This document shows, piece after piece, positions 1 to 64,000 of a stretch of 64,000 bases of DNA (position 1 is its first letter; each line of letters begins with the position of its first letter). Both the position numbers and the translations under genes were made by a program. The stretch is from Gemmatimonadota bacterium. GTDB lineage: Bacteria; Latescibacterota; UBA2968; UBA8231. Under the pieces are notes generated by a model. It did no database searches. It saw only the letters and a program-made list of their open reading frames with translations, and had not been told where the DNA came from. The stretch covers positions 47,560 through 111,559 of the forward strand of contig JAYOYH010000011.1 of NCBI GenBank assembly GCA_038153405.1. The letters run 5' to 3'.

Positions 1-299
1 CGGTCGTCGGCGTCCATCCGCGCGACAAACTCGCCGCGGCAGTGCTGCAATCCCCTATTGGGCGCCGCAACCACGCCGGCGTGCTCGGCAAAGAACGGCC
101 GCACGCGCGCGTCGCGCCGAGACCAGACGCGAAGAATATCGGCGCTGCGATCTTCCGAGCCATCGTCAACCGCTACGATTTCAAAGTCTTCTAAGCTCTG
201 TGCCAGCGTGCTCTCCAGCGCTTCGTCGAGCGTTTCTGCGGCGTTGTACAGCGGCATCAGCACCGACACGAGCGGCACATTTTCCGTGGTCTTTATCAT
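1..299 (-). CDS. Glycosyltransferase family 2, N-terminal part (runs off the window; absent from ORF track)
   Basis: Manual translation MIKTTENVPLVSVLMPLYNAAETLDEALES...EIVAVDDGSED...RGEFVARMDADD shows GT-A/GT2 motifs. Confidence 0.9.
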   Translation of the reverse strand, partial: MIKTTENVPLVSVLMPLYNAAETLDEALESTLAQSLEDFEIVAVDDGSEDRSADILRVWSRRDARVRPFFAEHAGVVAAPNRGLQHCRGEFVARMDADD

Positions 300-358
300 A
301 GGGCCACTTAGTATAACACCTTGACAGATTGGAAAACAAATAGCGTTCTTCTGCCCCT

Positions 359-1120
359 ATGTTACACTTGAAGTCCGATGGCGATATAGAGAAAATTCGC
401 GCGGCCGGACGCATCGCCGCCGAAGCCCTACTGCGCGTGCAGGAAGCCCTACAAATCGGCGTTACCACCGGCCAGCTAGATGCCATAGCTGACCGCTACA
501 TTCGCTCTCAGGGAGCCCAAGCCAGCGCGTTGGGCTACCGCGGCTATCCCAAGAGTATCTGCATTTCGGTCAACGACGAAATCGTGCACGGCATTCCCGG
601 CGCGCGCGCGCTCAACGACGGCGATATTTTGGCGGTGGATATCGCCGTAAAAAAGGACGGCTTCCACGGCGATATGAACGCCACCATGGTGCTCGGCAAC
701 GCGTCGGCCGAAGCGCGCCATCTCGTAGAGACAACGCGCGAATGCCTGGAGCGCGCACTGGCGTGTGCCACGGTCGATCATCGCCTTGGCGACATTGGCC
801 ATGCGATTCAGGCGCACGCCGAGGGCGAGGGGTTTTCCGTAGTCCGCGAATACTGCGGTCACGGTATCGGCCGCGACTTTCACGAAGAGCCACAGCTGCT
901 ACACTACGGCATCGCCGGCACGGGCAGGAGGCTGCAGTTGGGCATGGTCTTCACCATCGAACCCATGATCAATCAGGGCGTGGCCGAGACGCGCCTGCTC
1001 GACGACGACTGGACGGCCGTCACCGCAGACGGCAAGCTGTCGGCCCAGTTTGAACACACGGTGGCAATCACTGCAGCAGGCCCCGATATCCTCACGCGAT
1101 TTGACGACTTGCCGTTCTAA
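359..1120 (+). CDS. map: Methionine aminopeptidase type I
   Basis: SICISVNDEIVHGIP, GHGIG..FHEEP, FTIEPMIN, SAQFEHT motifs. Confidence 0.97.
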   Translation: MLHLKSDGDIEKIRAAGRIAAEALLRVQEALQIGVTTGQLDAIADRYIRSQGAQASALGYRGYPKSICISVNDEIVHGIPGARALNDGDILAVDIAVKKDGFHGDMNATMVLGNASAEARHLVETTRECLERALACATVDHRLGDIGHAIQAHAEGEGFSVVREYCGHGIGRDFHEEPQLLHYGIAGTGRRLQLGMVFTIEPMINQGVAETRLLDDDWTAVTADGKLSAQFEHTVAITAAGPDILTRFDDLPF

Positions 1121-1194
1121 TCCTTGCTACGAACCCGACACTAGCTATATTTATAGGTTGATTTCACTTACAGCGGTTTTACAGGAGCGCTACT

Positions 1195-1491
1195 ATGTCG
1201 AATAAAACTTCAGGCGAAGAGGGCGGCGAAGAGGAAGTGGCCGATTTTTCCTTTGACCCCGGCTCGCAGATTGAGCTCGAGTTAGAAGGTACCTGCTGCG
1301 TCACGGGCGAGCCCGTCAGCGGAGGATTTTGTCGCTTTCCCGACTACGTCAACGGCACGCTGATGGTCATGTCCAAAAAGGCTATGATCGAACAACTGCG
1401 CAACAGCACTTCCATTGAGACGTTTAAGAAGATTCTGGTCAAGCGCCACGGCAAGGCCATCCTCGAAAACGAGTACTACGCCAACTACTAG
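1195..1491 (+). CDS. Hypothetical protein, 98 aa, acidic N-terminus
   Basis: AGGAG RBS, clean ORF between map and a terminator. Confidence 0.75.
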   Translation: MSNKTSGEEGGEEEVADFSFDPGSQIELELEGTCCVTGEPVSGGFCRFPDYVNGTLMVMSKKAMIEQLRNSTSIETFKKILVKRHGKAILENEYYANY

Positions 1492-1503
1492 TCGAGCGCG
1501 CTG

Positions 1504-1548
1504 AAAAAAGAGGCGGGGACGGCCATCGCGCGCCGTCCCCGCCTCTTT
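1504..1548. terminator. Likely bidirectional intrinsic terminator
   Basis: aaagaggcggggacggc / gccgtccccgcctcttt inverted repeat between convergent genes. Confidence 0.85.
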
Positions 1549-1568
1549 GCGTTCTATACTGCACGCGC

Positions 1569-2150
1569 TCACGAACGCGATAGCAGAGCGTCGATGTCTT
1601 CGCTGAGGGCGCCGCGCGGATTGAGCTTGCCCTTGCTGTCGTGCGGCACGCCGATATGTTCTTTATAGATGCGACCTTCGCGATCGATGACAAACGTCAT
1701 CGGCACCGCCATCGACGCCAAATTGCGGCGCAAAAACTGGCGCACCAAGTCGCCGCGACCGTCGTGCACTATCGGATAGTTGATGTCGTAGCGCTCGATG
1801 AACTTGCTCAGCAGCGGCCTCACCTGCTCGGCCGAACCTTGGTCGAGCGAGACGCCAATGATGGCCACTTTCTCCGGGTCGTAATCGTCGCGCATCTTAA
1901 CCAAGTCGGGAATCTCGTAGCGACACGGGCCACACCAAGTCGCCCAAAAATTGAGCAACACCACGCGTCCCTTATAGTCGCGCAGGTCGACAATTTCTCC
2001 CTCGTGGTCTTCTATCTCGTAAAACTGAGTAGGCGGAAAGGCGATCTCGCCCCGTTGGCTTTCGGCCGCTTCTGGCTCCTCGCCGGCACACCCCACACCC
2101 GCAGTCCAAACCAGATAACAGAGCAATACCGTTCGCATCAACAAGCGCAT
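1569..2150 (-). CDS. TlpA/ResA-family thiol-disulfide oxidoreductase, exported or lipoprotein
   Basis: LNFWATWCGPC and TFVIDREG; start moved to MRLLMR, which has an AGGGGG RBS and a signal-like N-terminus. Confidence 0.9.
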   Translation of the reverse strand: MRLLMRTVLLCYLVWTAGVGCAGEEPEAAESQRGEIAFPPTQFYEIEDHEGEIVDLRDYKGRVVLLNFWATWCGPCRYEIPDLVKMRDDYDPEKVAIIGVSLDQGSAEQVRPLLSKFIERYDINYPIVHDGRGDLVRQFLRRNLASMAVPMTFVIDREGRIYKEHIGVPHDSKGKLNPRGALSEDIDALLSRS

Positions 2151-2232
2151 AATACCCCCTACGAGTTCATTGGCCGAATGCATGGGGAATATAGAATGCG
2201 CCCTGAACCTGTCAACGCCGGACCGCATCCGA

Positions 2233-5200
2233 TTAGGCGCGATGGCGCCAGCGCTCCTCGCGCACCTGGACGGTCGGCGGCTGGATCTGCGCCGTCAGCG
2301 ACGTGCGCGCAGCACCCAAAATCTCGTCGAGACCCTGCAGCAGGTCGTCACAGGGTTTGACCCGAACCGTGCGCGAGCGAATCACGGCGTCTTTCTCTCC
2401 ACCATTGCGCACGTGCAGCAGCAGTTCGCAGTCGCCCGCATAGCGATCGCAGTGCGCTTTGAGATGGCCTAGTAGCTGGTCGTTAACCTCCTCGTGTAGC
2501 AGCTGCACGTTAACGGCCTTGGTCAGCTTCTCGCGCGCTTCGTCAAGCGGCATGGCCTTTTCCGCCTGCAGGCTCAGGCGTCCGTTGCGCTCGGAGACGC
2601 GCCCCTCGACCATGATTACCGAATCCTCCTCCAGCAGCGACTCGCAGCTGGCAAAAACTTCGGAGAAAAACGCCACGTCGCCCTTGCCTCCCATATCTTC
2701 CAGCGTTACAAAGGCAAAGGCCTGACCGCGTTTGTCGTAAAGCTTGCGCACCTGCGACACCAGACCGCCAACGCGCATGGAGTAGCCATCGCGCTGTTTG
2801 TCCATATCGCTCAGCGGGGTGGCAAAGCTGCGCAGATCGCGCACGTGCGACTTGAGCGGATGGCTCGACACGTAAAAACCGAGCAGCTCGCGCTCTTTGG
2901 CGAGCATTTCTCGCTCGCTCCACACCTCGACCTCGGGCAGCTCGTGCTGCTCTAGTTCAACGGGCGCATCACCACCGCCGCCAAACAGGCTAATCTGGCC
3001 TTTCTCGCGCTGCTCCTGCTCCTTCTGCGCCACGCGCAGGGCCAGATCCAGCGCCTCCAGCTTTTGCGCCCGGTGACCTTCCAATCCGTCCAGCGCACCG
3101 GCGGCAATCAGGCTTTCAATAACGCGTCGGTTAACCGCCTTGAGGTCAATGCGCTCGCAAAATTCGAACAGAGTGCCGTATGCACCATCCTGCATGCGCG
3201 TATCGATGATACTCTGCACCGCGCCCTCGCCGACGTTTTTGATCGCCGCCATCCCGTAGCGAATCCCCTCGTCGGTCGGCGTGAAGTAGAGCGTGCTCTC
3301 ATTGACGTCGGGCGGCAGAACCGGAATATCCATGCGGCGGCAGTCGTCGAGCAGAATCGTAATGCGCTCGGTGTTGTTGCGGTCCATCGTCAAGCTCGCC
3401 GACATGTATTCCTTGGGGTAGTTAGCCTTGAGATAGGCATTCTTATAGGCCACTTCGGAATAGCAGGCAGCATGCGATTTGTTGAATGCATAGCCAGCAA
3501 AGACCTCGATATCGGCAAAGAGCTTTTCGGCGATTTTCTTTTCAACGCCATTCTCTACGCAGCCGTCGACGAAATCCTTTTTCATCTTGGCCATTTCCTC
3601 GGGCTTCTTCTTGCCCATAGCCTTGCGCAATATATCGGCCTGGCCCATGCTGAAACCGGCCAGATCGCGCGCAATGCGCATCACCTGTTCCTGGTAGACC
3701 ATGATCCCGTAGGTCGCCTCGAGAATGGGCTCCAACTTGGGGTGGTCGTATATCACTTCGATTTCGCCGTGCTTACGCCCGATAAAAGTGGGTATGTTCT
3801 CCATCGGACCCGGTCGATAGAGCGCATTCATGGCAATGATGTCTTCGATATTGTCCGGCTTGAGCTTGCTCAAGTACTCGCGCATGCCGCCCGACTCGAA
3901 CTGAAATACGCCAATGGTTTCACCGCGGCCGAACAGTTCAAAGGTCGGGCGATCTTCCCAAGATATGACGTCGAGGTTGAAGTCGGGTTGATACAGGCGG
4001 ATCAGGCGCACCGCCTCGTCCATCAGCGACAGCTCCTTGAGGCCGAGAAAATCCATCTTGAGCAAGCCGACTTCTTCGCAGGTTGGCCCGTCGAACTGCG
4101 TGGTCACGCGACCGTCTTTTGGCGCTTTGTAGAGCGGCACGTAGTCGGTCAGATCAGACGGCGCAATAATCACCGCACAGGCGTGCACCGAGGCATGGCG
4201 AGCCAGCCCTTCTAGACGACGCGCATAGTCGATGAGCTGCCCCTGTTCGTCGCGCGCCTCGGCCATCTGCTGCAGTTCCGGAACGCGATCGATCGCTTTG
4301 TCGATGGTCATTTTGAGCTCGGCCGGCACCAGTTTGGCGATGCGGTCGACCTCGCCGAAGGGCATTCCGAGCACGCGCCCCACGTCGCGCACCACCGCCT
4401 TGGCGCCCATAGTCCCAAAGGTGATGACCTGCGAGACGTTTTTCTCGCCGTACTTATCGACGACGTATCTGAGCACCTTGTCGCGATCGACATCGGCAAA
4501 GTCGATATCGATATCCGGCATGGATATGCGCTCGGGATTGAGAAAGCGCTCAAAGAGCAGATCGTATTTGATCGGATCGGTATCGGTGATGCCCAAACAG
4601 TAGGACACGAGGCTACCGGCAGCCGACCCGCGGCCCGGCCCAACGGAAATACCGCTCTGACGAGCGTAGTTGACAAAATCCCATACGATGAGGAAGTAGC
4701 CGGAAAACCCCATATTGGTGATCACGTCCAACTCATAGTCGAGGCGCTCACGCACCTCATTCTCTATCGCGCTATAGCGCCGCTCTAAGCCCTCCTTGGC
4801 CAAGTTGACCAGGTAGTTTTCGCTGCTCTCATAGCCTTGGGGTATGGGGAACTCTGGCATGTGCATGGTGCCAAATTCCAGCTCCACGTCGCATTTTTCG
4901 GCGATTTCCAGCGTGCGTTCAGCAACGCCGGGGAGATCGCTAAAGAGCGCGTGCATCTCGTCGGGCGACTTCATATAGAGCCCTTCGGGATAGCACATGC
5001 GATTTTCATCGCCGATGTTCTTGCCCGTCTGTATGCAGATCAGCGCATCGTGCGCAGCGTGATCGTCGGAGCGTAGAAAGTGAAAGTCGTTGGTGGCGAC
5101 CAGGGGCACGCCGAGCTTCTTGTGCAGGCGCAGCAGACCGTCGTTGACCTTTCCTTCAATGTCTATGCCGTGGCGTTGAATCTCCAGGTAATAATCGTCG

Positions 5201-5712
5201 CCAAAGATCTCCATAAACTCGCGGGCGACCTTCTCCGCTTCGGCAACGCCTTCGCGCTGAATCATATGCGGCACTTCGCCGCCAACGCAGGCAGACAGGC
5301 AGATGAGGCCCTCGCTGTATTCGCGCAGCAGTTCCTTGTCGATGCGCGGATTGTAGTAGTAGCCCTCTGTATAGCCCTTGGAAACCAGTTTGGTGAGGTT
5401 GCGGTAGCCGGTGGCGTTTTTGGCCAACAATACCAAGTGGTTGGAGGCATGTGCCAAGCCGCGTGCTGCCTTGCGCAAATGGCGGCTTTCGATGGCGACA
5501 TATACCTCGCAGCCTATGATCGGTTTGATGCCGACTTCTTTGCACGCCTTATAGTGCTCAATGACGCCAAAGAGGTTGCCGTGGTCGGTAACAGCCATGG
5601 CCGGCATGCCGAGTTCGGCCGCCGTCTCTGCCATTTCCCGTACGCGACAGCCGCCGTCGAGCAGGCTGTACTCGCTGTGACCGTGCAGGTGCACAAAACC
5701 AGCCGATGCCAT
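2233..5712 (-). CDS. dnaE: DNA polymerase III alpha subunit
   Basis: FVHLHGHSEYSLLDG PHP domain, GRGSAAGS, MPDIDIDF, FNKSHAA; start MASAG with GGAG RBS. Confidence 0.98.
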   Translation of the reverse strand: MASAGFVHLHGHSEYSLLDGGCRVREMAETAAELGMPAMAVTDHGNLFGVIEHYKACKEVGIKPIIGCEVYVAIESRHLRKAARGLAHASNHLVLLAKNATGYRNLTKLVSKGYTEGYYYNPRIDKELLREYSEGLICLSACVGGEVPHMIQREGVAEAEKVAREFMEIFGDDYYLEIQRHGIDIEGKVNDGLLRLHKKLGVPLVATNDFHFLRSDDHAAHDALICIQTGKNIGDENRMCYPEGLYMKSPDEMHALFSDLPGVAERTLEIAEKCDVELEFGTMHMPEFPIPQGYESSENYLVNLAKEGLERRYSAIENEVRERLDYELDVITNMGFSGYFLIVWDFVNYARQSGISVGPGRGSAAGSLVSYCLGITDTDPIKYDLLFERFLNPERISMPDIDIDFADVDRDKVLRYVVDKYGEKNVSQVITFGTMGAKAVVRDVGRVLGMPFGEVDRIAKLVPAELKMTIDKAIDRVPELQQMAEARDEQGQLIDYARRLEGLARHASVHACAVIIAPSDLTDYVPLYKAPKDGRVTTQFDGPTCEEVGLLKMDFLGLKELSLMDEAVRLIRLYQPDFNLDVISWEDRPTFELFGRGETIGVFQFESGGMREYLSKLKPDNIEDIIAMNALYRPGPMENIPTFIGRKHGEIEVIYDHPKLEPILEATYGIMVYQEQVMRIARDLAGFSMGQADILRKAMGKKKPEEMAKMKKDFVDGCVENGVEKKIAEKLFADIEVFAGYAFNKSHAACYSEVAYKNAYLKANYPKEYMSASLTMDRNNTERITILLDDCRRMDIPVLPPDVNESTLYFTPTDEGIRYGMAAIKNVGEGAVQSIIDTRMQDGAYGTLFEFCERIDLKAVNRRVIESLIAAGALDGLEGHRAQKLEALDLALRVAQKEQEQREKGQISLFGGGGDAPVELEQHELPEVEVWSEREMLAKERELLGFYVSSHPLKSHVRDLRSFATPLSDMDKQRDGYSMRVGGLVSQVRKLYDKRGQAFAFVTLEDMGGKGDVAFFSEVFASCESLLEEDSVIMVEGRVSERNGRLSLQAEKAMPLDEAREKLTKAVNVQLLHEEVNDQLLGHLKAHCDRYAGDCELLLHVRNGGEKDAVIRSRTVRVKPCDDLLQGLDEILGAARTSLTAQIQPPTVQVREERWRHRA

Positions 5713-5882
5713 GCAAATTCTCCAAAATATTGCCCGAGACAGCTCGCTGCAGCCGCCTGTAGGACGGATCCGTATGCGTAGAATAAAACGACAAAACCCA
5801 GCTAAGGCACGGCCAGGTCGGCAAGGGGAGCACCTCGTCGAATGCGATATCGAAAAGGGGTCGAAAAAGCCCGACACGAACA

Positions 5883-5911
5883 AACATAGCCAATAGAAAA
5901 TTGCCTGTCAA
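5883..5911 (-). promoter_or_regulatory. sigma70-type promoter for dnaE
   Basis: Minus strand TTGACA-17 nt-TATGTT. Confidence 0.65.
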
Positions 5912-6156
5912 TCGACCGACACGGCAAATGAAAAAAATGTTTTTCTTTATTCTAAATAGCTGTTTTTATTTCATTTATTTGTAAAAAAGACCAACTTGGT
6001 GCGCGCCGTTATAAATGTGCTTGTAGCTTGTTTTTCTAGGCGTTTACGCGCTTCGCAAAAGCGCTTAAAAAAATCTGCGACAAACGGCGGGGACGGCGCG
6101 CTGGCCGTCGATTGTAGACCGGCCTTATATTAGCCCGTAAACCAAACCGGGGGGCC

Positions 6157-7275
6157 ATGGGCAAAAAAATCATCGTCGTCGCTGGCGCGCGACCCAACTT
6201 CATGAAAGTCGCTCCCATTCTGGCGGATCTGCGCAGCGATCCACAGCATTTCGAGCCGCTACTAGTGCATACCGGCCAGCACTACGACTACCAGATGTCG
6301 GAAGTCTTTTTTGACGAGTTGGAACTGCCGCCCCCCGACGTCTATCTCGATGCCGCACGTGCGCATCCCAGCCAGCAAACAGCCGATATTATTGCCAAAT
6401 TTGACGAGGTGCTCGAGCGCGAACGGCCCGATCTAGTGCTCGTCGTGGGCGACGTCACATCAACCGACTCCTGTGCCATCGCCGCCAGCAAGCGCGACGT
6501 GGCGCTGGCCCACGTCGAAGCCGGTTTGCGCAGCCGCGACCGCCGCATGCCCGAGGAGCGCACTCGCTTGGTCACCGACGCGCTATCCGATCTGCTCTTC
6601 ACCTATTCGGACGACGCCGACGCCAACCTGCGGGCCGAGAACGTGCCGGAAGAGTGCATATTCCAGGTCGGCAACGTCATGATTGACACGCTCTTCCGCT
6701 TCCGCACAAAAGCGGCTCAGTCAAATATCCTCAGTGAAATAGGCGTGCGTCCCAAAGAGTACGCGCTGGCGACGATGCACCGCCCATCCAACGTCGACGA
6801 TCCGCATGCACTGGCCGAACTGCTCGGCGCCTTTGCCGAAATTGGTCAAGACATAGCGATCGTCTTTCAACTGCATCCGCGCACGAAGGAACGCATTGAG
6901 CGCTTCGGATTGCAGGACGCGCTCAGCGCCATACCCAACCTCCACCTGATTGGACCGCAGGGCTATCTGGATATCGTAAAATTGGAGGAGAACGCGCGCT
7001 TGGCCTTGACGGATTCGGCGGGCATAGCAGAAGAGACGACCGCGCTGCAGGTGCCCTGCCTGACGCTTAGAGAGAACACCGAGCGCCCCGTCACCATCGA
7101 TCAGGGCAGCAATCAATTGGTCGGCTGTCAGAGGGAACGCGTCGTGCAACAAGCGCGCGCGGCGCTGGCCGAGCAACGCAAAACGTACCCGGTCCCACCG
7201 CTGTGGGACGGACGCAGCGCCGAGCGCCTAGTGGAGGTGCTGCGCAAGGGAATTGTGCGGCGATTGCACTACTGA
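6157..7275 (+). CDS. wecB: UDP-N-acetylglucosamine 2-epimerase (non-hydrolysing)
   Basis: GARPNFMK, HTGQHYD, HVEAGLRS, TLRENTERP. Confidence 0.95.
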   Translation: MGKKIIVVAGARPNFMKVAPILADLRSDPQHFEPLLVHTGQHYDYQMSEVFFDELELPPPDVYLDAARAHPSQQTADIIAKFDEVLERERPDLVLVVGDVTSTDSCAIAASKRDVALAHVEAGLRSRDRRMPEERTRLVTDALSDLLFTYSDDADANLRAENVPEECIFQVGNVMIDTLFRFRTKAAQSNILSEIGVRPKEYALATMHRPSNVDDPHALAELLGAFAEIGQDIAIVFQLHPRTKERIERFGLQDALSAIPNLHLIGPQGYLDIVKLEENARLALTDSAGIAEETTALQVPCLTLRENTERPVTIDQGSNQLVGCQRERVVQQARAALAEQRKTYPVPPLWDGRSAERLVEVLRKGIVRRLHY

Positions 7276-8957
7276 GCGCTATCTTGCTCTTTGGCGCGCT
7301 GCGCCTTGAGCTGCATTGCCTGCGCTAGGAGTTCATCGAGCACCGCGTTGCTCTCAAATGGCTTCTGACGAACGAAATCGAACGGTTCACAGCGCGGATC
7401 GCCCTGGTCCAAATACCAACCCGTCAGCAGAATTGTCGCAACCGACGATATGCTTCGCTTCACTTCGACTGCCACTAAGTCTCCCGACATATCCGGCAAG
7501 CCCAAGTCGATAATCGCAACGTCAAAGTCCACCTGTCCATCGCTCAGGGCGCGCAGCGCCGACGCGCCGTCGTAGAAAACAGTCGCCTCGTGGTTGCGAC
7601 CAACGAGGCGGGACAGGGTGAGCGCAAATACCTTGTTGTCTTCGACGATGAGCACGCGCCCCGGACCCGCAACAGATGCCGCCAGCTTCTCAGGCGCAGG
7701 CCGTTCCGCTGGCGCCTCTTCCTCTACTGCCGGATTTTGGACGGGCAGCGCAATCGTAAAACGCGCTCCTTCACCCACCCTGCTTTCAACCTCTATATCG
7801 CCACCCGCTCCAACAATCGCATTATATACTGTCGTCATGCCGATGCCCGTGCCAACGGTGGACTTAGTAGAGAAAAAGGGCTCGAAAATGCGCAGGCGCG
7901 TCTCCTCGTCCATACCGTGGCCAGTGTCCGAATACTCGATGGTCGCCCAGCCATTTGCGCTGCGCGAAACAATGCGAATGTCGCCTTCTCGCCCTTCTAT
8001 AGCCTCAATCGAGTTGGTTATCAGGTTGATGAATACGTCCAGAAGTTTGCCCTCTACGGCGCGCACGCACACGCCGGGGGCCAACTCGCGGTGTACACCT
8101 ATCGTGCAGTTGCGCGCGCGCGCCTGATCGTGCCACAAATAGCGGGTATGGCTTATTGCCTGATCTATGACGTCGTTGAGTGAGACGGCGCTATAGCGGT
8201 CATGCGATTCCCTCTTGTACAGCGAATTCATATCGCGAATCAGGTCGCGAGCGCGCATAGCGGCCTTCACGATTTCCTCGACGTCCTGCATTTGACTAGA
8301 GTCGCTAATCTTTGTTCCCAGCAGAAAGGCTGGGCCCGTAATACAGGCGAGAATATTGTTCAAATTGTGGCTCATACCCGCGCACAGTTCCCCGGTGGCC
8401 CGCAGGCGCTGCGTGCGCACCAGCAGTTCTTCCGCTTCCTTCTGTCCTGATATATCGACGAACGTATTGATGACATCCAGACCAGTGCTCGTTTTTGAAG
8501 CGATGCTCTGTAAATACACCCACGTATTCTTCTCGTCACCTAGGCAGAGCTGACACTCTTTCCTTTCCCCCAATTTTGCCACTGAGCGCAAATGGAGGTC
8601 AATCTGACCTTGAAAATCGTCAGCGATCCAGTCGCGTAGGTTAGTACCGACAATCGATTGCTGCGCTGTACCCAGCATCGCACACGCCGTACCGTTGGCT
8701 TCTGTAATCACACCGTCCCTATCGCTGCCAACAATGCCAACGGGGGCACTGTTGAAAAGCCGGTCGTAGCGCGCGTTAAACAGTTCGAGATCGCGCTGGT
8801 TGGCGCGCAGCTGCTCATCTAGCGCTTTGCGTTCTACTTGGTGCGTAGATAGCTCACGTATGACCTCCTCTACGGCTTCTCTTACAGGCCGCTCGACGCC
8901 TTCCAGTCCAGCCTCTATAAACCTCTTTTGTTTCTCAAGTTCGTCGTTCGCTGACAT
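7269..8957 (-). CDS. Cytoplasmic hybrid sensor histidine kinase (PAS-HisKA-HATPase-REC)
   Basis: SHNLNN H-box, NLITNS, DTGHGM, FEPFFSTK, GTGIGM, REC domain LIVEDN/IIDLGLP; start uncertain (8957 or 9026). Confidence 0.9.
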   Translation of the reverse strand: MSANDELEKQKRFIEAGLEGVERPVREAVEEVIRELSTHQVERKALDEQLRANQRDLELFNARYDRLFNSAPVGIVGSDRDGVITEANGTACAMLGTAQQSIVGTNLRDWIADDFQGQIDLHLRSVAKLGERKECQLCLGDEKNTWVYLQSIASKTSTGLDVINTFVDISGQKEAEELLVRTQRLRATGELCAGMSHNLNNILACITGPAFLLGTKISDSSQMQDVEEIVKAAMRARDLIRDMNSLYKRESHDRYSAVSLNDVIDQAISHTRYLWHDQARARNCTIGVHRELAPGVCVRAVEGKLLDVFINLITNSIEAIEGREGDIRIVSRSANGWATIEYSDTGHGMDEETRLRIFEPFFSTKSTVGTGIGMTTVYNAIVGAGGDIEVESRVGEGARFTIALPVQNPAVEEEAPAERPAPEKLAASVAGPGRVLIVEDNKVFALTLSRLVGRNHEATVFYDGASALRALSDGQVDFDVAIIDLGLPDMSGDLVAVEVKRSISSVATILLTGWYLDQGDPRCEPFDFVRQKPFESNAVLDELLAQAMQLKAQRAKEQDSAQ

Positions 8958-9369
8958 GGGCTCTTTCACAATCTCTTCGTTTACACGGGCAAAGTGCGTT
9001 GAGGTGCAGCTTGTAGAAAAGGTCATTCACTCTATTTCGGCTGTTCATCTACAGCATCGCGCAATATGCCGGTCGCGAATTAGGTCGCGGGTGCGCATAG
9101 TCGATGACACCATTTTCTCAGAGCTTCTGCGGGCCTCCGGGCGATTGTTAATTCGGATGCCCAAGATAAAAAATCAAGTGGAGATATCGAAAAAAGGCTG
9201 AACAGCTTAGATTGACGCAAGTACAACCATCTACGTATCTGCTGCACAGCATGAATATTGTCATATTTATAAACATACTGAATTAGAAATGATAACTCAA
9301 TTAGGCGTAGACGCCTGCGCACACCGCAGTCCATAGGCTAAGTAGATTAACTGAGATGAATGGAATAAC

Positions 9370-10233
9370 ATGGATAAGCTAACGCTAAACAAAAACATAC
9401 TCGGTTTTGAAGTGCTCTACGACGACCGCGCACCTCTGACTCTCTACCGAGTTGCGGAAGAACTCCCGCGCACGGATTCGCCCAAACCCTGCTTTGCCCC
9501 TATTTACACGCCAAACGGCACGCTCGTTACGGAGTATCGACCAGCCGATCACACCTGGCATACGGGACTCTACTTCGGCTGGGTACATGCCAATGATGCC
9601 AATCTGTGGGGAGGCCCTTGGTACGTGCCGGAAAAGAATACATACGAATACGTGGCCAACACGCACGGCGCGCAGCGCCACGACGACTTTCTCCGCGTTG
9701 AATCGGGCGACGCGATCCGCGTTGAAGAGGCGCTGTCTTGGCTAGCCGCCGATGACACCGTCTTCGCACGCGAAACGCGCACCTACCGCATTGAGCGAAT
9801 CGAAGGCGGCACGCGTTGGCGCATCGATACGCACATAGAGCCGACCGGCGACGCGTTGGTCCTTGGCGCCAGTCGCGCTGCCCGCTACAGCGGTCTAGAA
9901 CTGCGCATGGGACCGCCCTTTGCCGATGCGTTCCACTACGACAGCGAGGGCCGCCAGCAGCACGAGCACATTATGGGACAACGAGCACGCTGGGTCGTTG
10001 CGCGCGGCGCGGCGGGCGGCTGCGTCGCCATGATGGACCATCCGGACAATCCGCGCTATCCCGTAACGTGGTTCGTACGAAAGAACTTACTGGGTGCCGG
10101 ACTGCTGATGGAAGGCGATCTAGAGATCGCGCGCGGCCAGACCCTGGATCTGTCTTATGCCTTTTTCGTGCTCGATGCCGACCCTGGCCCGGCGCGCTGG
10201 GAACGGCATTTCGAAGCGTTTATTGCCGCGTAG
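9370..10233 (+). CDS. PmoA-like/DUF6807 family protein (not a true methane monooxygenase)
   Basis: KPCFAPIYTPNG, DHTWHTGLYFGW, MDHPDNPRYP..WFVR pattern. Confidence 0.7.
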   Translation: MDKLTLNKNILGFEVLYDDRAPLTLYRVAEELPRTDSPKPCFAPIYTPNGTLVTEYRPADHTWHTGLYFGWVHANDANLWGGPWYVPEKNTYEYVANTHGAQRHDDFLRVESGDAIRVEEALSWLAADDTVFARETRTYRIERIEGGTRWRIDTHIEPTGDALVLGASRAARYSGLELRMGPPFADAFHYDSEGRQQHEHIMGQRARWVVARGAAGGCVAMMDHPDNPRYPVTWFVRKNLLGAGLLMEGDLEIARGQTLDLSYAFFVLDADPGPARWERHFEAFIAA

Positions 10234-10315
10234 TCGGCCGGCCGCCACGCGCTTGACATCCGGCGCAGTGCCGATACTATCCCCCCTGAGCAATGCTCAT
10301 CGCTGGGCCAATCTA

Positions 10316-10360
10316 TTGACTGGGCTCTTCGTTGGCATATATTTCAAACATACGTTTAAA
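10316..10360 (+). promoter_or_regulatory. Promoter with overlapping TetR (PsrA-like) operator
   Basis: TTGACT-16-TATATT followed by TTCAAAC-atac-GTTTAAA near-palindrome. Confidence 0.65.
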
Positions 10361-10380
10361 TGAAATGCATAATTGAGACC

Positions 10381-11064
10381 ATGACCGCCTTTTCCAGAAC
10401 GCCCACTGCCGATGGAGAGCAGGCCAGCGCAACCCGCACGCGTCTGCTCGACGTGGCCGAACAACTCTTTGCCGAACGGGGCATCGATGCCACCTCGCTG
10501 CGCGCCATAACGGCAACCGCCGGTGCCAATTTGGCCTCCGTCAACTACCACTTCGGATCAAAAGATGCCCTCTTCCGCGAAGTTGTGGCCCGGCGCCTTG
10601 GTCCGATCAACGCCGAGCGCCTGCGCCTGCTCGAAGAGGCCAAGTGCCAGGCGGCCGACGGCAATCCCCCGCTTGAAAGTGTGCTCAGCGCCTTTCTGGC
10701 TCCGGCCTTGCACCTGCAATCGCAGAGGCCGCAGGAAGGCAAAAACATCATGAACCTGATGGGACGCCTCTACAGCGATCCGCGCGCCGACGAGCTAAAA
10801 AAGCTCTTTTACGGCGAGTTTAAAGAGGTGTTCCAGCGCTTCACATCTGCACTCAAGCACGCCGCACCCGACGTGGCTGACGACGAGATCATCTGGCGCT
10901 TTTTTTTCGTCGTCGGCGCCATGGCGCACCTTATGAGCGCTGGCGATGTGCTCAACCACGCCTCAAATGGACTGTGCGATCTCGAAGACGTCGAAGCCAA
11001 CATCGGGCGCCTCGTGGCCTTTAGTGCTGCCGGTTTTCGCGCGCCGAACTCACCCACCTCCTAA
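10381..11064 (+). CDS. TetR/AcrR family regulator (PsrA-like)
   Basis: TRTRLLDVAEQLFAERG..TSLRAIT..AGANLASVNYHFGSK HTH. Confidence 0.93.
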   Translation: MTAFSRTPTADGEQASATRTRLLDVAEQLFAERGIDATSLRAITATAGANLASVNYHFGSKDALFREVVARRLGPINAERLRLLEEAKCQAADGNPPLESVLSAFLAPALHLQSQRPQEGKNIMNLMGRLYSDPRADELKKLFYGEFKEVFQRFTSALKHAAPDVADDEIIWRFFFVVGAMAHLMSAGDVLNHASNGLCDLEDVEANIGRLVAFSAAGFRAPNSPTS

Positions 11065-11094
11065 TGTCAAGTTAATGCAGTTGAGGAAAACACC

Positions 11095-12516
11095 ATGAAG
11101 TGGATCATCTCGTTAATCACCCTAGCGCTGGGTGCCTGCGCCTCCGCTCCCCCCGCACGGCATCCCGACTTAGCAGTGGCCGTGCCATCCGAGTGGGCAG
11201 GCGACGGCGCTACCCCGCTCGAGCACTGGTGGAACCAACTCGGCGATGCGCATCTCGATAGCTTGGTGCGGCAAGCGCTGAGCAGCAACTTCGACCTACA
11301 GAGTGCTGCAGCGCGCCTAGAGCAGGCGCAGGCACAAGCGCGCATTGCCGGTGCACCACTCCAGCCGGGCATCGCCCTCGGCGGCTCGGGCGCAAAGCGC
11401 AAACAAAACTTTGTTGGCTTCCCCATTCCCGGAAGCCAAGGGCAGGTACTCAGCACGACCACCTATAGCTACGGCATCAACCTCAGCGCGAGCTGGGAGC
11501 TAGATCTGTGGGGTAGCCTGCGCGCCGGAGCGCGTGCAGCTCTCGCCGACGCAGAGGCGGCGCACGCCGAATACAGCGGCGCGCGCCTGTCGCTGGTCGC
11601 ACAGACGGCGCGCGCCTACTTCGCCGCCGTCGAGGCCGAACGCCAAGTCGAACTGGCCCGCGCCACCGTCGATAATTACCGCCTGTCCAACGAACAGATC
11701 GACCGCCGCTACCAGCGCGGGCTGAGCGCTTCGCTGGAACTCCGACTCGGGCGCGCCAACCTCGCTGCGGCCGAAGCAACCCTCGAACAGCGGCGCCAGC
11801 AGTTGGACCGCAGCCGGCGCCAGTTAGAGCTGCTGCTGGGGCGCTATCCCAGCGGTCGCATTGCCACCGGCAGCGCATTGCCCACCATAGCGACGGCAGT
11901 GCCGACCGGTCTACCCGCCGACTTAGTTAGTCGACGACCCGATCTAGCCGCGGCCGAGCGCCGCCTGGCAGCGGCGCAAAATCGCCTGACGCAGGCGCGC
12001 GGCCAGCTGCTGCCGCGCATTAGCTTAACCGCATCGACGGGCACTTCTTCTAATGAGCTAAAGAACCTGCTAAACGGCGATTTTTCCGTGTGGAACTTGC
12101 TGACCAATATCAGCCAACCACTGCTACAAGGTGGGCGCCTGCGCGCCGGAGTCGACCTAGCCAAAGCCGGCAGCGAAAGCGCCTTAGCCGCCTATGCACA
12201 GAGCGCGCTGCGCGCCTATGCCGAAGTGGAGCAGGCGCTCGCAGCAGAACAGTTTCTCGCCCGCCAGGAGAGTGCGCTACAAACGGCCAGCGTCGAAGCG
12301 CGCGCCGCGCGCACGCTGGCCGAAGACCGCTACACCAAAGGCCTGTCTGACCTCATCACCCTGCTCGATGCCCAGCGGCGCGCGTTCGACGCGGAAAGCC
12401 GCCTGCTCTCCGTGCAGCGCCAGCGCCTCGACACGCGCATCGATCTACACCTCGCCCTCGGCGGCGATTTCAGCGACGCACCGCTCGTCTTTCAACACGC
12501 GGAGATCACGCGATGA
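11095..12516 (+). CDS. Outer membrane efflux lipoprotein (NodT/OprM family)
   Basis: Lipobox LGAC, SWELDLWG, LPADLVSRRPDL, LHLALGG. Confidence 0.93.
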   Translation: MKWIISLITLALGACASAPPARHPDLAVAVPSEWAGDGATPLEHWWNQLGDAHLDSLVRQALSSNFDLQSAAARLEQAQAQARIAGAPLQPGIALGGSGAKRKQNFVGFPIPGSQGQVLSTTTYSYGINLSASWELDLWGSLRAGARAALADAEAAHAEYSGARLSLVAQTARAYFAAVEAERQVELARATVDNYRLSNEQIDRRYQRGLSASLELRLGRANLAAAEATLEQRRQQLDRSRRQLELLLGRYPSGRIATGSALPTIATAVPTGLPADLVSRRPDLAAAERRLAAAQNRLTQARGQLLPRISLTASTGTSSNELKNLLNGDFSVWNLLTNISQPLLQGGRLRAGVDLAKAGSESALAAYAQSALRAYAEVEQALAAEQFLARQESALQTASVEARAARTLAEDRYTKGLSDLITLLDAQRRAFDAESRLLSVQRQRLDTRIDLHLALGGDFSDAPLVFQHAEITR

Positions 12517-13760
12517 AAACAGTTTTTAAAACTATACTACCCATACTCATCCTCGCCGTTGGCGCCGGTGCATTTGTCATGCTGGTATCGATGCAGACGC
12601 AACCAGAGCGCATCGAGCGGCCCTATATAGGGCCCTTAGTCGAAGTCGTGTCGGCTCCGGCTCAGCGCGTGCAAGTCGTAGTCGAAGGCCAGGGCACGGT
12701 GCGACCCGATGCGCAGATCAGCTTAGTCCCACAGGTATCTGGCATCGTCGTCTGGAAGGACGAGAACTTCAAGCCGGGCGGCTCCTTTGCCAAGGGCGAC
12801 GTCCTCTTCCACATCGACCCGCGCGACTACGAACTGGCCATCCGCCAGGCAAGGGCACAGGTCGAACAGGCGCGCTACCAGCGCGATCTGGCGCAGCAGG
12901 AATCGGGTGTGGCGCTCCAGGAGTGGCAGCGTTTACGCGGCGACGAAAGCGCTCCCTCTGCGCTGGTAGCGCGCCTTCCGCAGCTGCGAGCTGCGGAAGC
13001 CAACCTAGCCGCTGCTCAGGCGCGGCTAGAAGAGTTTGAGCTGCGCCTCGAGCGCACCCGCTTAACGGCGCCCTTTAACGGGCGCGTGCGCACTGCCCAA
13101 GTAGACGTTGGCCAGCACGTCAATGCTGGCCAACCTATTGCACAGCTCTACAGTATCGAGCGGGCCGAAATCGTCGTGCCGGTACCCGACGAGGAACTCG
13201 CCTGGTTCACGCTCCCCGCACCGGTAGACGACCGATCGAACGAATTCGCCGCATTACCCGTCGCCGGCACCGGCGATGAAGAGTCGAACGCTCCCTTTAT
13301 CTATGCTCGCAGCGGTGCAACGACCTTTGTGCAGGGCTCCTTTGCCGGACAGCGCCACCAGTGGCAGGGCCGCGTGGTGCGCACCGAAGGCGAACTGGAC
13401 CCGCAAAGCCGCATGGTGCGACTCGTCGTTGAAGTGGACGATCCCTACGGCGCCATTGCCGACGGCACGCCCCCGCTCACCGTGGGCATGTTCGTCGATG
13501 TGGCCATCGCCGGACGCTACGTCGACGGCGTGCGCGTGGTGCCGCGCGCCGCACTGCGCCAGGGCGATGCCGTTTGGGCCGTGGGCCGCGACGGAGTACT
13601 GCGCATGTGCCAAGCCAACGTGCTCAGGCGCATGCGGGAAGACGTGATCGCGCGTATCGAACTGCGCGACGACGAGCGCATTATCACCTCGCAGATCAGC
13701 GGCGTAACCGATGGTATGAAAGTGCGCATTAGCGATAGAGAAAAGGAGGCTGGATCGTGA
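12513..13760 (+). CDS. RND periplasmic adaptor (membrane fusion protein)
   Basis: N-terminal TM, LVPQVSG, LTAPFNGRV lipoyl halves; ATGA overlap. Confidence 0.93.
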   Translation: MKTVFKTILPILILAVGAGAFVMLVSMQTQPERIERPYIGPLVEVVSAPAQRVQVVVEGQGTVRPDAQISLVPQVSGIVVWKDENFKPGGSFAKGDVLFHIDPRDYELAIRQARAQVEQARYQRDLAQQESGVALQEWQRLRGDESAPSALVARLPQLRAAEANLAAAQARLEEFELRLERTRLTAPFNGRVRTAQVDVGQHVNAGQPIAQLYSIERAEIVVPVPDEELAWFTLPAPVDDRSNEFAALPVAGTGDEESNAPFIYARSGATTFVQGSFAGQRHQWQGRVVRTEGELDPQSRMVRLVVEVDDPYGAIADGTPPLTVGMFVDVAIAGRYVDGVRVVPRAALRQGDAVWAVGRDGVLRMCQANVLRRMREDVIARIELRDDERIITSQISGVTDGMKVRISDREKEAGS

Positions 13761-16700
13761 AGTCACCCATCACCTGGATGGCGAATAACCACGTCGCCGC
13801 CAACTTGCTCATGGGCTTTATCATGCTCAGCGGTCTGTTTGCCATGCTGCAGACCAAGAAAGAGACGTTTCCGGAAATGTCGCTCGACCAGGTGCAGATC
13901 CAAGTACCTTATCGAGGTGCGGCACCGGCCGAAGTTGAAGAAGCGGTCTGCAAGCGCATCGAAGAGCGCGTGCGCGGCCTCGAAGGGGTGCGCCGGGTGC
14001 GTTCAACGGCCGCTGAGGGCATGGGCGTCGTCAGCGTCGAGATGGAGCGCGGCGTCGATATGAGTCAGATGCTAGACGACATAAAAAACGAAGTCGATCG
14101 CATTTCTACCTTTCCGGCAGAGACCGAGAAGGCCGTTATCAAGGAGCTGACGCGGCGTTCGCAGGTCATTGATGTCGTCCTCTACGGAGACGTGCGCGAA
14201 AAGGCGTTGAAAGTGGCCGCCGAGCGCGTGCGCGACGACCTGCGCAACAGCGGCGTCATATCGCAGGCCGAACTCAGCGGCGTGCGCGTCGACGAAATAT
14301 CGATCGAGGTTTCCGAGGAAGCTCTGCGCCGCTACAGCCTGACGTTTGATCAGGTGAGCGCCGCCGTGCGCCGCACCAGCCTCGATCTGCCGGCCGGCAG
14401 CGTCGAAAGCGAAGACGGCGAAATTCTCCTGCGCACGCAGGGGCTCATGCGCAGCGGCCGCGAGTATGAGGACGTCGTCGTCCTTACCCGTCCCGACGGA
14501 ACTTCGCTCAAGCTGGGCGATATCGCCGAGGTGCGCGATGGGTTTGAGGACAATGACCTCATTTCGCGCTTCAACGGCAAGCCGGCGGCCGTGGTGCAAG
14601 TCTATCGCACGGGCGACCAGAGCGCACTCGACATTTCCTCCTACGTGCACGAGTATGTAGAGGACAAGCGCTCCACCATGCCCAACGGTATCTCCATCGA
14701 CTATGCGCGCGACGATGCGCGCATTCTGCGCGGCCGCATGGATCTGCTCATCAGCAACGCTCGCCTCGGTCTGGTGCTGGTCTTTATCTGCCTGAGTTTT
14801 TTCCTCGATTTGCGCCTGGCCTTCTGGGTGATGATGGGCATCCCCATCTCCTTTCTCGGCGCCTTCGTGCTGATGGAGCCATTTGATGCCTCCATCAACA
14901 TGCTATCGCTATTCGCATTTATCGTCGCGCTGGGCATTGTCGTCGACGACGCCATTATCGTCGGCGAAAACGTCTTCGCGCATAGAGAAAAGGGTAAGGG
15001 TTTCCTGCGCGCAGCCATCGACGGCGCCCTCGAAGTGGGCAAACCCGTGATTTTTTCCGTGTTGACTTCCGTAGCCGCCTTTATGCCGCTGTTTTTTGTC
15101 GATGGGATGATGGGCAAATTCATGTCGATCATTCCCGTTATCGTCATCTCGGTGCTGCTGCTGTCGCTGGTCGAGAGCCTGTTGATTCTGCCGGCACACC
15201 TCTCTTCAAAGGGCGACGGCCTGTTGAACCGCGTCTTTGGCCGCCTCTTTCGCCACCCCCTCGACTTTCACGACCGCGTCGCCCGCTCCTTTGACCAAGG
15301 CCTCAAGCGCTTTGTGCAATCGGTATACCAGCCGGTGCTGCGCATCGCTCTGGCCAACCCAATCTCCAGCACGGCTATAGCCATTGCCCTTATGATGCTG
15401 ACTTTTGGCATGGTCGCCGGCGGACACGTCAAGTTCGTCTTCATGCCCAAAATCGAATCGGACTGGCTCACGGTTTCAGTCAATATGCCGCAGGGCACGA
15501 CGGTCGATCAGACCTCTAGGGTCGTTGAGTTCATCGAGAAAAAAGCGCTGGAACTGCGCGCGCAGGTCGATGAGGAAAATCCGGCCGAATATTCTATTTA
15601 CCGCAACGTGTTCACTTACATAGGCGATCAGCCAATGGGCCGGCGTTCGTCTATGACTGCGGCGGGCGGAGCGAGCGGCCGCGGCCATCTGGGCGAGGTG
15701 ACGATTGAGCTAAAGCCGGCCGAGGAGCGCGACATCGGCAGCACGGAGTTGGAGGCCCGCCTGCGCCAGCTCGTCGGCGAAGTGCCCGGCCCAGAGTCGA
15801 TGGTATTCTCCTCGTCGCTGTTCTCGGCGGGCAACGCCATCGAAATCGAACTGGCCTCAGACAACTTTGAACAACTGCCGCAAGCCGTCGAGCGGCTCAA
15901 GGAACAGATTGCCCAGTACTCGGGTACCGGCGATATCCAAGACAGCTTTGAAGAGGGCAAGCTGGAGATGAAGCTGCAGCTCAAACCGCAGGCGCGGACG
16001 CTGGGCATTGCGCTGGCCGACCTAGCGCGTCAGGTGCGCCAGGGCTTTTTTGGCGACCAGGTACTGCGCTTTCAGCGCGGCTCCGACGACGTGCGCGTCA
16101 TGGTGCGCTACCCAGAAGGCGAGCGGCGCACGATTGACGATGTGCGCTCTATGCGCATTCGCACGTCGAGCGGTGCCGAGGTTCCTTTCGACGAAGTAGC
16201 ATTGGTCGAGGTCGGACACGGCTTCTCCACCATACAGCGCACCGATGGTCAGCGCGTCGTCACCGTCAGCGCCAGCGTAGATGAAAAAGTAGCCAATGCC
16301 GACGAGATCAACGCCGATTTGGCGGTGCGCTTCCTGCCGGCACTCGTGCAGGACTACGCGGGACTGCGCTACAGCTTTGGCGGCGAACAGCGCGAGCGCA
16401 ACGACTCGCTGCAGAGCATGGTTTTCAACTTCACCATTGCGCTATTTGTCATCTACGTGCTGCTTGCTGTGCCCTTTAAGTCCTACATGCAGCCCTTTGT
16501 CGTTATGAGCGCCATTCCCTTTGGCATTATCGGCGCCGTCTGGGGACACGTATTTATGGGCATCGACCTAGCCATGCTGAGCCTGTTTGGCATCATCGCT
16601 CTGTCCGGCGTGGTCGTCAACGACTCGCTAGTGCTGCTCTCTTTTTACAACCAATTGTGCGACGAGGGCATGGGGCACGAGGCGGCACTGCTCGAGGCGG

Positions 16701-16963
16701 GCGCACAGCGCTTTCGCCCCATTTTGCTCACTTCGTTGACGACCTTTTTCGGACTGCTGCCAATGATTCTCGAAAAGAGCGTGCAGGCACAGTTTCTCAT
16801 TCCAATGGCCGTCAGCCTGGCCTTTGGCATACTCTTTGCCACGTTCATCATTCTCATTGGCGTGCCAGTCGGCACGATGCTGCTGGAAAAAACGCTGGCC
16901 ATCCTCGGCCGACTGTCGCAGAGCGAAGGCGTGGGCGACATCGCACCCGAAACGGCCGGATAG
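13757..16963 (+). CDS. RND efflux permease (AcrB family)
   Basis: 1068 aa, LGIVVDDAIIVGEN, RFRPILLTSLTT. Confidence 0.95.
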   Translation: MKSPITWMANNHVAANLLMGFIMLSGLFAMLQTKKETFPEMSLDQVQIQVPYRGAAPAEVEEAVCKRIEERVRGLEGVRRVRSTAAEGMGVVSVEMERGVDMSQMLDDIKNEVDRISTFPAETEKAVIKELTRRSQVIDVVLYGDVREKALKVAAERVRDDLRNSGVISQAELSGVRVDEISIEVSEEALRRYSLTFDQVSAAVRRTSLDLPAGSVESEDGEILLRTQGLMRSGREYEDVVVLTRPDGTSLKLGDIAEVRDGFEDNDLISRFNGKPAAVVQVYRTGDQSALDISSYVHEYVEDKRSTMPNGISIDYARDDARILRGRMDLLISNARLGLVLVFICLSFFLDLRLAFWVMMGIPISFLGAFVLMEPFDASINMLSLFAFIVALGIVVDDAIIVGENVFAHREKGKGFLRAAIDGALEVGKPVIFSVLTSVAAFMPLFFVDGMMGKFMSIIPVIVISVLLLSLVESLLILPAHLSSKGDGLLNRVFGRLFRHPLDFHDRVARSFDQGLKRFVQSVYQPVLRIALANPISSTAIAIALMMLTFGMVAGGHVKFVFMPKIESDWLTVSVNMPQGTTVDQTSRVVEFIEKKALELRAQVDEENPAEYSIYRNVFTYIGDQPMGRRSSMTAAGGASGRGHLGEVTIELKPAEERDIGSTELEARLRQLVGEVPGPESMVFSSSLFSAGNAIEIELASDNFEQLPQAVERLKEQIAQYSGTGDIQDSFEEGKLEMKLQLKPQARTLGIALADLARQVRQGFFGDQVLRFQRGSDDVRVMVRYPEGERRTIDDVRSMRIRTSSGAEVPFDEVALVEVGHGFSTIQRTDGQRVVTVSASVDEKVANADEINADLAVRFLPALVQDYAGLRYSFGGEQRERNDSLQSMVFNFTIALFVIYVLLAVPFKSYMQPFVVMSAIPFGIIGAVWGHVFMGIDLAMLSLFGIIALSGVVVNDSLVLLSFYNQLCDEGMGHEAALLEAGAQRFRPILLTSLTTFFGLLPMILEKSVQAQFLIPMAVSLAFGILFATFIILIGVPVGTMLLEKTLAILGRLSQSEGVGDIAPETAG

Positions 16964-16974
16964 ACTCACGCGCA

Positions 16975-17022
16975 GAGAGGGGTACTCCGCTTGGCCAAGC
17001 ACCGCGAGCGGAATGCCCCTCT
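16975..17022. terminator. Hairpin between convergent RND and MATE genes
   Basis: agaggggtactccgct / agcggaatgcccctct imperfect inverted repeat. Confidence 0.6.
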
Positions 17023-17033
17023 TTGTCGACGCG

Positions 17034-18446
17034 TTAGTGCGCGGCTTCGGGCGCAGCGGTTAGGCGATTCAGTTCCCAGCGAATCCAGGCGAGGGAAACC
17101 GTTGAAGTGATTCCACCGCCCAGCGCGAGTGCCAACCACACCGACTCCAACCCCATGGATAGCACGCGCACGAATAGAAAGGCCAGCGCCCCGCTGACCA
17201 ACACGACGCGCATTGCCGTCAGCAGCAGGCTGGGGATGCCTAGGCCCAATCCCTGAAAAACGCGTCCGCTTATTACGCCGACCGTGATAAAGGGGAAGGC
17301 AAAGACCATCGTGCGGATATATTGCACAGCCATGTCAACGATGACCACATCATCGGTGAAGATGGCGTATATGTAGGGGGCGGATACGTAGAAAAATACC
17401 CCAAATCCCACTGCCAGAATTTGTCCGCGCAGCAGGACGTAGTTGACCGTTTTGCGGATTAGATCGATGCGGCCGGCTCCGTAAAACATACCGGTTAGCG
17501 TGACCATGCTGGATGCCAGGGCAAAGGTGGGCAAAAAGTAGACCGCATCGAGGCGACCACCAATCCCATAGGCGGCCACCGCGTCGGCGCCGAAAGTGGC
17601 GATCAGGCGGTTGAAAAACATACCGCCCGTCGACATGACGACCATCGATAGCGAAGCCGGTAAACCGATTTGCAAAATGCTCCGCACCACGTTCGACGAG
17701 TAGACAAACGAGCGTATGGGCGGTTGCAAATAGGTGCCCTTGCGAATGAAGAAGTAGTAGAAAAAGACGATAAACACCGTCGCCTGGCTAATTATCGTCG
17801 CCCACGCTGCCCCGGCAATGCCCCAACCGGCGGTAAATATTAGCAGCGGATCGAGGACGAGATTGAGCAGCGTGCCGCCGATTTGGAAGGCGATCGGCGT
17901 GCGCGTATCGCCCTCGCCTGTGAGGATGGAGCGAAACTGCACGTTGAGATTGGAAAAGACAAAGCTGGGGGCAGTGATGCTAAAGTAGACGAGCGCACCC
18001 TGCAGCACAGCGGAGGGCACGCCCAGCGCGGTGAATATTTCCCGTCGGAAGAGCAGACCTAACGCGGGAATGAGTATCCCAACCAGCGCGCCTACCAGCA
18101 AGGCATGGCTGGCGGCATTGTCGGCACCGGCCTTGTCTTTAGCACCCAGCAGGCGAGCAATGGCGCTAGTCGCCCCCACGCCGAGACCAAAGGTAATGCC
18201 GATGGAGAAAAAGCCCAGCGGCATATTAAAGGTCAGCGCAGCAATGGCATCGCTTCCCAACTGGCCGACAAAAATCATATCGGTGAAACTATAGGCCGTC
18301 TGCACGGCCATGCCCAGGATGACGGGAACCGATAATTCCCATACGGCTTTGCGCGGTTCGGCAATAAACCGCTCCACCCGATTGTGCCCCCTGCCACCGG
18401 CCCCGAGCGGGTCGGCGTCTTCCCCTCTGGTCTGTTCTGCGGCCAT
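17034..18446 (-). CDS. MATE family efflux transporter
   Basis: Multi-TM, DMIFVGQLG..AIAA, GDTRTP, NLVLDPLLIF, GIAGAAWAT; start MAAEQ has GAGG RBS. Confidence 0.92.
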   Translation of the reverse strand: MAAEQTRGEDADPLGAGGRGHNRVERFIAEPRKAVWELSVPVILGMAVQTAYSFTDMIFVGQLGSDAIAALTFNMPLGFFSIGITFGLGVGATSAIARLLGAKDKAGADNAASHALLVGALVGILIPALGLLFRREIFTALGVPSAVLQGALVYFSITAPSFVFSNLNVQFRSILTGEGDTRTPIAFQIGGTLLNLVLDPLLIFTAGWGIAGAAWATIISQATVFIVFFYYFFIRKGTYLQPPIRSFVYSSNVVRSILQIGLPASLSMVVMSTGGMFFNRLIATFGADAVAAYGIGGRLDAVYFLPTFALASSMVTLTGMFYGAGRIDLIRKTVNYVLLRGQILAVGFGVFFYVSAPYIYAIFTDDVVIVDMAVQYIRTMVFAFPFITVGVISGRVFQGLGLGIPSLLLTAMRVVLVSGALAFLFVRVLSMGLESVWLALALGGGITSTVSLAWIRWELNRLTAAPEAAH

Positions 18447-18527
18447 TTCCTCTGCCCTGTCCCCATTCGCCATGGGGCAAGCATGCGCTCGCAAAACCCT
18501 TCCAGCTGGTGGGAATGAGTGGATCAA

Positions 18528-18541
18528 ACTGACTGGTCAGT
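18528..18541. promoter_or_regulatory. Palindromic operator upstream of MATE
   Basis: ACTGAC-tg-GTCAGT. Confidence 0.5.
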
Positions 18542-18586
18542 CAAAAACAAAGGTACGACCGTTTTTACTGGCGGCAAGACCGAGTC

Positions 18587-18615
18587 TTGACACGACTCCA
18601 ACGCCGCATCATACT
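18587..18615 (+). promoter_or_regulatory. sigma70-type promoter
   Basis: TTGACA-17-CATACT upstream of a GAGGAGG RBS. Confidence 0.6.
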
Positions 18616-18667
18616 TATGCGCCAGTGCCTTTGATACGTTCGTGACCCCTATGAGGAGGATGCTCCC

Positions 18668-19576
18668 TTGAAGGACTTCGAATACTGCACGCCCAAAACG
18701 CTGCGCGAGGCCGTATCGCTGCTGGCGGAGAAGGGCGAGGATGCCCGCGTCATGGCCGGCGGAACGGACTTGATCGTGCAGCTGCGCGGCAAGCGGTTCC
18801 AGCCCCAGCGCATCATTGACGTGAAAAACATACCGGAACTCAACGAATTGTCCTTTGGCAGCCGCAAGGGCTTGGTCATCGGCGCGTCGGTACCCTGCTG
18901 GCGCATGTACAACCATGCCGAAGTCGCCCAGCGCTACCCCGGACTCATCGACTCGGCCTCCATCATCGGGGGAATTCAAATCCAGGGACGCGCCACCTTC
19001 GGCGGCAATCTGTGCAACGCCTCACCCAGCGCCGACTCGACGCCGATCCTAATTGCTCACTCCGCGGTGTGCAACGTCATCGGCCCCGAGGGCAAGCGCA
19101 GCATACCCGCCGGAGAATTTTGTATAGCTCCGGGCAAAAATGCCCTCAAAGCCGGCGAATTGCTCGTTTCCATGCAGATGCCGGCCAATAAGAAAAACCA
19201 AGGATCTCACTACCAGCGTTTTATTCCGCGCAACGAAATGGACATCGCCGTAGTAGGCGTGGGCTCGTGGGTCGAATTGGCCAACCGCGGCAAGGAATTC
19301 AAAAGTGCGCATATTGCTCTGGGCGCCGTCGGGCCGACGCCGATTGTCGCCCGCGCAGCCAGCGAAGCGCTGGTCGGTCAGGCCGTCAGCGACGAGGCCA
19401 TAGCCGCCGCCGCCGAAGCAGCCAAGGCCGCGGCGAGTCCGATATCCGATATGCGCGGCCCGGCTGAGTTTCGCACCCATCTGGTCGGCGTGCTGGTCAA
19501 GCGCACCCTGCAGGGAGCTATCGCCCGCGCTAAAGGACACTTCGTCGCCAATGCCGTGCAGGAAGCCGCCGGCTAA
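18668..19576 (+). CDS. Xanthine/CO dehydrogenase family FAD subunit (CoxM-like)
   Basis: MAGGTDL, ATFGGNLCNASPSAD, PISDMRG; TTG start. Confidence 0.93.
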   Translation: MKDFEYCTPKTLREAVSLLAEKGEDARVMAGGTDLIVQLRGKRFQPQRIIDVKNIPELNELSFGSRKGLVIGASVPCWRMYNHAEVAQRYPGLIDSASIIGGIQIQGRATFGGNLCNASPSADSTPILIAHSAVCNVIGPEGKRSIPAGEFCIAPGKNALKAGELLVSMQMPANKKNQGSHYQRFIPRNEMDIAVVGVGSWVELANRGKEFKSAHIALGAVGPTPIVARAASEALVGQAVSDEAIAAAAEAAKAAASPISDMRGPAEFRTHLVGVLVKRTLQGAIARAKGHFVANAVQEAAG

Positions 19577-19725
19577 GCAGACTGCGCTGAGCGGCCGGCA
19601 AATGGGTCAACGGATTCGGCATAGACCCTTCTTCGGTCGACCGTGACCACGGCACCTACGCGGTTATCGTCTGCGGCTGAGACGAGACCTACACGGAAAA
19701 ATAAACGAGCTTAACGGAGCTAAAC

Positions 19726-20202
19726 ATGAGCAAAATACACGTTCATACGAAGATCAACGGCGAAGACACCGAATTCCTCTGCGAATCGCGTCAGAGCCTG
19801 CTCGAAGTCCTGCGCGAAACGCTGGGCTTTACCGGCACCAAAGAGGGCTGCAACGACGGCAACTGTGGATCCTGTTCGGTCATGCTCGACGGCGTGCTGG
19901 TCAATTCCTGCCTGGTGCTGGCCGTCGAAGCCGAGGGCCAGCACGTGACCACCGTAGAGGGGCTCGCTTCGCCCGAGGGCCTGCACCCGGTGCAGAGAAA
20001 GTTTCTCGAACATGCCGCCCTACAGTGCGGCATCTGCACGCCGGGCTTTCTGGTAGCCGCCAAGGCGCTGCTCGACCACAATCCCAATCCCAGCGAACAC
20101 GAGGTGCGCCACTGGCTAGCCGGCAATCTCTGTCGCTGTACGGGATACGATAAGATCGTGCGCGCCGTGCTGGATACGGCTCAGGAAATGCAGAACGCCT
20201 AG
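19726..20202 (+). CDS. Xanthine/CO dehydrogenase family 2Fe-2S subunit (CoxS-like)
   Basis: GTKEGC..GNCGSC, QCGICTPG, GNLCRCTGY. Confidence 0.95.
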   Translation: MSKIHVHTKINGEDTEFLCESRQSLLEVLRETLGFTGTKEGCNDGNCGSCSVMLDGVLVNSCLVLAVEAEGQHVTTVEGLASPEGLHPVQRKFLEHAALQCGICTPGFLVAAKALLDHNPNPSEHEVRHWLAGNLCRCTGYDKIVRAVLDTAQEMQNA

Positions 20203-20284
20203 ACCGCTATCGACCATCAGTATCGGGAGGGTATATGGCCTGGTTCGGCAACGACCGTAAGCGCGCTGTCGGCAGATTGCTCCA

Positions 20285-20551
20285 ATGCCAGTAGCATGGA
20301 TTCCCCCGCTCATGCAGAAACTGACCAACGGGCAAGGCCAGATCGAAGTGGCTGGCGATACGGTGCGTCAGGTGATCGACGATCTCGACGCGCGCTATCC
20401 CGGCTTTAAGGCGCGCATCTGCAATGAGGACGATCGCATCCGCCCCGAAATTGCCGTAGCCGTCGACGGCGAAGTGGTTACTACCGGCCTTCGCGCCAAG
20501 GTGAGCGTCGCCAGCGAAGTACACTTTCTGCCCGCGCTGGCCGGCGGTTAA
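20285..20551 (+). CDS. MoaD/ThiS family sulfur carrier
   Basis: 88 aa ubiquitin-like size, C-terminal LPALAGG. Confidence 0.9.
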   Translation: MPVAWIPPLMQKLTNGQGQIEVAGDTVRQVIDDLDARYPGFKARICNEDDRIRPEIAVAVDGEVVTTGLRAKVSVASEVHFLPALAGG

Positions 20552-20574
20552 CGCTCCGCAATCCAATCTGTATA

Positions 20575-20609
20575 GACCCGGTTTCTCGTCCGAGGGACCG
20601 GGTCATTTT
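20575..20609 (+). terminator. Intrinsic terminator
   Basis: gacccggt...accgggtc followed by atttt. Confidence 0.7.
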
Positions 20610-20741
20610 GTATCACCGCCAGAACTGGCGCATGCAATTATTGCATAAAGCGGCATTGCGCCGCTCCTCGCCTGCACCACACCCCGTTTTGATAAACCCA
20701 TAAATTATTTTTTAACAATATCTTATAGACTATTTCTGGCG

Positions 20742-20758
20742 TTGGCATAAATCTTGCT
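20742..20758 (+). promoter_or_regulatory. sigma54 (-24/-12) promoter
   Basis: TTGGCATAAATCTTGCT with exact GG-N10-GC spacing; AT-rich IHF-like tract just upstream. Confidence 0.75.
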
Positions 20759-20945
20759 AATGACTAGGGGAGAGCAGTGCGACAAGGCGTTTTCCGGGGG
20801 GCTCTGTGCCATATATGACGGCGCGTGGCCCGGTATGCGCACCGATTGGCTGCAAAATCTGCATAGGCAATGGGACTGACTCGGTCTTATTTGACCCGAT
20901 GACCTACTGATCATGCAAAAAATGCACGTTTGACGGAGTGTAGCT

Positions 20946-21290
20946 ATGCGTAATGAGTTCGTATCAAGAGAAGAAGAGGCGCTCGTCGAGCAGCTTGCGA
21001 CCGGAACGTCCGACGAGGTTATCGATCATCTGGCGAGCAGCCGCGCACTCGACGCCGACGTCCAACAGCCCATGGGAACAGTGGGCGATCTACTCGGATA
21101 TCTGAGCGACGTCGAGTTGGAAATAGTCGACAAATACTTTGGCCTGTCCGGCGCCGAGCCGCTCAGCGCGGACGCAATCGGCGACCTGACGGGACTGGGC
21201 GCGCGCAGAACTATGGAGATCATCGACGGCGCGCTGCGCCAGCTGCGCCAAGTCGAAACGGCAGGTGAACGCGAGCGCAAAGTCGCCTAA
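20946..21290 (+). CDS. Stand-alone sigma70 region-4-like HTH protein
   Basis: LSDVELEIVDKYFGLSGAEPLSADAIGDLTGL...IIDGALRQLR resembles the RpoD/RpoS C-terminus; GGAG RBS. Confidence 0.75.
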   Translation: MRNEFVSREEEALVEQLATGTSDEVIDHLASSRALDADVQQPMGTVGDLLGYLSDVELEIVDKYFGLSGAEPLSADAIGDLTGLGARRTMEIIDGALRQLRQVETAGERERKVA

Positions 21291-21311
21291 ACGGAAAAGA
21301 GCGATCGCCAT

Positions 21312-21353
21312 AAAAAATGCAGCGGGCCGGTAGCTAATGCTACCGGCCCGCTG
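21312..21353 (-). terminator. Intrinsic terminator (U-tract on minus strand)
   Basis: cagcgggccggtagc / gctaccggcccgctg perfect stem with adjacent aaaaaa. Confidence 0.85.
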
Positions 21354-21388
21354 TCGCGTACGCCGCACGCCCCTCTTTACCCAGGGCT

Positions 21389-21829
21389 TTATTGCACGCC
21401 CGTTGACCCGAAGCCGCCGCTGCCGCGCGCCGTTTCTTCCAATTCCTCTACTTCGACCAATTCGCCGCGCGTCACCGGGGCAAAGAGCAGTTGGGCAATG
21501 CGCTCTCCCGGTTCGATACGCTGCACTTCCTGCGACAGGTTGATTAGCACCACGCCGACCTCACCGCGATAGTCGGCGTCGATGGTGCCGGGTGCGTTGA
21601 GCACCGTCAGGCCGCGCTTGAGCGCCAGCCCGCTGCGCGGACGCACCTGCCCCTCGTAGCCTACGGGTATTTCGAGAAACAGTCCCGTCGGCACCAGCGC
21701 CCGCGCTCCGGGCTCCATGACGACGGGCTCGGACACTTCGGCGCGCAGATCCATGCCGGCGCTGTGTTCCGTCTCATATGCGGGCAGCGGATGACCGGTC
21801 TTACGCACGACGCGCACGCGAATGGCCAT
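21389..21829 (-). CDS. dut: dUTP diphosphatase
   Basis: [32 protein letters not shown]. Confidence 0.97.
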
Positions 21830-21834
21830 CGGGC

Positions 21835-23022
21835 TCAGGCCTGCGCGCGCTGGGCCGACCAGCGCTGGCGCAAGCTGCGCACATAGACGGCTCCCAGCGT
21901 GTAGGAAAGCGAGGCGAATAGGCTCAGCACACCGGCAATAAATACGATGAGCATGCGCTGAGGGCGCGCCTTGACTTCCGGTGGCATAGCCGGATCGAGC
22001 ACCTGCACCGTAGCCGTATTGTTGCGCGACTCGATGAGCGATTCGGCTTCCTGCTGTAGGAGGAGCTGCATGAGGGCCTTCTGAACCAGCACGTCCTTTT
22101 CGAGGATGGCATAGTCCTGGGCCACTTTGGGTATGTCTCGCAGCGGCAAAAAGAGATTTTCCTGCATTTCGAGCTCAAAGGTCTGGCGTCCCCGCGACTG
22201 TCCGCGACTGTCGGCGTGCAGCCCATCGCGCAGAAAAGTCATCGCGTCCTGGCGCAGCAAAATTTCGCGCTCCAGCTTCTTAACCCGGTCGTGCGACACA
22301 TCAAGTCCCGAGGCGATCATTCCTTGACGAGTGATTTCCAACTCCATGGCGTCGGTCTGCATGGCGGCCGCAGCACCGATCACGGCGCGCGCTTGGTCTT
22401 CGATCGAGATGGCATTATGCTCCGACTGAAATTGCTGCAGATTGCCCATCACCGAGTCGAGGCGCACCTCGCCTTCCGTGCGCAGAACCTGTATAAAGTT
22501 CATGCGCTCTTTGGCCGATATCTGCCCAATGGCCTTGTTCGTGCTATCCAAAATAACCGCGTAGTGGTTGGCCATCCGCGCAGCCGCTTCAGGATCGCGA
22601 TCGAGCACGGAAATGACAATTGTCCCCTCTTCGCTCTTATCGACCGTTGTTTTTTCGGCCAGCATTTCGATGGCGTCGGTCATCGTCTCTGCCTCGTAGC
22701 GATCCCTGAGACCAAAGCGATCGACCATGCTACGCCGCGTCTGCATGCTCTTAAGCGTAGCAATAAAGATGTCGGCCGGCGTGCCCTTTTCGCCCAGGCG
22801 CAGCGTTGGGATGGGCAGCGCTGAGAGCAGGTCGGAAAAGCCAAATCCCTGCTTTTGCTCTTTGGGTGGCAAGAGCTGCGTAGTCGCTTCATACTCTTCG
22901 GGAATCAAGAAGCTCAAGGCCCCAGCGAGCACGCATATAAACAGCGTGCCGCCAATAATGAGGCCTCGACCAGCGTAGAGCGCGGAGAATAGATCGAGGA
23001 CATCGACCTCTTTTTTTTCCAT
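21835..23022 (-). CDS. Polysaccharide co-polymerase (Wzz/GumC-like)
   Basis: Two terminal TMs, coiled coil, VQVLDPA.PP..KARP. Confidence 0.85.
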
Positions 23023-23047
23023 GGACTTGATGGCTCCTTTATATCAA

Positions 23048-24826
23048 TCAGAAGGACCGGATGAGAATGATTAAGGTCAGCGTCTCGGCGATCGTGCGCA
23101 TCGTCGACTGAGTAAATTCCCAGACGTTAACGCGCTCCTTTTCCGGCACCCACAGCTCATCGCCCGCCTCGACGATTAGGTCGTTTTCAAGCTCTTCGCG
23201 CACGCCGGTGCGCGCGCGAATCAGGCGTGCCCCAGCGCGATCTGCCCCATAGGAATAGCCGCCGACGCGCTCGATGTAATACTTCACGGTTCGTCCCTCT
23301 TCGAAATCGACCAAACCGGGTTTCTTGATTTGACCACTGGTGCTAACCGTGCGCCTCTCCGTCGGAATGTAAATGACGTCTCCGCTTTCTAGCAGGATGT
23401 TCTGAGACTGATCGTTGGCTATGTATAGACGTTCGAAGTCCATTGCGGCACGCCCTTTTTCCTCGCGGCCTTTTGTCTTTAAGTATGCCTTATCCTCAGC
23501 CGACATATCGGCCAAGCCGCTAACCTGAGACAGCGTGCGCAAACGATCCATTTCAGGGTCAATCTGGTTGCGCAATTTGGAGCGAATCACCTTGGATGCG
23601 ATCAGCGAGGCGTTTTCCGTGAGCCCGCCCGCTGGTCCATCGACGATGTCGCGCACGCGCGTTTGACCTTCTATGATGCGATAGCGCCCGCGGTACTTTA
23701 CTTCTCCGTATACCAACACGGTCGGCATTTGCTGCCACAGCGAACGCGAGCGTATGAATACCATATCGTTGGGCTGCAGCGGCACATCGGCAATATCCGC
23801 TAAGTCAAACTCCTGGCCCTCCACCGCATTGTCACCCAAAATAATTTCCTGCGTTTTTTCCGTACCGGTCTCGAAGCGCCACAGTTCGGCGCGCATAAGT
23901 GGCTCGTCAACGCGCACGCCTTTGGCCAGCGTTATTAGATCGCCTACTGTATCGCCTTGGCGATATTCCTGTGGGCCTTCTTGGTTGACCGCGCCGAATA
24001 TGTAGAGCGCTTCTTTGCTGAAACCGACGTGCACTACATCGCCCATGCGCACATAGGGATTGTGCTTCAATTCACCTGTGGAAAGAAACATACTCAAATC
24101 GACGGTTTCTACATCGCCATCTCGATGAATCAGGCGGATCGTGCGCCGGCCGGCCGGCCGGTTCTGTATCTGGCGAACGCGCGTAACCTTGCGCCCGCCT
24201 ACTTCTTCCTGAATGGTCGTGCCTGTCAGTTCGTCGAGAAAGCCTCCCGCGCGCTCGATGAGATCGGAGACACGCGTGGCAGGATGGATTGTAAAACTCC
24301 CCTCGCTCAGCACGGCTCCGGTGACGTATGCGGTAAAAAAGCGCATGCTAGCCAGCGAAATAGAGATATCGACGCCAGGGTATTTTTCCTGCGCAGCGGC
24401 GTAAATATGCTCTTTGGCTGCGTTCAGTGTCTTTTCGGACACGTGAAACGCGCCCACCGTGGGAATGAGGACATTGCCTTCGGGGTCGACCTGCAGCATG
24501 TAGGACAGATCGAACTCACCCCAGATATAGAGTTGCAATACGTCACCCGGGCCAACGAGATACTCTTCGGGGTTGACTTCGCGGTCCTGGCTAATGCGCA
24601 GACGCTCGACTTCTTCGCCCGACGGCATGCGCACTCTACCCGATACGATATCGTTGTTTAAGCCGGGAATATTTGCGCCGGGAATGTTATTTAGCTCGGC
24701 TTCTTCCTCGGCCCTGTCGTCGATCAAGGACTGTAGTTCGTCATCATCCTGAGCCCATATCTCAGGCACGGACGCCAACCCGGCGAAGACCATCCACAGG
24801 GTCCCCATCAAGATCCTCATTCTCAT
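23048..24826 (-). CDS. Polysaccharide export protein with SLBB repeats
   Basis: Signal peptide, EYLVGPGDVL..IWG, VDPEGNVLIPTVG, repeated SLBB units. Confidence 0.88.
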   Translation of the reverse strand: MRMRILMGTLWMVFAGLASVPEIWAQDDDELQSLIDDRAEEEAELNNIPGANIPGLNNDIVSGRVRMPSGEEVERLRISQDREVNPEEYLVGPGDVLQLYIWGEFDLSYMLQVDPEGNVLIPTVGAFHVSEKTLNAAKEHIYAAAQEKYPGVDISISLASMRFFTAYVTGAVLSEGSFTIHPATRVSDLIERAGGFLDELTGTTIQEEVGGRKVTRVRQIQNRPAGRRTIRLIHRDGDVETVDLSMFLSTGELKHNPYVRMGDVVHVGFSKEALYIFGAVNQEGPQEYRQGDTVGDLITLAKGVRVDEPLMRAELWRFETGTEKTQEIILGDNAVEGQEFDLADIADVPLQPNDMVFIRSRSLWQQMPTVLVYGEVKYRGRYRIIEGQTRVRDIVDGPAGGLTENASLIASKVIRSKLRNQIDPEMDRLRTLSQVSGLADMSAEDKAYLKTKGREEKGRAAMDFERLYIANDQSQNILLESGDVIYIPTERRTVSTSGQIKKPGLVDFEEGRTVKYYIERVGGYSYGADRAGARLIRARTGVREELENDLIVEAGDELWVPEKERVNVWEFTQSTMRTIAETLTLIILIRSF

Positions 24827-24839
24827 TGCTCCTCCTGTA

Positions 24840-25844
24840 TTATCGCTTTCCGTAGTTGCGCCGGTAGTATTCGCGGAAATCGTCGCCGCCTTTGATGGGT
24901 CGCCACCACGACTCGTTTTCGACGTACCACTGCACAGTGCGCCGCATCGCCTCTTCGTAGTTGCACTGCGGCCGCCATCCCAGCGCTTTTAGCTTGCTCG
25001 AATCCAGCGCGTAGCGCAGGTCGTGACCCGGCCTATCGGCTACATACTGCATGAGGCTCTCGGGCTTGTCCAACATATCCAAAATCGTTCGCACGACTTC
25101 TATGCCCGTCGCATCGTTGTCACCGCCGACGTTGTAGGCCTCGCCGATACACCCCTCGTGCAGAACCAGATCGATCGCCGTGCAGTGATCCTCTACGTAG
25201 AGATGATCGCGCACTTGAGAGCCGTCTCCGTATACGGGCAGCGGCAGGTCGTCTATGGCATTGGTTACAAAGAGCGGCACGCGCTTTTCCGGATATTGGT
25301 AAGGGCCGATGTTGTTCGAGCAGCGCGTGACGAGCGTGGGCAGCTGATGGGTGACGTGAAAGGCGCGAACCAGCAACTCGGCGCTGGCCTTGCTCGCCGA
25401 ATACGGACTGCGCGGCTCCAGCGGCCACTCCTCGGTCCATTCGCCTTCGTCAATGCTGCCGTATACCTCGTCGGTGCTCACCTGCAAGAAGCGTTCGACT
25501 CCGTGTTCCCGCGCGCAGTCGAGCAGCGCATAGGTCCCATTTATATTGGTCTGTACGAATTCGGCGCCGCCCATAATGGAGCGATCGACATGCGTCTCTG
25601 CGGCGAAGTTGACGACGTAGTCGACTTCGCTTACCAGCGGCTCGACGACCCGAGCGTCGCAGATGTCGCCTTCTACAAAGCGATAGCGAGGATCGCTTTC
25701 GATATCGGCTAAATTGGCCAGATTGCCTGCATAGGTGAGCTTGTCGAGGTTGACGAGGCGGTAGTCCGGATACTTGGCCAGCATATAGCGGACGAAGTTG
25801 CTGCCGATAAAGCCGCATCCTCCTGTCACCAACACTGTCTTCAT
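24840..25844 (-). CDS. rfbB: dTDP-glucose 4,6-dehydratase
   Basis: TGGCGFIGSN, AAETHVDRSI, STDEVYG, YSASKA, RPGHDLRY. Confidence 0.96.
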   Translation of the reverse strand: MKTVLVTGGCGFIGSNFVRYMLAKYPDYRLVNLDKLTYAGNLANLADIESDPRYRFVEGDICDARVVEPLVSEVDYVVNFAAETHVDRSIMGGAEFVQTNINGTYALLDCAREHGVERFLQVSTDEVYGSIDEGEWTEEWPLEPRSPYSASKASAELLVRAFHVTHQLPTLVTRCSNNIGPYQYPEKRVPLFVTNAIDDLPLPVYGDGSQVRDHLYVEDHCTAIDLVLHEGCIGEAYNVGGDNDATGIEVVRTILDMLDKPESLMQYVADRPGHDLRYALDSSKLKALGWRPQCNYEEAMRRTVQWYVENESWWRPIKGGDDFREYYRRNYGKR

Positions 25845-26057
25845 AAAATACATCCTATCCGCAGGAACGCAGGGCGTGCCGCGGCGCGATATCCGCGAAC
25901 ACCGTCGAAATCGCTGCGCAAAAAACAGGCAATGGAACGCCGGGAACAATGCGTGTACGATAGGCGGAGAGCCTCGGGCAGGATACGCACGGCGCGCGCA
26001 TTACACAGTGATCTTACCATTGAAGAACCACTACAATAGACTAGGCCCCACAAATTG

Positions 26058-26819
26058 TCAAGGTTGGTTGCCGGACAGGAAACGCGCGAAATTTGCCGCA
26101 CTCAAGGCAGCCATTTCCTCTGTTGCCAAACCGCGCAGACGGGCCATGCACTCGACCACCTCGCGCACGCGCTGAGGATGCCCTGCGCGCCCACCCACCG
26201 GCACCGGTGCATCCGTTTCAAAAAGCAGCAGGTCTTCGGCAATTTCGAGTGCGACCTGCTGAGTTTGCTCATCGTACAATACAGTGGGGCCGACCGACAC
26301 GTAGAGCCCCTCGTCGTTGCAGATGCGGACCAGTTTCTTGGACTGAGTAAACCAGTGCATCTGCGCATTGAGTCCCGCGCGGCGGCGGAAGGCAATGGCG
26401 CACTCCATAGTCTGGCGCAGACAGCGGCGCGAGTGCAGGTTGATCGGCTTGGCATAGCGGACGGCCAACTGCAACTGGCGCTCCAACACTTCTTCTTGAA
26501 AGATCTGGGCCGAGCGCTCCGTCGCCCATTTGAAGTCTAGGCCAACTTCACCCAACTCATCGGCTTGTGGCAGGGCTTCTTCGAGCCACTGTAGTGCCTC
26601 CTCGACGTGGTCCTCGTGCTGCGTGACCCACGCCGGATGCAAACCGAGCCCGGCCAACACCCGATCGGGGTGCTGGAGTTTTAGCTCCAATACGCGCCGC
26701 ATAGATTGCGGATCTTCTGAAACGGCGACGACGCGCGAAACGCCCTGAGCAGCCGCCTCCTGCAGTGCGGCACGGGCATCGCCCAACTGATCGAGGTGGC
26801 AGTGCGTATCTGCCAGCAT
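26058..26819 (-). CDS. TatD family hydrolase
   Basis: DTHCHL, GLHP, GEVGLD, LHSR, FETDAP. Confidence 0.9.
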   Translation of the reverse strand: MLADTHCHLDQLGDARAALQEAAAQGVSRVVAVSEDPQSMRRVLELKLQHPDRVLAGLGLHPAWVTQHEDHVEEALQWLEEALPQADELGEVGLDFKWATERSAQIFQEEVLERQLQLAVRYAKPINLHSRRCLRQTMECAIAFRRRAGLNAQMHWFTQSKKLVRICNDEGLYVSVGPTVLYDEQTQQVALEIAEDLLLFETDAPVPVGGRAGHPQRVREVVECMARLRGLATEEMAALSAANFARFLSGNQP

Positions 26820-27787
26820 CAGAGCAGTCCGACAGTCTCTTCAAAACCTAGCATAAGATTGAGGCACTGGACGGCGTTACCCGAAGCACCCTTGCCCAAA
26901 TTATCGAGGCGACCGACCAGGACTAAACCGCGCGCATCGCCCCATACGGACAGCTCGACGCAGTTGCCATAGCTGAGTGTGTCCATGTCCAAAAAAGCAC
27001 CGCGCAGCGCCTCGTCGGCACACTGAGGATCGACTAGGCGCACCATGGGTGCGCTGTCATAGGCAGCCGCCCACACTGCGTGCACGGCCGCTGGCTCGAT
27101 GTCAGCGCGAGAGAAATGCGCGGCGGGTATGGGCATGCTGACGACCATGCCACAGAAGGCATGTGCCACCGACGGAACAAACATCGGGGGGCGTTCTGCC
27201 AAACTAAACTTCCACATCTCCGCCACGTGCTTGTGCTGACCGACCAGGTTATACAGACCAAAGGGCAGGCGCGCATCGCCTTCGCGCGCCGCCGGTTGTG
27301 CCGCATCGTAGCTCTCGACCATCTTGCGCCCTCCGCCCGAATAGCCCGAAACGGCATTGATCGTCAGCGGCGCATCATCGCGTAGCAAACCCGCCTCAAT
27401 CAGCGGGCGCACCGCGAGGATAAAGCTCACTGGGTAGCAGCCGCAGTTGGCCACGCGCGCCGCGCTGCGGATGGCATCGCGGTGCGCGGGGCTTATTTCG
27501 GGCAAACCGTAGACCCACTGCGGATCGACGCGGCGCGCCGTGCTCGTATCGATAACGCGCGTGGTGGGCTCTTGGATAAGGGCCAGCGCCTCGGCAGCCG
27601 CATCGTCGGGCAAACAGAGAATGGCGACGTCGGCTCGATTGAGATAGTCGGCGCGAGCAGCAGCATCCTTGCGATCGGCCTCGGGGATCAGCAACACGTC
27701 CACATCGCTGCGATCGGCCAACATCTGCCGTATCCTCAGGCCGGTTGTGCCCTCTTGGCCATCGATAAATATCCGGGGATTTCCCAT
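26819..27787 (-). CDS. argC: N-acetyl-gamma-glutamyl-phosphate reductase (short, type 2)
   Basis: FIDGQEGTTGL, VANCGCY, SGYSGGG, LDNLGKGASG. Confidence 0.93.
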   Translation of the reverse strand: MGNPRIFIDGQEGTTGLRIRQMLADRSDVDVLLIPEADRKDAAARADYLNRADVAILCLPDDAAAEALALIQEPTTRVIDTSTARRVDPQWVYGLPEISPAHRDAIRSAARVANCGCYPVSFILAVRPLIEAGLLRDDAPLTINAVSGYSGGGRKMVESYDAAQPAAREGDARLPFGLYNLVGQHKHVAEMWKFSLAERPPMFVPSVAHAFCGMVVSMPIPAAHFSRADIEPAAVHAVWAAAYDSAPMVRLVDPQCADEALRGAFLDMDTLSYGNCVELSVWGDARGLVLVGRLDNLGKGASGNAVQCLNLMLGFEETVGLL

Positions 27788-27795
27788 GCTATTCC

Positions 27796-27815
27796 TTTGT
27801 AATTTTTATTACAAA
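27796..27815. promoter_or_regulatory. Palindromic operator at the argC RBS
   Basis: TTTGTAAT-tttt-ATTACAAA. Confidence 0.55.
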
Positions 27816-27956
27816 AAATAACTTTTTCTCAGAAAAAAACAATTCGGCGCACGGGCGTTTATAGCGCTCTGTGCGGCCACAACCGGCGCGCGCCGTTTGC
27901 GTTATCGCCGAACAAAAGAGCGGAGTAAGAACGCGTGGGAAAGGGGGCTGTGCGGG

Positions 27957-28922
27957 CTATTGATCGCCGGTGCGATCGCCGTCGCCCAACTCGATTCGAC
28001 GCACTCGGTTGAGCACCTCTTCCAACAGGCTGCGGTTGGTGGCTATCAAGTCGGCAATGACGCCGGTGAGGAACATTTGGAAACCGGCCAGCAGAAGAAT
28101 AGCCGCCAGAATGAGCGATTGGACGTGCAGCATGCCCTGATCGGTCAGAAAGAAGAAGTAGAGAAAGCGCAGGCCGAGCACGAAGCCGGCGGCAAATGTC
28201 AGCGCGCCGAAGAGCGCAAAGATTTTCAGGGCTTTGTAGCGCGCATAGGCGCGCAGGCTGATCGACCCAGAGCGAAAGACGAATTCGCCAATGCTGGAAA
28301 ACAGGCGCGATTCGCGCAACTTGGGATTGGTGCGAATCGGCACCGACACGACGGCCACGCGCTTCTGACCGGATTCGATGACGTGCTCGGCCGTGTGATC
28401 AAAATCGGTGAACGTCGACAAGTGCATGGCCGCGTCGCGGCTAAAGGCGCGAAAACCGCTGGCGACGTCGGGAATGTCCATATCGGCCAGGCGGCTGATG
28501 ACGCGACTGCCAACGCTCTGCAGATAGCGCTTAACAAAGGAGAAGTGGGCGATATCGCCCGTCTGCCGATCGCCGATGACCAGATCGGCGCGACCCTCGA
28601 TAATCGGCGCAACCAACTTGTCGATATCGCCACCGAAGTACTGGTTGTCCCCGTCGGTGTTGATAATGATATCGGCACCCAGGCGCAGGCAGGCGTCGAA
28701 TCCCGCTTTGAATGCGTGGCCCAACCCGCGGTTCTGCGGAAAGCGAATGACGTGATCGGCACCGCACTCGCGCGCCACCTCGCTCGTGCGATCCGTCGAT
28801 CCATCGTCTATGACCAGCACCTCGACCCGGTCGATGCCCGGCACCTGGCGCGGTATATCACCGATGGTCGCCGGCAGCGTGTCCTCTTCGTTTAAGCAGG
28901 GAATCTGTACGATTAACTTCAT
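27957..28922 (-). CDS. GT2 glycosyltransferase (DPM1-like, C-terminal TMs)
   Basis: IPCLNEE, IDDGSTD, NTDGDNQY, DVASGFRA. Confidence 0.9.
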   Translation of the reverse strand: MKLIVQIPCLNEEDTLPATIGDIPRQVPGIDRVEVLVIDDGSTDRTSEVARECGADHVIRFPQNRGLGHAFKAGFDACLRLGADIIINTDGDNQYFGGDIDKLVAPIIEGRADLVIGDRQTGDIAHFSFVKRYLQSVGSRVISRLADMDIPDVASGFRAFSRDAAMHLSTFTDFDHTAEHVIESGQKRVAVVSVPIRTNPKLRESRLFSSIGEFVFRSGSISLRAYARYKALKIFALFGALTFAAGFVLGLRFLYFFFLTDQGMLHVQSLILAAILLLAGFQMFLTGVIADLIATNRSLLEEVLNRVRRIELGDGDRTGDQ

Positions 28923-29045
28923 GCTCTTTTCCGCTTCGCCATCGCCCCTTCGCCACCCACAACCCCAACGGTCATAGCGCCGCACGTCCGCGCGCGCTGA
29001 GGGCGAGCGAAAAGCGTACATCGACACCACGCTTTAGGCAGCGCG

Positions 29046-29315
29046 TCACTCGCTGCGTTTTTCAATATGCGCCCGCACCAGTTTAATCATCTCGCCATCC
29101 TCTGCGGCGGCGGCTACCATCGCCTTGAACTCTTCCACTGTGATTTTCACTTCCTCCAGGAAGCGCTGATCAGCCGCTCACGGAAATACGTAATCGCCAA
29201 TGCGCCCCTCGTTGACCGCGCGCGCCTTGTCGGTGATGCGCGCCAACCAAGGGATATCGCCGATGACCATGCCGCGCGCGCGCGGCTTGAAGTCGAGAAT
29301 GTCCCAATCACTCAT
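29046..29315 (-). CDS. DUF5069-like protein, 89 aa, in-frame UGA at codon 46 (candidate selenoprotein)
   Basis: GAGGAG RBS; MSDW...PWLARITDKARA...GDYVFP-UGA-AADQRFLEEV...KRSE*; SECIS-like hairpin follows the UGA. Confidence 0.7.
29141..29177 (-). promoter_or_regulatory. Candidate bacterial SECIS element
   Basis: UGAU-cag-CGCUUCC-UGGA-GGAAGUG-aaa-AUCA; apical loop begins 19 nt after the UGA, with G at loop position 2. Confidence 0.6.
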
Positions 29316-29337
29316 GATTCCCTTTGCTCCTCGTGCA

Positions 29338-30369
29338 TTAATTCGATGTGAAAGCGGCGCGCATGTGGCATATATCCTCATCATCGCCCAACGGCTCGCT
29401 CAGCGCGCGCGCAATGGCCTGCAGCCGTTCACACGGGTTCTGCCAGGCGCGCAGCAGCGCGGCATTGGCCGATTCAAGTGGATGCTCGAGCGCTTCGCAC
29501 AGGGCCGCCGCCGCGTTGAGCAAGAAGGCAATCTGGTGTCCTTCCAGCGCGCGCACGACGCCTGAGTCACCGGTCAACTCAGCGTAGAAACGGGCCGCAC
29601 GCGCATTCAACACAGAGCGCACGACGCCGTTGCAGCGCCCGCTGCCCATGCTAGTAGTATACTGCACGATGCGGCGTTCCGTCCAGTCCCAGCTCAATTT
29701 AGAAAATTCGAGGAAAAATGCCGCACGCACCGGCGATATGACGATGTTGCGCGCGTTGTAATCGCTGCTGCCCAACACGGGCGGACGCCGCGCCAACTCG
29801 GAGCAGAGTGCGGCGATCAGATCGAGTGCGGCGCCGCTCAGCGGTGGGCACTGCAGATGACGCTGCAGCGCATGGCCCCCCCAGAGGGCTCGCTCGCTCG
29901 CCAACTGCCAGGCAACGAGCAGATCCTGCTGGCTACCGCCCGGCGCGACGCGCTGCGCCCACCGCTCGTCGCACATTAGCACACCGTCAATGGAGCGCTG
30001 GTTGCGCATCACATCGCATGCCAACGCGGTATGGTCGCCACAACGCTCCTGCACCAGATCGTCTAGAGTTGCATCGCCGACCCACTCGTAGAAGGCGAAG
30101 CACGCCTCTGAGTCAAGGGCTACCATGGCTGGCACGCGGCAACCGGCTCCGCCCAGCGCGCACAGCACATCGCGCTCGACCTCCAATACGTCGTATGCTT
30201 TGCCGCGCGTCAGGGGGGCGAAGATATGATATTTGACAGCGCGCCTTTTGCCGTCGACGCACAGGCACCACACGCCCGAGTCGATCTCTTCAATGCGCTG
30301 GACGATGCCGCCCAATAGTTCGGGGACGCGTCGCCTGAGATAGGCATCCACCTCCCCGTAGGCTTCCAT
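29338..30369 (-). CDS. APH/choline-kinase-like phosphotransferase, divergent
   Basis: AVKY, VERDVL, VP, YEWVGD.TL, SSDYNARN, FLEF. Confidence 0.65.
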   Translation of the reverse strand: MEAYGEVDAYLRRRVPELLGGIVQRIEEIDSGVWCLCVDGKRRAVKYHIFAPLTRGKAYDVLEVERDVLCALGGAGCRVPAMVALDSEACFAFYEWVGDATLDDLVQERCGDHTALACDVMRNQRSIDGVLMCDERWAQRVAPGGSQQDLLVAWQLASERALWGGHALQRHLQCPPLSGAALDLIAALCSELARRPPVLGSSDYNARNIVISPVRAAFFLEFSKLSWDWTERRIVQYTTSMGSGRCNGVVRSVLNARAARFYAELTGDSGVVRALEGHQIAFLLNAAAALCEALEHPLESANAALLRAWQNPCERLQAIARALSEPLGDDEDICHMRAAFTSN

Positions 30370-30749
30370 TAAGCGTCCTCGGCCTCGAAGACGATGACCT
30401 GTGCGACGAGCTTGCCGGCTTGGTTATTGCGCTCGGGATGCTCGTTCATCGCAAAGAATATGACGCCTTCCTCTTTACAGATAAAATCGCAGCGCGCGCC
30501 GATAGCAAAAGCCTCGCCGCTGCCTATCCGCGCAATGAGCGCACCGACGTTTGCCCCCGGCATGCGATAGCCCTCACCGGCGGGAAAGCGATAGAGCCCA
30601 TCCGCGCCGCACCAGGCAATTTGGTCGCGCATATCGGGCGACCATGTCTCTTCGGCATCGACGACAATCCGCTGTCCTTGCTTCACGCGGATCAGCGAGT
30701 CCTGCCATTGCGGACTCGGGCGTATTGTGCGCATAATAGTGACGGCCAT
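30369..30749 (-). CDS. LecA/PA-IL-like beta-sandwich protein
   Basis: WQDS.IRVKQGQ, GANVGALIARIG, FAMNE...N..G; TAGGAG RBS. Confidence 0.6.
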   Translation of the reverse strand: MAVTIMRTIRPSPQWQDSLIRVKQGQRIVVDAEETWSPDMRDQIAWCGADGLYRFPAGEGYRMPGANVGALIARIGSGEAFAIGARCDFICKEEGVIFFAMNEHPERNNQAGKLVAQVIVFEAEDA

Positions 30750-30876
30750 ACAATCTCCTAAGTGTACACGCGGTGTGCTTCCAATGCAGGGACAGTGATA
30801 ATTAAAAGACGGCCTCGAGGATGTCAACAAACGCGTGAACGACCCGCCCCATGCGCTCTGCGCGCAACGAGGTAGA

Positions 30877-31959
30877 ATGCCGATGAGTGGATTGGAAACA
30901 GACCTAAAGCTGCTGCGCGCCCTGCTGCAAATCCCCTGTCCCTCTGGACGAGAAGAGCGCATGGCCGACTTCGTATGCCAGTATATCGAGCAGATCGGAT
31001 TTACGGCCTATAGAGACGCGCAGGGCAATGCCTGGACCCTGGTGCCGGGACGCCACAGCGACGCAGGCGCCGTGGCCATGGCAAGCCATATGGATGAAAT
31101 TGCCATGGTCGTGCACGCCATTGAAGACGATGGCACGCTGCGCGTGCAGCGCAGCGGCGGCTTGCATCCTTGGAAGCTCGGCGAAGGCCCCGTAGTGCTG
31201 GTTGGCGACGGCGATAGCTTAGTACCCGCCCATCTCAGCTTCGGGTCCGGGCACACCAACGATCCAGACGATCCCATCGCACAGTTTGCCAGCGGCGCGC
31301 GCGGCCTGCAGTGGTCGCACTGCCATCTGATTACCGGCCTGACGCCCGACCAACTGCGCGCGCGCGGCGTGCGCGTGGGCACCTGCGCCGTGCCCGACAG
31401 CGCGGTGCGCGGACCCCACTTGCTGGGCCCACCAGAAGACCCGCTAGTCTCGGCGTGGATCCTCGACAATCGCGGCGGCACGCTAACGCTGCTGCGCCTG
31501 CTGGAAAAAATGCAGCGCAGCGGCCTGCAGCCCGCCCGTCCGCTCTACCTGTGCTTTATGGTGCAAGAAGAAGGCGGCCTGCTGGGCGCCAAGGGTTGGG
31601 CGCACCGCAATCCGGTCGAAACTTTTATCGCCGTCGATTCCTCGCCTATTCCGCGCGGCTCACAGCTGGCGCTGGACGGCCGCCCAGCCACTTGGTCCAA
31701 AGACTCGGGCGCCCACTTTCACCAAGGCCTTATCGGCGAGTTGGCCAGCGCTACGGCACGCGCCGGCAGCGAGCTCCAATACGCCGTCTACGGCGCTGCC
31801 GCCTCGGACGCCACTGGCGTGCTGCAGGCCGGCCTAGCGCCGCGCGCCGCTACAATCGGCTATCCGCGCGCTAATTCGCACGGCTACGAAGTATGCCGCC
31901 TGAGCGTATTTAGCCACCTCGTAGACACACTCTTCGCTTACCTAGAAGATCTAGCGTGA
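30877..31959 (+). CDS. M42 family metallopeptidase
   Basis: PSGRE, SHMDEI, LDNRGG, VQEEGGLLGA, NSHG. Confidence 0.85.
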   Translation: MPMSGLETDLKLLRALLQIPCPSGREERMADFVCQYIEQIGFTAYRDAQGNAWTLVPGRHSDAGAVAMASHMDEIAMVVHAIEDDGTLRVQRSGGLHPWKLGEGPVVLVGDGDSLVPAHLSFGSGHTNDPDDPIAQFASGARGLQWSHCHLITGLTPDQLRARGVRVGTCAVPDSAVRGPHLLGPPEDPLVSAWILDNRGGTLTLLRLLEKMQRSGLQPARPLYLCFMVQEEGGLLGAKGWAHRNPVETFIAVDSSPIPRGSQLALDGRPATWSKDSGAHFHQGLIGELASATARAGSELQYAVYGAAASDATGVLQAGLAPRAATIGYPRANSHGYEVCRLSVFSHLVDTLFAYLEDLA

Positions 31960-33323
31960 CCATCGATGCGCTTGATCAGCGGCGCATCGCCCTGCTCGGC
32001 TTCGGCGTAGAGAACCGCGCCCTAGGCCACTTTCTCAGCGCGCGCGGCATCTCTTTCTCCGTATGCGATGCCCGCCCACCCACTGAAGGCCTGCTGGCCG
32101 ACTGGCCGCAGGTGCAGCGCTGGCACACCGGTTCCTCATATCTAGACGAACTATCGCACTACGACCTACTCTTTCGCACGCCAGGCCTCAGCGCGCTGCA
32201 TCCGCGCCTGCGCCAGGCCGCAGCGCGCGGTGCCGACGTTTCGAGTCAGATGCAGCTATTTTTCTCCGCCTGCCCCAGCTCTCTGCTCGGCGTGACGGGA
32301 ACCAAAGGCAAGGGCACGACGACGACGCTATTGGCCGCTCTGCTCGGAGCAGACCCGGCTCGGCGCGTTTTCGTCGGTGGCAATATCGGCCAACCACCCA
32401 TCGCCTTCGTTAACGAACTGGGACCAGACGATCTAGTGCTGCTCGAGCTGTCTAGTTTTCAGCTGCAGGATCTGGCGCAGAGTCCGCACGTAGCGCTAGT
32501 GCTGTCGGTGACGCAGGACCACCTCGACTACCACGCCCACCGCAACGAGTACGTCGATGCCAAGCGCAACATAGCCCGCCACCAACAGCCAACGGACCTA
32601 CTTATAACCCACGCCGACTGCCCTACCGCACGCTCTTTTGCCGACGATTCCCCTGCGCAGCACTGGTCTTTTAGCGCCCGAGCGCCCGTAGAGCCCGGCG
32701 CGTGGATTGCGGGCAATCGTCTGTGCGTGCGCCTGCCCGGCCAACCAGCCGTCGAAGTCAGCCGCACCGAAGCGCTGCGGCTTCCGGGTCGCCACAACGC
32801 GGAAAACGCCTGCGCGGCCATCGCCGCGGCTGCGGCCGTCGGCATAGCGCCAGCATCCATGCAGGAGCCATTGGCCGACGTTGGCGGCCTGCCCCACCGC
32901 CTCGAATACCTAGGCGAGAGAGCGGGTATCGCCTACTATAACGACTCGCTAGCAACCACGCCCGATGCGGCCATCGCCGCACTGCGCGCCCTTGAACGAC
33001 CCATCGCCCTCATAGCCGGCGGCGCCGGCAAGGGAGCCGATTTTACCGAACTGGGGCACGCCATCGCCGCAAACACCATGCGGGGTGTGCTGTTGTTGGG
33101 AGAAGAGGCACTGCGCCTCGAAAGGGCGTTAGAAGCAGCCGGCTATGCAGGACCACTGCGGCACTGCGCCAGTATGGAAGATGCCGTGGAGTCGGCGCGC
33201 AGGTGGGCGCAGGCCGGCGACGCCGTGCTGCTGTCGCCAGCCTGCGCCAGCTTCGGCATGTTTGCCGACTACCGCGAGCGCGGCGAGCGTTTCAAGCGAG
33301 CGAGCGGCTTTGCCACCGACTAG
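31956..33323 (+). CDS. murD: UDP-MurNAc-L-Ala--D-glutamate ligase
   Basis: GTKGKGTTT, LELSSFQL, DHLDYH, LPHRLE, LLSPACASF. Confidence 0.96.
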   Translation: MTIDALDQRRIALLGFGVENRALGHFLSARGISFSVCDARPPTEGLLADWPQVQRWHTGSSYLDELSHYDLLFRTPGLSALHPRLRQAAARGADVSSQMQLFFSACPSSLLGVTGTKGKGTTTTLLAALLGADPARRVFVGGNIGQPPIAFVNELGPDDLVLLELSSFQLQDLAQSPHVALVLSVTQDHLDYHAHRNEYVDAKRNIARHQQPTDLLITHADCPTARSFADDSPAQHWSFSARAPVEPGAWIAGNRLCVRLPGQPAVEVSRTEALRLPGRHNAENACAAIAAAAAVGIAPASMQEPLADVGGLPHRLEYLGERAGIAYYNDSLATTPDAAIAALRALERPIALIAGGAGKGADFTELGHAIAANTMRGVLLLGEEALRLERALEAAGYAGPLRHCASMEDAVESARRWAQAGDAVLLSPACASFGMFADYRERGERFKRASGFATD

Positions 33324-33326
33324 GCG

Positions 33327-34118
33327 TCAGATGTTGTAGTGCAGCCCGCACTCTTTATTGTCGTCCACATCGTCCAGCTGATTGAACCAGCGCCAGCGGC
33401 CAGCGCGCTTGTCCTCGCCCGGGCGCACCGGCGTAGCGCAGATAATGCACCCAAATGAAGGGTACCCCTGTTCGTAGAGCGGGTGCGTTGGCACGTCGTT
33501 GTCGCGCACGTAGGCCTCCAAGCGCTCCTCGCTCCAATCGACCAGCGGATTGAGCTTGAGTAGTTTGCGCTGCGTGCCGTATTCGCCAATCAGTTCGGCT
33601 TTTTTTGCCGTGTCCTTGCGGTGCGCCGACTGATCCCAGCGCTGACCCGAAATCCAGCAATCGGCCGTCTTGAGCATTTCGTTGCGCGGCTTGGTTTTAC
33701 GCAAGTCACAGCAATGTTCCTGCTTTTCTTTCGAGTCGAAAAAAAGATATTCGCCAAATCGATCTATCATGCGCCGCAGATGCTCTTCTCGCGGCTGCCA
33801 CACTTCTATTTGGCATCCATAGCGCTCCTTGACTAAGTCCATGAAGGCATAGGTTTCAGGGTGTAGACGCAAGGTATCGAATGTGGCCAGTCGCAGGTCT
33901 ATTCCACCGCTGACGACCATGTGCAGCATGGCCATTCCCGTATTCTGAAAGCTGGTGGCCAAAACGGCGCGTCCGGGAAAGTTCTCACCGGCCCAACCCA
34001 GCGCGTCGGCGGCGTCCATACCATCCCAATCGACGCAGTCTATATCATTTTTTAGACGCTCGTTGTGCTCTTCCAAATTCTTGTTTTTCAATCTTTTACT
34101 CGTTCCATTGGCCGCCAT
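33327..34118 (-). CDS. cysH: Thioredoxin-dependent APS/PAPS reductase with Fe-S cysteines (APS-type)
   Basis: CCDLRK, GYPSFGCIIC, RAGRW, KECGLH. Confidence 0.9.
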   Translation of the reverse strand: MAANGTSKRLKNKNLEEHNERLKNDIDCVDWDGMDAADALGWAGENFPGRAVLATSFQNTGMAMLHMVVSGGIDLRLATFDTLRLHPETYAFMDLVKERYGCQIEVWQPREEHLRRMIDRFGEYLFFDSKEKQEHCCDLRKTKPRNEMLKTADCWISGQRWDQSAHRKDTAKKAELIGEYGTQRKLLKLNPLVDWSEERLEAYVRDNDVPTHPLYEQGYPSFGCIICATPVRPGEDKRAGRWRWFNQLDDVDDNKECGLHYNI

Positions 34119-34206
34119 TTTACCACTTAAAAACGGCCGATCATAGCACATATTGAACAAAGCATATAATATATAGTCAGGCACTCCTTCGCAAAGACAG
34201 ACAAGC

Positions 34207-34572
34207 ATGCAATCCTCGACGGCCCCACACGTGTTGTTTTGGGATGGCGACTGTGCGTTTTGCGGGCGCTGCGCCGCTTGGGCCTTGGCGCGCGGCGGCC
34301 GGACACTGCGCGCCGTTCCCTACCAGCAAGCAGCCGATCCGCCGATGGATGACGCACTGCGCCGTGCCTGCCGCCGCGCTGTGCACCTGCAATTGCCCGA
34401 CGGCCGACTGGAACGGGCTGGACGCGCCTGTCTAACGATCCTGCATCTGATCGGCTATCGACGCACGGCGTCCGTGCTGCGCCTCCGCCCTCTGGTCTGG
34501 TGTGTCGAGTGCGGCTACTGGGTTGTGGCGCGCTATCGCGCATTCTTTTCCCGCTTGCTGTTTCGCACCTAG
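34207..34572 (+). CDS. DCC1-like (DUF393) thiol-disulfide oxidoreductase
   Basis: LFWDGDCAFC, GYWVVARYR. Confidence 0.85.
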   Translation: MQSSTAPHVLFWDGDCAFCGRCAAWALARGGRTLRAVPYQQAADPPMDDALRRACRRAVHLQLPDGRLERAGRACLTILHLIGYRRTASVLRLRPLVWCVECGYWVVARYRAFFSRLLFRT

Positions 34573-34622
34573 CGCGCAGCACGCCAATATACGCGTGATA
34601 GCGAGCACATAAATTGAGCTAA

Positions 34623-36854
34623 ATGAAATACTTAATAGAGCCTGCCAGCGCACAGGTCGAAGCAGCCTTCGCCGCAACCCTCGATGCGGACGAAACGCTT
34701 CTCGTGCGCGCGGCGTGCGACATCGACGAGAGCGGACGCTTTGGGCGCCGGTGGTTGGCCCTTACACAACGTCGCGTGCTCATCGCTTCGGACGAGCCAG
34801 CACATATCCAGTCCGTGCCCCTTGTCGACATAAGCGACAGCCGCACCGAAACGCTGGTCGGTGGCAGCCGTCTGGAAATCGAGCGCACCCATGCACCGAC
34901 GATCTATATCTACTATAGCCGGTCGCAAGCGGATACGTTTTCAGAAGTAGCGCGCGGCTTAGAGCAGCTCTGCAAAGGGGATGAGCTCCTCATCAATACA
35001 GAGCCCGACTGCCTGCGCTGCCCGCAGTGCAGACGCCTGTTGCCAGAGAAAAATGGCCTCTGCCCAGCCTGTATTAAGAAGGGCGATACCCTCAAGCGCA
35101 TCGCCAGCTACCTGATACCCTACAAGAGCAAAGCCTTAACACTGGCGCTATCGTCCGCGGCCATGACAGTAGCCGAATTGGTGCCTCCACTCGTAACCAA
35201 GCACATCGTCGACGACGTGCTGGTACCCGCTGCCGACAGCGCGGCGACCATCGACGAGCGGCTGTCCTTGCTCGGCTGGCTGGTATTGGCCCTAGTCGGT
35301 CTACGCGTGCTGAGTTGGGGGGCCGAATGGGTGCACGGCTGGATCATGTCGTGGCTCGGCGCCCAAGTGACGGCCGACATTCGCTCGCAGCTCTACCAGC
35401 GACTGGAGATGCTCTCGCTGCAGTTTTACGACAAGCGCAAGGTCGGTGCGCTGATTTCGCGCGCTACGCGCGATGCCGGCATGCTGCAAGAATTTCTCGT
35501 CAACGGACTGCCCTACCTCATCATCAACGGGCTCATGGTGCTGGGCATCTTCGCTTTTCTGCTGTGGATGAGCCCCACTCTGAGCCTGTATATCATGCTG
35601 CCCGTGCCGGTGCTGATGATTTGGGGCGTCGTGTTCTGGAAACGCATGCGCGGCTACTTCAACCAGTGGGGACAAGTTTGGTCCAACCTGACCGACCGCA
35701 CGGTCGAGGCCCTGACCGGCATTCGCGTCGTCAAGGCCTTTGCCCAAGAGCAGCGCGAGATGGCGGCCTTCGCCAAGCACAATCATCGCCTGCGCGAAGT
35801 GGCGGTTCGCACCGCGCTCAACCGGGGCATTTTTTTTGCGACCATCACTTTTCTAACCGGCCTGGGTATGCTCATGGTCTGGCTATTTGGCGGTCAGCAG
35901 GTTCTCAAAAACGAGATAACCCTCGGCACGCTGCTGGCTTTCTATTCGTATATGTGGCTGTTCTATGGCCCATTGGAGTGGTTTGGCCAAGTCAACGATT
36001 GGATGAGCCGCGCCTTTGCCGGAGCCGAACGCATTTTTGAAGTCATCGACACCGACCCGGAAGCATACGAAAATCCACATGCCGTGCGCATGCCGCGCAT
36101 GGAGGGCGCAATACGCTTTCGCGACGTGCGCTTTGGCTACGACAAGAGCAAGCCCGTTTTGAAGGGCATTGACCTGGAGCTCAAGCCGGGTGAGATGATC
36201 GGCTTAGTCGGCCGCTCCGGCGTGGGTAAAACGACCACCATCAACCTCATCGCCCGGTTCTACGACGCCGACCACGGCGCGATTGAAATTGATGGAATCG
36301 ATATTCGCCACATCCACCTGCGCGACCTGCGTTCGCAAATTGGCATCGTCCTGCAGGAACCCGTGCTGTTCTCCGGCACCATCGCCGATAATATTGGCTA
36401 CGGAAAGCCGGGCGCCGCGTTTGCAGAGATTATGGACGCGGCGCGCGCGGCCAACGCACACGACTTTATTATCAACAAAGTGGACGGCTACGAAACCCAG
36501 GTCGGCGAAAAGGGCGCCGGCCTGTCCGGCGGCGAGCGCCAGCGCATCTCCATTGCGCGCGCTATTTTACACGATCCGCGCATTCTCATACTCGACGAGG
36601 CCACTGCCTCGGTCGACGTGCAAACGGAAAAGCTGATCCAAGAGGCCATGGGGCGTCTCGCCAGGGGACGCACCACCATTTCCATCGCCCACCGCCTCTC
36701 CACCCTGCGCGAAGCCGACCGCCTCATCGTGTTGGAAGAGGGCCGCATCGTCGAGCAGGGCAGCCACGCCGAACTCATGCAACGGCGCGGCCCATTCTAC
36801 GACCTGGTGCAGCTGCAGCAAGCCGTGGCGCAGATCATCGCCGTCGGAGAATGA
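34623..36854 (+). CDS. ABC exporter (TMD-NBD) with N-terminal extension and CxxC..CPxC motif
   Basis: GRSGVGKT, LSGGERQR, LDEATA, AHRLST. Confidence 0.93.
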   Translation: MKYLIEPASAQVEAAFAATLDADETLLVRAACDIDESGRFGRRWLALTQRRVLIASDEPAHIQSVPLVDISDSRTETLVGGSRLEIERTHAPTIYIYYSRSQADTFSEVARGLEQLCKGDELLINTEPDCLRCPQCRRLLPEKNGLCPACIKKGDTLKRIASYLIPYKSKALTLALSSAAMTVAELVPPLVTKHIVDDVLVPAADSAATIDERLSLLGWLVLALVGLRVLSWGAEWVHGWIMSWLGAQVTADIRSQLYQRLEMLSLQFYDKRKVGALISRATRDAGMLQEFLVNGLPYLIINGLMVLGIFAFLLWMSPTLSLYIMLPVPVLMIWGVVFWKRMRGYFNQWGQVWSNLTDRTVEALTGIRVVKAFAQEQREMAAFAKHNHRLREVAVRTALNRGIFFATITFLTGLGMLMVWLFGGQQVLKNEITLGTLLAFYSYMWLFYGPLEWFGQVNDWMSRAFAGAERIFEVIDTDPEAYENPHAVRMPRMEGAIRFRDVRFGYDKSKPVLKGIDLELKPGEMIGLVGRSGVGKTTTINLIARFYDADHGAIEIDGIDIRHIHLRDLRSQIGIVLQEPVLFSGTIADNIGYGKPGAAFAEIMDAARAANAHDFIINKVDGYETQVGEKGAGLSGGERQRISIARAILHDPRILILDEATASVDVQTEKLIQEAMGRLARGRTTISIAHRLSTLREADRLIVLEEGRIVEQGSHAELMQRRGPFYDLVQLQQAVAQIIAVGE

Positions 36855-39067
36855 CCGTGTCCCATTTCGTCGAAGAGTTGCCGAAAACAGCCGCCGATAA
36901 GGTAGGTGCAGCCAAGGGGCCGGACGAATGCGTGGTAATCCAGGTGGCCACCGACATGGCCGGGCGCGGACGCTTTTCCGAGCGCTTTCTCGTGGTCACC
37001 TCCCAACGCCTGCTCGTGCTCGGCCCCGACGACAGCGGCGACGACGTGCAGGTGGCCATGAGCCAGATCAAAACAGTGCGCATCGAGGCGCTAGTCGGCG
37101 GTGGCCGACTCGAGGTTGAGCGCAGAGAAAGCGAACCCGTCCACCTCTATTATTCCAACTCGCTGACGCCGAAGTTCGCCGAAGTGGCCGAGGGCATCAA
37201 CCTGCTCTTGGAAGGCGAAGATCCCAACCTGCCGCTTCAGCTCGACCGGACGCACTGCGCCGCATGCCAGCGTCTGCTGCCGGAAAAAGGCGGCATCTGC
37301 CCGGCGTGCATCAAAAAGAGCGACACGCTCAAGCGCCTGCTGAGCTATGTGGTGCCCTATAAAGGACGCGCGCTGCTGCTCGTCGCCCTGACCCTGTTCA
37401 CTTCGCTTATCGAATTAGCACCGCCTTATATCGCCAAACACATCATCGACGACGTCCTCACCGCCCAAGGCGGGGTCGACCTACTCTACCTCTACGTCGG
37501 CATGCTCCTTACTCTGGCCATTGTCCGCTGGGTTGGCAACGTAGTGCGGCGCTGGCTCAATACCTGGGTCGGCTTTCGCGCCATTGCCGATTTGCGCGCC
37601 GATTTGTTTCGCGCCATGCAGTTTCTGCCGCTGCGCTTTTACGACAAGCGCAAGGTCGGCTCGTTGATCTCTCGCATGAACAACGATTCTGATCTAGTCG
37701 AAGTATACCTGATATTCGACGCACCCTTTATTCTGTCGAACGCGACGATGATCGTCGGCATTCTCGCCCTGCTCTTTTACATGGACTGGCAGTTAACGCT
37801 CTACGTGCTGCTGCCGGTACCGCCCATCGTCCTGGGCTCCAGCCTAATCTGGAACCGCATGCAGGGTTATTGGCGCCGCTGGGGTGCGCGCTGGTCGCGT
37901 CTGTCGACTCATCTGAACGAATCGATTGCCGGTATCCGCATCGTCAAAGCCTTCGCCCAAGAATCGCGCGAGAGCGCGCGCTTTGACCGCCACAACCACG
38001 CCCTGCGCAACATCAGCGTCAGCGCCGAACGCTCTTGGCTGGTATTTTTCATGATCACCAACTTTTTCATGAGTTTCGGTGCGTTTTTCGTGTGGTACTT
38101 CGGCGGTGTACAGATTCTCGAAGGCCGGCTGCAGCTCGGCGCGCTAATGGCTTTTATTTCCTACCTATGGATGCTCTACCAGCCGCTCAAGTGGTTTGGC
38201 GATTTTTACAGCTTTATGGTGCGCGCCTTTGCCGGCGCCGAGCGCATCTTCGAGGTGATAGACGCCCGCGCTGAGCCCTTTGGAGACGCCGACGCACTGC
38301 CCATGCCGGACATACGCGGACACGTGCATTTCAAAAAAGCAGCCTTTGCCTACGACCCCGGGAAAATCGTGCTACGCGATATTGACCTCGAAGTGCAGCC
38401 GGGTGAAATGATCGGTTTAGTGGGTCGTTCGGGCGTGGGCAAGAGCACGCTCATCAACCTTATTATGCGCTTTTACGAAGCCAGCCGCGGCTGCGTGGAA
38501 ATCGACGGCATCGACATTCGCACGATCCGTTTGGAGAACCTGCGCTCGCAGATTGGCCTGGTCGCCCAACAGTCGTTTTTATTTAACGGCACCATCGCCG
38601 ACAACATCGCCTATGGCAAGCCCGGCGCTTCATTTGAAGAAATCCTGCGCGCCGCGCGCGCAGCCAACGCACACGAATTTATCGTCAATAAAATTGATGG
38701 GTACGACATGATCGTAGGCGAGCAGGGAAACAAGCTATCGGGCGGCGAAAAGCAGCGCATAGCCATAGCGCGCGCCATCCTACACGATCCCAAAATTCTC
38801 ATACTCGACGAGGCGACGTCCTCGCTGGACACCCCGACCGAAAAGAAAATTCAGGAGGCTATCGCCCGCCTGATAAAGGGGCGCACGACCTTTGCCATCG
38901 CCCACCGACTATCGACCCTGCGCAGCGCCGACCGACTCGTCGTGCTCGACGCGGGTAAAATCGCCGAAGTCGGCACGCACGAAGAGTTGATGGCGCGACG
39001 GGGAATCTTTTATAATTTGGTGCAGACCCAGCAGGCCACATCGGCCGTTATGGCTACGGAGAACTGA
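36851..39067 (+). CDS. ABC exporter (TMD-NBD), paralog of the preceding gene
   Basis: GRSGVGKS, LSGGEKQR, LDEATS; CAACQRLLPEKGGICPAC. Confidence 0.93.
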   Translation: MTVSHFVEELPKTAADKVGAAKGPDECVVIQVATDMAGRGRFSERFLVVTSQRLLVLGPDDSGDDVQVAMSQIKTVRIEALVGGGRLEVERRESEPVHLYYSNSLTPKFAEVAEGINLLLEGEDPNLPLQLDRTHCAACQRLLPEKGGICPACIKKSDTLKRLLSYVVPYKGRALLLVALTLFTSLIELAPPYIAKHIIDDVLTAQGGVDLLYLYVGMLLTLAIVRWVGNVVRRWLNTWVGFRAIADLRADLFRAMQFLPLRFYDKRKVGSLISRMNNDSDLVEVYLIFDAPFILSNATMIVGILALLFYMDWQLTLYVLLPVPPIVLGSSLIWNRMQGYWRRWGARWSRLSTHLNESIAGIRIVKAFAQESRESARFDRHNHALRNISVSAERSWLVFFMITNFFMSFGAFFVWYFGGVQILEGRLQLGALMAFISYLWMLYQPLKWFGDFYSFMVRAFAGAERIFEVIDARAEPFGDADALPMPDIRGHVHFKKAAFAYDPGKIVLRDIDLEVQPGEMIGLVGRSGVGKSTLINLIMRFYEASRGCVEIDGIDIRTIRLENLRSQIGLVAQQSFLFNGTIADNIAYGKPGASFEEILRAARAANAHEFIVNKIDGYDMIVGEQGNKLSGGEKQRIAIARAILHDPKILILDEATSSLDTPTEKKIQEAIARLIKGRTTFAIAHRLSTLRSADRLVVLDAGKIAEVGTHEELMARRGIFYNLVQTQQATSAVMATEN

Positions 39068-39070
39068 GCA

Positions 39071-39622
39071 ATGGCTGCAGACAGTGCGGATAGTGCGGAG
39101 AAGAAAGATCCGGTTATTACACCCATAACGGTGACGCATCCCGAACAGGTAGACGTCGAGACGCTGCGCCTCTTTCGCGAACCAGCGTGGACGCTGCGCC
39201 TAACTATTGGAGAGGATCGATCGTATACGCGCGTCAAGATCGTGCGCGCCGCGCCGCTCTCGCACCCCGACCAATACATTTCCTTCCTCGACGCCAAAGA
39301 CGAGGAAATCTGCATGGTTGACGACCTCAAGCAAATGGACGACGCGGCGCGCAGCATTATCAAAGAGGAGTTGGATCGGCGCTACCTCACCTCGACCGTA
39401 CAGCGCGTTGAGTCCATACGCAATGAATTTGGCACCTCGTATTGGGACGTGCAGACCGATCGCGGACAGCGCGAGTTTGTAGTGCAGAACGTAGCGGAAA
39501 ATGCCCAGTGGCTCGGCGACCACCGCCTGCTGATCATTGACGTAGACGGCAATCGCTTTGAGATACCGCATTTAGAAGCGCTAGACAAACGCAGTTTGAG
39601 CATGGTCGAGCAGGTGCTCTAA
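39071..39622 (+). CDS. DUF1854 domain protein
   Basis: RAAPLSHPDQYIS, EELDRRY, WDVQTDRG, DVDGNRF. Confidence 0.85.
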   Translation: MAADSADSAEKKDPVITPITVTHPEQVDVETLRLFREPAWTLRLTIGEDRSYTRVKIVRAAPLSHPDQYISFLDAKDEEICMVDDLKQMDDAARSIIKEELDRRYLTSTVQRVESIRNEFGTSYWDVQTDRGQREFVVQNVAENAQWLGDHRLLIIDVDGNRFEIPHLEALDKRSLSMVEQVL

Positions 39623-39643
39623 CTGCCGCACAGCCCGCACTAT

Positions 39644-40795
39644 CTAGCGCGATACCGCCTCTCGCAGAATCTCTAAGTAGCGCTCGCCATAGCCTTCGTA
39701 TTCCAAGCCCTCGCTGTACATCTGACCGGTATCGCTGTCGTCTATAGCAGTGGCTGGAGCGCGAACGACCGGCTCAATCTGCGTATCCTCGTGCCACTCG
39801 TTCCACGACGTGATCAGCAGCATATGGCCGGTCGAATCGTCGGTGTAGTCGACGGCCTGTTCCAGCATGGCGCGGAACAGCGAGCCAAATTCGGCCTCTG
39901 CGTCGAGCTTGCGCGACGTGGCGGCATGCCCCTCGCGCACGCCCTTGTCGTTAAAGCCCGGAGTAGCCGCTGGAATAAAAGCCGCACCGGCCGCATGCGC
40001 CCTTTCGCGCCAGCGCGCCTGCGCGGCGTAATAGCGATCGACCGCAGCCTGGCCGACGTAGCCGTTGGCGCCCATGCTGCCGTAGACGTCGTAGTTGGTC
40101 ACCGCATCGAGCAGATCTAACGCATCGGCCGTAGCCGGGGGCTGGCCGAATACGTGGTCACCGACGATATAGAGTTCGTGCCCGGCTTGCGCAGCGGCCG
40201 CGCGCATCGCGCCAATAAACTGCCCCAGCGTGCCGTTGCGCGACAGCACGCGCGTCAGATAGACAAAGAGCACCGGTTTTCCATCGATGCGCAAATAGTT
40301 AGGGTGATCAAAGTACCGTTCGGACATATAGGCCACATCGGGACCAACCGCGTCGAATTCGACGAAGTTTTGCGTGCGGCCCGTAGTCTCGTAGAACAGC
40401 GCGATGCGCATATCGCCCAAATCGGGATGCGGCAGCACGGTCTCCAAGAGCGTTCGGTCCTCGCGCTTGTCCGGCCCCCACCAGCTGGCCACCCATAGCG
40501 ATATGCGCGCCTGCCGACTCCAGTCCAGATGCTGTGCCACTACGGCGCTTTCGCGGTCGTCGTACTCGCCCAGTGCCGGATACTGCGGCGGCACGAGGTG
40601 TTCGCGCAGATAGCGCCCTCCGTGAAAATCGCCGCCGTACCACGGATAGTAATAGACACCCACCGCGTAGGGCGATGATCCATTCTCTTCGCTGCGCATC
40701 GCATCTTCTCCGCTGCAGGAAACGGCAACTGCCGCAAGCAGCACTAGGGCATAGAGCGCATTGGCCCTGCAGCGCGCACCCGTGCAGGCGTTCAT
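39644..40795 (-). CDS. GH99/GH71-like glycoside hydrolase, probable lipoprotein
   Basis: AVSC lipobox, YYYPWY, SWWG, YLRIDGKP, TSWNEWHEDTQIEP. Confidence 0.8.
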   Translation of the reverse strand: MNACTGARCRANALYALVLLAAVAVSCSGEDAMRSEENGSSPYAVGVYYYPWYGGDFHGGRYLREHLVPPQYPALGEYDDRESAVVAQHLDWSRQARISLWVASWWGPDKREDRTLLETVLPHPDLGDMRIALFYETTGRTQNFVEFDAVGPDVAYMSERYFDHPNYLRIDGKPVLFVYLTRVLSRNGTLGQFIGAMRAAAAQAGHELYIVGDHVFGQPPATADALDLLDAVTNYDVYGSMGANGYVGQAAVDRYYAAQARWRERAHAAGAAFIPAATPGFNDKGVREGHAATSRKLDAEAEFGSLFRAMLEQAVDYTDDSTGHMLLITSWNEWHEDTQIEPVVRAPATAIDDSDTGQMYSEGLEYEGYGERYLEILREAVSR

Positions 40796-42084
40796 ACGCC
40801 CGCTGCATTGGCCGGTCGCGGACCGCCCGTTGCCCAATCGAGCAGTTCGACGGTGTGCACTACCGGCACCTTCATACCGCGTGCAATCTGCTCCATGCAG
40901 CCAATATTGCCCGCGGCCACGATCTGCGGCTGCACGCGCTCGATCTGCTCGACCTTGCGCTCCTGTAGTCGCTTGGCCATCTCCGGCTGCAGCATGTTGT
41001 AGGTGCCAGCGCTGCCACAGCAAATATGTCCCTCCGGCACCTCGACTACATCAAAGCCGGCCGCCTGCAATAGGTCACGAGGCTCGCTCCTGATGTGCTG
41101 GCCGTGCTGGAGCGAACAGGCGTCGTGGTAGGCCACGCGCAGCCCCGGTGCACGCTTTGCCTCGCCCAAGCCCAATTCGGCCACCACTTGCGTTATATCG
41201 CGCACGCGCTCGACCACCGCTTTGGCCTTATCGGCCAGTTTGGGATCGTGGCGAAAGAGATGGTCGTATTCGCGCACGGCCGTGGCGCAGCCCGAGGTGT
41301 TGAGCACAATAGCGTCTAGCCCCTCGCCCTCGATTTCCCTATGCCACACCTCAATCATGTGCTGCATCAGCTTGCGGCTGCGCCGGCGTTCACCCATGTG
41401 GAACGTCAGCGCGCCGCAGCAGCCCGTACCGTTGGGAATGACCACTTCGACACCCAGGCGCGTCAGCAGGCGCACCGTCGCATCGTTGATCTGCGGACCC
41501 AGCACCGACTGCGCACAGCCCGTCAGCAGCGCCACCCGCAGGCGTCTCTCGCCCACCGCTGGAATGACGCCCGGCTTGGCCACTTGGGCCGGGCGCGGCA
41601 GCCGCTTGGGCGCCATGTCGAGCAGGGGTTTCATATTGCCAGGTAGCAGAAAGGAAAACGCCCGCCCCAACCCCGACATCTTCAGGGCTATGCGAAAGCG
41701 CGACGGGTGCGGCAGCAGCAGCGTCAGCAACCGGCGCAGCAGGCGATCGGCTGCGGTGCGCTTGACCTTCTTTTCCAAGCGCGGGCGCGCCTCTTCCAGC
41801 AGGCGCGAGTAGTCGACGCCGCTCGGGCAGGTCGTCTCACACGAAAGGCACCCCAAGCAATTATCGATGTGTAGCAGCATCTCGCGACTGGGCGTTATGT
41901 GCTCCTCCAGCGTGCTCTTCATCAGATAGATGCGGCCGCGCGGTCCCTCCAACTCGTTTCCCGTAAGCAAATACGTTGGGCAGGTCGCGTTGCAAAAGCC
42001 GCAGTGCACGCAGGTGCGCAGGATCTCTTCGGCGTCTTTTATATCGGGTTCTTGCAGCAAGTGCGGCGCAATTTCCGTGCGCAT
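40792..42084 (-). CDS. glcF: Glycolate oxidase iron-sulfur subunit
   Basis: CVHCGFCNATCPTY, CLGCLSCETTCPSGV, CCGA, CCGSAGTYN. Confidence 0.92.
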   Translation of the reverse strand: MRTEIAPHLLQEPDIKDAEEILRTCVHCGFCNATCPTYLLTGNELEGPRGRIYLMKSTLEEHITPSREMLLHIDNCLGCLSCETTCPSGVDYSRLLEEARPRLEKKVKRTAADRLLRRLLTLLLPHPSRFRIALKMSGLGRAFSFLLPGNMKPLLDMAPKRLPRPAQVAKPGVIPAVGERRLRVALLTGCAQSVLGPQINDATVRLLTRLGVEVVIPNGTGCCGALTFHMGERRRSRKLMQHMIEVWHREIEGEGLDAIVLNTSGCATAVREYDHLFRHDPKLADKAKAVVERVRDITQVVAELGLGEAKRAPGLRVAYHDACSLQHGQHIRSEPRDLLQAAGFDVVEVPEGHICCGSAGTYNMLQPEMAKRLQERKVEQIERVQPQIVAAGNIGCMEQIARGMKVPVVHTVELLDWATGGPRPANAAGV

Positions 42085-42175
42085 TAACTCGTCTCCCTCA
42101 TTCTGTAAGACGCCGTCAAACAGCTTGTCACCACGCAACAGGCCGAGTGCCAAAGTGCCCAGGGCGCACCATTGC

Positions 42176-42646
42176 TCATATATCCTCGCCTTTCAACCAG
42201 CGCACGAGCGCCTTATCTGGAGCGGCAATTTCCGCCAGCGAGGTGTAGTAATAGTCTTGCCAGCCCTGGCGCGGGAGGCCGGTAAAGACCATTAAGTTGA
42301 GGGGATACTCTTCGCAATCGGTGCAGCGTCGAAAGTCGTCGCGAAAGAGAAACGTCTTTTTGCCCAGCGCAATCGCCACACCCAGTTCGACCATCACCCC
42401 CTCGTCGGGCGGCGTGCCGTTGACGATAGCAAAGATCGCGTCGGCCTCCACTGCGTCGCGCAGATCGGCGCGGCCCACTTTGTACGCCCACCCCTCCTTG
42501 GAAAAATCGACCTGGTTATTGCGCGCAAACGGCTCCCACACCTCGGCTCCAAGCGCTTCCAGAGCACCTACGAAGTCGGGGAGTAACTTTTCTTTCCACT
42601 GCGCCGAGAATCCATAGGGCGAGGCGAGATAGATCGTCTTTTTCAT
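42176..42646 (-). CDS. Nucleoside 2-deoxyribosyltransferase family protein
   Basis: IYLASPYGFS, DEGVMVELGVA, NLM. Confidence 0.88.
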   Translation of the reverse strand: MKKTIYLASPYGFSAQWKEKLLPDFVGALEALGAEVWEPFARNNQVDFSKEGWAYKVGRADLRDAVEADAIFAIVNGTPPDEGVMVELGVAIALGKKTFLFRDDFRRCTDCEEYPLNLMVFTGLPRQGWQDYYYTSLAEIAAPDKALVRWLKGEDI

Positions 42647-42713
42647 ACGCTATAAGAAAGAGGGCTGCGGCGAATTGGCGCAAGCCGAAGTGCATCCTAT
42701 CTTAGGTTCGACC

Positions 42714-43754
42714 ATGACGACACTGCCCGCCCATATGGCCGAGCGCATCGAGCTAGCTCAGCATACCACGCTAAAACTGGGCGGACCGGCGCGCTATTTT
42801 GCCACCTGCAGCACGCTTGAAGAGCTGCGCCTGTGCCTGCAGTGGGCCGGCGCAGGCGGACGGCGCGTGCAAGTGCTCGGCGGTGGCAGCAACGTCGTCT
42901 TTGCCGATGGCGGCTTTGACGGGCTCGTGCTAAAAGTCGGTCTGCGCGGCGTGCACTTCGCCGGAGAGCAAGCCATCGTCGCTGCCGGCGAAGTGTGGGA
43001 TGTCTTTGTTGCACAGAGCGTTGAGCGCGGCCTGGCCGGCGTCGAGTGCCTATCGGGCATACCCGGACGGGTAGGCGCCACGCCCATTCAGAACGTCGGC
43101 GCCTACGGACAAGAAGTGAAAGATACCGTTGCCTCGGTGCGCGCCCTCGACCGCCAGACGCTGGAAGAAGTCGAATTCACCAACGAGGAATGCCGGTTCG
43201 CCTACCGCGATAGCCGCTTCAAGAGCGCAGAGCGCGATCGCTATATCGTGACCGAAGTGCGCTACGTCCTGCGCGGCGACGGGCGCCCCCAGCTGCGCTA
43301 CGCCGAGCTGCAGAACAACATGCGGGGAATGGACCTTCCCCAATCGGGCCCGGCAGCCCTGCGGGCCGTGCGCAACGCCGTGCTCGAAGTGCGCGGTGGC
43401 AAGTCGATGCTAGTCGATGCGAGCGATCCCAACAGCTGTTCGGCTGGTTCATTCTTTGTCAACCCGATCGTGTCGGTAGAGCATTTTCAGAAACTGCAGG
43501 CACAGTGGCATGGCATGCCCTCGTTTACCGAGGCCAACGGCATCAAAATTCCTGCCGCCTGGCTGGTTGAAAACGCCGGTTTTGCCAAAGGCCAGCGCTA
43601 CGGTGGCGTCGGCATCTCGCAAAAACACGCCCTGGCGCTGATCAACTGCGGCGGCAGCACCGAACAACTGCTCGAGTTAGCCGCACATATACAGCGCGCG
43701 GTGGAAGAGCGCTTTGCCATTCACCTGGAGCGCGAGCCCATCGTCGTCGTATAG
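42714..43754 (+). CDS. murB: UDP-N-acetylmuramate dehydrogenase
   Basis: GGGSN, IPGRVGATPIQNVGAYG, YRDS.FK, SAGSFFVNP, HAL. Confidence 0.96.
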   Translation: MTTLPAHMAERIELAQHTTLKLGGPARYFATCSTLEELRLCLQWAGAGGRRVQVLGGGSNVVFADGGFDGLVLKVGLRGVHFAGEQAIVAAGEVWDVFVAQSVERGLAGVECLSGIPGRVGATPIQNVGAYGQEVKDTVASVRALDRQTLEEVEFTNEECRFAYRDSRFKSAERDRYIVTEVRYVLRGDGRPQLRYAELQNNMRGMDLPQSGPAALRAVRNAVLEVRGGKSMLVDASDPNSCSAGSFFVNPIVSVEHFQKLQAQWHGMPSFTEANGIKIPAAWLVENAGFAKGQRYGGVGISQKHALALINCGGSTEQLLELAAHIQRAVEERFAIHLEREPIVVV

Positions 43755-43807
43755 CGCACCGTCGCCGGCGTTCAACGGCGCGAGCATTATCACACACAGG
43801 ATATGGC

Positions 43808-44512
43808 ATGGCCAACATTTGCGTACTGCAGAATGCACAGCCGGAAAGTCTGGGCATCCTAGGCCAGATATTCACCCAGTATGGACTGCAGGCCGAATAC
43901 GTCCGCACCTTTGCTGGCGAGCCGGTGCCGCGCTATATAGACGACGCGGCCGGCCTCGTCGTGCTCGGCGGACCGATGAGCGTCTACGAGAACAACCGCT
44001 ATCCGTTTCTCAACGACGCCATGCGCCTTATCGACCAGGCACTCAAGCGGGAAAAGCCCATTCTCGGCATTTGCTTGGGCAGCCAACTCTTAGCCGCTAC
44101 GCTCGGAGCGAACGTATATGCAAACGGGAAAAAGGAAATCGGCTGGCACGATGTAACCCTACACGGCGCAGGCACCGATCCCCTATGGGCCGGCATGCGC
44201 TCGCCCTTTGTCGGCTTTCACTGGCACGGCGACGTCTTTGACCTGCCCGAAGGCGCGCGCAGCCTAGCCTCTTCCGACCTGACGACACACCAATCCTTTT
44301 CCTACGGCGACAGGAGCTACGGCGTGCTCTTTCACATGGAAGTGACCGCGCAGATCGTCGCCGATATGACCGACACCTTCGCCGACGAGGTGGCACAGCT
44401 CGGGCTGGACGGCGCCGTCATTCGGGCGCAATCGCAGCGCCATCTCAAAGCCCTGCACGACAATGCGCGCATATTCTACCAACACTGGGCGGCCCGCTGT
44501 CTGCCAGCATGA
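43808..44512 (+). CDS. Class I glutamine amidotransferase-like protein
   Basis: GGPMSV, LGICLGSQL, WHGD, FHME. Confidence 0.9.
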   Translation: MANICVLQNAQPESLGILGQIFTQYGLQAEYVRTFAGEPVPRYIDDAAGLVVLGGPMSVYENNRYPFLNDAMRLIDQALKREKPILGICLGSQLLAATLGANVYANGKKEIGWHDVTLHGAGTDPLWAGMRSPFVGFHWHGDVFDLPEGARSLASSDLTTHQSFSYGDRSYGVLFHMEVTAQIVADMTDTFADEVAQLGLDGAVIRAQSQRHLKALHDNARIFYQHWAARCLPA

Positions 44513-44519
44513 GCACCCG

Positions 44520-45797
44520 CTACCAGTAGCGCATGGCCGCGGTAAAGAGCGCGGACAGCTCTTCCTCTCCAGCCGCGCGCGGCGATAGCTTGGTGACGCG
44601 ATGCTGCGGCAACGTGCCCTGCACCAAGGCCGGAACGTGTTCCTCACCATAGCCCAGGGCGCTCAGCCCGTTGGGCAAATCGAGTTGGCGCATCAATTCG
44701 ACGATGCGCGTGGCCAGCACTTCGCCCGCCTCCTCGAGGCCCACTCCGTCTACGCGCGCGCCCAGCACTGCAGCTGCGTGTAGGTGCCGTTGCGGACAGG
44801 CCGATGCCGTAAAACGAAAGACGGCGGGCGCGTTGACGATAACGGCTATGCCGTGCGGCACCAGCGGATAGTCAACCGCATACCCGGGCGGAACGAATTC
44901 CTTTATCATACCAGCCACCGGATAGGACATGCCGTGCGGCAGGTGAACGCCGGCGTTGCCAAAACCTATACCGGCCAGCGCCGAGGCCATAATCATCTGC
45001 GCGCGCGCCTCGTCATCCTCCGGGTCGGCTACGGCGCGCGGCAAGTAATCGGCCACCAGTTGCAGCGCCTGCAGCGACCACAGGTCGCTGATTGGATTGG
45101 CTCCCTGATAGGCCGGACGCAGCTGCGGGCGCGCGGGACGCGGGCGCCCGTCGTATGGCATCGCCGTATAGGACTCGAGCGCGTGGCTCAGGACATCGAG
45201 CCCGGTTGATGCGGCCACGGCAGCGGGCATCGTGCGCGTGTTATCCGGATCGACCAAACCTAGGGTAGGCTTTAAATAGCGATGGGCAATGCCCGTCTTG
45301 GCCTGCATCTCCATATAGTCGAAAATAGCCACGCCCGTCGTTTCGCTGCCGGTGCCAGCCGTCGTCGGAATGGCGATTAGCGGCTTAGTCGGCCCCGGCA
45401 CCGGCTGGCCCTGGCCGATGGGTGCATTGACGTAGGTGAGAAAATCGGCCGGATAGCTCGTATAGAGGTTGGCCGCTTTGGCCGTGTCTATTGTCGAGCC
45501 GCCGCCAATGGCGACGAAGCCATCGAAATGGCCCTCTTCGGCAACATCAATGGCTTCTCGAAACGAAGCATCTGTTGGCTCCACGCGCACTCGATCAAAA
45601 AGCGCGTAGTCGACGCCCTCTGCCCGCATCGACTCTAGGGCGACCTGCACCGGCGACAAGTCGCGCAGCGTCTGGTCGGTCAGCACCATGACGCGCTTCA
45701 AACCGCGGTCGCTTAAATCCATACCCACTTCGCGCGTGATACCCGTACCAAAGCGGATATTGGATGCTGCCATCTCAAATGCCGTGTCGCGCTCCAT
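44520..45797 (-). CDS. Hydroxyacid-oxoacid transhydrogenase (Fe-ADH family)
   Basis: GGGSTIDTAKAANLY, PTTAGTGSE, RPAYQGANP, GVHLPHGMSYP; AAGGAG RBS. Confidence 0.88.
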   Translation of the reverse strand: MERDTAFEMAASNIRFGTGITREVGMDLSDRGLKRVMVLTDQTLRDLSPVQVALESMRAEGVDYALFDRVRVEPTDASFREAIDVAEEGHFDGFVAIGGGSTIDTAKAANLYTSYPADFLTYVNAPIGQGQPVPGPTKPLIAIPTTAGTGSETTGVAIFDYMEMQAKTGIAHRYLKPTLGLVDPDNTRTMPAAVAASTGLDVLSHALESYTAMPYDGRPRPARPQLRPAYQGANPISDLWSLQALQLVADYLPRAVADPEDDEARAQMIMASALAGIGFGNAGVHLPHGMSYPVAGMIKEFVPPGYAVDYPLVPHGIAVIVNAPAVFRFTASACPQRHLHAAAVLGARVDGVGLEEAGEVLATRIVELMRQLDLPNGLSALGYGEEHVPALVQGTLPQHRVTKLSPRAAGEEELSALFTAAMRYW

Positions 45798-45930
45798 TGC
45801 TCTTCTCCTTGCGTGCGTTTCATCCATAGAAAACGCCACCTCTGCACAGCTGTCAATACGCAGCCCTTGCGTCCGCTACAGCGCCGTGCTACACTACCGT
45901 CGACACGCTATAACTTCGGCGGAACGCATC

Positions 45931-47298
45931 ATGGAATCCAAGCAAACCAGCGGTATGCTCAGCTTAGAGGATCTGGCACGGGCCGTGCGCGATGGCCACG
46001 TAGAAACCGTGCTCGCCGTTTTTCCCGACCTCTACGGACGCCTTGTTGGCAAGCGCATTGCCGCACGCTACTTTCTCGACCACGTCGCCGAGCACGGCAT
46101 GCACGCCTGCGACTACCTATTCACGGTCGATATGGAGATGGACGTCGTCGAGGGCTATGACTTTGCCAACTGGCACAAGGGCTACGGCGACGTCCACTGC
46201 GTGCCCGATTGGTCGACGCTGCGCATGGCCACCTGGCTGGAGCGATCGGCCCTCATCGTCTGCGACGTGCACGACGAATCGGCGCACGAACCGGTATCGA
46301 TCGCCCCGCGCACCCTGCTCAAACGGCAGCTAAATGCGCTCGCCGAAATGGGTTATAGCGCCAAAGGCGGCTCCGAGTTGGAGTACTATCTCTTCAAAGA
46401 CTCCTACGAAGAGGCCAACGCCAAAGGCTACGAGAACCTGCAGCCCTTCAGTACCTACATTGAAGACTACCACATATTCCAAGGAACAAAAGAGGAGCAG
46501 ATAAACGCCGCCGTGCGCCGCCATATGGAGTCCAGCGGCATTCCCGTTGAATTTAGCAAAGGCGAGTGGGGGCCCGGCCAACACGAACTCAACCTGCGCT
46601 ATACCGAAGTGCTGGAGATGGCCGACCGCCAGTGTATCTACAAACAGGCCTTTAAAGAAATCGCCTGGGCCCAGAGCATCGCCGTCTCCTTTATGGCCAA
46701 GTGGCGCAGCGACCTGGCCGGCTCCAGCATGCACCTGCACCTGAGCTTGTGGGACGAGCAGGGCCGCGCCGCTTTTGCCGACGAAACGTCCGATCTATTT
46801 CGCCATTTTCTCGGCGGCTGGATGCACCACGCGCGCGCTATCGCCCCGTTTTATGCGCCCTACCCCAATTCCTACAAGCGCTACGTCTACCAATCGTGGG
46901 CCCCCACGCGCATCGCCTGGAGCCGCGATAACCGCACGGCAGGATTTCGCATCGTTGGCCGCGGTGCCAGCCAGCGCATCGAGTCGCGCCTGCCCGGTGC
47001 CGACGCCAATCCCTATCTGGCCTACGCCTCCGCACTGGCCGCCGGCATGGATGGCATTAAAAACCGGATCGAACCACCGCCCATTTTCAGCGGTGACGCC
47101 TATCAGAATGAATCCGCGGCAAGCGTTCCGGCCAACCTGTCGCAGGCCACCGACGAACTCGAACGATCGCAGATGCTGCGCCAAGCAATGGGCAGCGAAG
47201 TTGTCGATCACTACGTCCATTTCTTTCGCACGGAGCAGCGCAAATACGACGAGGCCGTTACGTCGTGGGAGCGCGCCCGCTACTTTGAGCGCGGCTAA
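45931..47298 (+). CDS. Glutamine synthetase-like gamma-glutamylamide ligase (GlnA4/PuuA-like)
   Basis: GRLVGKRI, ELEYY, EWGPGQHE, GSSMHLHLS, DNRTAGFR, IESRLPGAD. Confidence 0.88.
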   Translation: MESKQTSGMLSLEDLARAVRDGHVETVLAVFPDLYGRLVGKRIAARYFLDHVAEHGMHACDYLFTVDMEMDVVEGYDFANWHKGYGDVHCVPDWSTLRMATWLERSALIVCDVHDESAHEPVSIAPRTLLKRQLNALAEMGYSAKGGSELEYYLFKDSYEEANAKGYENLQPFSTYIEDYHIFQGTKEEQINAAVRRHMESSGIPVEFSKGEWGPGQHELNLRYTEVLEMADRQCIYKQAFKEIAWAQSIAVSFMAKWRSDLAGSSMHLHLSLWDEQGRAAFADETSDLFRHFLGGWMHHARAIAPFYAPYPNSYKRYVYQSWAPTRIAWSRDNRTAGFRIVGRGASQRIESRLPGADANPYLAYASALAAGMDGIKNRIEPPPIFSGDAYQNESAASVPANLSQATDELERSQMLRQAMGSEVVDHYVHFFRTEQRKYDEAVTSWERARYFERG

Positions 47299-47312
47299 CG
47301 CGCGACCGCACC

Positions 47313-48086
47313 ATGAGATTACGAGACAAGGTCATCCTAATCACCGGCGCCGGCGGCGGCATTGGCTACCATAGCGCCCTGCGCTGTGCGGCGGAAGGCG
47401 CACGCGTGGTCGCCGTCGACTTAGACGAGCCCGCGGCGAACAACACCGCAAACCAAGTGAACAACGAAGGAGGGCAGTGCATCGCGCTGCAGGCCGATGT
47501 CGCCAAGGACGCCGACTGTCGCTCCATGATCGCCGTAGCCGAAGAGACCTATGGACACCTTGACGTGCTCTTTAATAACGCAGGCATTTCGCATATCGAC
47601 GACGGCGATGCCATCGACACGGACGAAGCCGTGTGGGACCTGACGATGGACGTCAATCTGAAAGGCGTCTTTCTCGGCTGCAAGCACGGCATTCCCGCCC
47701 TGCGCCGAGCCGGCGGCGGATCCATTATCAACACCGCTTCCTTTGTCGCCCTGCTGGGAGCAGCCACGCCGCAAATAGCCTACACGGCGAGCAAGGGCGG
47801 CGTGCTGGCCATGAGCCGCGAGTTGGCTACCGTGCACGCGCGCGAACGCATTCGCGTCAACGCGCTGTGCCCGGGCCCGCTGCGCACCGAACTGCTGATG
47901 AAGTACTTAGATACGGAGCAAAAGCGCCAGCGCCGACTGGTCCACATTCCCATTGGACGCTTTGGCGAGGCCGATGAAATCGCCCAGACCGTCGTGTTTT
48001 TGGCCTCCGACGAATCCTCCTATATAACCGGTACATCCTTTACCGTCGACGGCGGTATTACGGCAGCCTACGTAACGCCGGAGTAG
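47313..48086 (+). CDS. SDR family oxidoreductase
   Basis: TGAGGGIG, NNAG, YTASKG. Confidence 0.93.
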   Translation: MRLRDKVILITGAGGGIGYHSALRCAAEGARVVAVDLDEPAANNTANQVNNEGGQCIALQADVAKDADCRSMIAVAEETYGHLDVLFNNAGISHIDDGDAIDTDEAVWDLTMDVNLKGVFLGCKHGIPALRRAGGGSIINTASFVALLGAATPQIAYTASKGGVLAMSRELATVHARERIRVNALCPGPLRTELLMKYLDTEQKRQRRLVHIPIGRFGEADEIAQTVVFLASDESSYITGTSFTVDGGITAAYVTPE

Positions 48087-48148
48087 CGCTCAATCGCCCA
48101 GCCCAACGCAGCCACGCATCTAACGTTACGCACTCTGACAGGATCTCT

Positions 48149-48796
48149 ATGAAGCGCGCCGTTTTATTCGATTTGGATGGCACCCTGCTCGATACATTAG
48201 ACGATCTGGCCGACTCAATGAACGCCGCGCTAGAACGCAGTGGCTTTGCGCAGCACCCAGTTGATGCCTATCGCTACTTCGTCGGCGACGGCATCGATAT
48301 GCTGGTGCGGCGCGTGCTCCCAGCCAATGCGTATAGCGAGGCAGTGCACGAACAACTCAAAGCGGCGATGAACGACGAGTACAGTCGGCGTTGGAACGTC
48401 AAAAGCCGGCCCTACGAGGAGATACCAAGCCTCCTCGACGCTCTGCAAGAGCGCGGTATTGCAATGGCCGTACTGTCGAATAAACCCGAGCCATTTACCC
48501 TGCAGGCCGTAGCCAACCTACTGCCGAACTGGTCCTTTGCCGTCGTGCGCGGGGCGCGACCTGACGTGCCGACCAAGCCCGATCCGACAGCGGCGCTGCA
48601 CATCGCCGATGAAATGGCTCTTTCCCCCAGCCACTTTCTGTATATGGGCGATACCGATACCGACATGCAAACGGCGCGCGCGGCCGGCATGTATGCACTG
48701 GGTGCGACCTGGGGGTTTCGCCCGGGCGAGGAACTCCTGCAAAGCGGAGCACACGATCTACTGCAAACGCCGCTCCAACTCTTGGATCGGCTCTGA
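48149..48796 (+). CDS. HAD hydrolase (phosphoglycolate phosphatase-like)
   Basis: FDLDGTL, LSNK, KPDP, GDTDTD. Confidence 0.9.
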   Translation: MKRAVLFDLDGTLLDTLDDLADSMNAALERSGFAQHPVDAYRYFVGDGIDMLVRRVLPANAYSEAVHEQLKAAMNDEYSRRWNVKSRPYEEIPSLLDALQERGIAMAVLSNKPEPFTLQAVANLLPNWSFAVVRGARPDVPTKPDPTAALHIADEMALSPSHFLYMGDTDTDMQTARAAGMYALGATWGFRPGEELLQSGAHDLLQTPLQLLDRL

Positions 48797-48853
48797 AATG
48801 TATCTATTTTAACGGCGTTCACACCTTCGCCTCAACTAGGAGAAAACTACCCC

Positions 48854-50167
48854 ATGGCCGAATTTTTCAAAGGGATTAAAAAGATAAAATACGAGGGCCC
48901 AGACTCTAAAAACCCACTTGCCTTTAAGCACTACAACGCACGGGAAAAGGTGGGTAAAAAAACCATGGAGGAGCATCTGCGCTTTTCCGTAGCCTACTGG
49001 CACACCTTCAAGGGCGGCGGCACCGATCCCTTTGGTCCTATACCGGTATACGATCGTCCCTGGGATAGAGCCAGTGACCCCATGCAGCGCGCCGAGGATA
49101 CGCTGCAGGCCGCCTTTGAGTTTATTGGCAAACTCGGCGCTCCCTTTTACTGCTGGCACGACCGCGATATCGCCCCAGAGGCCGACGCGCTGGAAGAGAC
49201 CAACAAGCGCCTCGACCACATCGTTTCCCTAGCGAAAAAACTGCAGCGCGACACGGGTATCAAGCTGCTTTGGGGCACCTCCAACTGCTTCTCGCACGAG
49301 CGCTTTACGCACGGCGCCGGCACCAATCCCGATGCCCACGTCTTTGCCTGGGCCGCCGCACAGATTAAAAAGGCGATGGAGTGCACGCACGAATTAAAGG
49401 GAGCCAACTACGTGTTCTGGGGCGGACGCGAGGGGTACTCGAATTTGCTCAACACCGATATGGCACACGAGCAGGAACAAATGGCGCGCCTGCTGCACAT
49501 GGCCGTCGAGCACAAAAAGCGCATCGGCTTTAAGGGCACATTACTCATCGAACCCAAGCCCAAGGAACCGACCAAGCACCAGTACGACTTCGACTCGGCG
49601 ACCGTGCTCAGCTTTCTGCGCAAATACGACCTGCTCGACGAGTTCAAAATTAATGTGGAAGCCAACCACGCCACGCTGGCCGGCCACACCTTTGAACACG
49701 ACCTAGCCGTCGCCTCGGCCGAAGGCAAACTCGGCAGCATCGACGCCAACCGCGGCGACTATCTGCTCGGCTGGGACACCGATCAATTTCCCACCGACCT
49801 CTACAGCACGACCTACGCCATGCTCGTCATCCTCAAGCAGGGCGGTCTCGGAAGCGGTGGCGTCAACTTCGATGCCAAACTGCGGCGCGGATCTTTTGAT
49901 CTGGAAGATATGTTCCACGCTCATATAGGCGGCATGGATTCCTTTGCACGCGGTCTGCGCACGGCGCAAAAAATTATCGACGACGGCGTACTCAACGACT
50001 TCGTCAAAGCGCGCTATGCCTCGTATCGGAGCGGTATCGGTCGCAAAATCATGCAGGGCAAAGCTACGCTGGCCGATATGGAGCACTACGTCATTAAACA
50101 GGGCGAGCCGCCCAAGCGCAGCGGGCGCGAAGAGATGCTGGAAAATATCATCAATACTTACATATAA
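48854..50167 (+). CDS. xylA: Xylose isomerase (class II)
   Basis: VAYWHTF, VFWGGREGY, IEPKPKEPTKHQYD, GWDTDQF, NFDAK. Confidence 0.97.
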   Translation: MAEFFKGIKKIKYEGPDSKNPLAFKHYNAREKVGKKTMEEHLRFSVAYWHTFKGGGTDPFGPIPVYDRPWDRASDPMQRAEDTLQAAFEFIGKLGAPFYCWHDRDIAPEADALEETNKRLDHIVSLAKKLQRDTGIKLLWGTSNCFSHERFTHGAGTNPDAHVFAWAAAQIKKAMECTHELKGANYVFWGGREGYSNLLNTDMAHEQEQMARLLHMAVEHKKRIGFKGTLLIEPKPKEPTKHQYDFDSATVLSFLRKYDLLDEFKINVEANHATLAGHTFEHDLAVASAEGKLGSIDANRGDYLLGWDTDQFPTDLYSTTYAMLVILKQGGLGSGGVNFDAKLRRGSFDLEDMFHAHIGGMDSFARGLRTAQKIIDDGVLNDFVKARYASYRSGIGRKIMQGKATLADMEHYVIKQGEPPKRSGREEMLENIINTYI

Positions 50168-50216
50168 CATTTCGGAACGCACGCTCATCGAAGAGTCGGC
50201 AGACCGAATCCAACGC

Positions 50217-50270
50217 AAAAGGGCGACCGCTCCCAACCAACGGGGAACGGCCGCCCTTTTTCTTTTTTTT
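50217..50270. terminator. Bidirectional intrinsic terminator
   Basis: aaaagggcg...cgccctttt with long T-tract. Confidence 0.85.
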
Positions 50271-50279
50271 GCGACCGCC

Positions 50280-51254
50280 TCAGTCGTCGCGCGGAACCGC
50301 CATCATGCGCTCTAAGGCACGCCGCGCGCCCTCGATTACATCGTCTTCGAGAAGGATCTCAAAGCGCTCTTCTGCTAGGGAGAAATAGAGATCCTGTAGG
50401 CTAGTCACCTTCATATAGGGACAGTGCAGGCGGCAGCCGATGCAGCCGTCGGCCGCGACAAACTCGCGGTCGGGAAAGCGCTGCTTTAACTGGTGTAGCA
50501 TGCCGTTTTCCGTAGCGATGATAAAGGTCTTCGCGTCGGGGTACTTCTCCACCGCACCGAGCATACCCGTCGTCGAGCACACCTCGTCGGCGATTTCCAC
50601 CACGTCCTGGCGACATTCGGGATGAGCAATAATCACGGCGTCGGGAAAATCGCCGCGCGTGCGCTCGACGCTGGCCGCGCGCAGCACGTCGTGGGTCGGA
50701 CAGGCACCGTCGTAAATGACGATTTCTTTTTCTGGCACCTGCTGTGCTACCCAGCGCCCCAAATTGCGGTCCGGCGTAAAGAGCACCTTGTCGGCGTCGA
50801 GGCTGCGCACGACCGACACGGCATTGGCCGAAGTACAGCATATATAGGACTCGGCTTTTACCTCGGCCGTTGAATTCACGTAGGTCACAACTTCGTGATC
50901 TGGGTAGCGCTCTTTCCAGTCGTCGAGACTTTCCGGCGTAATGGAATCGGCCAGCGAACATCCCGCTCCCAAATTGGGCAACAGCACCTTCTTCTGCGGA
51001 CTGAGAATCTTGGCGGATTCCGCCATAAAGTGCACACCGCAAAATACGATGATATCCGCATCGGTCTTAGACGCTTCAATCGACAGGCCAAGCGAATCGC
51101 CCGTCACGTCGGCGATGTCCTGCACCTCGGAAACCTGGTAGTTGTGCGCCAAAATGACCGCGTTCTTCTCGACCCGCAGGCGATTGATCTGGGCGACCAG
51201 CTCATCGACTGGCAGATCGGAACGAGCGGCGAACGGCGTCTGCATCTGCGTCAT
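50280..51254 (-). CDS. nadA: Quinolinate synthase
   Basis: LAHNYQ, GDSLGL, FCGVHFMAE, AGCSLA, AHPEC, CPYM. Confidence 0.96.
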   Translation of the reverse strand: MTQMQTPFAARSDLPVDELVAQINRLRVEKNAVILAHNYQVSEVQDIADVTGDSLGLSIEASKTDADIIVFCGVHFMAESAKILSPQKKVLLPNLGAGCSLADSITPESLDDWKERYPDHEVVTYVNSTAEVKAESYICCTSANAVSVVRSLDADKVLFTPDRNLGRWVAQQVPEKEIVIYDGACPTHDVLRAASVERTRGDFPDAVIIAHPECRQDVVEIADEVCSTTGMLGAVEKYPDAKTFIIATENGMLHQLKQRFPDREFVAADGCIGCRLHCPYMKVTSLQDLYFSLAEERFEILLEDDVIEGARRALERMMAVPRDD

Positions 51255-51463
51255 GAAGTAACCTGTGCTCCTTCGTCGGGTTCAACCGCTTCGGTGCCGT
51301 TGGGGAATACGCGCCAAAACTCTTTGCGAATTAGACCGGTAATCATCGCGCTCTTGCTCGTGCCGTGATAGCGCGCAATGGCATCCAACATGGCGTAGTC
51401 GCGGTCCGTAGCGGAGAACGTGCGAACTTTTGCTTTGTTTCCCTTGGGTTTAGCTGGCGGCAT
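51251..51463 (-). CDS. Ribbon-helix-helix (CopG-like) DNA-binding protein
   Basis: VRTFSA-TDRDYAMLDAIARYHG-TSKSAMITGLIRKEF; ATGA overlap with nadA. Confidence 0.7.
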   Translation of the reverse strand: MPPAKPKGNKAKVRTFSATDRDYAMLDAIARYHGTSKSAMITGLIRKEFWRVFPNGTEAVEPDEGAQVTS

Positions 51464-51465
51464 TT

Positions 51466-51535
51466 TTATACAATCGTTATATAATTTTTGATGAATACGT
51501 ACAGTTAACTTACATAATTATGACCGTGTCGTCAA
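51466..51535 (-). promoter_or_regulatory. Promoter and repeated operator-like sites for the RHH-nadA operon
   Basis: Minus strand TTGACG-17-TAAGTT; CATAATTATG palindrome in the spacer; three ttaYaYaat repeats. Confidence 0.6.
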
Positions 51536-51588
51536 TATTTTTTACGCGGATTTGCGCTGCCTGGAGCTGTTTTTAAAGCGAGGAACGC

Positions 51589-53025
51589 TCAGTCTGCTTT
51601 TTCACCCACCCGGTGCAGGCGCAGGGTGTTGGTCGTGCCCGGTCGATTGCTCGGCATGCCGGCCAGGAAGACCAGACTGTCTCCCACGCGAATGTGCTCT
51701 TCGCTCACCAACCGCTCTTCAACCACCTCAATCATGTCCTGCGTGCGTTCGACATAGGCCGAAAGGCGCGGCTCAACGCCCCAGTGCAGGCACAGTCGCC
51801 GCTGCACGCGCTCATTCGGCGTAAATGCATAAATGGGCGTCTGCGGACGCGACCTGGCGATGAGTTCGGCGCTGAAACCGGATTGGGTGAAGGCGACGAT
51901 GGCCGCCGCCTGGGTGTCGGCAGCTACCTGGCCTGCAGCCTCGGCAATGGCGTCGGAGAAGGAGAGCGGTGCAACTCGGCGCGCACGGCGGCGTTGCTCG
52001 GGTTGGGCGGCGACGTTGCGCTCGGCCTCACAGACGATGCGATCCATCATCCGCACGGCCTCAATGGGATACGCCCCCATAGCCGTTTCCCCGGACAGCA
52101 TGACGGCATCGGTGCCGTCGAATACGGCGTTGGCCACATCGGACGCCTCGGCCCGCGTCGGCCGCGGATTTTCAATCATGGATTCGAGCATTTGCGTCGC
52201 CGTTATCACCGGCTTGCCGACCGCAGTGCAGGCGCGGATAATGGTCTTCTGAATAAAGGGCACGCGCTCAGGCGACATTTCCACACCCAGATCGCCGCGC
52301 GCCACCATGACGGCATCGGTCGCATCGACAATCGCGTCGAGCGCTTTGATCGCCTGCGGCTTTTCCAACTTGGCCACCACGCACACATCGGCGTGCAGGC
52401 GCGCCAGTTCGACCTTTAATGCGATAATATCCGCCGCACTGCGCACGAACGACAGGGCCACCCAGTCGACGCCCTGCTCTACTCCAAAGGCCAAATCCGC
52501 CAGGTCCTTTTCCGTCATCGATGGCACGCTCAGTTCGGCACCGGGCAAGTTGATGCCAGCGCGCTGGCGCAGGTGGCCACCGTCGACCACAGTGCACGCG
52601 ACTTCCGTTTGGGTCACCTCGTCGACGACCAGGCGCAGCAGACCGTCGCTGAGCAGAATGTCGTCGCCTTCTCGGACATCGGCAGGCAGCGCTTTATACG
52701 TGGTCGATGCGCGCTCCGCATCGCCTTCTATATCTTCTGTAGTTAGGGTAAAGCGGGCGCCGCGGTGCAGGTCGACCGCGCCGTCTCGCAGCGTGCCCAA
52801 GCGAATTTTGGGACCCTGTAGATCCTGCAAAATGGCCAGCGGTCGGCCCATCTCGCCCGCGATGCGGCGCAGGTCGGCAATTACCCCCGCGTGGTCGGCG
52901 TGGCTGCCGTGCGAAAAATTCAAGCGCGCCACGTTCATACCCGCGCCAATCAGCTGGCGCAGCGCGTCCGGCGAACGGCTAGCCGGACCAATGGTGCATA
53001 CGATTTTGGCGCGTCGGATGGTCAT
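51589..53025 (-). CDS. pyk: Pyruvate kinase
   Basis: KIVCTIGPAS, RLNFSHG, MVARGDLGVE, TATQMLESM, MLSGETA. Confidence 0.97.
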   Translation of the reverse strand: MTIRRAKIVCTIGPASRSPDALRQLIGAGMNVARLNFSHGSHADHAGVIADLRRIAGEMGRPLAILQDLQGPKIRLGTLRDGAVDLHRGARFTLTTEDIEGDAERASTTYKALPADVREGDDILLSDGLLRLVVDEVTQTEVACTVVDGGHLRQRAGINLPGAELSVPSMTEKDLADLAFGVEQGVDWVALSFVRSAADIIALKVELARLHADVCVVAKLEKPQAIKALDAIVDATDAVMVARGDLGVEMSPERVPFIQKTIIRACTAVGKPVITATQMLESMIENPRPTRAEASDVANAVFDGTDAVMLSGETAMGAYPIEAVRMMDRIVCEAERNVAAQPEQRRRARRVAPLSFSDAIAEAAGQVAADTQAAAIVAFTQSGFSAELIARSRPQTPIYAFTPNERVQRRLCLHWGVEPRLSAYVERTQDMIEVVEERLVSEEHIRVGDSLVFLAGMPSNRPGTTNTLRLHRVGEKAD

Positions 53026-54248
53026 TACATCGCGGCAATGCGCGCCATAGCCTCGTCGATCTTGTCTCGGTGATTAAAGGCCGAAAGGCGAAAATAGCCT
53101 TCGCCGGCCGCGCCAAAGCCCGCGCCCGGCGTGCCAACGACGTTGACCTTTTCCAGCAGATGGTCAAAGAATCCCCAGCTATCGTGGCCCTCGGGCGTCC
53201 TCAACCAGAGGTACGGTGCGTGCACGCCACCGTAGACCTGTATTCCGGCCGCCGTCAGCTTTTCGCGCATGATAGAGGCATTTTCCAAATAGAACGCAAT
53301 AATTTCTTCAATCGCCCTTTTGCCTGCGGGCGAGTAGGCCGCTTCCGCACCGCGCTGCACGGGGTACGCCACGCCGTTAAACTTGGTGGAATGTCGGCGC
53401 GCCCACAGGCGGTGCAGGTCGACCGCCTCGCCGGCCTTGGTATAGCCCTGCAGCTCCTTGGGCACCACCGTATAGCCGCAGCGGATACCGGTGAAACCGG
53501 CATTTTTCGAGAACGAGCGAAACTCGATGGCCACCTCGCGTCCCCCCTCGACTTCGTAAATCGAATGCGGTATCGAATCGTCGGTTATGTAACCCTCGTA
53601 GGCCGAGTCGAATAGAATGATCGCCTTTTCCCGCTTGGCGTAGGCAATCCACTCGGCCAGCGCCTCGCGCGTCATCACTGTGCCAGTGGGGTTGTTGGGC
53701 GAGCACAGGTAAATGATATCGACGCTGCCGTTGGGCAGCGGCGGCGCAAAGCCGTTATCGGCCGTGCAAGGCAGGTAGACCATCCCTTCGTAGCGCCCGG
53801 CCTTGGACGCACCCGTGCGCCCGGCCATGACGTTGCTATCGCAATAGACCGGATAGACTGGATCGGTCAGCGCCACGGTGCAATCGCTGCCGAAGATCTC
53901 CTGGATGTTGCCCGAATCGCACTTGGCGCCGTCCGAGACAAAGACCTCGCTGAGATCGATCTGCACGCCGCGCGAGGCAAAATCGTTGTCGACGATGGCT
54001 TGGCGCAGCCAAAGCTGCCCCTGATCGGGCGGATAGCCCTGAAAGCTCTCGTCGTGCGCCATTTCTTCGACCGCGTCTTTCATCGCATCGACGATGGGGC
54101 GCGGAATACCCTTGACGACGTCGCCTATGCCTAGGCGAATGACGTCGGCCTGCGGGTTGGCCGCGACAAAGGCGTTGACGCGGCGTCCAATTTCGGGGAA
54201 TAGGTAACCGGCTGCTAGTTTGAGGTAATTCTCATTGATGTATGCCAT
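53025..54248 (-). CDS. dapL: LL-diaminopimelate aminotransferase
   Basis: [44 protein letters not shown]. Confidence 0.95.
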
Positions 54249-54340
54249 GGTATTTATTTTCTTCCTCTAATTGAAGATTGACGCGTATTCTGTGCGGCAA
54301 AATCTAACGCAGCATTTCCTTTACATCAAGCGAGTACACT

Positions 54341-55300
54341 ATGGACATCAGTTTTATGACCAGCGCCGGCGAAGAGGGTAATTGGAGCTTAGACGAGTGC
54401 GCGCGCTGGGCACGGGAAAACGAATTTGACTGCGTGCGCCTAGCCGACAGGGGCGCACTCGATTCGCAGAAAATAATCGACGGCGGCGCCGCCCAAGTGC
54501 GCGATGCGCTGGCGCGGCACGACGTATACCTGTCCTGCATTACTGCGCACCACAATCTGCTCGACGACGACGAGAACGCCGCCCGCGCCGAGCAGGAGCG
54601 CCTCATAAAAGCCATCCAATCGGCGCGCGCTCTAGAGTGCCCAGTAATTATCACCAGCAGTGGATCGCCCGTGCGCAACGGACAATTCTACGGCATGTTT
54701 TCCTCGCCTCCGGGCAATCCCTCCGATCGCTCCGACGAACTGGTAGAGCGCTTTCGCATCATGTTTGCACCGGTGATGGAAGTGGCCGAAGACCTCGATA
54801 TCAAGGTCTCGCTCGACGTGGCCGTGCGCATGGGACAGATCGGCTGCAACCCGGAGATGTGGGAAAAGATTCTCGACGCCGTTCCCTCGCCCCACCTCGG
54901 CCTGTCCTGCGACCCTTCGCACTGGCTGTGGATGGGCATGCTGCCCGCCGAAGACGTCATCCGCGACTTTGCCGGAAAATGGTACTTCGCCGACGTCAAG
55001 GACTGCGAGATCAGCGAGCGCATGCGCTACCGCCAGGGCATTATCGGCAACTGGTGGTGGCAGTATCGAGTGCCCGGCCGCGGCCAGCTCAACTGGGCCA
55101 CCATTATCGGCGCCCTGCTCGAATCGGGATACAGCTACGTGCTATGCGTCGAAAACGAGGATCGCGGCTTTCCCGGCCTCGAGGGTTTTGCCTATGGCGG
55201 CAAGCATCTGCGCCAGTTTCTGCCGCCCAGAGGCACCGACTATGCGCGCCCGTCGCTGCCCTGGAAAACGAGCTCATGGGAGCGACGCGCGGACGGTTGA
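54341..55300 (+). CDS. Sugar phosphate isomerase/epimerase TIM-barrel protein
   Basis: LGLSCDPSH, DVKD, YRVPGRG.LNW, CVENED. Confidence 0.8.
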   Translation: MDISFMTSAGEEGNWSLDECARWARENEFDCVRLADRGALDSQKIIDGGAAQVRDALARHDVYLSCITAHHNLLDDDENAARAEQERLIKAIQSARALECPVIITSSGSPVRNGQFYGMFSSPPGNPSDRSDELVERFRIMFAPVMEVAEDLDIKVSLDVAVRMGQIGCNPEMWEKILDAVPSPHLGLSCDPSHWLWMGMLPAEDVIRDFAGKWYFADVKDCEISERMRYRQGIIGNWWWQYRVPGRGQLNWATIIGALLESGYSYVLCVENEDRGFPGLEGFAYGGKHLRQFLPPRGTDYARPSLPWKTSSWERRADG

Positions 55301-55304
55301 TGCC

Positions 55305-55332
55305 TTGACTTCGGAGCGTATTGCGCTATCCT
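55305..55332 (+). promoter_or_regulatory. sigma70-type promoter of the glnS leader
   Basis: TTGACT-16-TATCCT. Confidence 0.6.
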
Positions 55333-55368
55333 TAGGTGCACTACACGATCGACATTGAGCCAAGTACT

Positions 55369-55428
55369 ATGCCCATCCGCCAACAGCAGCGACAGCAAAA
55401 GCGATTGCCAATACCCGTCGGCGGATAG
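55369..55428 (+). CDS. Gln-rich attenuator leader peptide MPIRQQQRQQKRLPIPVGG
   Basis: ATG CCC ATC CGC CAA CAG CAG CGA CAG CAA AAG ... GGA TAG; 5 Gln in 6 codons directly upstream of glnS; SD is weak. Confidence 0.75.
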   Translation: MPIRQQQRQQKRLPIPVGG

Positions 55429-55459
55429 TCCAGTGCACGAACAAACCACATTACGAGAC

Positions 55460-55496
55460 AAACCCGCTGCCGATTCCGCGCAGCGGGTTTTTATTT
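55460..55496 (+). terminator. Attenuator terminator in the glnS leader
   Basis: AAACCCGCTGC-9 nt-GCAGCGGGTTT-TTATTT. Confidence 0.85.
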
Positions 55497-55548
55497 GGGC
55501 CAAGCGCCAACCCTGCGCGGAGTCGGCGCGGCCGGTAAGCGAGGAACT

Positions 55549-57264
55549 ATGAGCGACGCGAAGACAGATCGCGACAGCGAGCAAGGCGGCAATGAAGCAG
55601 GGCGCGACTTTCTGCGCGAAGAGATCGATGGCGACCTCAACAGCGGGCGCTACAAAGCCGTCGTCACCCGCTTTCCCCCCGAACCCAACGCCTATATGAC
55701 GATCGGCAACGCCAAGGCCATTTGCATTAACTTCGGCATTGCCGCCGAGTATGGCGGCCGCTGTCATCTGCGCTTTGACGACACCAACCCGGCGCGCGAA
55801 GAACAGGAATTCGTCGATGCCATAAGGGAGGATATCCGCTGGCTCGGCTTCGACTGGGGCCAGCACGAATATTACGCATCGGACTACTTCCCCCAACTCT
55901 ACGACTGGGCCGTCGCCCTGATCAGAAAGGGCCTAGCCTACGTAGATGACCAGTCGCCCGACGAGATCCGCGCCAACCGCGGCACGCTCACCGAACCGGG
56001 CACCAACAGCCCCAACCGCGAGCGCACGATCGAGGAGAATCTCGACCTCTTCGAGCGCATGAAAAAAGGTGAGTTCCCCGACGGTGCGAAGGTGCTGCGC
56101 GCCAAAATCGATATGACCTCCGCCAATATCAACCTGCGCGACCCCGTCATGTATCGCATTCTGCACATGCACCACCACCGCAGCGGCGACCAGTGGTGCA
56201 TTTACCCGATGTACGATTGGGCGCACGGTCAGAGCGATTCACTCGAGGGCATCACCCACTCAATGTGCTCGTACGAATTTGCCAACAACCGCCCGCTCTA
56301 CGAGTGGTTTATCGAACAGTTGGGCATTTTTCCATCGCGCCAGATCGAGTTTGCGCGCGGCAACATAACGTATACCGCGCTGTCCAAGCGCTATATACGC
56401 GAGATGATGGAAAAGGGCATTATCAGCGACTGGGACGATCCGCGCACCTACACGCTGCGCGGCCTGCGCCGCTTGGGTTGTCCGCCCGAAGCCGTGCGCC
56501 GCTTCTGGCGCGAAGTGGGCATAGCCAAGCGCGACAACAACATCGATATCGCCCTGCTCGAGTACTGCATGCGCGACCAACTCAACAAAACGGCGCCGCG
56601 CCGCATGGCCGTTCTGCGCCCCTTAAAAGTCGTCATTGAAAACTATTCAGAGGGCGATGGGGAACTGCTCGAGGCCGTCAACAACCCGGAAGACGAAAGC
56701 GCGGGCACGCGCCAAGTGCCCTTTTCGCGCGAACTGTACATTGAGCGCGAGGACTTTATGGAGGATCCGCCCCGCAAGTTCTTCCGCCTGGCACCCGGGC
56801 GCGAAGTGCGCCTGCGCTATGCCTACTTTATCACTTGCACCGAGGTGGTGAAAGACGCAAGTGGCGAGGTCGTCGAACTGCGCTGCACCTACGACCCGGC
56901 TACGCGCGGCGGCGATGCCCCCGACGGCCGCAAGGTGAAAGCCACGCTGCATTGGGTCTCTGCTCAGCATGCTACCCAAGCAGAAGTGCGGCTCTATGAT
57001 CGCCTATTCAAGGTGGAAAACCCGCGTAAATTTGCCGAGGGCGGCAGCATTATCGACAATGTAAATCCGGACTCGCTTGAAATCATTTCGCCGGCCTATC
57101 TGGAGCCCGCCCTAGCCGAAGCGGCGCCGGGCGACGCCTTCCAGTTCGAGCGCATTGGCTATTTCTGTGCCGACGCCAAAGACCACACCGGGGAACGGCC
57201 TGTATTCAATCGCACGGTCACGCTGCGCGACACCTGGGCGCGCGTTCAAAAACAAGACGCCTAG
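55549..57264 (+). CDS. glnS: Glutaminyl-tRNA synthetase with non-canonical signature motif
   Basis: [57 protein letters not shown]. Confidence 0.93.
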
Positions 57265-57270
57265 CGATCG

Positions 57271-57334
57271 AAACGCAGAGGGCAGAAGCGGCTCAGGTTA
57301 GCAAGGACCAAAGCCGTTTCTGCACTCTGCGTTT
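57271..57334. terminator. Long hairpin between convergent glnS and gltX
   Basis: aaacgcagagggcagaagcggct / agccgtttctgcactctgcgttt. Confidence 0.7.
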
Positions 57335-57399
57335 ACAGCGGCGCTGTTGACGCGCGCCAAGGGCCGCATTCCGTCCAACGCCTACCGCACGACCAGCAC

Positions 57400-58893
57400 C
57401 TAAGAAGCGGGCTGGGACGGCCTCCACTCCTTCTCCAACTTGGCTGCCTTCTTTTTCGATAACCCACCCAGCGCGTTGATCGCCTGCAGCAGGCGCATGC
57501 GCACGATGTCTTGTCCCAATAAATGCGCGGTGTCAAAGAGCGGAGGGCCGACGCGCGATCCGACGAGCGCAGCCGTCAGCGGAACCGTTACGTCGCGCAC
57601 TGGCCAAGACCAGTATTCGGCAATGGAGCGCACGGCCAACTCGATGGGCTCGCGATTCCAATCCAACAGGGCATCTAGGGTCCAGATGGCCGTTTGCAGC
57701 ATCTCAACCACCTCTTCCTGCGTGCGTTTTTTGGGCACCAAATCGTCGGCGACAGGGAAAACTTCACGCGCCCAAAAAAATGCCGCCTTCGGCATGAAAT
57801 CGCCCAGTGTTTCCATGCGCTGCTGCAGCAGCGGCACGATCTGCGCGACAAATTCGTCGTTGAGCATCCACGCCTTCAACTCGCCCAGCACCTGCTCTGC
57901 CGTGCGCTCTTCACGCAGATAGCGCCCGTTGAGCCAGTTGAGCTTTTCCAAGTCGAAAATCGACCCCCCGAGATTAATTCGATCGGCATCGAAGTGCTCG
58001 GTGAGCTGCTCAAGGCTAAACTTCTCCTCCTCGCCCAGCGGAGGATAGGCCATGAGCGCCAGATAGTTGAGCAGCGCATCGCTGAGGTAACCGGCGCGGC
58101 GGTAATACTCGATAGATGTCGGATTGCGCCGCTTTGACATTTTAGTGCCATCGGGGTTGAGCAAGAGAGGCAGGTGCATGTATTCGGGCGGCGGCCAGCC
58201 AAAGGCCTCGTAGAGCACTAGGTGCTTGGGCGTAGAGGTAATCCACTCCTCGCCGCGGATCACATGCGTAATGCGCATGTGATGGTCGTCGACGACAGCG
58301 GCCAAGTGATAGGTGGGAAAGCCGTCCGACTTTAACAGCACCTGATCGTCGGATTGGGCGTAGTCCAATGCAACAGTACCGCGCAGGCGATCGCGCACAA
58401 TACAGGTACCTTGCCGCGGCATCTTGAGGCGGATCACGTGCGCTTCACCGCTAGCCACCCTCCTGCCAACTTCGTCCTTGTCCAAGTGTATACAGTGGCG
58501 ATCGTAGCCCAGACGCCCTTTGTTCTGCGACTGCTCGGCGCGCAGGGCGGCCAGGCGCTCGGCCGAGCAAAAGCAGGGGTAGGCGTGCCCCGCGTCGACC
58601 AATTGGTCGACGTGCTGGCGATACAACGCCAAGCGCTCGCTCTGGCGATAGGGGCCGTAGGGGCCTCCGACATCCGGCCCCTCGTCCCACTCTAATCCGA
58701 TCCAGCGCAGCGACTGTATCAGCGCCTCTTCGTACTCTCTGCGCGACCGCGTCTGATCCGTGTCTTCGATGCGCAGAACAAACTGTCCGCCGTACTTCTT
58801 GACGTAGAGCAGGTCGAACAGACCCTGGTAGGCCGTTCCCACGTGAGTGGGCCCCGTCGGCGAGGGCGCCAGACGCACGCGAACTTCGCTCAT
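57400..58893 (-). CDS. gltX: Glutamyl-tRNA synthetase
   Basis: [40 protein letters not shown]. Confidence 0.96.
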
Positions 58894-59109
58894 AATCGAC
58901 TTCCTCTCGAGTGTAAAACCAGCTTAGACAAAGAATTAAAAAGTAAGGAGTTCCTCGCCAAACGCAACGCGTTGGGTTTGCATTATTCGCCCCCATACGT
59001 CATCTTAAGTGCATAACATGCTATATGTTCCGCCTCTCGAAGATCGCCGCATCGCTCCCATATCAGCGCCTCCTCGATAGCGACAACGCCCCATTATTGA
59101 AAGGGTTAT

Positions 59110-60330
59110 ATGCTCTTTAGAGAATTAGACCTACCTGCCGCTGTGCTCAAAGCCCTCAATGAGATGGGCTACGAGGAGACCACACCCATCCAGGAAAAGA
59201 CGCTGCCCCATATTTTAGCTGGCAAAGACGTACTCGGCCTGGCCGAGACCGGTTCGGGTAAAACCAGCGCCTGCGCCATTCCACTGGTCTCGAAAATAGA
59301 CGAGGAAAATCGCGGCATTCAGGTGCTCATTCTCGTTCCCACACGCGAACTAGCGCTGCAGTACGTGCAGGAGGTCGACGAAGTATCCAAACACTCCGGT
59401 GTCGTTCCCTTTGCCGTATTTGGCGGATTCGACATGGATATTCAGAAGGCCAAACTCAAGCACGGCGTGCACATTCTGGTAGCCACGCCCGGACGGCTAA
59501 TCGACCTCATATGGAACCACCGCCTCGACCTGACGCAGGTCAAGAGCGTCGTGCTCGACGAAGCCGATGAAATGCTAAAAATGGGCTTTATCGAAGACGT
59601 GGATTTCATCATGTCCTGCATGATGCAAGAGCACCAGACGCTGCTGTTTTCGGCGACTATGCCCAAAGAGGTCGAACGCCTGACGCAGCAGTACCTGCGC
59701 GATCCCGAACGCATTGAGCTCAACCGCGATCAGCGCGCACCGCAGTCGCTCAAGCACTACTTTCAGCACGTCGGTCGCAACCGCGTCGATGCCCTCGTCG
59801 AATACGTCGAAGCCAACGACGTCAAACAGGCCATCATTTTCTGCAACTCGCGCGACAAGGCATCGGAACTACTCAACAGCTTACAGAAACGCGTTCGCTC
59901 GCTGGAGATCATCCACGGCGGCTTGGACCAAGATCGCCGCACGTCGATTTTTCGCCGCTTTCGCCAGAAGAAGGTCCGCTTTATGATCGCCACTGACGTG
60001 GCGGGACGCGGCCTCGATTTCAGCCACGTAACCCACGTCATCAACTACGACTTTCCCTTTAATCCAGAAATTTACACGCACCGCACGGGGCGCGCCGGAC
60101 GCATGGGTCGCGAGGGCGTGGCCATCACCTTTGTCGGCGACCGCGACATGACCGACCTCAAGCGCCTGTTTCGCTCGTATCCCATCGAAGCGCACTGGGT
60201 CGGCGAAGAACCCAACCTCGACGCCGTGCGCGCCAAAAGCAACGGACGCGGGCGCGGAGCCGGACAGCGGCGCGGCAGGAGTGGAAAGAGCCGAAAAACC
60301 CAACCAGCGCCTAGCGCACCACCCGTATAA
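59110..60330 (+). CDS. DEAD-box RNA helicase
   Basis: ETGSGKT, PTRELA, LDEADEM, SAT, HRTGRAGR. Confidence 0.95.
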   Translation: MLFRELDLPAAVLKALNEMGYEETTPIQEKTLPHILAGKDVLGLAETGSGKTSACAIPLVSKIDEENRGIQVLILVPTRELALQYVQEVDEVSKHSGVVPFAVFGGFDMDIQKAKLKHGVHILVATPGRLIDLIWNHRLDLTQVKSVVLDEADEMLKMGFIEDVDFIMSCMMQEHQTLLFSATMPKEVERLTQQYLRDPERIELNRDQRAPQSLKHYFQHVGRNRVDALVEYVEANDVKQAIIFCNSRDKASELLNSLQKRVRSLEIIHGGLDQDRRTSIFRRFRQKKVRFMIATDVAGRGLDFSHVTHVINYDFPFNPEIYTHRTGRAGRMGREGVAITFVGDRDMTDLKRLFRSYPIEAHWVGEEPNLDAVRAKSNGRGRGAGQRRGRSGKSRKTQPAPSAPPV

Positions 60331-60364
60331 CGATTGCACTACACCCAAAACCAAGGAGTCCATT

Positions 60365-60850
60365 GTGCACATTGCCGACAACAGCGTCGTAACCATACAC
60401 TATACGTTGACCAATGACGCGGGCGAAATGGTAGACACATCCGATGGCCGCGAACCGCTAGTCTATCTACACGGCGCGCAAAACATTATACCCGGCTTGG
60501 AAAACGAGCTCGCGGGCAAAGCCGTCGGAGATTCTTTTAACGTCACGATCCAACCTGAAGACGCCTATGGCATCTCCAATCCCGAACTGGTGCAAACGGT
60601 GCCGCACAGCGCGTTTGACGGGGTCGAAAAAGTCGAACCTGGCATGCAGTTCCAGGCGCGCGGCGACGACGGCAATACGCAGATGATCACCGTCACCGAG
60701 GTCGGCGAAAGCGGCGTTACCGTCGATGGCAACCATCCACTGGCCGGACAGGTGCTCAACTTCTCCGTAAGCGTCGAGGAAGTCCGCGAAGCCAGCCAGG
60801 AAGAACTCGAGCACGGTCACGTGCACGGCCCCGGCGGCCATCACCACTAA
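60365..60850 (+). CDS. slyD: FKBP-type peptidyl-prolyl isomerase SlyD
   Basis: AAGGAG + GTG start; IIPGLE, PEDAYG, DGNHPLAG, HGHVHGPGGHHH. Confidence 0.92.
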   Translation: MHIADNSVVTIHYTLTNDAGEMVDTSDGREPLVYLHGAQNIIPGLENELAGKAVGDSFNVTIQPEDAYGISNPELVQTVPHSAFDGVEKVEPGMQFQARGDDGNTQMITVTEVGESGVTVDGNHPLAGQVLNFSVSVEEVREASQEELEHGHVHGPGGHHH

Positions 60851-60863
60851 AACTGCACGGGCT

Positions 60864-61610
60864 GTGCGCGCTGAGACCGCCGTCGAAATCTGCATTGACG
60901 CCAGCGTCCATAGCGATGCAGAGCGCTCGCTGCGCGCCGCCTGGACAGGCGGCGCCGATCGCGTTGAAGTCTGCGCGTCCATGGACGTCGGCGGCCTGAC
61001 ACCCGATAGCCAGCGCATACGGCTAGCCCGCTCCATTTTTGTCGACCGCCCCGGAGTCATATGCATGATTCGACCCCGGGGCGGCGATTTTTTTTATAGC
61101 CCAGCCGAAATCGGCACCATGTCGGTCCACATCGAGAAGGCTGCCGAATACGGGGCCGACGGCGTGGCGCTGGGTGCTCTGCGGCCGTCGGACAGCCAAC
61201 TCGACACCGAAGCCATGCAGCGCTTGACGGACCGCGCCCATGCCCTGGGTCTGGCCGTGACCCTACACCGGGCGTTCGACGCTACCCCCGACCGCTCGGC
61301 AGCGCTAGATAAGGCCATTGCGCTGGGCGTGCAGCGCGTGCTGAGCAGCGGCACGACCTGGGGTAGCGACGACGGGGCGCTAGCCGGATTGGCCACGTTA
61401 GAGCGACTCTGCACTCAGGCTCGTGGGCGTTTAGAGATCATCGCCGCCGGCGGCATCAGCCCCCAAAATACTCAAGCGATTGTACGCGCACTGAGTGCTT
61501 CGAAAACGCGCGTGAGCGTACACGCCTTCTCTGGCGCATCTGACCGAGGAGCAACGTCTGCCACCCTCGTCGAAGCCATAAAGCACGCGGCGAATACCGA
61601 CCACCCGTAG
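60864..61610 (+). CDS. cutC: Copper homeostasis protein CutC
   Basis: VEIC, GADRVEVC, GGLTP, MIRPRGGDF, TLHRAFD, RVLSSG. Confidence 0.9.
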   Translation: MRAETAVEICIDASVHSDAERSLRAAWTGGADRVEVCASMDVGGLTPDSQRIRLARSIFVDRPGVICMIRPRGGDFFYSPAEIGTMSVHIEKAAEYGADGVALGALRPSDSQLDTEAMQRLTDRAHALGLAVTLHRAFDATPDRSAALDKAIALGVQRVLSSGTTWGSDDGALAGLATLERLCTQARGRLEIIAAGGISPQNTQAIVRALSASKTRVSVHAFSGASDRGATSATLVEAIKHAANTDHP

Positions 61611-61657
61611 AGGCGCACGCGCAGACCGTTGCGCCATCCCAGCATTTTCTTCGCTCC

Positions 61658-61686
61658 TTGACATATATACATATGTTCACTATACT
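61658..61686 (+). promoter_or_regulatory. Near-consensus sigma70 promoter with inverted repeat in the spacer
   Basis: TTGACA-17-TATACT; ACATAT-atac-ATATGT. Confidence 0.75.
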
Positions 61687-61691
61687 GAAGG

Positions 61692-61846
61692 GCGGAGATT
61701 TTCTTACATTAGCAGCGCAAATGCGCCAGTGACGCTCCACCCTCTCCCCCCTCAATCTGGCGCAATATCTCCCCGGTAGTGCCGTAAGCGCGTTCCCATG
61801 TGTCCATCGTCGACGTTCTGTCTCCCTGCGGAATACGTCGACTTTT
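61692..61846 (+). ncRNA. Candidate sRNA or structured leader with CU-rich loops
   Basis: Two hairpins with UCUCCC-containing loops; the second is followed by TTTT. Confidence 0.35.
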
Positions 61847-61875
61847 CCAGCTCAAATATACCTCCTATGGAAGCA

Positions 61876-63705
61876 ATGGCCCTCACTTCGACAAACGGCA
61901 AGGCCGCCAAAAACGGCGCCGTCCATTACGACGAATCCAAGATCAAAACGCTCTCTTCGCTAGAGCATATCCGCCTGCGCACCGGCATGTATATAGGCCG
62001 CCTCGGTTCGGGCGCCGACCCAGATGATGGCATTTATATCCTGCTTAAAGAAGTAGTCGACAACGCCATCGATGAGTTTATCATGGGACACGGCAAGCAG
62101 ATCGACGTGTCCATAGAAGACGCCACGGTGCGCATACGCGACTACGGGCGCGGCATTCCCCTCGGCAAGATCGTCGAGTGCGTATCCGTCATTAATACGG
62201 GCGCCAAATACAACGACGACGTCTTCCAATTCAGCGTCGGCCTAAACGGCGTCGGCACCAAAGCCGTCAACGCGCTGTCCTCGCATTTTCTCGTCAAGGC
62301 TTTCCGCGGCGGCCAGTATGCCGAAGCCGTCTTCTCGCGCGGCGCGCTCGTTTCGCACACGAAAAAGGGCAAGACCGACGAAGCCGATGGCACGTTTGTC
62401 GAATTCTGCCCCGACGAGGAAATATTTGGCGAATACGAGTTCAACTACGAGTTTGTCGAACGCCGCATGTGGAATTACGCCTATCTGAACAGCGGCCTAC
62501 GCCTCGCGTTTAACGGCCAGAAATTTGACTCCAAGCACGGCCTACTCGACCTGCTCAAAAGCGAAGTGGGCGACGGCACCGTATACGAACCAGCTCACTA
62601 CACATCCCAGTACATTGAGTTCGCCCTCACGCACGTGCAGGGATACGGCGAGTCCTACCGCTCGTTTGTCAACGGCCAGCACACTAGCGATGGAGGCACC
62701 CACCAGAGCGCCTTTCGCGAGGGCGTATTTAAGGGCGTCAACGAGTTCTATAAGAAGAGCTTCAACAGCATCGACGTGCGCGATGGCACCTTTGCGGCCG
62801 TGGCCGTCAAGGTCAAGGACCCGGTCTTCGAATCGCAGACCAAGAACAAACTCGGCAATACCGACGTGCGCGGTTGGATCGTCAACGAGACGAAAGAAGC
62901 AGTCGTCGATTTTCTATTCAAAAATCAGGAGGCCGCCAAGCTCCTCGAACAGCGCATCGTCTACAATGAGAAATTGCGCAAAGAGCTCAACGCCGTTAAG
63001 AAAGAGGCCAAAGAAGCGGCGCGACGCATCGAGATAAAAATCCCCAAGCTCAAGGACTGCAAGTTCCACCTCGGCGATAAAAAGCGCGGCGAGGAATCTA
63101 CGGTATTCATCACCGAAGGCGTATCTGCTGCCGGGTCTATCGTCTCGTCGCGAAACCCCGAAACACAGGCCATCTTCACTCTCAAGGGCAAACCGCAAAA
63201 CCTCTTTGGCAGGAGCCGCGCCGACATCTACAAGAACGAAGAGCTATACAATATGATGATGGCTCTGGGCATCGAAGAGGACATGGACAACCTGCGCTAC
63301 AACAAAGTGGTCATCGCCACCGATGCCGACGTAGATGGGTTTCACATCCGCAATCTGCTGATGACCTTTTTTCTCACGTACTTTGAAGATCTGGTTACGC
63401 GCGGGCATTTATACATCCTAGAAACGCCGCTCTTCCGCGTGCGCGACAAGCAACAGACCATCTACTGCTACAGCGAACGAGAGCGCGACCGCGCCATAAA
63501 GAAATTGAAGAATAGCGCTGAAATCACTCGCTTCAAAGGACTCGGCGAAATCTCACCTAAGGAGTTTGGGCAGTTTATCAACGGCGATATGCGCCTGGTC
63601 AAGGTCAGCGTGCGCACCATCGCCGCCGTACCCGAAACGCTGTCTTTCTTTATGGGTAAGAATACGCCCGAGCGCCGCGATTTTATCATGGAGCACCTCG
63701 TCTAA
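61876..63705 (+). CDS. parE: Type IIA topoisomerase B subunit (topoisomerase IV-like)
   Basis: HIRLRTGMYIG, EVVDNAIDE, DYGRGIP, GLNGVG, TDADVDG, RFKGLGE. Confidence 0.88.
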   Translation: MALTSTNGKAAKNGAVHYDESKIKTLSSLEHIRLRTGMYIGRLGSGADPDDGIYILLKEVVDNAIDEFIMGHGKQIDVSIEDATVRIRDYGRGIPLGKIVECVSVINTGAKYNDDVFQFSVGLNGVGTKAVNALSSHFLVKAFRGGQYAEAVFSRGALVSHTKKGKTDEADGTFVEFCPDEEIFGEYEFNYEFVERRMWNYAYLNSGLRLAFNGQKFDSKHGLLDLLKSEVGDGTVYEPAHYTSQYIEFALTHVQGYGESYRSFVNGQHTSDGGTHQSAFREGVFKGVNEFYKKSFNSIDVRDGTFAAVAVKVKDPVFESQTKNKLGNTDVRGWIVNETKEAVVDFLFKNQEAAKLLEQRIVYNEKLRKELNAVKKEAKEAARRIEIKIPKLKDCKFHLGDKKRGEESTVFITEGVSAAGSIVSSRNPETQAIFTLKGKPQNLFGRSRADIYKNEELYNMMMALGIEEDMDNLRYNKVVIATDADVDGFHIRNLLMTFFLTYFEDLVTRGHLYILETPLFRVRDKQQTIYCYSERERDRAIKKLKNSAEITRFKGLGEISPKEFGQFINGDMRLVKVSVRTIAAVPETLSFFMGKNTPERRDFIMEHLV

Positions 63706-64000
63706 TGGCCTACGTCGATTCCCTCTACAACGAGTACTTCATCGAGTACGCCTCCTACTATATCAAAGAGCGCGCCATACCCTATCTGGAAGACGGGCTC
63801 AAACCCGTGCAGCGGCGCATCCTGCACTCGCTGCACGAACTGGATGACGGCAAGTTTCACAAGGTAGCCAATATCGTCGGTCATACCATGAAGTACCACC
63901 CCCACGGCGACCAGTCGATCAACGGCGCGCTCGTCGTGCTGGCCAACAAAGACCTCTTTATCGACAAACAGGGCAACTTCGGCAATATCTACACCGGCGA
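63705..64000 (+). CDS. parC: Type IIA topoisomerase A subunit, N-terminal part (absent from ORF track)
   Basis: Manual translation MAYVDSLY...ERAIPYLEDGLKPVQRRIL...KYHPHGD; TAATG overlap. Confidence 0.88.
   Translation, partial: MAYVDSLYNEYFIEYASYYIKERAIPYLEDGLKPVQRRILHSLHELDDGKFHKVANIVGHTMKYHPHGDQSINGALVVLANKDLFIDKQGNFGNIYTG

Follow-up and report, generated by a model that had tools for sequence, protein, structure and literature searches.

In bacteria, the SelB-GTP-Sec-tRNA complex binds the apical loop of a SECIS hairpin and delivers selenocysteine (Sec) at a UGA codon, and Sec marks reactive residues. The consensus of bacterial SECIS elements (PMC13188914) comprises a loop of 3–9 nt with a G in one of the first two places, a stem of 4–16 bp, a spacing of 16–37 nt, and an energy of at most −7.5 kcal/mol. 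Table 1 of that paper (2026) lists 119 prokaryotic selenoprotein families, and PF16798 (DUF5069) is not among the families in its accessible part. The accessible parts of PMC12013277, bioRxiv 10.1101/2022.07.06.499078, and PMC13326102 contain no mention of a DUF5069 selenoprotein. A literature search, with most subscription journals outside its range, returned a single unrelated listing for DUF5069 or PF16798, and the papers naming PDB 3OMD, an unknown-function protein of Leptospirillum rubarum that resembles DUF5069, were unrelated among the matches listed. Searches for selenoprotein families, selenocysteine in Poribacteria or Latescibacter, and selenoprotein phosphotransferases gave no listing on DUF5069, and none was found for a small Sec- or Cys-containing partner of an APH-fold enzyme.

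The window, i.e., the whole stretch of 64,000 nucleotides analyzed here, carries on its reverse strand a short DUF5069 gene (29046..29315; 89 codons and a stop) predicted, from the homolog column and the Pfam match, to encode a selenoprotein with Sec at position 46 (Sec46). It resembles the SelB-dependent genes with SECIS elements inside the reading frame (PMC13188914) in the UGA at a Cys column, the presence of selA, selB, and selD, the 4-nt loop with an early G, the 7-bp upper stem, and the 19-nt spacing; the hairpin of the selD gene in the same genome has the same build. In contrast to known SelB-dependent selenoproteins, the product has one Sec, no CxxU or UxxC motif, and no thioredoxin fold. 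It is similar to DUF5069 and 3OMD in Pfam score, fold, and the Cys column, but lacks the C-terminal third of the domain, has Sec in place of Cys, and is tied to a kinase-like gene. The protein encoded upstream shares the fold, Lys, Glu, DxxxxN motif, and Mg-site acidic residue with APH enzymes (PF01636), e.g., corramycin phosphotransferase (8AGY) and YP_614837 (3CSV), whereas it is only 11–18% identical to each solved member of this fold and has no Pfam or NCBIfam match. The explanation that we favor, with a probability of about 0.78, is that SelB-dependent decoding yields a Sec46 protein serving as a detachable module of the upstream kinase.

Structure and conservation of the short DUF5069 gene

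The frame starts with an ATG at 29315 on the reverse strand, behind a putative purine-rich ribosome-binding region seen in the sequence (29320..29332, reverse strand), and proceeds to ...GDYVFP, where codon 46 is TGA (29178..29180, reverse strand), aligned with the family Cys. Past this codon, 43 sense codons (AADQRFLEEV...KRSE) lead to a second TGA at 29048–29046. The standard ORF list of the window ends the frame at the first TGA, and public collections hold the 45-aa truncated product; the first-pass annotation, which had noted both the ORF end at GDYVFP and the continuation to a second stop, was thus correct on the sequence. Orthologs are 81–103 aa long and terminate with TAG (47), TGA (25), or TAA (24) in a set of 97 genes, one of which is cut by a contig end. 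Contigs from RNA libraries (estuary and freshwater runs) span parts of the gene at a depth of 2–17; being contigs, they do not demonstrate transcription and were left out as evidence.

Against PF16798, the read-through product scores 56 bits and the truncated one 22.3 bits, the gathering cut-off being 27 bits, which bears out the DUF5069 motif given in the first-pass annotation. The match spans positions 4–81 of the 133-position model. With the final third of the model missing, the protein does not cover the full domain and is therefore filed as a short variant; no NCBIfam model matches it.

A protein search yielded 41 matches, of which 39 were aligned at full length and two fragments, one ending at the UGA position, were excluded. 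Position 46 is occupied by Cys in 38 of the 39 and by Trp in one, so that the placement of Cys at this column, likewise given in the first-pass annotation, holds. Two database proteins, P0040 and P0043, have Trp at position 46, likely because gene callers read TGA as Trp. A wider set comprised 150 distant representatives with 170 domain rows, and in the 153 rows that have a residue at column 46, this is Cys in 111, Ser in 26, and another residue in 16; hence, with Ser or another residue in 42/153 domains, the residue is not essential family-wide. Twelve of the 150 best representatives stop exactly before column 46. The pN/pS ratios past the hairpin described below are 0.20, 0.21, and 0.16 in three clades and, judged from these substitutions, the codons beyond the UGA are under purifying selection.

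The SECIS-like hairpin

The upper stem-loop predicted downstream of the UGA in the first-pass annotation, CGCUUCC-UGGA-GGAAGUG with an early G in the loop, is present at 29148..29165 (reverse strand). It has 7 bp, and its loop UGGA (29158–29155) starts 19 nt past the UGA with G at the second position; with an energy of −13.2 kcal/mol (43 nt), it fits the consensus of PMC13188914. By itself, the hairpin is within chance (z = −1.46; an equally good fold is reached by 19 of 200 shuffled sequences), and a simple hairpin model is satisfied by 4587 of the 101572 TGA trinucleotides in the genome, so the case rests on comparison across genes. A lower stem UGAU/AUCA, also proposed initially, can form here, in the centroid and the 81-nt fold, but just 8 of the 81 TGA genes have all four of its pairs, and we rejected it as a conserved element.

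The comparison involved 97 distinct orthologous genes, drawn from 110 loci found by two overlapping searches, with TGA at codon 46 in 81 genes and TGC or TGT in 16. The 12-nt core of the inner stem-loop is identical in 75/81 TGA genes vs. 0/16 Cys genes, and the minimum-energy fold contains the hairpin in 78/81 vs. 3/16; these counts, like those below, refer to distinct genes and not to independent events. The outer pairs covary: the pair +17:+30 is kept in all 81 TGA genes (C-G in 52, G-C in 29) vs. 7/16 Cys genes, and the pair +16:+31 in 74/81 TGA genes, with four pair types. The Cys genes encode similar residues across the hairpin region with free codon choice, and in one Cys gene nested in a Sec clade (L045) a synonymous change breaks the closing pair of the hairpin. 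A comparison of the window genome with four congeners shows zero changes in the six hairpin codons, against a pS of 0.56 on the upstream side and 0.73 on the downstream side. Thus, the orthologs with UGA and a conserved hairpin that the first-pass annotation proposed to look for were indeed found.

Two further hairpin types were observed. Four Chloroflexota-type loci (L164, L165, L166, and L179) have the hairpin GCUC-GGN-GAGY after the UGA, and a third type is seen at one locus (L201) of a third clade. As an exception, the Cys gene L169 still carries the Chloroflexota-type hairpin. The NCBI entry for a gene of the GCUC-GGN-GAGY type is a truncated 42-aa hypothetical protein from Chloroflexota.

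Since the UGA falls on a conserved family Cys and is followed by a conserved hairpin, the frame 29315–29046 (reverse strand) very likely, on the sequence evidence almost certainly, encodes an 89-residue DUF5069 selenoprotein with Sec46. The short DUF5069 proteins appear to be a real and so far unlisted bacterial selenoprotein family, decoded in a manner of known kind.

Distribution and Sec/Cys replacements

In the host phylum, an ortholog is present in 119 of 168 genomes, all belonging to four families of one class, and no ortholog was found among the 36 genomes that represent ten further families. One internal TGA is present in 104 of the 119, and 15 have no internal stop. In Poribacteria, 117 of the 121 sampled genomes have an ortholog, with TGA in 113. 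Metagenomes contributed 79 readable loci out of 80 (TGA in 34, Cys in 45). The selA gene was identified in 102 of the 104 TGA genomes of the host phylum, the two exceptions being about 80% complete and split into more than 800 contigs each; among the 15 sense-codon genomes, it is absent in 3 and present in 12. The UGA orthologs are thus confined to Sec-using genomes, and coding constraint extends past the UGA.

On quick trees, five Sec/Cys changes were counted among 96 rows (at least three of them forced) and eight among 73 rows (at least four forced). These trees were built from 78–82 columns after masking the residues of the codon and the hairpin, and they do not give the direction of change; the suggestion of several Sec origins depends only on them.

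Selenocysteine machinery and other UGA genes

The genome containing the window encodes selA (560 bits), selB (341 bits), and selD (356 bits), all above the curated cut-offs. The selC gene was not found in the 93%-complete assembly by ARAGORN, RF01852, or an anticodon-arm scan, nor by Rfam around selA, selB, and selD or by BLAST with the congener selC and its flanks. It is present in 30 of 41 relatives and in 4 of 7 congeners, in two of these at contig ends; the tRNA of the congeners is a tRNA-SeC(UCA). The first-pass annotation had called for all four genes; hence, the expectation holds for selA, selB, and selD, and for selC in relatives only. 

Three other UGA genes with hairpins were identified in the same genome, all of them known kinds of selenoprotein: a peroxiredoxin with TPGU (G000:C3:51244-51630, reverse strand), a second AhpC-TSA family protein with UPFC (C51:29893-30243, forward strand), and selD with CGU (C77:1726-2649, forward strand). 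The selD hairpin has a 7-bp stem, a 4-nt loop, and a 17-nt spacing from its own in-frame TGA.

The Sec46 assignment therefore stands against each of the three observations named at the outset as able to refute it. The genome does have Sec machinery (selA, selB, selD), the UGA column is Cys in nearly all full-length homologs, and the close relatives do not have sense codons without a hairpin, as all seven congeners carry both the TGA and the hairpin core.

Predicted fold and conserved residues

The structural model of the read-through protein has a pLDDT of 75.7, with residues 1–16 modeled poorly. It contains predicted helices at 24–35, 47–55, 60–69, and 73–88, which would put residue 46 at a helix start. 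Profile comparison matched the protein to 3OMD (E = 4.9e-11) with Cys in the same column, and the model superimposes on the same structure with Z = 10.6 (rmsd 2.8, 77 residues), the next best match having Z = 4.6. Fold searches retrieved nothing beyond 3OMD, and searches of the Atlas retrieved DUF5069 clusters only.

The read-through protein has no Cys besides position 46, so that the CxxU or UxxC motif with a second Cys, typical of thioredoxin-like redox selenoproteins, is absent. Among the wider-family rows, R26 is conserved in 164/165, D29 in 162/166, K30 in 164/165, and D49 in 147/153; R32, Y42, and D49 are near-invariant across the 150 distant representatives. No second Cys or His that could serve a metal site is conserved. 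A redox or metal-binding active site at residue 46, as suggested in the first-pass annotation, would be a more tentative step, given the Ser residues at this column in 26/153 wider-family domains and the lack of a second Cys; the link to the upstream kinase-like gene described below is not part of that annotation.

The upstream kinase-like gene and its neighborhood

A gene for a 343-aa protein of the APH/choline-kinase fold, assigned by fold and motifs (29338..30369, reverse strand), ends 22 nt upstream of the DUF5069 gene. Its own start is overlapped by the stop of a 126-aa gene without a Pfam family (30369..30749, reverse strand), likely the first gene of the unit. The latter (family F2) precedes the kinase at 37 of 97 loci and is linked to it only within the window's family of genomes. 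Ahead of the three genes, a putative promoter of the sigma-70 type (30798..30827, reverse strand) agrees with the consensus at 10 of 12 positions, and the region contains five such sites vs. 1.9 in shuffled sequences.

The kinase-like protein matches no Pfam or NCBIfam model, the APH family included, and Pfam APH is matched by only 4 of its 28 relatives. Its model has a pLDDT of 96.5, with 8AGY as the best fold match (Z = 19.2, rmsd 5.0, 303 residues, 11% identity). TvaE and LxmK are among the fold matches, and YihE and Bud32 among the weak ones. In its family, the Lys and the DxxxxN motif are invariant, the Glu is near-invariant, and an acidic residue occupies the Mg site. The protein thus belongs to a distant, unnamed APH-fold family.

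An NAD_binding_1 oxidoreductase (F3, a family with noisy clustering) was considered as a dedicated reductant and rejected, as it follows the DUF5069 gene at 34 of 97 genome loci, whereas the window and the other lineages lack it at that position. Its gene lies directly after the small gene in many members of the window's family (e.g., L060:3269-4153) and is absent from the window's genus. In families f2 and f4 (L244, L246, L247), the kinase-like gene is tail to tail with a gene of 900+ aa, which may be glnE.

Linkage of the kinase-like and DUF5069 genes

A profile search placed the kinase immediately upstream, on the same strand, at 60 of the 97 loci from genomes and at 30 of the 79 from metagenomes. 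It is adjacent upstream at 13 of 15 Chloroflexota-type loci, the other two having less than 240 nt of upstream sequence, and at all nine loci of the third clade. The kinases of these other adjacent lineages are 17–26% identical to that of the window, and their remaining neighbors differ. At 49 of the 79 metagenome loci, Cys clades among these, the kinase is not adjacent, and several Cys clades have other neighbors.

The two genes also tend to occur together, although the counts are inflated by kinship: among 132 genomes of the class, both are present in 115, neither in 10, the small gene only in 4, and the kinase only in 3. In the 56 genomes of families f2–f4, where the genes are not adjacent, the corresponding numbers are 48, 4, 3, and 1. 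Joint absence includes four near-closed genomes (G017, G030, G077, and G078; 1–2 contigs) from three families, all with selA. In Poribacteria, where the genes lie apart, both were found in 117 of 121 genomes and the same four genomes have neither; these correspond to about two deep lineages by RecA (three of the four placed) and may never have had the genes. One genome that is 90% complete (G012) has the kinase, with its locus intact, but lacks the small gene.

Two clusters of fusion proteins, P0326 (2 members) and P0307 (5 full-length of 9), combine a kinase with a C-terminal short Cys-type DUF5069 domain; by hhalign, their kinase parts match the window kinase family at 99.2 and 98.6%, respectively. 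Complex prediction for the naturally Cys-containing pair of locus L067, kinase P0270 and P0012, gave a score of 0.01 and a mark of 0.32, which counts neither way. Taken together, adjacency, co-occurrence, and fusion suggest that the small protein is a reactive module of the kinase, and a functional coupling of the two proteins is quite probable from this genomic evidence. The tie to an orphan kinase-like enzyme would be new.

Proposed role of Sec46 and alternative explanations

According to the favored explanation, SelB would read the hairpin and insert Sec at the codon-46 UGA, giving the 89-residue protein. Sec46 would lie at the start of the predicted helix 47–55, where the selenolate could be stabilized, in a pocket likely formed, on the model, by R26, D29, K30, R32, Y42, and D49. 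The protein would work with the upstream kinase-like protein as its detachable module, and Cys would take over the role of Sec in genes that have lost Sec or never acquired it. What the module does is more tentative: the mechanism that we prefer is a redox or electrophile switch, formed by the lone Sec46 and tuning the phosphotransferase, a proposal to which we give somewhat less than even odds. A still broader and slightly more speculative extension is a widespread two-part system, in which an orphan APH-fold kinase is set, or its product processed, by a small module with a single Sec or Cys; as part of it, Sec would have been gained repeatedly, with different SECIS hairpins in Latescibacterota/Poribacteria, the Chloroflexota-type lineage, and the third clade.

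It is highly improbable that translation simply ends at the TGA, that this codon arose by a nonsense mutation or a sequencing error, or that it is recoded as Trp or Cys. The failure to find selC in the 93%-complete assembly, the 45-aa product in public collections, and the two records with Trp fit such explanations, but the same TGA recurs in 104/119 and 113/117 genomes of two phyla, selection is purifying past it, TGA is the terminal stop of 25/97 orthologs, the column contains Cys rather than Trp, and the congeners have tRNA-SeC(UCA). That the link of the selenoprotein to the kinase reflects old gene order with no shared function is also improbable, if less so. The genome with the kinase alone (G012), the separation of the genes in Poribacteria and families f2–f4, and the other neighbors in several Cys clades would agree with it; against it, adjacency has been kept in three lineages with differing neighbors and kinases only 17–26% identical, the genes are jointly absent where they are not adjacent (the four near-closed genomes above), and two fusion clusters exist.

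Two other explanations accept the coupling and assign Sec46 a different role; we consider each unlikely, though not as unlikely as mere gene order. Kinase and lyase pairs that act on peptide substrates are known, and Sec46 could be catalytic, the small protein performing a second step (elimination or phosphate transfer) on the phosphorylated product with Arg and Lys binding the phosphate. The invariant R26, D29, and K30 and near-invariant R32, Y42, and D49 over 150 representatives are consistent with this, as are the fusion to the kinase, the fusions of the wider family to cupin, methyltransferase, hydrolase, and kinase domains, and the presence of two peptide-acting kinases, TvaE and LxmK, among the kinase fold matches. 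However, no lyase fold is matched, as only 3OMD stands out, the domain has only 89 aa, 42/153 domains have Ser or another residue at the Sec position, and no third gene or precursor peptide is conserved across lineages. Some APH-fold enzymes phosphorylate proteins, and the selenoprotein might instead be the protein substrate or a metal-binding subunit of the kinase, Sec being a ligand or capping a helix rather than acting as a redox switch. A lone Cys or Sec at a helix start where Ser fits too, the protein-phosphorylating YihE and Bud32 among the weak kinase matches, and the existence of tandem 2x and 3x DUF5069 proteins would suit such a role. Yet repeated gain or retention of Sec under a costly hairpin constraint points to reactivity, the best fold matches of the kinase are small-molecule phosphotransferases, and a metal site has no second conserved Cys or His available. 

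The bacterial selenoproteome would gain a family that occurs in nearly every genome of Poribacteria and of one Latescibacterota-labeled class and that databases store as a truncated fragment. In a domain without assigned function, Sec points to the reactive residue, and the kinase link turns “function unknown” for DUF5069 into a two-protein question, for which the natural Cys pairs and fusions can be expressed without selenium machinery. The two-part system, if true, would represent selenium-dependent control of bacterial phosphotransfer and give DUF5069 its first function. For the evolution of SECIS elements, the paired Sec and Cys genes, whose hairpins have been retained or have decayed, also constitute a clean natural series.

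Other DUF5069 architectures

Proteins with two or three DUF5069 domains are common in the same phyla. The window genome encodes a 438-aa protein of three full-length DUF5069 repeats (G000:C9:65815-67128, forward strand; loci L135–L137), with Ser-type loops replacing the Cys and no TGA. Another triple DUF5069 gene (L163; G015:C1:2154500-2157500, reverse strand) is interrupted by a TGA outside the Cys column, which probably stems from a nonsense change or an error. In the wider family, eight proteins (P0089, P0100, P0101, P0112, P0128, P0140, P0166, and P0175) present fusions of DUF5069 to methyltransferase, cupin, DUF2249, and dienelactone hydrolase domains, as well as to AI-2E transporter, CO dehydrogenase flavoprotein C-terminal, and amino-acid kinase domains.

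Follow-up and report, generated by a model that had tools for sequence, protein, structure and literature searches.

A short open reading frame (ORF) rich in glutamine codons precedes glnS in a 64,000-nucleotide stretch of DNA, probably from the Latescibacterota (hereafter the window), and we propose, with a probability of roughly 0.82, that the run of Gln codons is the sensor of a classical ribosome-mediated transcription attenuator whose target is glnS. Judged from its sequence, the element most likely belongs to the classical leader-peptide attenuators. What appears new here is the amino acid sensed, the target gene and the lineage; the surprise is smaller in that a mechanism of this kind is textbook. 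Along the DNA, a promoter-like site is followed by the Gln ORF, segment 2, the terminator and glnS, and every element named in a preliminary description of this region was found where that description had placed it. The features are as follows.

54341-55300, plus strand: upstream xylose-isomerase-like TIM-barrel gene (PF01261)
55305-55332, plus strand: promoter-like site of the sigma-70 type, TTGACT-16-TATCCT, likely the glnS promoter
55369-55428, plus strand: leader ORF of 19 codons, MPIRQQQRQQKRLPIPVGG-stop
55375-55381, plus strand: segment 1, a partner of segment 2 only in this genome and close relatives
55381-55398, plus strand: putative regulatory Gln-codon run, CAA CAG CAG CGA CAG CAA, five Gln in six codons
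55417-55426, plus strand: segment 2, with the invariant core GCGGA at 55421-55425
55463-55470, plus strand: segment 3, the terminator 5' arm and partner of segment 2, with an alternative register reaching to 55474 here
55480-55487, plus strand: segment 4, the terminator 3' arm, which pairs with segment 3
55488-55496, plus strand: U tract of the predicted intrinsic terminator
55513-55531, plus strand: extra downstream arm, complementary to 55464-55483
55541-55545, plus strand: Shine-Dalgarno sequence of glnS, GAGGA, −7.3 kcal/mol
55549-57264, plus strand: glnS, glutaminyl-tRNA synthetase of 571 aa, start ATG at 55549, HIGH motif read as TIGN
57400-58893, minus strand: gltX, glutamyl-tRNA synthetase, convergent (TIGR00464 above cut-off)

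The target gene downstream of the leader is, by sequence, a glutaminyl-tRNA synthetase, as had been proposed: its product scores 687.6 bits against TIGR00440 (cut-off 425.8) and matches the solved GlnRS 5bnz over its full length at 741 bits. The genome that carries it is 4.86 Mb with 59% GC and is 93% complete. The HIGH motif of this GlnRS (55696-55710) reads MTIGN here and in all relatives of genus g1, and LTIG(H/N) in four genomes of genus g14; the motif of TyrRS in the same genome reads TVGN. The TIGN form resembles the motif of bacterial TrpRS. Two metatranscriptome runs hold small parts of the region, and their contigs skip 55310-55612.

The 19-codon ORF with its six-codon run is present just as first described. 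When the intergenic region was shuffled with its dinucleotides preserved, an ATG ORF with at least five Gln in eight codons arose in 2 of 20,000 shuffles. Genome-wide, at least four Gln in eight codons occur in only 4 of 4,790 upstream ATG ORFs, and the glnS leader is the only one of these four with a terminator after it; together, these counts exclude chance as the origin of the leader.

Conservation was assessed on glnS loci gathered without regard to the presence of a leader, which yielded 235 distinct upstream regions of at least 400 nt. A short ORF with at least four Gln in eight codons is found in 13 of the 235, and 12 of those 13 come from genera g1 and g14 or from metagenome sequences related to them. 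These 12 distinct leaders, from nine genomes of the two genera and three metagenome contigs, bear out the expectation that a Gln-rich upstream ORF would be kept in relatives; the sequences that bear them are probably all Latescibacterota, and their GlnRS proteins share 77-100% identity. Of the other 223 glnS upstream regions, one (L320) has a comparable Gln ORF, with a TTG start and no terminator.

The orthologous leader ORFs span 14-25 codons. Despite these length changes, an ATG stands in frame, two to eight codons ahead of the Gln run, in all 12, and every leader has a run of four to six Gln codons in which both CAA and CAG are used. Counted over 11 leaders, with the near-duplicate L112 excluded, 59 of 219 codons (27%) encode Gln, versus 3.9% genome-wide; the 59 divide into 26 CAA and 33 CAG, and the two interchange. 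The Shine-Dalgarno sequence of the leader ORF is weak, at −1.9 kcal/mol here. In 9 of the 12 leaders it does not reach −3 kcal/mol, and it does not outdo random coding sequence, versus −5.5 to −7.9 kcal/mol for glnS itself. The leader ORF is a candidate for translation, with a conserved in-frame ATG and a weak Shine-Dalgarno site.

The terminator is present as a hairpin at 55463-55487 (−17.8 kcal/mol) followed by TTTTTATTT. Its previously described 11-bp stem resolves into a core of 8 bp and three A-U pairs contributed by the U tract, and two further pairs beyond these close the loop. Across the 12 leaders, the core pairs segment 3 with segment 4 in 96 of 96 alignment cells, varying from G-C to G-U only. 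Segment 3, CCCGCTGC, is invariant in all 12, as would be predicted of a strand that has to pair in two ways; similar conservation of this arm has been remarked in other attenuators, at least in the part of PMC1262725 available to us. The alignment has three conserved blocks: GCGGA, CCCGCTGC, and the 3' arm with the U tract. GCGGA is invariant in 12 of 12 leaders and starts 17-22 nt after the end of the Gln run in each of them. It falls in two different reading frames among the leaders and is still kept, suggesting a role at the RNA level. The leader stop codon lies 5 or 19 nt past the start of GCGGA, and in L113 10 nt before GCGGA.

Pairing between segments 2 and 3, the postulated antiterminator, exists here (−11.8 kcal/mol as a duplex), but the register originally given for it is complete in only 3 of the 12 leaders. 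The conserved form pairs (G/A)GCGG with CCGCU (55420-55424 with 55464-55468) in 12 of 12; this core is 5 bp in all leaders and extends to 8 bp in g14. In 11 of 12 leaders, segment 3 finds its best partner in segment 2. Over eight columns, 88.5% of cells are paired, a level reached by 3 of 500 shuffles and compared with 28-71% for slid controls, although the 12 leaders are kin and kinship inflates such helix pairing counts. In the modeled structures, the antiterminator would exclude the terminator, as both use segment 3. The helix between segments 1 and 2 fared less well. It forms in this genome (−11.3 kcal/mol as a duplex) and is not general: 4 of 12 leaders have it complete, 7 of 12 have at least six of its seven pairs, g14 lacks it, and 171 of 500 shuffles reach its pairing level. 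The covariation expected of these helices was found once, as one pair of helix 2:3 changed on both sides; the terminator core has no two-sided change. Because helix 1:2 is incomplete in most leaders and lacks covariation support, the masking of segment 1 by a stalled ribosome, which had been put forward as the trigger, would not be a general one.

An inverted copy of the terminator region, overlooked in the preliminary description, lies at 55513-55531, just 3' of the U tract. With this arm included, 55463-55536 folds at −44.8 kcal/mol; by eye, the arm was found only in G001 besides this genome, with G-U changes. According to the fold, the arm could sequester segments 3 and 4 once polymerase has read through, and so could stabilize the read-through RNA. 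Other kinds of RNA element were also considered. Rfam gave three chance-level matches within 54000-57000 and none on the leader at E-values up to 10, so a T-box or a glutamine riboswitch was rejected. The terminator as a repeat element was rejected as well, since its pattern occurs at one place in four of five genomes; the second match, in G062, lies inside a coding gene.

To place a ribosome on the leader, we folded only the RNA ahead of it, up to segment 4. In all 12 leaders, segment 3 paired more with upstream RNA when the ribosome stood on the Gln run than when it had reached the stop codon. The gap between the two states was at least 0.3 in 8 of the 12 leaders, this one included (0.70 versus 0.16), and small in the remaining four (L003, 0.10; L113, 0.22; L005, 0.09; L114, 0.01), of which two, L005 and L114, offer segment 3 another partner past the stop codon. 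Folding with masked segments, a check proposed at the outset, thus gave the predicted direction throughout and a clear switch in two-thirds of the leaders. The Escherichia coli controls returned, for stall and stop, respectively, 1.00 and 0.06 (thrL), 0.71 and 0.03 (trpL), 0.74 and 0.48 (hisL), and 0.98 and 0.62 (pheM). When the RNA behind the ribosome was left free to pair, the contrast was largely gone because segment 3 then pairs with the CAG codons of the run. In full-equilibrium folds, the terminator prevails in nearly every state, in the E. coli controls too, and the switch must therefore be kinetic.

In the proposed mechanism, RNA polymerase would start near 55339 and a ribosome would translate the leader. 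With Gln-tRNA(Gln) scarce, the ribosome would wait on the Gln run, with about 20 nt still separating it from segment 2. Folding predicts that segment 2 can pair with the terminator 5' arm while the 3' arm has yet to be transcribed, so that helix 2:3 would form first and polymerase would read into glnS. With Gln-tRNA plentiful, the ribosome would reach the stop codon and cover segment 2, the terminator would form, and transcription would end near 55492-55496. If the leader were untranslated, helix 1:2 would form in this genome and lean towards termination. We infer that the leader senses Gln-tRNA directly; the result would be a feedback that raises GlnRS when charging of tRNA(Gln) lags.

Which gene the terminator serves bears directly on this proposal, since the hairpin could instead be the terminator of the upstream TIM-barrel gene only, with the glnS promoter lying after it. 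A TIM-barrel gene does stand ahead of 10 of the 11 leaders examined, and asnS and an EpmA-like gene of the same genomes are preceded by terminators without cognate ORFs. The promoter, however, lies upstream of the terminator. The promoter-like sequence reported at 55305-55332 is present, one of two such sites in 1.2 kb where shuffles average 0.4, and a matching site occurs at 11 of 11 leaders examined and at all five hairpin-only loci. The same site adjoins glnS in leader-less relatives that keep the TIM-barrel gene: it is found in 21 of the 26 leader-less g14 loci, 29-40 nt before the glnS ATG in 19 of them. A separate glnS promoter past the terminator had been named as a possible objection; a consensus scan found no promoter-like site between terminator and glnS, and in L202 the gap from the terminator to the glnS ATG is only 23 nt. 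In the leader-less g14 loci, the TIM-barrel gene stays in 26 of 26 while the terminator has been lost or remodeled along with the ORF, and the L200 leader has a different upstream gene and no TIM-barrel gene. The retained promoter site, the retained TIM-barrel gene and L200 assign the terminator to glnS, as the preliminary description assumed, and make a terminator serving only the upstream gene barely credible.

A second alternative is that the ORF is untranslated and the element is an RNA-only switch or a leaky terminator, in which the CAG repeats are kept for pairing with CUG in segment 3. The weak Shine-Dalgarno sequence of the leader would fit, as would the complementarity between GCAGCG of the run and segment 3, and the AT-rich relatives that keep a hairpin (about 25-35 bp) without any Gln ORF. 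We nevertheless regard it as very improbable: the in-frame ATG persists in every leader through the changes in length, CAA, the poorer partner of CUG, supplies 26 of the 59 Gln codons, the codons match the downstream enzyme, and Rfam finds neither a T-box nor a riboswitch. A ribosome-coupled attenuator with a broader signal, whether a Gln plus Arg sensor or a gauge of general elongation speed acting through CGA and the prolines after the run, appears improbable too. In its favor, the folding model predicts that any stall up to three to five codons beyond the Gln run favors read-through, CGA-CAG lies inside the run in 10 of 11 leaders, and CGA accounts for 13 of 31 leader Arg codons, versus 7% genome-wide. 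CGA does encode Arg, as it falls on Arg in 16 of 16 conserved protein columns, which rules out its reassignment to Gln. It is probably read by wobble, given that a tRNA pattern search of five genomes returned only ACG-anticodon matches for it, in four of the five. Weighing against the broader signal, Gln outnumbers CGA 59 to 13 and the run of L200 has no CGA; moreover, a single transition separates CGA from CAA, and CAG-CGA matches the GCAGCG found in segment 4, so that an RNA-level or historical cause would explain its presence.

Regarding tRNA-Arg in this assembly, ARAGORN made two long calls, GCG at 95 nt (G000:C19:37471-37565) and TCT at 96 nt (C4:84285-84380). The GCG call sits inside a GatA-like ORF and is probably false. 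Neither an ACG nor a TCG tRNA-Arg was found in this assembly; relatives have ACG.

The Gln-codon attenuator, if such it is, has probably been lost repeatedly. It is carried by 5 of 7 g1 genomes with glnS and by 4 of 30 g14 genomes with glnS, and its absence from the other 2 and 26, respectively, means that the element is dispensable. When 39 selected rows were placed on a GlnRS tree, each of the three sub-branches of one clade (support 100/99) contained leaders, a distribution compatible with a single origin and three or more losses. On an AT-rich g1 branch, the Gln ORF has been lost at five loci (L008, L010 and L115-L117), where the terminator has grown to about 25-35 bp, an almost uninterrupted hairpin that also takes in the U tract (the 115-nt region folds at −46 to −61 kcal/mol). 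Two routes of decay are visible: one lineage has deleted the element, and the AT-rich lineage has turned the terminator into a long hairpin. Leader-less g14 loci such as L207 and L210 carry palindromic insertions and short repeats in or beside the glnS promoter region.

Leader-peptide attenuation appears to be used elsewhere in the lineage, which raises the prior for an attenuator of glnS, where a Gln run stands ahead of the GlnRS gene as a cognate match. At tyrS, 9 of 9 loci (L268, L246-L251 and L253-L255) have a terminator ahead of the gene, and the leader ORF has at least three Tyr in eight codons in seven of them and two Tyr in the other two. The tyrS leader of this genome (L268; G000:C16, ORF start 95618, minus strand) gave a folding switch of 0.86 versus 0.23. 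For thrS, a Thr-rich ORF and then a terminator-like hairpin occur in 10 of 14 loci (L267 and L300-L313; the hairpin of G031 was read by eye), and the AT-rich genomes G003 and G007 have neither. Here, the thrS leader (L267; G000:C1, about 97200-97410) switches from 0.99 to 0.09. A trpE leader (L269; G000:C38, ORF start 17702, minus strand) encodes MDANRLNRREWCWHTADRARDAST, which contains two Trp codons, and is followed by a terminator and a TrpE(G) anthranilate synthase gene. At the loci examined, no convincing cognate leader with a terminator precedes asnS, the EpmA-like gene, trpS, aspS, ileS, valS, argS or lysS, and none precedes the motif-identified metS, cysS, alaS, proS, pheS, serS, hisS or gltX of this genome. 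The asnS terminator was rejected as an asnS leader because it belongs to the upstream gene; leuS begins directly after asnS. The EpmA-like gene encodes a class II synthetase-like protein (PF00152; EpmA/LysRS-like; L290-L295) and comes after a clpX-like gene and its terminator; genomes that have it also have a class I LysRS.

GatB is present in five of five genomes tested, so Gln-tRNA may also be made indirectly. This genome has GatB (L299, G000:C16:74256-75104) and a GatA-like gene (G000:C19:36561-38006) alongside GlnRS and an AsnRS-like gene. Whichever route fills the Gln-tRNA pool, the leader would sense it. One could read these observations jointly: the lineage would have its own set of attenuators (Gln/glnS, Tyr/tyrS and Thr/thrS), GlnRS would be an on-demand second route to Gln-tRNA, given that GatCAB transamidation is also kept, and slow CGA decoding would turn the leader into a two-input Gln/Arg nitrogen sensor with no need of a normal ribosome-binding site. 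As a whole, we consider this joint reading doubtful.

Among known systems, the closest is pheM-pheST of E. coli, where a short cognate-codon ORF is likewise followed by a terminator and an aminoacyl-tRNA synthetase gene, with the same stall-versus-stop behavior in the mask model; the element described here differs in its Gln codons, its glnS target, its unrelated lineage, its weak leader ribosome-binding site and a helix 1:2 that is not general. With trpL, hisL and thrL it shares the four-segment logic and regulatory codons about one ribosome footprint before segment 2, whereas those leaders control amino-acid biosynthesis genes. T-boxes and the glnA glutamine riboswitch also tie tRNA charging or the level of glutamine to leader RNA structure. 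Unlike them, the candidate sensor here is an ORF, and the leader has no Rfam match.

In the part of PMC1262725 that we could draw on, pheST is a classical synthetase attenuator, and leader attenuators are predicted for trpS and leuS in Streptomyces; in the accessible part of PMC2965389, His leaders stand before hisS paralogs in bacilli. These examples, as far as the excerpts go, are cognate-codon synthetase leaders outside Proteobacteria found by comparative genomics, for amino acids other than Gln. The accessible text of PMC2965389 contains "glnS" and "glutamin" zero times, and that of PMC4833913 and PMC1183508 does not mention glutamine. The one relevant entry for glnS is in PMC2659441, which in its available portion predicts a terminator and an attenuator before glnS of Shewanella oneidensis, labeled "tRNA synthetase leader" (Table 3, supplement), and gives no Gln-codon peptide or mechanism there. 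A search for glnS, glutaminyl-tRNA synthetase or Gln codons together with attenuation, run on partial texts and largely outside subscription journals, returned no described Gln-codon attenuator, in line with the initial claim that none was known for glnS. Among 30 sampled gammaproteobacterial regions and in E. coli, no Gln ORF with a terminator precedes glnS. The abstract of Lopatovskaya 2010 reportedly lists no glnS.

Classical attenuation covers a handful of amino acids and, among the synthetases, mainly pheST, with predictions for trpS, leuS and hisS paralogs. If true, sensing through Gln codons would bring the central nitrogen carrier, and glnS, under this kind of control in an uncultured phylum. 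A further question is then how Gln-tRNA synthesis is shared out in a cell that has GlnRS as well as GatCAB, and the leader would provide a portable, 250-nt read-out of Gln-tRNA charging.
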